Under the pieces are notes generated by a model, which was not told the DNA's origin, ran no database searches, and worked only from the letters and a program-made list of their open reading frames with translations. A stretch of DNA of 23,224 nt, taken from NCBI GenBank assembly GCA_010015805.1, contig ML978137.1, forward strand, positions 558,001 to 581,224, written 5' to 3'. This document shows, in pieces, positions 1 to 23,224 of this stretch (the first letter of the stretch is position 1; each line of letters starts with the position of its first letter). Position numbers and translations under genes: made by a program. The stretch comes from Rhizodiscina lignyota. Its lineage: Eukaryota.

Positions 1-315
1 CGTTCGATCGTTCGCGAACTGCCTTACGTAGTATCAACAATCCTCACCACCAAGGCACAATCCCCAGCTCGATAAAGCCTGTGCATACTGAGGCCCCAGT
101 ATTTGATTTCAACCTCCACGGACACATGATCAAGTGCATGGTCATGTAAGAGAACCATACTCGCTTTCTACTTCATTGATATTGTAATGTTGTCTCGTTC
201 TTAGCGTATGTAATCATTTTCAGCATATGTAGCTCAGCAGTCAATAACCGCACTTCTTAATATCCACACTTTAACAGCAAATAAACTCTCTAGCTTCTAT
301 TCCGATATAACTATG

Positions 316-1201
316 TCACATCACCCACGAAACCAGATTGTTTGAAGCAAAAAGCAGGCACAGACTCCAAACCAAAGGTTGTGAAGTTAGCGCGTTCGCC
401 ATGCCCGTCTCCGTTGATGTTGAACCAGACGCCGTAGTCGTTACTGTGGTCGCCGCGGTAGAAGCAGTTCCAGCTGGCGTCTCCGTGGTCGAAGCAGTTT
501 CAGCTGGTGTCTCCGTAGTCGAAGCAACTTCAGTTGACGTCTCCGTAGTTGCCGCAGCAGCTGACGTCGCACTCAAACCGCTATTAGTCTTCTGAGTACT
601 AGCTGGCGGAGCTGCGCCGCCAGATTGGGCCTACGAAATAGGCAAATTGTGAGCTATGTGCGAAATCCCAAGTTGAGGATCAACACCTACCAGCGTAGCA
701 AGGGCGCCAGCAGGCAGAGCAGCGCCGGACGTGGTGCAGGTTCCATACGATGCGCCGCCTGTAGGCTGGACACCGATGTGGCCGGGCATACAGCAAATAG
801 GCTGTTCGGTGGTCGTGAACATTGACCAGGACACATCCGCGCAGCGGCTGTCCTGTGTTACGTTGTAGCCGCATGGTTGATCTGCGTGACTGAATGAGAG
901 CCAGTATTACGGAACCGAACCTGGAGTTAAAGGACGTACCAGTTGGACAACAGACATTTGAGTCTGAGAAGTCTGTTAAATCGCAGTAAGAGTCCAATGG
1001 ACAGCAAGAGGCCCTGCCGCAATCACCGGTGCCCTGTGGGCAAGGCTGTTCGACGAGCGCCCAGCCTTGGGCGATGTTCTGACGCCTGACGAGATCAGAA
1101 GCTGAGCCAGCAATTGGCAGCTCGAAAGCTAAACTCCTGCATGCGAGCAAGCAGAGGACAACGACGAGCATGCCGTTGGGATCTTGTCGTGAAATTGTCA
1201 T
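316..1201 (-). CDS. Secreted, probably GPI-anchored cell-surface protein with Cys-rich N-terminal domain and Ser/Thr/Ala-rich stalk, ~255 aa; exons 1201-940, 881-691, 630-316
   Basis: ATG in CAAC-ATG context at 1201 (alternative ATG 1171). Hydrophobic signal-like segment MLVVVLCLLACRSLA. Cys-rich region CPQGTGDCGRASCCPLDSYC...VCCPT-DQPC...RC...PICC...GTC. Introns 939-882 (GTACGT..CAG) and 690-631 (GTAGGT..GCTCAC..TAG) join three ORF-track fragments in frame (768 nt). Thr/Ser-rich repeat and hydrophobic C-terminus (PLVWSLCLLFASNNLVSWVM) resemble a GPI signal. Confidence 0.8.
461..550. repeat. Coding tandem repeat, 3 x 30 nt (TTETPAETAS-like units)
   Basis: Units gaagcagttccagctggcgtctccgtggtc / gaagcagtttcagctggtgtctccgtagtc / gaagcaacttcagttgacgtctccgtagtt at 461, 491 and 521. 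Confidence 0.9.
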
Positions 1202-2688
1202 GTTGCGGATGATCCCAAAGACAAATCTGGGAAGTTTGCAGTCGCGAACGATAGTTGGTCTTCTATATCGGCCGTCCTTCGAGTCTATAAGTGTGATATG
1301 GGAGGCATTCTGGCCCCATAGCTTTCCTACTCCGCAGATCTTGAAAGCGAATAGCTGTGCAGCGCCAAGGTGAGGCGTTTTGCAGCTAGCATTTAGGCCT
1401 GATAACAAGCGAGCCAAGCACTATTGCTTCTCCTATTAAGCTCAGAGACAAGAAATCGGCGCGTCTGGACATCAAGCTGAAATTGAGTTACGCCATTGGC
1501 GAATGTGTGTCGCAAGTGAACAGTGTCTTCTACGTAGAGAAATACGACTGACCGGAGAATATTATACGAAGTATAGTAGATGAAACTTTGCAATCCATAG
1601 GAGCATGAAGCCACCCAAACATGATCTTTTACGCAGGGGATGATCGAAATTCGAATGGACATCGATTAAATGTGATAGATCGCGCCGTCATGGCCTGCTG
1701 GACGGCGACAGGCTTGGCATAATAGGGCAAACGAAATATGGGAATTGGCATGAATTGCTATACTTCTAAAGGCTCAAGCCCAATGTATTTTGCTCGATTC
1801 AGCGCGTTCGGCCATCGAATGTAGGGCTGAACGCGGCCTGAGTCCTTGCAGCACGCAGTCAAGACGGCGTCTCTTGTTCTTTGCCCTCGGCCACGTCGTG
1901 CGGCCAATCGCGTGATGAACAGAGGAAGATTGGCAGTGAAATGCTACTTGTGCCCCTCATGGAGCGTGTTGTTCGAGCGGGATGGTGCATGAGCTGAAGT
2001 GAATTTGGCGAGGCTCGGCCGTTCCGCATGATTCGACTTCGAGCTTCAAACGGCATCTTCCGCAAGCCGCTATCTAAATACGGGGTATCGTGATCGTGGT
2101 GAGCGATACCAGTGCCAGTTATGTCAGGGGAAGGGTTAAATGCATTGATGCTCGCTCTCTCACTCGTCAACTGAAGAGACGCTTCACTACCTGCAAGGAT
2201 CCACGAAGACCGTGACCGTCTGTACTGTATATATCCCCTGCAGCATAGGAAGGATTGCCTGTTACAGGATGGAAGCTATTATCGGTGTAGCCGCGGCGAC
2301 TTCTAGATCTTGTTCCATTGCTACTTCGTAATCTCCTGTTCCCTGGGCACGTACTGTGTAGATTCGTGGCTGGACTTGCCTGACGATGTCTCATTGGACA
2401 ATCATTATTGTCTCGGCACGTTCAAGGCAGCAACAAACGGAATCCGCTGGCTCAAACCAGACTGTTTGCGCTCCTCAACATTCCCTTATGGTAACTCAAA
2501 ATGTGCAAACAATATAACTGTGAACGAAGTTTGATTTTTCGGGGAGAACGCTCAGGAGATTGCACCAATTGCGCCTGCCTGCACGCCCGCTATCAAACTA
2601 GAGATTCCCTCGCGCCTCCAGTGTCAGAGAATGCATAAGATGGACATGCACCTGTCTCGCCAATTGAGAAAAACATAGTAAATGGAAA

Positions 2689-3715
2689 TCATTCTCCAAG
2701 TCTGTAAATGTATCAGTTTTCGGTTCAAAGCCTCCTCCAAGTGATTGGACTCACCTGTAGCTCACCAGCGTATCCACCCGATGATTGCTCGTACTAAAAC
2801 TTCTCAACTGGACTTTCTCGCCATTCTTGATCTCCTTGGCGTCACTATCGCCCCATTCGATAGGAACATCCGAGTCAGCATCCGCGTAGACGAGTACATT
2901 GAATGTGCAATTGCCGTCAAGCATTGGCAGGAACGTCACCGACGCCGTGATCTGCCTGAAGATAGACTGAATTTCGTTCTGAATCTCTTGTTCAGTCTTC
3001 TCAGGGGCTGGCTCCGTGGCACTGCTTCTTGCATTAGAAAGGGTTTGTCCTGTATTATGGCAGAGACATACTCTGGCGCCGCATTCTCCTTGTCGCCTGA
3101 TCTCCGCGACGATTTGGACTTTGAATTCTTTCCGAATATTTGCACCTGGTGTAAGCGGTCAGAACCGATATCTTTTCGCATATGTGCAGCTGAACAAACA
3201 TCAAATTGCCATCTCTCCACGTGCTCTCCGGTATCTTTGTTGGTAATCACGACCACGAGTTTTGAGATCTTGCCGCCGAGCATCCACTTATTCAGCTGTG
3301 ACATGATCTTCTTGATATATGCTTTGACTTGGTCGTCGGACGACACTAGCATGTTGAGCCCATACTTCTTGACACTGTGGAAATCAGCCTTGACTGGTCT
3401 CCGCTTAGAAGATATTAGACTTACGCTGTGAAGTCCTCTGCTGGATATACACCGCGCTGGAAACTGGGACAAAGTCAGCCTTTGAGAATCACAGCTTCAT
3501 TGCAATAGCATACAGAATCGTGTTTATCGAATACTCAAACTGCGATTGCGATTAGCTATGGCTGCTCTTTTGACGTCTTTCTCAACTTACAAATTCCGCG
3601 ACAATTTTTGATGATCCTAGCGCCACGTTAGAACTCCAAAAGTCTTCCAACTATTAGATAGCATACCTTTCAGAGACAACTTGTGCGTCTTTGATTTCTC
3701 TTTTTCTGCAGACAT
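2689..3715 (-). CDS. MAD2: Mitotic spindle checkpoint protein Mad2 (HORMA domain), ~222 aa; exons 3715-3667, 3616-3591, 3539-3514, 3463-3425, 3374-3200, 3145-3072, 3021-2755, 2701-2689
   Basis: Spliced translation gives the Mad2 hallmarks [80 protein letters not shown] and VQLRSFSTSNHRVDTLVSYR. Seven GT..AG introns of about 50-54 nt with CTAAC/CTAAT/CTGAC/CTGAT branch sites. Total 669 nt, in frame. Confidence 0.96.
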
Positions 3716-4016
3716 TGTTGCAAATTGAGGTCGTGAGCAGATTTGTGCAGTTCGCTGAAAGTGTGACGGTGGTTTTGTTGACAAAGGGTTGGGCGGGGCA
3801 ACCGTAGCCGAGAACGCCGCGCTTTCAGGTTTTAAGTGCCCAAGTGGAGCTCCACCTCAACTTCACCTTCACCTTTACTGATCACAGCGCAACTGGATGC
3901 ATTGTGATTGTGCCAAGAGTAAGACGGCCATCAGTTTAATTTGGACGGGGTGAACTACGCAGTCTTTTATGTCTGTAATACAACATCTTATCTTCAGCGA
4001 AAGCGCGGTGAAGAAG

Positions 4017-4210
4017 GTATGTGTGAAACGCCACTTCTTCGACGCACTCTCAATCTCTAATGATGAAGTTTTAATGCATGTATTACCTGAGGCGCTCTAT
4101 TGTGCTCACTTTGATGAACATTGTCCCAACAGTCTGATTTCCGTCGATCAATCTCTTTACTTTGTCACCTTTCAATTTGACCATCATACTAACATTTTGA
4201 AGGACCATAG
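4017..4210 (+). other. Predicted 5'-UTR intron of cnxG (snoRNA host intron, 194 nt)
   Basis: Donor AAG|GTATGT at 4017, branch ACTAAC at 4188-4193, acceptor CATAG ending 4210, 5 nt before the cnxG ATG. Roughly three times the local intron length and contains a C/D snoRNA. Confidence 0.75.
4060..4137 (+). ncRNA. Box C/D snoRNA, U45(SNORD45)-like D' guide for 18S rRNA 2'-O-methylation
   Basis: Box C ATGATGA 4060-4066, D' CTGA 4087-4090, C' TTGATGA 4111-4117, D CTGA 4134-4137. D' guide GCATGTATTA (4076-4085) is complementary to the conserved 18S segment UAAUACAUGC. Flanking external stem TCGACG (4039-4044) / CGTCGA (4142-4147). Confidence 0.88.
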
Positions 4211-4215
4211 GAACA

Positions 4216-4497
4216 ATGCCAGCTACTAAATGTCCAGCGGGCCATTTCAATATTCTATACTTTGCCTCCGCCGCGTCCTTTACGAAGAAAGAATCAGAGC
4301 ACCTCAAAGCCCCTCTCGATGCCGCGAAGCTGTTTGATACCCTTGATAAGCAGTATCCGGGAATGAAGACGAAGGTCCTCAGCTCCTGTGCTGTGACCGT
4401 CAACCTCGAATACGTAGACATTGAGGATGCCGACAAGGACTTGGTTATCAAGGAAGGCGACGAGGTTGGGATTATACCACCAGTCAGCTCCGGATGA
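4216..4497 (+). CDS. cnxG: Molybdopterin synthase sulfur carrier (small) subunit, ThiS/MoaD ubiquitin-like fold, 93 aa
   Basis: F-x-ILYFA...YPG..KVLSSCAVTVNLEYVD...GDEVGIIPPVSSG matches MoaD/MOCS2A. The PPVSSG terminus is as I recall for Aspergillus CnxG. ACA-ATG context. Confidence 0.93.
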   Translation: MPATKCPAGHFNILYFASAASFTKKESEHLKAPLDAAKLFDTLDKQYPGMKTKVLSSCAVTVNLEYVDIEDADKDLVIKEGDEVGIIPPVSSG

Positions 4498-5689
4498 TCG
4501 TTAGTGGGCAATACTGCCACTTACGACTTGCACTAAGAGCTCCTACTTTACCGTACAGTCTGCGGAGTCAACATGGCACAGCACTACACAGTGGTATCCA
4601 GATAAAGTCGCCGAGCACGAGCGCTGGACCAACCTCCCCACACCCAAATCGCGAGCTGAAGGCTAATACAACTCGCTAGAGATTAGCGGTAATGCGAAGC
4701 ACTGCAATGGCATGTGGATATAAGAGTATCACAATCGGTCGTGGCATGATCGGCAGATTGCCCACCAGTAGTTTCGAATCCATTGTTTGAGCACAATGAG
4801 TTCAATGGCGGTTTCCCTGCAGGTGTCGCCGTCGTTTCCGGCTGGCCCGTCGGAGTCTAGCAAACGTTTGGCTGAGCTTCGGACAACGCCAATCGATTGT
4901 CCATCCGCCGCGCCGTTGCACAGCTCTTTGGCTCCGCGTAAGCCTCCTGAGTAACCAATGAATCTACGGCATTCTGGAACAGAATCAGTCTTGGCGGCAT
5001 ACGTGGATAGTACGAGTAGCAATGTGAATCTGATATGTACGCCATCGGCATCCCCATTGTAAAGTCCGTTCAGGCTGAATATACGTCACTGTGGCTTTTG
5101 CAAACCTTGTCAATCGTTAGGCAGACGAGGAGTTCTTTCAGGCATCCCGCCCAAACAGGCAGAGTGAAACGTCCTTACAACTGTCATCCACGCGTGCGCG
5201 CAGGCGCATGCCATCAACGTCGCGAACGGCCTGGGAGAGTCGCGCGGGGTCTCCAGCAGTGAAGGACAGACGTTAGTGGAAAGCAGGATGCCTGCGTGTC
5301 GCTCAGCAGCAGCGAGTCGTGAGTCGTCCAATTCGCTCCGAATGTAAGATGCTCCCATGTGTGCCGCGGCCGGCGCATTCCACTGGCACGCTGCCCCCGA
5401 AAAACAACTTCACTCTCGCCGTGAGCAGCGCACTTGCCGCCTCATCTTCACTGCCCATTATCCGACATCAGACAGTGCTGATGAGTGCTATTTGAGTTGT
5501 CTCTGCTCGCGAGGCCCTCTCAACATCTTAAATAGGCACGTTCCGAGGCCTCTCATTCGCGTCTGAGCGCCGGGCCCCCACACGGAGCATAAAGCCCCAA
5601 AAGCTCCGCGACTCTCCTCATCGGTGCTTCGCAGCAGCCGTTCACCGATACAATCGCAACCCACCTCGACATCGTTGACGACGCTGCAT

Positions 5690-8600
5690 ATGGCTTCACA
5701 GAGTGCTCTGGATCCTCGACTGCAATATGGCCACCCTCAACCGCACTTCGAAGCTCGCAACCCGCTTATGCATTCCCACCCACCTCCACAGCAAGCAGGC
5801 CCAACCCCGTCGTCGCATCCGGTAGCAGTGCCGCAAGAACACGCCCAGCAGCAGCCCTACTATCTCGACCGCGAACCCCGCGATTCGACTGATTCAGCGG
5901 ACCACAATCTGGAGGATCATAGCGAGGATGAGATCCATGAGTCGCCGGAAACTCTGGGGGACGAGGATGGGCATGAGAAGACAAGGTACGGCGAGAGCTT
6001 TCGCTTTGTCCGAAGGCAGACGGCATGTCGATGCGGCATAGTGGAGCAACAAAGACAACGGGGAATGCTTTGGAGATATACAGGCAATGATTGCGCACAC
6101 TTTGCGACCATGAGCCATGTCTTCGCCATCAGAAACCCCGACGTTGTCTTCTGAAGATGCCCCATGCCGCATCCATCAAACGCCGTCTTCCGCTTCGCCT
6201 GAATATTCCTCGTTGTACTGATTGGCCCGTTTCTTTGTCCAATTGCTAACGTCTATGAAGTCCCTCCAAGTCATCCGATGCAAAACGCCCAAGAGCTTGC
6301 GATTCATGCCGGGGCCTCAAAGTCCGATGCATAATTGACCCGTCGTCAGGACTGCCATGCAAACGATGCGCGAAGGCCGGAAGACAATGTATAGTGACAC
6401 CACCGACGAGGAAGAGACAGAAGAAGGCAGATAGTAGGGTTGCGGAACTGGAAAAGAAGATTGATGCGTTGACAGCAACACTCAAGGCACAGAATGCGGC
6501 AGCAGCAGGTGAATTCACGAACCCTAGAGCGGAGGCTCCGCATTACCAAGCAAACCAAAGGCTGCTTGGCGAACATATTGATACTCGAGTCACCTCCCAG
6601 TCGCGCCTGAATGAGAGTCCTGTTACTGCTCTTCCGCGGAAGAAGCGGCGGATCGACTCGGACAACAACAGCAGGGTAGGTGTGGAGATGAAAAGGATTT
6701 GGGGAGTCACAAGATCACTAGCTAATATCCTTAAAAGGCACAGTCACCCGCACCCGCTGATGAGGAGACGGTCCGTCGCGAAATCCTTGAGAAGGACAAT
6801 GGAGAAGTCATGGTTACAACGAACAACTACAATGAGCGGAAGCCGGTAGTGTTTGACCACTCCGATATCGACGGAAGAATAGACGTCCTCATCGACCGCG
6901 AAACAGCTGAGAAACTTTTTGACCGGTATGTACGGGACTTTGCTGGCCAGATGCCTGCGGTAGTATTTCCGCCGGGGACTACTGCAAAGCAAGTCCGTGC
7001 TCAGAAGCCCGTGCTATTCTTAGCCATTATGAGCAGTACTTGTTATGGGTTTAGCATCCATAGAGAAGCTCAACGGCAACTACAACAAGAACTGCGCGAC
7101 GTCTTCGCGGATAGTATATGGCGAAATGCCGAGAAGAGCCTGGAGCTGATACAGGCTTTACAAGTGAGTAATGTCGCATCTAGGATGCTGCAATTGTGCT
7201 GAACGAAATAGGTCGCAACTCTCTGGTATCGGCCGCCGAGCAACTTTGAACAGCATATGTTCTACCAGATCGTGCATATGGCAACTATAATGGCAATTGA
7301 TATCGGAATGGGAAGACGTCAACACATTAACCGCAGAAGAGGGCCAATACTACAACCTGCACGACTACTTCCAAATGCGGATACTGCTGAAGTCCGAAGA
7401 GCATGGCTCACCTGCTACTTGCTCTGTATTAGCATCACCATGGTACTACGGCGGCCGATTCTACTTCGCTTCAACGAATACATGCAGGAATGCATTGAGT
7501 ACCTTGAGACAGCCCCCGACACATATCCTTCCGATACCCTCTTCTGTCAACATGTCAAACTCGCTCATATCGCAGAGGAGATTGCGACCAACTTCAACCT
7601 CGACGATGTATGCTCCAGCGTATCGATGGGTGACCGTCGCGTTATCTTCGGCATCAAGAGATTCGAGCGAGACTTGGTCGAGAGGATAAAGAAGGATCCT
7701 CCAAATCCTGCCCTAAGATTATCGGAACATGTAACGAACCTTTACATTCACGAGATAGCGTTGCATTACAACCAGAACGACACCGATTTCCGCCCGCCAT
7801 ACAATGGCGACGCAGATAAGGCGCCAGCGCAGAGGATAATTAGTGCCGAGCATGTTGATGCTCTCAGCGAGCTTGCGCGTAGCTGCAAAGCTATCCTTGA
7901 TTCTTACCTCGCTTACGATTTCGATTCACTGTACATGTTGCCAATCATTTTTTGTAAGTTTTACATGTTCAGTATACCCAGACTCTGCTAACCATGACAG
8001 CTGTCCGTACCGTCTATGCCACGGTTGTGCTTTTGAAGCTCTACGTCGCTGCTACAACCCCTGGCGAAATGATGAGCATCATCAAGAAAGACGAGCTTTA
8101 TGTTGAGGTCTACCTCTCGAGGCTGCAGCAGCGGTTCCAAGCTATCATGGACCGCGACTCGCAGATCCCGCATGCGAAGTTTCTCTTTGTCGTTCAAAGG
8201 TTGAACGAGCGATATATGACCATCCTTCGCGACGTTGAGAAGCGCCAGACGAAGCGCCAGTCGGGTGTTCCGCCTCCTGCAAAGATGCTGAGAAGCGATG
8301 CCCCGCCTACACAGGCAGAAGGCTTGCATTTGCTCAGCGCAGTCGCAATGGGCGGGACACCAGCGGCGCCCAACGGTGCTCCAAACCAACAGACACCGGG
8401 CATTCCGACTCCTCAGAGTCAAGGGCAGACGCCCCAATCGTGGTATCCACCGAACGAGATGCCCGGCGTTCATCCGCATGGCATGCCACAAGGCGTTGCC
8501 ATCGACCCTATGGCGTACGGACAGTACAACGGACAATTTGCTGGCTTTGGTAAGTTGTCCCCGACACCTGTCCGCGAACCCAGTTCCACACCGAATTCGA

Positions 8601-8764
8601 GACAGAGAGTAGAAGCTGATGTGGCGGTGTTTGCAGATAATTTCGACTTCTCCCTGGGTGGGATGGGCATGAACGGGGACCTTTACTCAAACCTCGGACT
8701 TGGTGGTGAGATCTGGGACTTTTCCGACCCGGCTTTGACGGGTCAGTACCAAAGCTGGATGTGA
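5690..8764 (+). CDS. Zn(II)2Cys6 transcription factor with fungal-specific TF middle domain (War1-like family), ~851 aa; exons 5690-5985, 6261-6675, 6738-7163, 7212-7953, 8001-8549, 8637-8764
   Basis: KRPRACDSCRGLKVRC-x9-CKRCAKAGRQC zinc cluster followed by a coiled coil (SRVAELEKKIDALTATL). Middle-region motifs KPVLFLAI, KSLELIQAL and RRAWLTCY. Five GT..AG introns with branch sites. Total 2556 nt, in frame. An alternative in-frame acceptor at 6743 is possible. Confidence 0.93.
6011..6197 (+). other. Long imperfect hairpin inside the 275-nt intron 1 (5986-6260) of the Zn2Cys6 gene
   Basis: Nested complementary pairs: CGAAG 6011-15 / CTTCG 6193-97; AGACGGC 6018-24 / GCCGTCT 6182-88; GATGCGGCAT 6030-39 / ATGCCGCATC 6164-73; AAGACAACG 6052-60 / CGTTGTCTT 6142-50; GGG / CCC; plus inner GGC..ATG..CGCA / TGCG..CAT..GCC. 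Confidence 0.75.
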
Positions 8765-9428
8765 AAAATATGGGTTATGATTGCATGAAGGGTACGTGGG
8801 ATCTGGTGATGGTACATTAACGGCCGGCGCACTGGGTATGAGAGAATTCCTCAAAATGGGTGGTTTCCCACCTCGGTGCACTGTAAAAGTTAGTACACGG
8901 GAGTTTGTACATATACTACCTTTTGTTTGTGAAGATACCACACTCTCAGAATCCAAGGATGCTCGCTCTTGGTAAACGAAGCCTTGGGCGGCGGCACGGT
9001 TCGAGCCGTGCTGCCTTGTGTTGTGTTGCATTTAGGCGTCGCTATACACCACTTCAAGCACATGCCGTCTATATGCACCACCCAATCACCAGATCAACTG
9101 GCGCGCCCAATATTGGAATATTGGGATTCACAGCAGCCAATTACTCGTTCGGGTGGGTCACGAGAGTCCCTGCATGACACCATCGAGCTGAATTTCGGCT
9201 CCCGGCAGATGCAGCTGTAAGCAGATTCCCCATCTTTAACGTCAGCCTGTCTCCGCAGTCACTCTCGACACAGGCATGGGGTCGCAGATCCGCTGCTCTG
9301 AGAGGCGAATCCGAATTGCTCACTTTGCTTTGCACATGACAGCATAAGAACAAAGCCACACCCCCAATTGCTCCCTCCAACCTCCTCGAGAGCAGAACCG
9401 CCTCGAGAGCACCCGGCCACACGAAGCA

Positions 9429-11504
9429 ATGTCGATTGCGAAGCCGAAACGCAGACTCCCAGTCCAGCAGCTGACAATTCTGGGTATGGCGCACCCCGCA
9501 GTCTGCGAATTCACAGCTGCACCATTCATCAAGGTGGACAATTGCTAACAGCCTCGCCATACAGCAATATGTCGTTTCGCCGAGCCCATCTCCCTCACCT
9601 CCATCTTCCCTTACCTCCCCGAAATGATCGAATCTTTCGGCGTCGCGAAAGATGATATCGCCTTCTGGGCCGGCCTGGCTTCTGCCATCTACTCCTTCTC
9701 GCAATGCTTGACTGCCATCTCCTGGGGACGACTCTCTGACCGCTTCGGCCGCAAGCCCATTATACTAACATGTCTCGCCAACACCATGATCACGAGTTTA
9801 TTGTGGGGATTCAGCACGAATTTACCTATGGCGCTGGCCGCGCGAGCGCTGATGGGTGCTGCGAACGGTAATGTGGGCATCATTCGCACAATGGTGGCGG
9901 AGATGTGTCCGTGGAAAGAGCTGCAGCCCCGGGCATTTAGTATCATGCCACTTATATACAACATTGGGAGCGTGGTGGGGCCGTCAATTGGTGGTGCGCT
10001 GGCAAACCCATACCACAGGCTACCGAACGAGCCTCCTACATCACAACTGTTGGATCGGTTCCCATATGCTGCGCCCAACTTGGTTGCTGCGGGCTTCTTT
10101 CTCGTTGGACTGACAACGGGAATATTGTTCCTGAAAGAGACGCTGGCTACGAGGAAAGACCAGCCTGATTATGGGATCATACTGGGAAAGAAGATTAAGA
10201 AGGGTGTGCGAACAGTGTGGTGGAAGGCGAAGCTCGCGTGGCTGGAAGGTCGAGGACAGGAGACGGAGCCACTCCTCAAATCGCGCGCAGAGATGTCAAG
10301 ATCCGCGCTCCTCGACGAAGAGAGTGGCCCAAAGAAGCCTCCAGGCAAAACTCTACCTCCGCCCAGCATGCGAGAAGTCCTCCACCCACAATCCATCCTG
10401 AATCTGATTGCCTACACGATGCTCGCAATGCATTCTATTGGCTATGATCAACTCATTCCCGTGCTTCTGCATCATCCGAAGCAGGATCTCAACGATCCTG
10501 ATGTCCACCTCCCTTTCAAATTTGGGAGCGGGTTCTCCGCCACCACTGCAGAAATTGGCGTAATGTTCACACTGTACGGTTTCATGAACATTATATTCCA
10601 GCTCGTCCTCTTCCCACCAATCGCCCAGAAATATGGTGTATTGCACTGTCTGCACGTCTGTGTCATCGCCTATCCAATTATCTTCTTCCTCACGCCGTTC
10701 CCCGTGCTGCTCCCCGGCTTCTCAAGAATCGTCGTCCTCTTCTTACTTTGGCTATGTAAAGGCTTGGCAGGTTCCTTCGCGTTTCCCTGCTCCACAATCC
10801 TCCTCACCAACTCTGCACCCTCGCTACGCATTCTTGGCACATTAAATGGAATGGCGACTGCCATCTCCGCAGTCGGTCGCGCTGCTGGACCAACGATCGG
10901 TGGTAATGCTTTCACGTTAGGCGTCAAGCACGGTTATATCATCTTCCCGTTCTGGCTTCTCGGAGCCATCGCTGCTATCTCCGCAATTCCGGCCTTCTTT
11001 CTGATTGAAGGTGAAGGCTTTGGAGGAGACGAGTCGCCGCTTGATGAGTCTGACGCCGAAGACGACGAAGAAGAAGAAGAAGAGGATGATCTTGAAGAGA
11101 GCGTGCCACGTCCGATTTATGAAGATGGCATGGCGACTCCTGAGCAAGTCGAGTCTCGCGCAGAAAGCGAGTACGGTGGGCTTGGTAGGATGATAAGCTC
11201 GACGCCTCCCCGTGACTTACACAGGACGTGGAGCGTCGTGTCAAGTTCTGTCGCCGAGAGCATGGACGGGGATGAAGAAGCCATGTATGAGAGGCAGCCG
11301 CATGGCTATGGTGCCGTGGAGGGGGCGAGCGATCAGCCACATGAACAGAGGCCATCATTATCGAGACGGGGTAGTAGAAGGCTCAGGAGAAAGAGTAGTG
11401 CACCGCTGGGCCTTGGATCTGGGTTTAGGAGGATGAGCACAAATTTAGGACAGACCAGGAGCGGCTTTGGAGATGGTGGTTCGTTTGCTGGTGGCGTGCA
11501 GTAG
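9429..11504 (+). CDS. Major facilitator superfamily transporter (Ycr023c/ZIFL-like), ~664 aa, long acidic/disordered C-terminal tail; exons 9429-9483, 9565-11504
   Basis: N-terminus LPVQQLTILAICRFAEPISLTSIFPYLPEMI after removal of intron 9484-9564 (GTATGG..GCTAAC..CAG). MFS motif A WGRLSDRFGRKP; GNVGIIRTMVAE, QPRAFSIMPL, GPSIGG; about 12 hydrophobic segments. Confidence 0.93.
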
Positions 11505-11818
11505 TTATGCCTTGTTCTTCTTCGTCTTCCCTTTTCCAATGATTGATTGATATGCATGGGCAGGCGTTTCATCGGCATTTCCTGGCGCTTGAGGAATTGC
11601 ATTATCCCGTAGGGGATTGTCAATGTTTTGCATATGCTTTCATGTCCATCTAACACCTTTTCAGTTTTCTACTTCGGCTACACGGGTAATGCTAGAGCCT
11701 GGTCGGTAGCATCTATTCAACTACTGGCAGCAATTATTCCATGAAATTGAACCATATCTCAACCCTGGGTTTTGCATCTCAGACGTTTTGATCCGCCATC
11801 ATCTGGCACCCACGACTT

Positions 11819-12141
11819 CTACTTCATATTCCCCTGATTCATGCCCATCCCCGGCTTTTCTCCAACCGTAACGCCCACATCACCCCTTTCGCCTGGCTGG
11901 TTCGTCCTCGTGTCTACTCCGACGTTCGAGTTGTACGAGTCTGAAGCTACCGGCGCTTCTCCAGGAGCGTGTCCCTCCTTGTGTGCGGGCGCATTGTCCG
12001 CCCCAAGACCGTGTGCTATGATGACGTGAGTACGGGTACGTTCACGCGACCGCTTTCTATGTGGAAGAAATTACCTTGTGCGTCTTTCTTCGCTGCCTTT
12101 GCGCTCATCGCTTGACCGCCTGGCGTCTTTGAGTGTGTCAT
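11819..12141 (-). CDS. Small Gly-rich hydrophilic (hydrophilin/LEA-like) protein, 87 aa; exons 12141-12075, 12015-11819
   Basis: CAAC-ATG at 12141 with TATATA about 60 nt upstream. 59-nt intron GTAATT..TACTCAC..TAG (12074-12016). Spliced ORF MTHSKTPGGQAMSAKAAKKDAQAHGLGADNAPAHKEGHAPGEAPVASDSYNSNVGVDTRTNQPGERGDVGVTVGEKPGMGMNQGNMK*. Confidence 0.75.
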
Positions 12142-12535
12142 GTTGTACAGTATTGAGAGGTGATGGACTTCATGAACAATTGCAGCTCTGGTTACAGATA
12201 GCTATATATGCATTCTCGAGAACTCAATTTCTCGCTTTGACGTCACGGTGATATCCTCATGCATATATCATCGAGACCCACTGAGCATCGAGGCCCACTT
12301 TTCAGGGGTGCCATCTGCAGGTACGAGCGCGTCAAGGTGGCGACAAGGAAGACTTCTCACTTCGACACACAATCTTGTATTCTTCTCTACTTCGCCTCAT
12401 TGTGTCTGGTGGTGATTTCACTTATGAGTATGAGAGCTACTCCGGGAAATTATGAACCGACTCTGATTTCATTTTCGCAAGTATCAAGAAATTTCACGAG
12501 ACTCTACTGTAGACATTTCGTACAACTCTCAACTC

Positions 12536-13066
12536 TCAGGCAACATCAATATCAGTCTCCGACGGAACCGTTCCCTTCACCCCGAGCGCCTCCAGGAAAT
12601 CTTTCCCAGCTTGTATGAGTACCTGAACCATACTCCTCCCGTCCTCAGCCTTCTCCTTCTCCCAATCTCTCACCCCCTTGGCCTCATGCACGCTGACCAT
12701 GCTGAAAACTTCCCCATCGACAAATGCCGGCAAGAGCATCTGGCTCTTAGCTCCATACTTCTCCACCAACACCTGCGGGCTCGCAATGCGAGAGTCCAAG
12801 CAGTCGTTGTGCAGCAGAATCTTCTTCTCACCAACGACGAAAGCGAACGTCTCCGCCTGCCGGAGATCAATGTCCGGTTGGACAAGCAGGGAGAGAAACC
12901 CGGCCGGTGTGGAGGCAAGGGACTCTACGAAAACTGGGAGGAGACCTGGCGTGGATGTTCCGATACGGTACGTTATGCGAGAAGCGCCGGTGATGGAGAG
13001 GAGTGTGTCCGCAATCTTCTGGCAAGCGGGCTTGGCCGAAGCGTATTTGTCTAGGTCGCTACGCAT
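12536..13066 (-). CDS. Stand-alone GAF-domain protein, 176 aa, intronless
   Basis: GAF-like pattern: N-terminal helix, TGASRITYRI strand, KKILLHNDC, YGAKSQMLLPAFVDGEVFSMVSVHEAKGVRDW and a C-terminal helix. ATC-ATG context with TATATA about 75 nt upstream. Confidence 0.8.
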   Translation of the reverse strand: MRSDLDKYASAKPACQKIADTLLSITGASRITYRIGTSTPGLLPVFVESLASTPAGFLSLLVQPDIDLRQAETFAFVVGEKKILLHNDCLDSRIASPQVLVEKYGAKSQMLLPAFVDGEVFSMVSVHEAKGVRDWEKEKAEDGRSMVQVLIQAGKDFLEALGVKGTVPSETDIDVA

Positions 13067-13694
13067 GATTTATATGGATGAACTTTTACATGCAATGGTT
13101 TATTGTCGGCTTCTGGGGCTTCAGGGGTCGCTGTGTTATCTATATAACCCATTATCGGCTTCAAGTAACCGAGATTCGGAAGATCGGCTCGTGGAGAGCA
13201 GGAAGGCAGCCCTCTGCGATTCATTTGAAGGCAGATACAGCTTTCTACATATATCTCACTCCTGACAAGTGTACGACCGCGGTAACGAAGTATCTGCGAG
13301 GGGAATTTTACTACAAACAGTAAGCATTCCCAGACTATGCCTCAACTGCAGCCACGCACGTGAGTGATTCCCGAAAGGGTATCGAGATCTGACCTCGGGG
13401 GGCATAACCCCAGCAAACCCTGCTCCACATTCATATTATAGTCCTATTGGGGTTTCAGCTGCGTTTTTTACGATAATCCGCAGTCAATTCGCAACTGCCG
13501 TAGTTTCTCATAGGTTTACTGGAGCTTCCCCGCACCATGGAGAGAAGATGTCCCGCACCTACCAGAAGGAGCCGAGATATCTAACTTCCTCGTATATATC
13601 CTGCCAAGTCATTCACGATTCAATTAAATAGTACGTTGTATTTCCTGTTTATTCAGTTCTCTGTTTTAGCAGTCATATCATCTAGACAATCATC

Positions 13695-14575
13695 ATGGGA
13701 AAGAGAACCGGACCAGTCGCCCCAGGCGTTGCCTTCGTCACAGGCGGAGCAAGAGGTCTTGGAAACGCAATCGCTGTGTCATTTGCAAGAGAAGGTGCAC
13801 GAGGCATTGTGATCGTCGACGTTAATAATGAAGAAACGATGAAAGAGGGGGTAAAGGCGATCGAGGGACAAGGAACCGAGTGCCTGGCCATCAGGGCGGA
13901 TGTCACCAAGGAAGAGGAGATTGAAAGAGCGGTGGCACAGGCAGTGGAGAGATTCGGACGTATAGATTATGCTGCGAATTTCGCAGGTATATTAGGCCCG
14001 GGCCAGCGTGTCGCAGACTCGGATTATTCGCAATGGCAGAAGACTATGAGCGTAAACTGTGACGGGGTGATGCTCTCTATGAAGTATGAGATGCGGCAAA
14101 TGATGAAACAAAGCTCGATTGAAGTCGAGGAAGGAAGAGTGCCGCAGCAGGGGAGTATTGTCAATGCCGCGAGTGTGAATTCGTTACTATCCACGCATGG
14201 GACAGTCGCATATACTGCAGCGAAGCATGCTGTAGGCGGGATGACAAAGACGGCGGCGCTGGAAGGGAGACAGCATAATATCCGTGTGAACGCGGTCTCA
14301 CCAGGTTTTCTTCCGACAAAGTTGCTCGATCCAGTGATAAATCGTCCCGGCGGTGCGGAACGTTGGGCAAAGTTCGAAGCTCGACAGGGCCGTGCTGTGA
14401 CAGGTTTCGATGAAGTTGGGGATGTCGTTGTCTTGCTGTCGACTCCAAGGATGAGCCTAGTTAATGGGCAAAACCTCTCTATTGACAAGTGAGTGTCTGA
14501 CGGCTTCCCATTCAAAAGCCCCGAACTGACGAACGAAATAGCGGTTATGTCATTAACGAGGGAGTTGATTGGTGA
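13695..14575 (+). CDS. Classical short-chain dehydrogenase/reductase (probably NAD(H)-preferring), ~275 aa; exons 13695-14488, 14542-14575
   Basis: TGGARGLG, acidic residue ending beta-2 (IVIVD), GRIDYAANFAG, NAAS, YTAAK and IRVNAVSPG. Intron GTGAGT..CTGAC..TAG restores the ending IDNGYVINEGVDW*. TATATA at ~13593. Confidence 0.94.
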
Positions 14576-14698
14576 TTTATTGAGAGACCATCATATGCTT
14601 CGTCGGAGACAATGCCATCTAGAGATATGCAGAGTAGATTTAAGGCCATGAAGACCGCAGAATGTATCCAGCACAGATTTGGGGAATTTAGCATGAAG

Positions 14699-16002
14699 CT
14701 ATTTCCGAGGCGACACTAGTATCTTCACCTGGCCTTCCTTGTTGTTGATGAGCTCCTCGATTCCCCTTCCCACTACATCCTGAAGCGGAATCCTGCTCGT
14801 AATCATATTTTCAACGCCTTTGAATTTACCTGAGATAGAAGGTCAGTCAAAGTTCAGCAGCTAATGTACGCATTCATTACCCTCGCAGAATGCCGCAACC
14901 GTTTCGCGAAAGTCATCATCGTTGTAAGCCAGAGAGGCTCTAATTGTGAGCTCCTTGATCATGAAAAGGCCGAAATGAGGCGTAAACTTGAAACAAATTA
15001 GCCATTCACACCTTGTTTCCTATCGTGAATTTCAAGGCTCACAGGAGTCTCCCATCCCGCAACGTTCATATACGTCCCTTTCATTCGTAGAGACATCATA
15101 CCATCCATCATAGCAGGTGTGACGCCAGCGCAGTCGAAAACAACGTCAATTCCCTTCCCTTCAGTCAACTCCATGCATTTTTCAACTACTTTCTGGGTCT
15201 TTGGATCGATCACAACATCGGCAATTTTCTCCGTCTGCGCTCTGCGCTGCACTGTAGGCTCCGAGACATATATCTTCTTAGCACCGTTTGCTCTTAAGAC
15301 GTGGATCATGGCAATGCCAATCGGTCCGCCTCCGAGGATCAGGATGCTCTTGTCCGGAATGTTGGTCATCTCAGCACCTCTCATGCCATGCCATGCAACT
15401 GCGAGCGGTTCGACTACCGCTGCGGTCTCCAGCAAAGAATCATTTGGTAGCGTATACAACATGCGCTCATCCACGGCGACGAGTGAAGAAAGACCTCCGC
15501 CTCCGCCACCTGAGAGTCCAAGGAAACCATATCTTGCGCAGCCGTTCGTGTCGCGAGTGGTGGTGCAGACGTGACAAGAGCGGCAGTACAACCGTGGGTC
15601 TGCAACTACTGGCTGTCCTGGCTGTAGTTTTGAGCCTGATGGGACCTTTAAAACCGTGCCGCAAAATTCATGGCCCATAGTAACTGGCGGCGTGGATTTG
15701 GTAAGGGGGTGCGGTGCGTCAGCACGCGGGATGGCTATCGGGCCTGTCATCTTTTATTTAGCAATGGCTCGAAATTATTCCACAGGAGACAGCAGTGGTC
15801 ATCAGTCGAGAATGAAGAATAGAAATAAATCGATATTAAACCAATTGAGCAACATTGGCATACCGGTGAGGTACTCGTGGAGATCGCTTCCGCAAATCCC
15901 GCACCATTCGACTTCAACGAGGACTTCGTTTTCTCCGGGCACTGGTTCCGGGACATCCTCGATACGAATATCTTTCCGGCCATACCATCGTGCGGCTTTC
16001 AT
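14699..16002 (-). CDS. Zinc-dependent medium-chain dehydrogenase, (2R,3R)-butanediol dehydrogenase (Bdh1)-like, ~358 aa; exons 16002-15864, 15743-15043, 14986-14881, 14829-14699
   Basis: MKAARWYGRKDIRIEDV, WCGICGSDLHEY, PHPLT...GHEF, structural Zn site CRSCHVC...C, VEPLAVAWH, GGGPIG, DVVFDCAG, C-terminal VKILVSP. Three GT..AG introns. Total 1077 nt, in frame. Confidence 0.92.
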
Positions 16003-17218
16003 TTTCGAAGTAGCTGGCGTTAAGCTCTGCACGTGCAACGATAGGGGATGCCCAATAGGACACTAGAAGCGTCCACGGAACGGGTCCAATTGGTGGCGCT
16101 CTTTTAACTCTTAGGAGCGAATAGGTCTGAAACTGGAGATTGTTAGTTGGTGAGAACAGATCGCTCTCTCAGGGCCGCTTAGATAATTTATAGCCTGAAG
16201 GTGGATGTGTTTACGTGGAAGCTGAGAGTGAGACACCACCCCGCATCATCTCCCGCTTGGCCGATGCTTGAAGGCTTTGGTACCCAGGAGCTTGCGGCTT
16301 ACGGAAGACTTACAGCTCACACTTATAACCTTGAAGTAGCCTCACCCAGCTTAGCAATTACCCCTTCGGACCATTTAGAAATCTTACACGAGAGAGCCAG
16401 ATTCTTGTGAGCGAACGAACGTCCCAGGGACCAGCCGGCTTGAACCTCCAATAAAGCACCATGGGGCACCCAGAAATAGGTAAGGCTCACCCAGACGGGA
16501 ATGTGGTTAGCCATTTCGTCACGACTGGCAGAAAAACCCCTTTGGACGTGTCCGTCGCATCGCATCATCCATTCACGTTTTCCTCATCAACTTCCATACC
16601 GTACATTCGGGGGCCTCAACCATGTTCGAAGGATTTCGGGGCGCAGCGTATCACTGAATTGGGCATAGGATTGGATCGCCGAGGTGGACATCAAGCCCGT
16701 GACATAGGCTATCGACCTTTTACTTAATGCATGCGACCCGAGAAGATGTTTGTAAGGCGCAAAACAGAGGGAAACTTTCGACGAGATTTGAACGGTGCAC
16801 TAGAGATTATCCGGAGAGACGGACAAAGGTGGCTAGCAAACTTGGTGGCATGCCGCATTTGAATTCAGATCGCCAGGGGCGATACTCTAAACTTGAAGTA
16901 GGTGTTGTAAGCTACGACTCCGATGATCCTGCTCTATTTGAGAGACCTTCTTGACTCAAATCTCTACCTAGAAAGACGTAGTAAGAATAGTCAAATATAT
17001 GTTGAAAGAAAGATGGCAGAAAATCCGTCGCCGTCCAACCAGTATACAACCGAAATGGTGTCTATCTCTCGGACATGGTCTTTTAAACCTCTTAAGAAAA
17101 CACCAGATGTATCGGGCATCTTACCATCATGTCATCATTCCACGCATGTAAAGACCACTGTCGATCAGTATCCACGTCCATCCATCTGCCATGTAACTCA
17201 AGGGAGTCAAGCATGGCA

Positions 17219-18839
17219 TCAGCGCTTGAACTTCTTCAGCTCGAGCCAGCGAAGGGGAGGGAAGACTAAGGCTGCCCAAGCAAACCCGACATAGTTGCCC
17301 ATCTGTACGATTATCAGCTCGAGCACATCGCAGTGATTGTAGGAGACTTACATCAGCGCCGTAATCGCCCACCGGGGCGGCCAGAGGGCCAATATACCAC
17401 AATTGAGCCATGGACAAAATCGCACCTGCCCATCCGACCAGGAACGCAAGCAGTGCCGCATAACCATGGGGGAGCTTGTCTTTCTCGTTCCACGCCGTCC
17501 AGTCGAAGCCGCGATCATTATCAGGGGTCTTCATTTTCGGCCGGAAGAGAAACTCTTCTTCAAGGGATATCGCAATCCAAATGACCACCCAATATCCCAT
17601 GAGCGCCAGGAAATTGGTGAAGATCTCAGCGAGATGATCGCGGCCGGCAAGGGCGCAAACCGTGAAAATGACGATTCCGAGGGTATTCCAGATTGGGCGC
17701 GGGACCTTTTCGAACCAACGTCCGAGGATCTGGAAGTCAAGGCCGGAGGAATATGCAGGAGGAACGAGATTCGCGACTAGGCCGAGGGCGACCATAACGC
17801 TGCAGATCGAGCCGAATGTGCCTAGAGGGCGATAGGCTTCAACGATGAGTGCACCTTGGGAGGAATTGTATGCGTCAGACCATGCCGTGTTAGTTGGAAT
17901 CGCTGAAGCGAGGCCAATGCCGAGGATGAACATGAACGTAAACGAGAGTGCAAGTCCGGCATTGGTCACGGCAAAGACTTTCCAACCCGCAGTATGCTCC
18001 GGGTAGTAGACGAAAAAGTCTGCGCCTGCACCCGAATACGTGATAGCCGCGGCGAGACAGAGCGAGAAGAACGACAGGCGATTGCCAACAATCGTCCTCG
18101 CGTCGCCTTGAGATTCACTCGACAAGTCGAACTTTGGGCCTGCGACACCGGCAAGGACGCAAAGAACAATCAATTGCGGAAGCCATGCATATCGCTCGTA
18201 ATAGTGGAAGATGCGGTATCCGAATGTCGAGATCGTCCAAGTGATAAGTGAGGTCACTATTATGCCGACGACAAGCGAGAGCGAGTTGTGAGGCGAGACG
18301 GCCGATAACATTTGGCCCGCGATGACCACGTCAATGAGCGAGTAGCCCAGCATCACGACAATGTTCAGCAGCACGATCAGTTTCACAGGCCACCAGCCCA
18401 TAGTGTAACGAGCCACAATGAGGGTCCGATTGCCAGAGCGCGGCCCAAACATGGCCTGATACCCAACTGCAAGGTTTCCGACAAGCTGGCCGAAGAAGGC
18501 GAGTAACGTGGCATCCAGGAACCCGAGTTCGAAGACGACGGGTCCGAGCATTCCCAGTGTAATGTTGTTTGCAGCTAAATTCATTGAGAACCACACAATG
18601 CCGACTTGAGTAAATCCGAGAGTTTGGAGGCTGTGGCGCTCGTGCGCCTCCACTCGCTGGATACCACGAGCCTCGAGCTTCCATGAGACCAAGTAGGCCG
18701 AAGTTGCACGATAAATTTTCTTCCACTTGGGCGGCGACGATTCGGTTGTGCCAGTAGTCGAATGAGTCTCAGTTGGGCTTGGAGCAAGCGGGTTGCCTTT
18801 CTCGACATCTTCAACGAGGCCGAGGGGGAACAGCTCCAT
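17219..18839 (-). CDS. NCS1 purine-cytosine permease family transporter (Fcy2/Tpn1-like), ~523 aa, probably thiamine-related substrate; exons 18839-17352, 17302-17219
   Basis: LEARGIQRV, WFSMNL, FGPRSG.R....RYTMGWW, FHYYERYAWLPQ, ADFFVYYP, NFLALMGYW, QLWYIGPLA. Intron 17351-17303 (GTAAGT..CTGAT..CAG) restores GADMGNYVGF...PPLRWLELKKFKR*. The substrate is inferred from the upstream TPP riboswitch. Confidence 0.93.
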
Positions 18840-18845
18840 ATTCGC

Positions 18846-19139
18846 CTGCGTTAGTTAGAAATATGAGCTGGGGGTGGATGTGGAGAAGAGAAAGAGCATG
18901 ATGCTTTCGCTGGAGTTATCCAGATCAAGTTCAACCGTATGATCTCAGAACGTTGACACCGCAGGTGTCGTGGTTGGTGACTAGAGTACTCCGTAACCGG
19001 CGCAAGCCGCGAGTAACAGCCAAATGCCACGACAGTGCAATTTGCCAACGGACACCGGTTCATGCAGCTTCCTCTGTTAAGGTACCTTGATCCAGCAACT
19101 TCACTCTGCTGTTCGGCTCTTTTCCGGAATGCTCCATAC
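18846..19139 (-). promoter_or_regulatory. Riboswitch-containing 5'-UTR intron with two alternative 5' splice sites (distal GTATGG at 19139, proximal GTACCT at 19085) and a common acceptor (CAG ending 18846)
   Basis: Branch CTAACTAAC 18858-18850 and CAG 6 nt before the permease ATG. A uATG at 19137 lies between the two donors. Confidence 0.75.
18896..19065 (-). promoter_or_regulatory. TPP (thiamine pyrophosphate, THI-box) riboswitch aptamer with extended P3
   Basis: Minus strand: P1 GCATGA (19065-60) / TCATGC (18901-896); P2 ACCG / CGGT; GGTG; P3 CGTTGGCA (19050-43) / TGTCAACG (18958-51); CTGAGA (18948-43); ATAC; AACTTGATCTGGATAACTCCAGCGAAAG (P4/P5). All core TPP consensus elements are present in order. 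Confidence 0.96.
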
Positions 19140-21012
19140 TTGAAAAATGAGTCTGAGGGAATCGACTTAATTCGCGAAGCGGGAGATTTGGTCACTATGA
19201 GACCTGATATAGTGGTAAGAGATCTGGGTCACAGTATACTGTTATGGAAGCTCTATTGGAATTCTGATAAAGATGCAGTCAAAATAGTTGAAGCTCTTGA
19301 CAGAGGGGATGCGGTCCTCTTTTGATGCCCAATTCTTTTGCTTTTGCCGGGAAAAATTTCCTCGTTCTCGGCACGACGTGCCGAGTGTACCGTCTTAGCC
19401 TTTCCTTCATTTGGACCTCACCAGCCGCTCCACACTTTTTCAATGGGCTCCAGATCAAGTGGACTTTTCTTCCTTAATCTCAAAAATAAATTGCTGTATA
19501 TAGCAGCTGGACTGAAGATGGTACCTTGCGAAGCTCGAAACACGGCCGCACGTGGCTCACGTAATACGTCATAGCTGCAAACCTTCCGACAGCTCCAACC
19601 TGGCTCCAACCATGGAACAGCTTGAGCACGGCTTCACCTGGCGGTTACCTAAACGTGACCTCGAAAGCGGCGAAAAGTTGCTCGAAATTTTCCATTGTGG
19701 TCAAATGACGCTTCCATTCCAATTCAGTTGCGCTTTACATCGGTGAGATTCACAGAGGCAGCGCTTATTCCCGACTTCAGCTCGTGTACGGATTTTCCGA
19801 GGTTCAACCAGAGGGGAGAAGCAGATCTTTTGTACTGCGTGTGACCTTGGATTTGCCTTGCCCGAGTGTGATGCCCGCCAATAACGGCCTTTGTATCACG
19901 ATGAAGAGGAAAGCGGTAAGGCGATCTTCTAGAAGGCCGAGTGGAAGCATGGGCAAAGGCTTAGCTGATCAACGCAAACATCGTCCGTTTCGTTAGGTAC
20001 TTTTCATGTCAGGCGCCGCTCTAGGGTTAAAGTAAAACTGGTGCAATGAGATGGCTCGGCCTTGGGTCCGGCAACGGATGGGTGCGTTGGAAATTCCAGA
20101 ACATACACAATTTACCAAGTCGGGAATTCATGAGCTTCTTCCTCCGCCTCTTGCGCCGTCAGCGTGGGCCTGCGGCTCGCGAAGAAGTTCAATGACATTG
20201 TTGGTACGCGCTATGAATACACACAACTTGCATGTCAGCACAGCTCGGTTGGACGCCTGCAGCGCAACAGCTTCAAATGGCACGCACAAACAACGGGAGG
20301 CCACGAGACAGTTGTTTTCCCCGCAAACTTGACGGCACACCAAGTCTCCAGATTCAAGTCACATTTCGCTTGATTCTGCGAAGATCGCAAAACTTGATGA
20401 TCCACGGGCCCAAAGAGGGAGCTTGCCCGTTATCCCCACACGCGGCGTCCACTCGCCTTACAGCCCGTGGCTGGCGCCCCTGTTCAGCCTTCCGTGAGCA
20501 GCATCATCGCTGTCTCGACGCAGCCAATTGTAAGCTCGTACCTGAGTGGGCCCTGCATTTGAAACATCGTCGGTGCGATGCGGCCGAGGACGAGAGCTCC
20601 CCCAAACAGAAGGGAGTGGCGCGCATCGTGAGCACATCCGTCACTGCGCTGGCGTGCAACCGGGGCCACCCGCCAGCCACCACCACCACCGCACCACCCA
20701 CCGCGCTCTGCGTGACTCAAGTCATGCTGTTGTTGTGCGCGGGGTTAGGCAGAATGAGGGAAAAGTCAGATCTTCGGCAGATCAGTGACGATGCCACCTG
20801 CTCGTCACTTTTCTAGCTCCGCTCCTTGGGCTGGACCTTATAACGCGCTCGAGTCCCACTTTTAGAGTATTTACTGTCTATCATTCCGCTCTATTTCAGC
20901 TGCTCATCCTCACCCAATTCTTCCTCCCGACTTGAATGGCCCTTCGCTTCTGCGTCGACGTAGCATTGGCACATTCGAAGTCCAAACACTTACACCGCTA
21001 GCTCCACCCACC

Positions 21013-22387
21013 ATGTTCTCACGCATCACTTCAATTGCTATCTCCACGCTTGCGCTGCTTGCTACAGTGGGCAATGCAGCTCCTGCAACAATGTGCGACC
21101 CTCCCAGTGACCTTTTGAAGCTGTTCGAAGCTCTTGCTGACCGTGCGCAGAACGCAGTACAAGCGTGACGACACTCTCAAGTTTGACTACAATAGCGACA
21201 AGGTTCGCGGCGTCAACTTGGGTGGCTGGTTCGTGCTGGAGCCGTGGATTACGCCATCCATTTTTGAAGAATGGGCAACGAGCCAGACAGTAAAGGACGA
21301 GTATACGTTCTGCCAGACCCTCGGCAAGACCGAGGCCAAGAAGCGCCTGGAAGCGCATTGGGACAGCTGGATCACAGAAGCCGACTTCGCTGCTATCAAA
21401 GGCGCCGGTCTTAACCACGTTCGAATTCCAATTGGCTACTGGAGTATTTATCCCAGATCCGGAGACCCATATGTTCAGGGCGCATATAATTACCTAGCCA
21501 AGGCGCTCGACTGGGCGCAAAGCAATGGGTTGAAGGTGATGATCGATCTTCATGGAGCGGCAGGATCTCAAAACGGATTCGATAACAGTGGTCGGTACGG
21601 TCCAATCGACTGGACGCAAGGTGACACAGTCGACCAGACCAAGGATGCGCTCAACAGGATCCGCGATGACCACGCCTCTCATCCTGCTGTGGCTGCGATT
21701 GAGCTGCTGAATGAGCCGATGGGCTCTGCGCTTAATATGGACACCGTTAAGCAGTTCTACATGGACGGTTGGGGCAACCTGAAGGTCTCGCACGTCGCCA
21801 TTACCATTCATGACGCATTCCAGGGCGTCACAAACTGGAACGATTTCGGCAGCGGCATGTGGAATCTTATTATCGATACCCATCATTACGAAATCTTTGA
21901 TGACGGCTCAGTCGCAATGGGTATCGACGACCACATCAGCACCGCTTGCGACTTTGGCAACCAGATGGCCAGCAATAACAAGTGGACCATCAGCGGTGAA
22001 TGGACCGGTGCCATGACCGACTGTGCGAAGTGGCTTAACGGCCTTGGAAAGGGTGCTCGCTATGATGGTACCCTGAATGGCGAAACGCCCTCTGGAAACT
22101 GCGACGGCAAATACACAGGTACCGTCTCTGGACTCGGTGCCGCAGACAAGGCCAACATCCGCAAGTTCATTGAAGCGCAGCTCGATGCGTTCGAGAAGGC
22201 CGAGGGCTGGATCTTCTGGTGCTGGAAGACGGAATCGGCGCCCGAGTGGCACATGAAGGACCTTCTCGCAGGTGGTCTCTTCCCTCAGCCAATTACTGAC
22301 AGGAAATGTAAGTGTCACATACCAACTCGAACCTCTTGTCGCAGTCATGCTAACAACTCAATTTTAGATCCCGGCCAATGCGGCTGA
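21013..22387 (+). CDS. EXG1: Secreted GH5 exo-1,3-beta-glucanase (glucan 1,3-beta-glucosidase), ~418 aa; exons 21013-21092, 21151-22307, 22368-22387
   Basis: ACC-ATG, signal peptide and KR (Kex2-like) site. KVRGVNLGGWFVLEPWITPSIF, NHVRIPIGYW, IDLHGAAGSQNGFDNSG, acid/base NEP, nucleophile GEW, GWIFWCWKTE, C-terminal YPGQCG after splicing. TATAA at ~20839. Confidence 0.95.
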
Positions 22388-23120
22388 AGAGGGTTCGCGG
22401 CGTCCATTGCGGCCTGAATCTCCTTTCATCACTACTTACGAAGTTACGAAGCTCATTTGAAACGTTTTCGATACCCATTCGCTAGTCTTTCTCGCCATCG
22501 CTCATCGCTCGCCGACGTCCTGAAACGGTCGCGAGGCAGATACTGTAAATTTATTAGAAGGTATACTGAATTGCTCGCGCTTGCACGCCACAGGGTTTGT
22601 TGCATATTTGGGGGTATCGGATCGCATGGAAACGGGCAATATGAAGCATTTGACAAGCGCGGCACATACGGTCATTGCATGAAGGATAAGAAGACAACAA
22701 GGGCATGTGTTATCATAGCCACTCATTGTAAATAGGGTCAAATACTTCGATCTGAAGCAAAACGGTCGAGAATGACAGCTTGTGGTATTGTCTCGGGTGG
22801 CGAATTTCTCTCCGCATCAATCTACCGAAATTTCCCCGCCCCAGCCCCCCTTCTTTGCGCCATCGTCAATTCTCGACCCACCCCCTTGAGCAAACGTACC
22901 GACGCTTCAGATGAGAGCCACCCTCCAGGCGAGCAAAGCCTACGTTACTAGTTACTATTTCCTGTAGTAGCAAGCACTGGATTCTGCATTTGTATCGCGT
23001 AGGTTTTTCCCTCATCGCCGCCGCCACAGGGCGAGGCGCGAACCTCCGAAAATAGCGCTCCGAAAAAACTCAACCTCTACCACCTCCACCACCTTCACCA
23101 CCTCTATTCAACCTCAACGC

Positions 23121-23224
23121 ATGCTATTAGGCAAACGACAACGCTCCCGAAGCCTATCAGCCGATAACCAAACAGAACGACGTATCCCGATGCCCCCAGA
23201 ACCTTCCTCCGCTACAGGACGCAC
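23121..23224 (+). CDS. Possible 5' end of a gene truncated by the window edge (MLLGKRQRSRSLSADNQTERRIPMPPEPSSATGR...)
   Basis: ATG after a C/A-rich leader resembling a fungal 5' UTR; the frame is open to the window end. No recognisable domain. Confidence 0.3.
   Translation, partial: MLLGKRQRSRSLSADNQTERRIPMPPEPSSATGR

Follow-up and report, generated by a model that had tools for sequence, protein, structure and literature searches.

The primary paper on the TPP riboswitch of Neurospora crassa NMT1 (and THI4) is Cheah et al. 2007. The expression platform of these genes is outlined in passages of Li & Breaker 2013 (PMC3597705), according to which nucleotides of P4/P5 block a 5' splice site without TPP, and the product formed when TPP is abundant carries upstream ORFs (uORFs) that keep the main ORF from being expressed. 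In excerpts of Mukherjee et al. 2018 (PMC5882874), this NMT1-like class, defined by a 5'-UTR intron and a uORF, is called Type I. Type II is represented there by NCU01977/DUR31, a gene of the urea/SSS family in which the aptamer is located in an internal intron of 650–900 nt and pairing takes place over ~500 nt; this type is also treated in parts of Li & Breaker 2013 (PMC3597705) and Donovan et al. 2018 (PMC5997356).

Several riboswitch-bearing transporter genes of fungi have been described. In Mukherjee et al. 2018 (PMC5882874), the first of the four parts of Data S1 contains 22 riboswitch-bearing genes named 'nucleoside transporter', and Type I is given in 17 of these 22 rows. Sections of Donovan et al. 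2018 (PMC5997356) describe a Tpn1/Fcy21-like class with examples from A. nidulans (AN4526.2), Stagonospora nodorum and Xylona heveae. The A. oryzae gene 'TPPsw-NUC' (PMC8786325) is a riboswitch-regulated 'nucleoside transporter' of Pezizomycotina, and an iScience paper of 2025 (PMC12329505) mentions riboswitches in general terms only.

Here, a stretch of 23,224 nucleotides from Rhizodiscina lignyota was analyzed (GCA_010015805.1, contig ML978137.1, positions 558,001–581,224; hereafter, the window). It probably contains a TPP riboswitch, which is located in an intron of the 5' UTR of a gene for an Fcy/Tpn1-like NCS1 permease and apparently acts as an NMT1-type OFF switch. All features described below are located on the minus strand.

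Comparison with known fungal TPP riboswitches

The locus shares the basic layout of NMT1 as given in the consulted parts of the literature: the aptamer lies in a predicted 5'-UTR intron with a single acceptor and two putative alternative donors, P4/P5 is complementary to the proximal donor region, and the uORF of the TPP state would preclude translation of the main ORF. However, NMT1 regulates a gene of a biosynthetic enzyme, whereas the gene in the window encodes a transporter. Unlike in NMT1, the upstream ATG (uATG) of the window is located inside the distal donor (GT-ATG-G), and the uORF runs over the main ATG in another reading frame, whereas the NMT1 uORF ends upstream of the main ATG. 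The switch of the window is a prediction from its sequence.

Judging by protein names and sizes, the Pezizomycotina 'nucleoside transporter' riboswitch genes belong to the gene family of the window. Like the window, they carry the aptamer tens of nucleotides upstream of the CDS and are predicted to be of Type I. The relatives matched by name and size include those from Bipolaris maydis, Verruconis gallopava and Aureobasidium. R. lignyota is absent from part 1 of 4 of Data S1 (PMC5882874) and, unlike in the Pezizomycotina entries, the P3 insert in the window is long enough to bring the Rfam score under the cut-off.

Similarity to the NCU01977/DUR31 type consists in the presence of a TPP riboswitch in a fungal transporter gene and in the choice, predicted for the window, between alternative 5' splice sites. 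The window differs from this type in its intron of 240–294 nt in the 5' UTR, in the masking sequence located ~20 nt from P1 and in the NCS1 affiliation of the gene. The same three features agree with the sequence-only reading of this DNA made earlier, which had set the locus apart from the long-distance mechanism of the NCU01977 type.

Organization of the locus

The putative first exon of the 5' UTR (19140–19409), the UTR status of which is predicted from its sequence, is free of ATG over 270 nt. The ATGs nearest to 19139 on the upstream side are found at 19410, 19572, 19613 and 19695, and transcription presumably starts upstream of 19139. Next to this exon, there is the distal 5' splice site GTATGG (19134–19139) with the embedded uATG (19137–19135), so splicing at 19139 removes the uATG. 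The segment between the two donors (19086–19137) represents the first 52 nt of the uORF and would be kept only when the proximal donor is used. It ends with the anti-P4/P5 masking sequence UUGCUGGAUCAAG (19086–19098), which is flush with the proximal 5' splice site AAG/GTACCT (19080–19085). The latter site is weak and has no G at position +5.

The aptamer (18896–19065) is followed by two overlapping CTAAC branch-point motifs (18850–18858) and a common 3' splice site CAG (18846–18848). Exon 2 begins at 18845, and the main ATG (18839) is 6 nt past the acceptor. The donor, branch and acceptor signals flanking the aptamer point to an intron around it in the 5' UTR, with a predicted length of 240 nt from the proximal donor and 294 nt from the distal one. 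Joining 19086 to 18845 yields a 28-codon uORF encoding MEHSGKEPNSRVKLLDQGEYGAVPPRPR, in which the main ATG is out of frame; the exon-2 portion of this uORF (18811–18845) crosses the main ATG and ends with TGA at 18813–18811. The predicted product of the proximal donor carries this uORF, which would preclude translation of the main ORF. The coordinates of the aptamer, both donors, uATG, acceptor, main ATG and uORF given in the sequence-only reading were all reproduced on the minus strand.

According to the proposed mechanism, without TPP the 13 nt at 19098–19086 would be base-paired to the aptamer's P4/P5 arm and hide the weak proximal donor. The stronger distal donor at 19139 would then be used, and the 294-nt intron would leave together with the uATG, resulting in a clean leader from which the permease would be translated. 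With TPP, the ligand would be enclosed by P4/P5 and P1, which would set the proximal donor free. Splicing from 19085 would retain the uATG, and the 28-codon uORF, crossing the permease ATG out of frame, would block translation of the permease; TPP would thereby turn the gene off.

Identification of the TPP aptamer

The Rfam search at the gathering threshold revealed no matches across the whole window. In E-value mode, RF00059 gave a score of 32.4 bits (E 1.7e-4) against the cut-off of 54.3, with a local alignment at 18971–18884 in which the long P3 insert (~95 nt) was skipped. The score is under the cut-off apparently because of this insert. Note that the gathering cut-off is an operational threshold and not a structural feature. 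Among the 20 orthologous loci (out of 80) submitted to the same model, four passed the cut-off with full-length matches (54.9–56.4 bits), and the elements that passed have a short P3.

A second covariance model was built from 28 orthologous aptamers, with the window left out of the training set. It produced a single match in the whole window, at 18896–19065 on the minus strand (83.8 bits, E 1.3e-19), and the alignment of the window to this structured model was full length (1–116). The sequence-only reading had placed a full aptamer at exactly these positions and named a search with RF00059 as a check; its coordinates stood with the orthologue model, and the curated cut-off of RF00059 was missed.

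The structure used for the orthologue model and for the covariation test was supplied by hand, and RNAalifold applied to the orthologue alignment gave only P2 and P5. With the supplied structure, 94.9% of P1–P5 cells were paired in the 28 orthologous aptamers versus 88.2% in shuffles; this value was reached by 0 of 500 shuffles, and slid partners gave 28–42%. Compensatory changes were found in P2 (AU 18, GC 7, GU 3), in P5 (AU 14, UA 14) and at the base of P3. In addition, an MFE fold contains P1 (19065–19060 with 18901–18896) and the long P3. The pairing and covariation back a predicted P1–P5 three-way-junction architecture.

The ligand-sensing motifs are present in the window, namely CTGAGA in J3/2 (18948–18943; CUGAGA in the RNA) and CTTGATCTGGATAACTCCAGCG (18929–18908), which includes the 5' strand of P4/P5 (18929–18920) and CCAGCG (18913–18908). 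The sensor arm was defined by a P4/P5 motif of the form ...UGAUCUGGAUAA..CCAGCG.... The CUGAGA and P4/P5 sensor-arm motifs contact TPP. Statements supporting this role of both motifs are found in parts of PMC5882874. The element can be considered a predicted TPP riboswitch aptamer, and it would be expected to bind TPP.

The position of the window under the Rfam gathering cut-off and its unusually long P3 could also indicate a decaying or non-functional aptamer relic accompanied by splice-like motifs that arose by chance. However, the match to the orthologue model (83.8 bits) is full length, none of the core motifs is disrupted, and in orthologues with all other features retained the length of P3 ranges from ~86 to 170 nt, which makes a relic highly improbable.

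Pairing between the proximal donor region and P4/P5

The 10-nt pairing with the P4/P5 strand claimed in the sequence-only reading was recomputed. The sequence CTGGATCAAG (19095–19086), which is contained in the 13-nt masking sequence, pairs with CTTGATCTGG (18929–18920) through eight Watson–Crick and two G-U pairs, and none of the other ten-mers (189 in total) from the 200-nt stretch upstream of the aptamer reaches 10/10 pairs. In the MFE fold of 19112–18890, a split register was found, in which 19090–19086 pairs with 18925–18929 and 19098–19091 pairs with 18907–18914. The energy of this register was -75.4 kcal/mol versus -73.9 kcal/mol for the continuous 10-bp helix, and both registers alike unzip P4/P5. 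The aptamer conformer of the same segment had an energy of -70.1 kcal/mol versus -75.4 kcal/mol for the masked conformer. Ligand binding could plausibly bridge this gap.

In the ensemble, the probability of pairing between the masking sequence and the 3' domain of the aptamer was 0.52–1.0. The GU of the proximal donor was mostly unpaired with the aptamer (p 0.17–0.21), and masking covered only the exon side of this donor, positions -1 to -11. These folding models indicate that P4/P5 is complementary to the proximal donor region and that this pairing would be mutually exclusive with the ligand-bound fold.

The pairing was also evaluated in orthologous loci. When the aptamer 3' domain was combined in RNAduplex with the upstream 50 nt, the mean z was -2.38 for 37 representatives; the value for the window was -24.7 kcal/mol (z -2.27), matched by three of 200 shuffles. 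In 21 of 28 representatives, the sequence that best complements the P4/P5 strand of the same locus directly adjoins a GT donor, with 5.3% of sequence windows abutting GT, and 24 of 37 contain ATCA[AG]G/GT at no more than 75 nt 5' of the aptamer. In the masking helix, the 7-bp core (GAUCAAG with CUUGAUC) is nearly invariant and therefore carries little weight for or against the pairing. In a subgroup consisting of the loci L002, L010, L014 and their near-duplicates, the aptamer contains CTTGCTC and GATCAAG is kept, which results in an uncompensated internal mismatch.

Conservation of the expression platform in orthologous loci

Of 80 metagenomic loci encoding orthologues of the permease, 59 contain the same aptamer, in the orientation of the CDS and shortly upstream of it. 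These 59 loci form 36 non-redundant groups. Of the 21 aptamer-less loci, 12 have less than 200 nt of DNA upstream, and the nine that could be assessed are L037, L040, L043, L046, L047, L057, L069, L076 and L080. The platform was compared in 37 representatives, 35 of which were analysable; note that the representatives are mutually related and the counts below are not independent events.

The conserved platform includes a GATCAAG/GT proximal donor complementary to P4/P5, an upstream GTA[CT]G donor and a uATG between the donors. The proximal motif [AG]G/GT[AG] is present and positionally conserved in 35 of 35 representatives, and G at +5 was found in none of the 35. A uORF crossing the splice junction occurs in 31 of 35, and in 28 of 35 its frame differs from that of the main ORF and its stop codon lies beyond the main ATG. 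In 24 of the 31 representatives with a junction-crossing uORF, a GTA[CT]G donor either overlaps the uATG or is located immediately 5' of it, and a GTATG donor with an embedded ATG is found likewise in L023, L049 and L061. These counts for two donors and one acceptor refer to motif presence only. The distance from the uATG to the proximal donor is 52 nt in the window and 30–62 nt in the relatives. The motif CT[AG]A[CT] is located shortly 5' of the acceptor in 35 of 35 representatives, although it was also used to call the acceptor. The junction-crossing uORF is missing in four representatives (L006, L008, L035 and L058) and stops before the main ATG in three more (L032, L033 and L038). The NMT1-type layout with a masked proximal donor and an overlapping uORF, as proposed in the sequence-only reading, is well supported by this comparative evidence (59/80, 21/28 and 28/35).

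If transcription started downstream of 19139, or if GTATGG was unused, the riboswitch would gate only the 240-nt intron from 19085. The transcript would then lack the uATG, and the gene would be turned ON by TPP or regulated via intron retention alone. Such a switch with a single donor would agree with the masking helix, which acts on the proximal donor only. However, it would leave purposeless both the GTA[CT]G donor followed by the uATG (24/31) and the overlapping out-of-frame uORF (28/35), and the 270-nt ATG-free stretch upstream of 19139 also argues against it. In addition, an importer turned ON by TPP would be contrary to the OFF logic of the validated fungal TPP riboswitches, as presented in passages of PMC3597705. 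This arrangement is considered unlikely.

It is also possible to imagine a functional aptamer whose main output is not blockade by the uORF but TPP-dependent intron retention, occlusion of the branch site or acceptor, or nonsense-mediated decay of the long isoform. The unspliced RNA contains the uATG and more ATGs inside the aptamer, so intron retention would be equally non-productive, and four of 35 relatives lack the junction-crossing uORF. On the other hand, the overlapping out-of-frame uORF is kept in 28 of 35 representatives, and the inter-donor segment does not pair with the branch region above the level of chance. We give little probability to this variant and retain uORF blockade by an NMT1-type switch as the preferred reading.

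A second long-range pairing was considered, since the uORFs of many relatives contain AGTAGCAG, a complement of the CTGCTACT found at the branch sites of the same relatives, and it was rejected as a general feature. RNAduplex analysis of the inter-donor segment against the segment from the aptamer to the acceptor gave a mean z of -0.03, with only two of 37 representatives below -2, and the window does not have the AGTAGCAG/CTGCTACT pairing. A better explanation of the conserved AGCAG is that it serves as another anti-sequence, directed against the 3' strand of P5 (CCUGC / CCAGC); its pairing with this strand appears in the RNAduplex duplexes and in the MFE fold.

The permease gene

The CDS of the permease (17219–18839) encodes 523 aa and, according to the gene model, includes two exons, 18839–17352 and 17302–17219, separated by an intron at 17351–17303 (GTAAGT...CAG). 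The protein was attributed to NCS1 permeases by a match to PF02133 (53.3 bits versus a gathering threshold of 23.5, residues 78–433). TIGR00800 gave 146 bits (E 1.3e-42), which is under its bacterial cut-off of 353. A 100% identical protein in NCBI carries the name 'putative nucleoside transporter', and the orthologues are named 'purine-cytosine permease FCY21' or 'Vitamin B6 transporter' by their sources. The Fcy2/Tpn1-like placement of the permease, as opposed to the Fur type, is putative and is based on the names of orthologues and on the description in the available sections of Donovan et al. 2018 (PMC5997356). A PDB sequence search with the permease revealed no solved relative at E <= 0.01.

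Bacterial CytX is an NCS1-family putative HMP transporter (TIGR02358), and plant NCS1/PLUTO was reported as an HMP transporter, both as cited in parts of PMC7200797. Like CytX and PLUTO, the protein encoded in the window is an NCS1-superfamily permease that would be tied to thiamine metabolism. This link of NCS1-superfamily permeases with thiamine metabolism suggests thiamine or its pyrimidine precursor as a substrate, and the permease may transport thiamine or a precursor such as HMP. The literature search found no substrate reported for the riboswitch-marked fungal NCS1 clade, and a compound other than thiamine or HMP may also be transported. The match to TIGR02358 (21.8 bits versus a cut-off of 309.85) was too weak to serve as evidence of orthology to CytX.

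Discussion

The sequence-only reading treated TPP riboswitches in fungal transporter genes as a known class, which corresponds to what parts of PMC5882874 and PMC5997356 have published. It also regarded the readable mechanism in the NCS1 family as the feature that stands out. This view could not be maintained, since the family is already catalogued in the consulted parts of Mukherjee et al. 2018 (17 of 22 rows of Type I) and Donovan et al. 2018. With some uncertainty, the comparison made here in 37 representatives, which covered the donor-masking helix and the geometry of the uORF, may go beyond the available parts of these two works. The locus leaves the known riboswitch mechanisms unchanged.

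A joint reading of the data can be offered tentatively, although we consider it rather doubtful as a whole. It would combine a 52-nt mini-exon with triple duty, a lineage-specific drift of the masking partner and a role of the clade in HMP salvage. In the mini-exon, GAUCAAG would serve at once as the exon flank of the regulated donor, as the strand that unzips P4/P5 and as the conserved ...D-Q-G codons of the uORF. Depending on the lineage, the partner of the masking sequence would possibly be the 5' strand of P4/P5, the 3' strand of P5, or J2-4 or the 3' strand of P2. In filamentous ascomycetes, this clade could represent the main permease for salvage of the thiamine precursor HMP. If this joint reading is true, the clade would represent a natural series for the evolution of riboswitch expression platforms.

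The locus is a clean eukaryotic riboswitch expression platform, every signal of which is legible from the sequence. The design with two donors, a masked flank and an overlapping uORF is conserved across the transporter family (59 loci, 36 non-redundant groups), and the comparative set provides naturally occurring variants with which the control of splicing by TPP riboswitches can be tested. For a gene otherwise labelled as 'FCY21 / vitamin B6 transporter', the riboswitch is the strongest clue to its function.

Organization of the locus and the permease gene

All signal coordinates were read directly on the minus strand between 19600 and 18400. The distal donor GTATGG (19139–19134) contains an upstream ATG (uATG, 19137–19135). 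The proximal donor AAG/GTACCT is located at 19085, two overlapping CTAAC branch motifs at 18858–18850, the acceptor CAG at 18848–18846 and the permease ATG at 18839, preceded by six bases of exon 2. When 19086 is joined to 18845, the product contains an upstream ORF (uORF) of 28 codons, whose frame differs from that of the permease ATG and which ends with TGA at 18813–18811. This out-of-frame uORF and all the other coordinates proposed in the sequence-only reading were correct.

The downstream ORF matched PF02133 with 53.3 bits (cut-off 23.5), in agreement with the earlier assignment of the permease to NCS1, and its product was 100% identical to a 523-aa NCBI protein annotated as a putative nucleoside transporter of Rhizodiscina lignyota. 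The coding sequence occupies 18839–17352 and 17302–17219 of the minus strand, with a 49-nt intron of consensus type (GTAAGT...CAG) between them. Upstream of the distal donor at 19139, 270 nt are free of ATG, which fits a putative first UTR exon. On the same strand, the first ATG beyond this stretch (19410) starts a 43-codon ORF ending at 19279, and a TATATA is found near 19497. With a transcription start 5' of 19410, this ORF (19410–19279) would be a constitutive uORF of the first exon.

Identification of the aptamer

A search against Rfam at the gathering threshold gave zero matches in the window. In E-value mode, the RF00059 model produced a local alignment (18971–18884) with 32.4 bits against a cut-off of 54.3 (E 1.7e-4), in which the distal end of the long P3 insert supplied a false P2/P3. 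The minimum free energy (MFE) fold of 19070–18890 contained P1 (GCAUGA with UCAUGC) and the long P3.

With a profile made from 25 orthologous permeases, 80 metagenomic loci were retrieved, designated here by L-numbers. Aptamers from 28 of the 31 non-window representatives were aligned without the window sequence (L004, L011 and L048 were dropped as near-duplicates of L002, L010 and L014). The standard P1–P5 structure had 94.9% of cells paired in this alignment, compared with 88.2% in shuffles (0 of 500 reached the observed value) and 28–42% with slid partners. Compensatory changes were found in P2 (AU 18, GC 7, GU 3), in P5 (AU 14, UA 14) and at the base of P3. The covariance model R1, built from these 28 aptamers, gave a single match in the 23-kb window, which was full length (18896–19065, minus strand, 83.8 bits, E 1.3e-19). 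Thus, the window remains below the RF00059 cut-off, but the orthologue model recovers exactly the span of 19065–18896 claimed for the aptamer. Four of the 20 submitted loci (of 80) passed the RF00059 gathering threshold in full length (54.9–56.4 bits), and all four had a short P3. Because of the full-length R1 match, the covariation and the passing of short-P3 orthologues, the sub-threshold score of the window looks to be due to the long P3 insert and the family-specific CUU/AAG P4, and not to a false aptamer.

R1 matched 59 of the 80 loci, always on the coding strand and directly upstream of the permease match. Less than 200 nt of upstream DNA was available for 12 of the 21 loci lacking an R1 match; the aptamer was therefore present in 59 of 68 assessable loci. 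It was not found by R1 in nine loci with sufficient upstream DNA (at least 765 nt), namely L037, L040, L043, L046, L047, L057, L069, L076 and L080. They encode relatives of the permease with 55–63% identity; paralogy, or loss of the riboswitch in these lineages, could explain the missing match.

Predicted pairing of the proximal donor flank with the aptamer

The proposed complementarity of 19095–19086 to the P4/P5 strand (18929–18920) was confirmed, with eight Watson–Crick and two G–U pairs; of 189 ten-mers from the 200 nt preceding the aptamer, no other one pairs at 10/10. The 59 loci and the window were clustered into 37 non-redundant representatives, which are still related to one another, so that the counts are not independent events. 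The motif ATCA[AG]G/GT was found in the 75 nt preceding the aptamer in 24 of 37 representatives, and in the remaining 13 a NAG/GTA-type donor was seen by eye at the equivalent place. Where the aptamer strand is a canonical CTTG.TC.GG (28 representatives), 200 nt of upstream sequence was scanned; the best ten-mer complement to this strand adjoined GT in 21 of the 28, while only 5.3% of windows adjoin GT. RNAduplex analysis of the 50 nt upstream against the aptamer 3' domain gave a mean z of -2.38 for the 37 representatives and -24.7 kcal/mol for the window (z -2.27; 3 of 200 shuffles were at least as low).

The GAUCAAG/CUUGAUC core is nearly invariant across orthologues, and such a lack of variation neither supports nor refutes the pairing. 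The 5' extension of the masking sequence (19098–19086 in the window) follows the P5 flip only in part: loci whose aptamer has ...AGG carry CC[CU] in front of GAUCAAG, and those with ...UGG carry CUG, CUA, CAG or CCG there. In L002, L010, L014 and their near-duplicates, the aptamer carries CUUGCUC and GAUCAAG is kept, leaving an uncompensated mismatch; an extra CCUUGA in J2-4 of these aptamers could pair with UCAAG/G. In some loci, J2-4 or the P2 3' strand, and not the P4/P5 5' strand, seems to be the complement of the proximal donor region. This was seen upstream of the aptamers of L024, L032 (GUUCGAGGUAUCA with UGAUACGGCUUGAAC) and L033, in L067 (AGUUCAAGUC with GGCUUGAACU) and in the L002/L010/L014 group. 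The masking partner may have moved between lineages of the same gene.

Folding of 19112–18890 was also predicted. The MFE structure was a masked conformer (-75.4 kcal/mol); the continuous 10-bp helix of the sequence-only reading, when enforced, gave -73.9 kcal/mol, and the aptamer conformer with P1, P2, P4 and P5 enforced gave -70.1 kcal/mol. The MFE register is bipartite: 19090–19086 pairs with 18925–18929, as was first proposed, and 19098–19091 pairs with 18907–18914, which comprises the P5 3' strand and CG. Ensemble probabilities of pairing to the aptamer 3' domain were 0.52–1.0 for 19096–19086 and only 0.17–0.21 for the donor GU (19085–19084), which indicates masking of the exon flank and not of the GU itself. 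Ligand binding could plausibly bridge the gap of about 5 kcal/mol between the masked and aptamer conformers.

Conservation of splice-site motifs and the uORF

Thirty-five of the 37 representatives could be analysed with a splice-site heuristic, L067 and L077 being the exceptions. In 31 of 35, a uATG no more than 90 nt from the proximal donor opened a frame crossing the junction, and in 28 of 35 this uORF ran past the main ATG in a frame other than that of the main ORF. No junction-crossing uORF was found in L006, L008, L035 and L058; those of L006 and L058 terminate immediately 5' of the donor. In L032, L033 and L038, the junction-crossing uORF ends before the main ATG. GTA[CT]G lay just 5' of the uATG or overlapped it in 24 of 31. 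None of the 35 proximal donors had G at +5, and the contrast with distal donors at this position is only half independent, since the latter were defined by a pattern containing +5 G. The ATG is inside the distal donor (GTATG[AGC]) in four representatives, namely the window (19139–19134), L023, L049 and L061; all other distal donors are GTACG[AGC].

A common in-frame uORF pattern, ...S-S-R...(3–4 codons)...D-Q-G at the junction, was observed in the window (19137–19086), L007, L018, L025, L026, L049, L053, L071 and others. The uATG-to-donor distance equals 1 modulo 3 in 25 of 31. Since the GAU-CAA-G codons coincide with the masking sequence and AGCAG has a match in the P5 3' strand, the peptide is probably conserved as a side effect of RNA constraints; a function of the peptide itself is still conceivable.

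Substrate, related riboswitches and the proposed mechanism

The general NCS1 model of NCBIfam matched the permease with 146 bits and the model of CytX, a putative HMP transporter, only weakly (21.8 bits). HMP transport is ascribed to plant NCS1/PLUTO in PMC7200797. Thiamine or HMP is at best a reasonable guess for the substrate. No link to thiamine metabolism was found among the neighbouring genes identified by ORF matches, namely an MFS transporter (MFS_1, 9624–11504, plus strand), a short-chain dehydrogenase (13695–14492, plus), a zinc-type alcohol dehydrogenase (14998–16038, minus) and a GH5 cellulase (21134–22387, plus).

Riboswitch-bearing "nucleoside transporter" genes were catalogued by Mukherjee et al. 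2018 (PMC5882874). Part 1 of 4 of their Data S1 contains 22 such rows, of which 13 are for Dothideomycetes (9 Type I, 3 Type III and 1 Type IV) and 9 for Aspergillus (8 Type I and 1 Type III), where Type I is the NMT1-like design with a 5'-UTR intron, two donors and a uORF. The permease hit list and this table overlap at the species level (Bipolaris maydis, Verruconis gallopava and Aureobasidium, among others). Donovan et al. 2018 (PMC5997356) described genes of A. nidulans (AN4526.2), Stagonospora nodorum and Xylona heveae as Tpn1/Fcy21-like predicted nucleoside transporters and credited Moldovan et al. 2018 with more such genes; an A. oryzae copy was modelled in silico (PMC8786325). In the literature searched, no experimental test of splicing or substrate was found for this permease clade. 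The masking helix of the family may already be drawn in Fig. S4 of Mukherjee et al. or in Moldovan et al. 2018. The NCU01977/DUR31 type, with a 650–900-nt internal intron and pairing over about 500 nt in a urea/SSS-family gene (PMC5882874), is clearly unlike the window, and the claimed contrast holds for intron position and length, pairing distance and gene family.

Without TPP, the P4/P5 arm would hold the flank of the weak proximal donor, and the stronger distal donor would be used, so that the uATG inside it would leave with the intron. With TPP, the arm would close on the ligand, the proximal donor would be used and the retained uATG would open the uORF overlapping the permease ATG. Exactly this logic of a P4/P5-masked donor and a uORF was described for NMT1 and THI4 by Li and Breaker 2013 (PMC3597705); here it is predicted from sequence. 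We infer donor use, the transcription start, TPP binding and the direction of regulation, and an NMT1-type OFF switch, as proposed in the sequence-only reading, is the most likely mechanism. As far as sequence and comparison go, this reading is supported by the conserved masking complement, donor motifs and uORF overlap. The features specific to this copy (the uATG in the distal donor, the long P3 and the bipartite masking register) are minor. The switch is a new member of a published class, and its proposed mechanism is not new.
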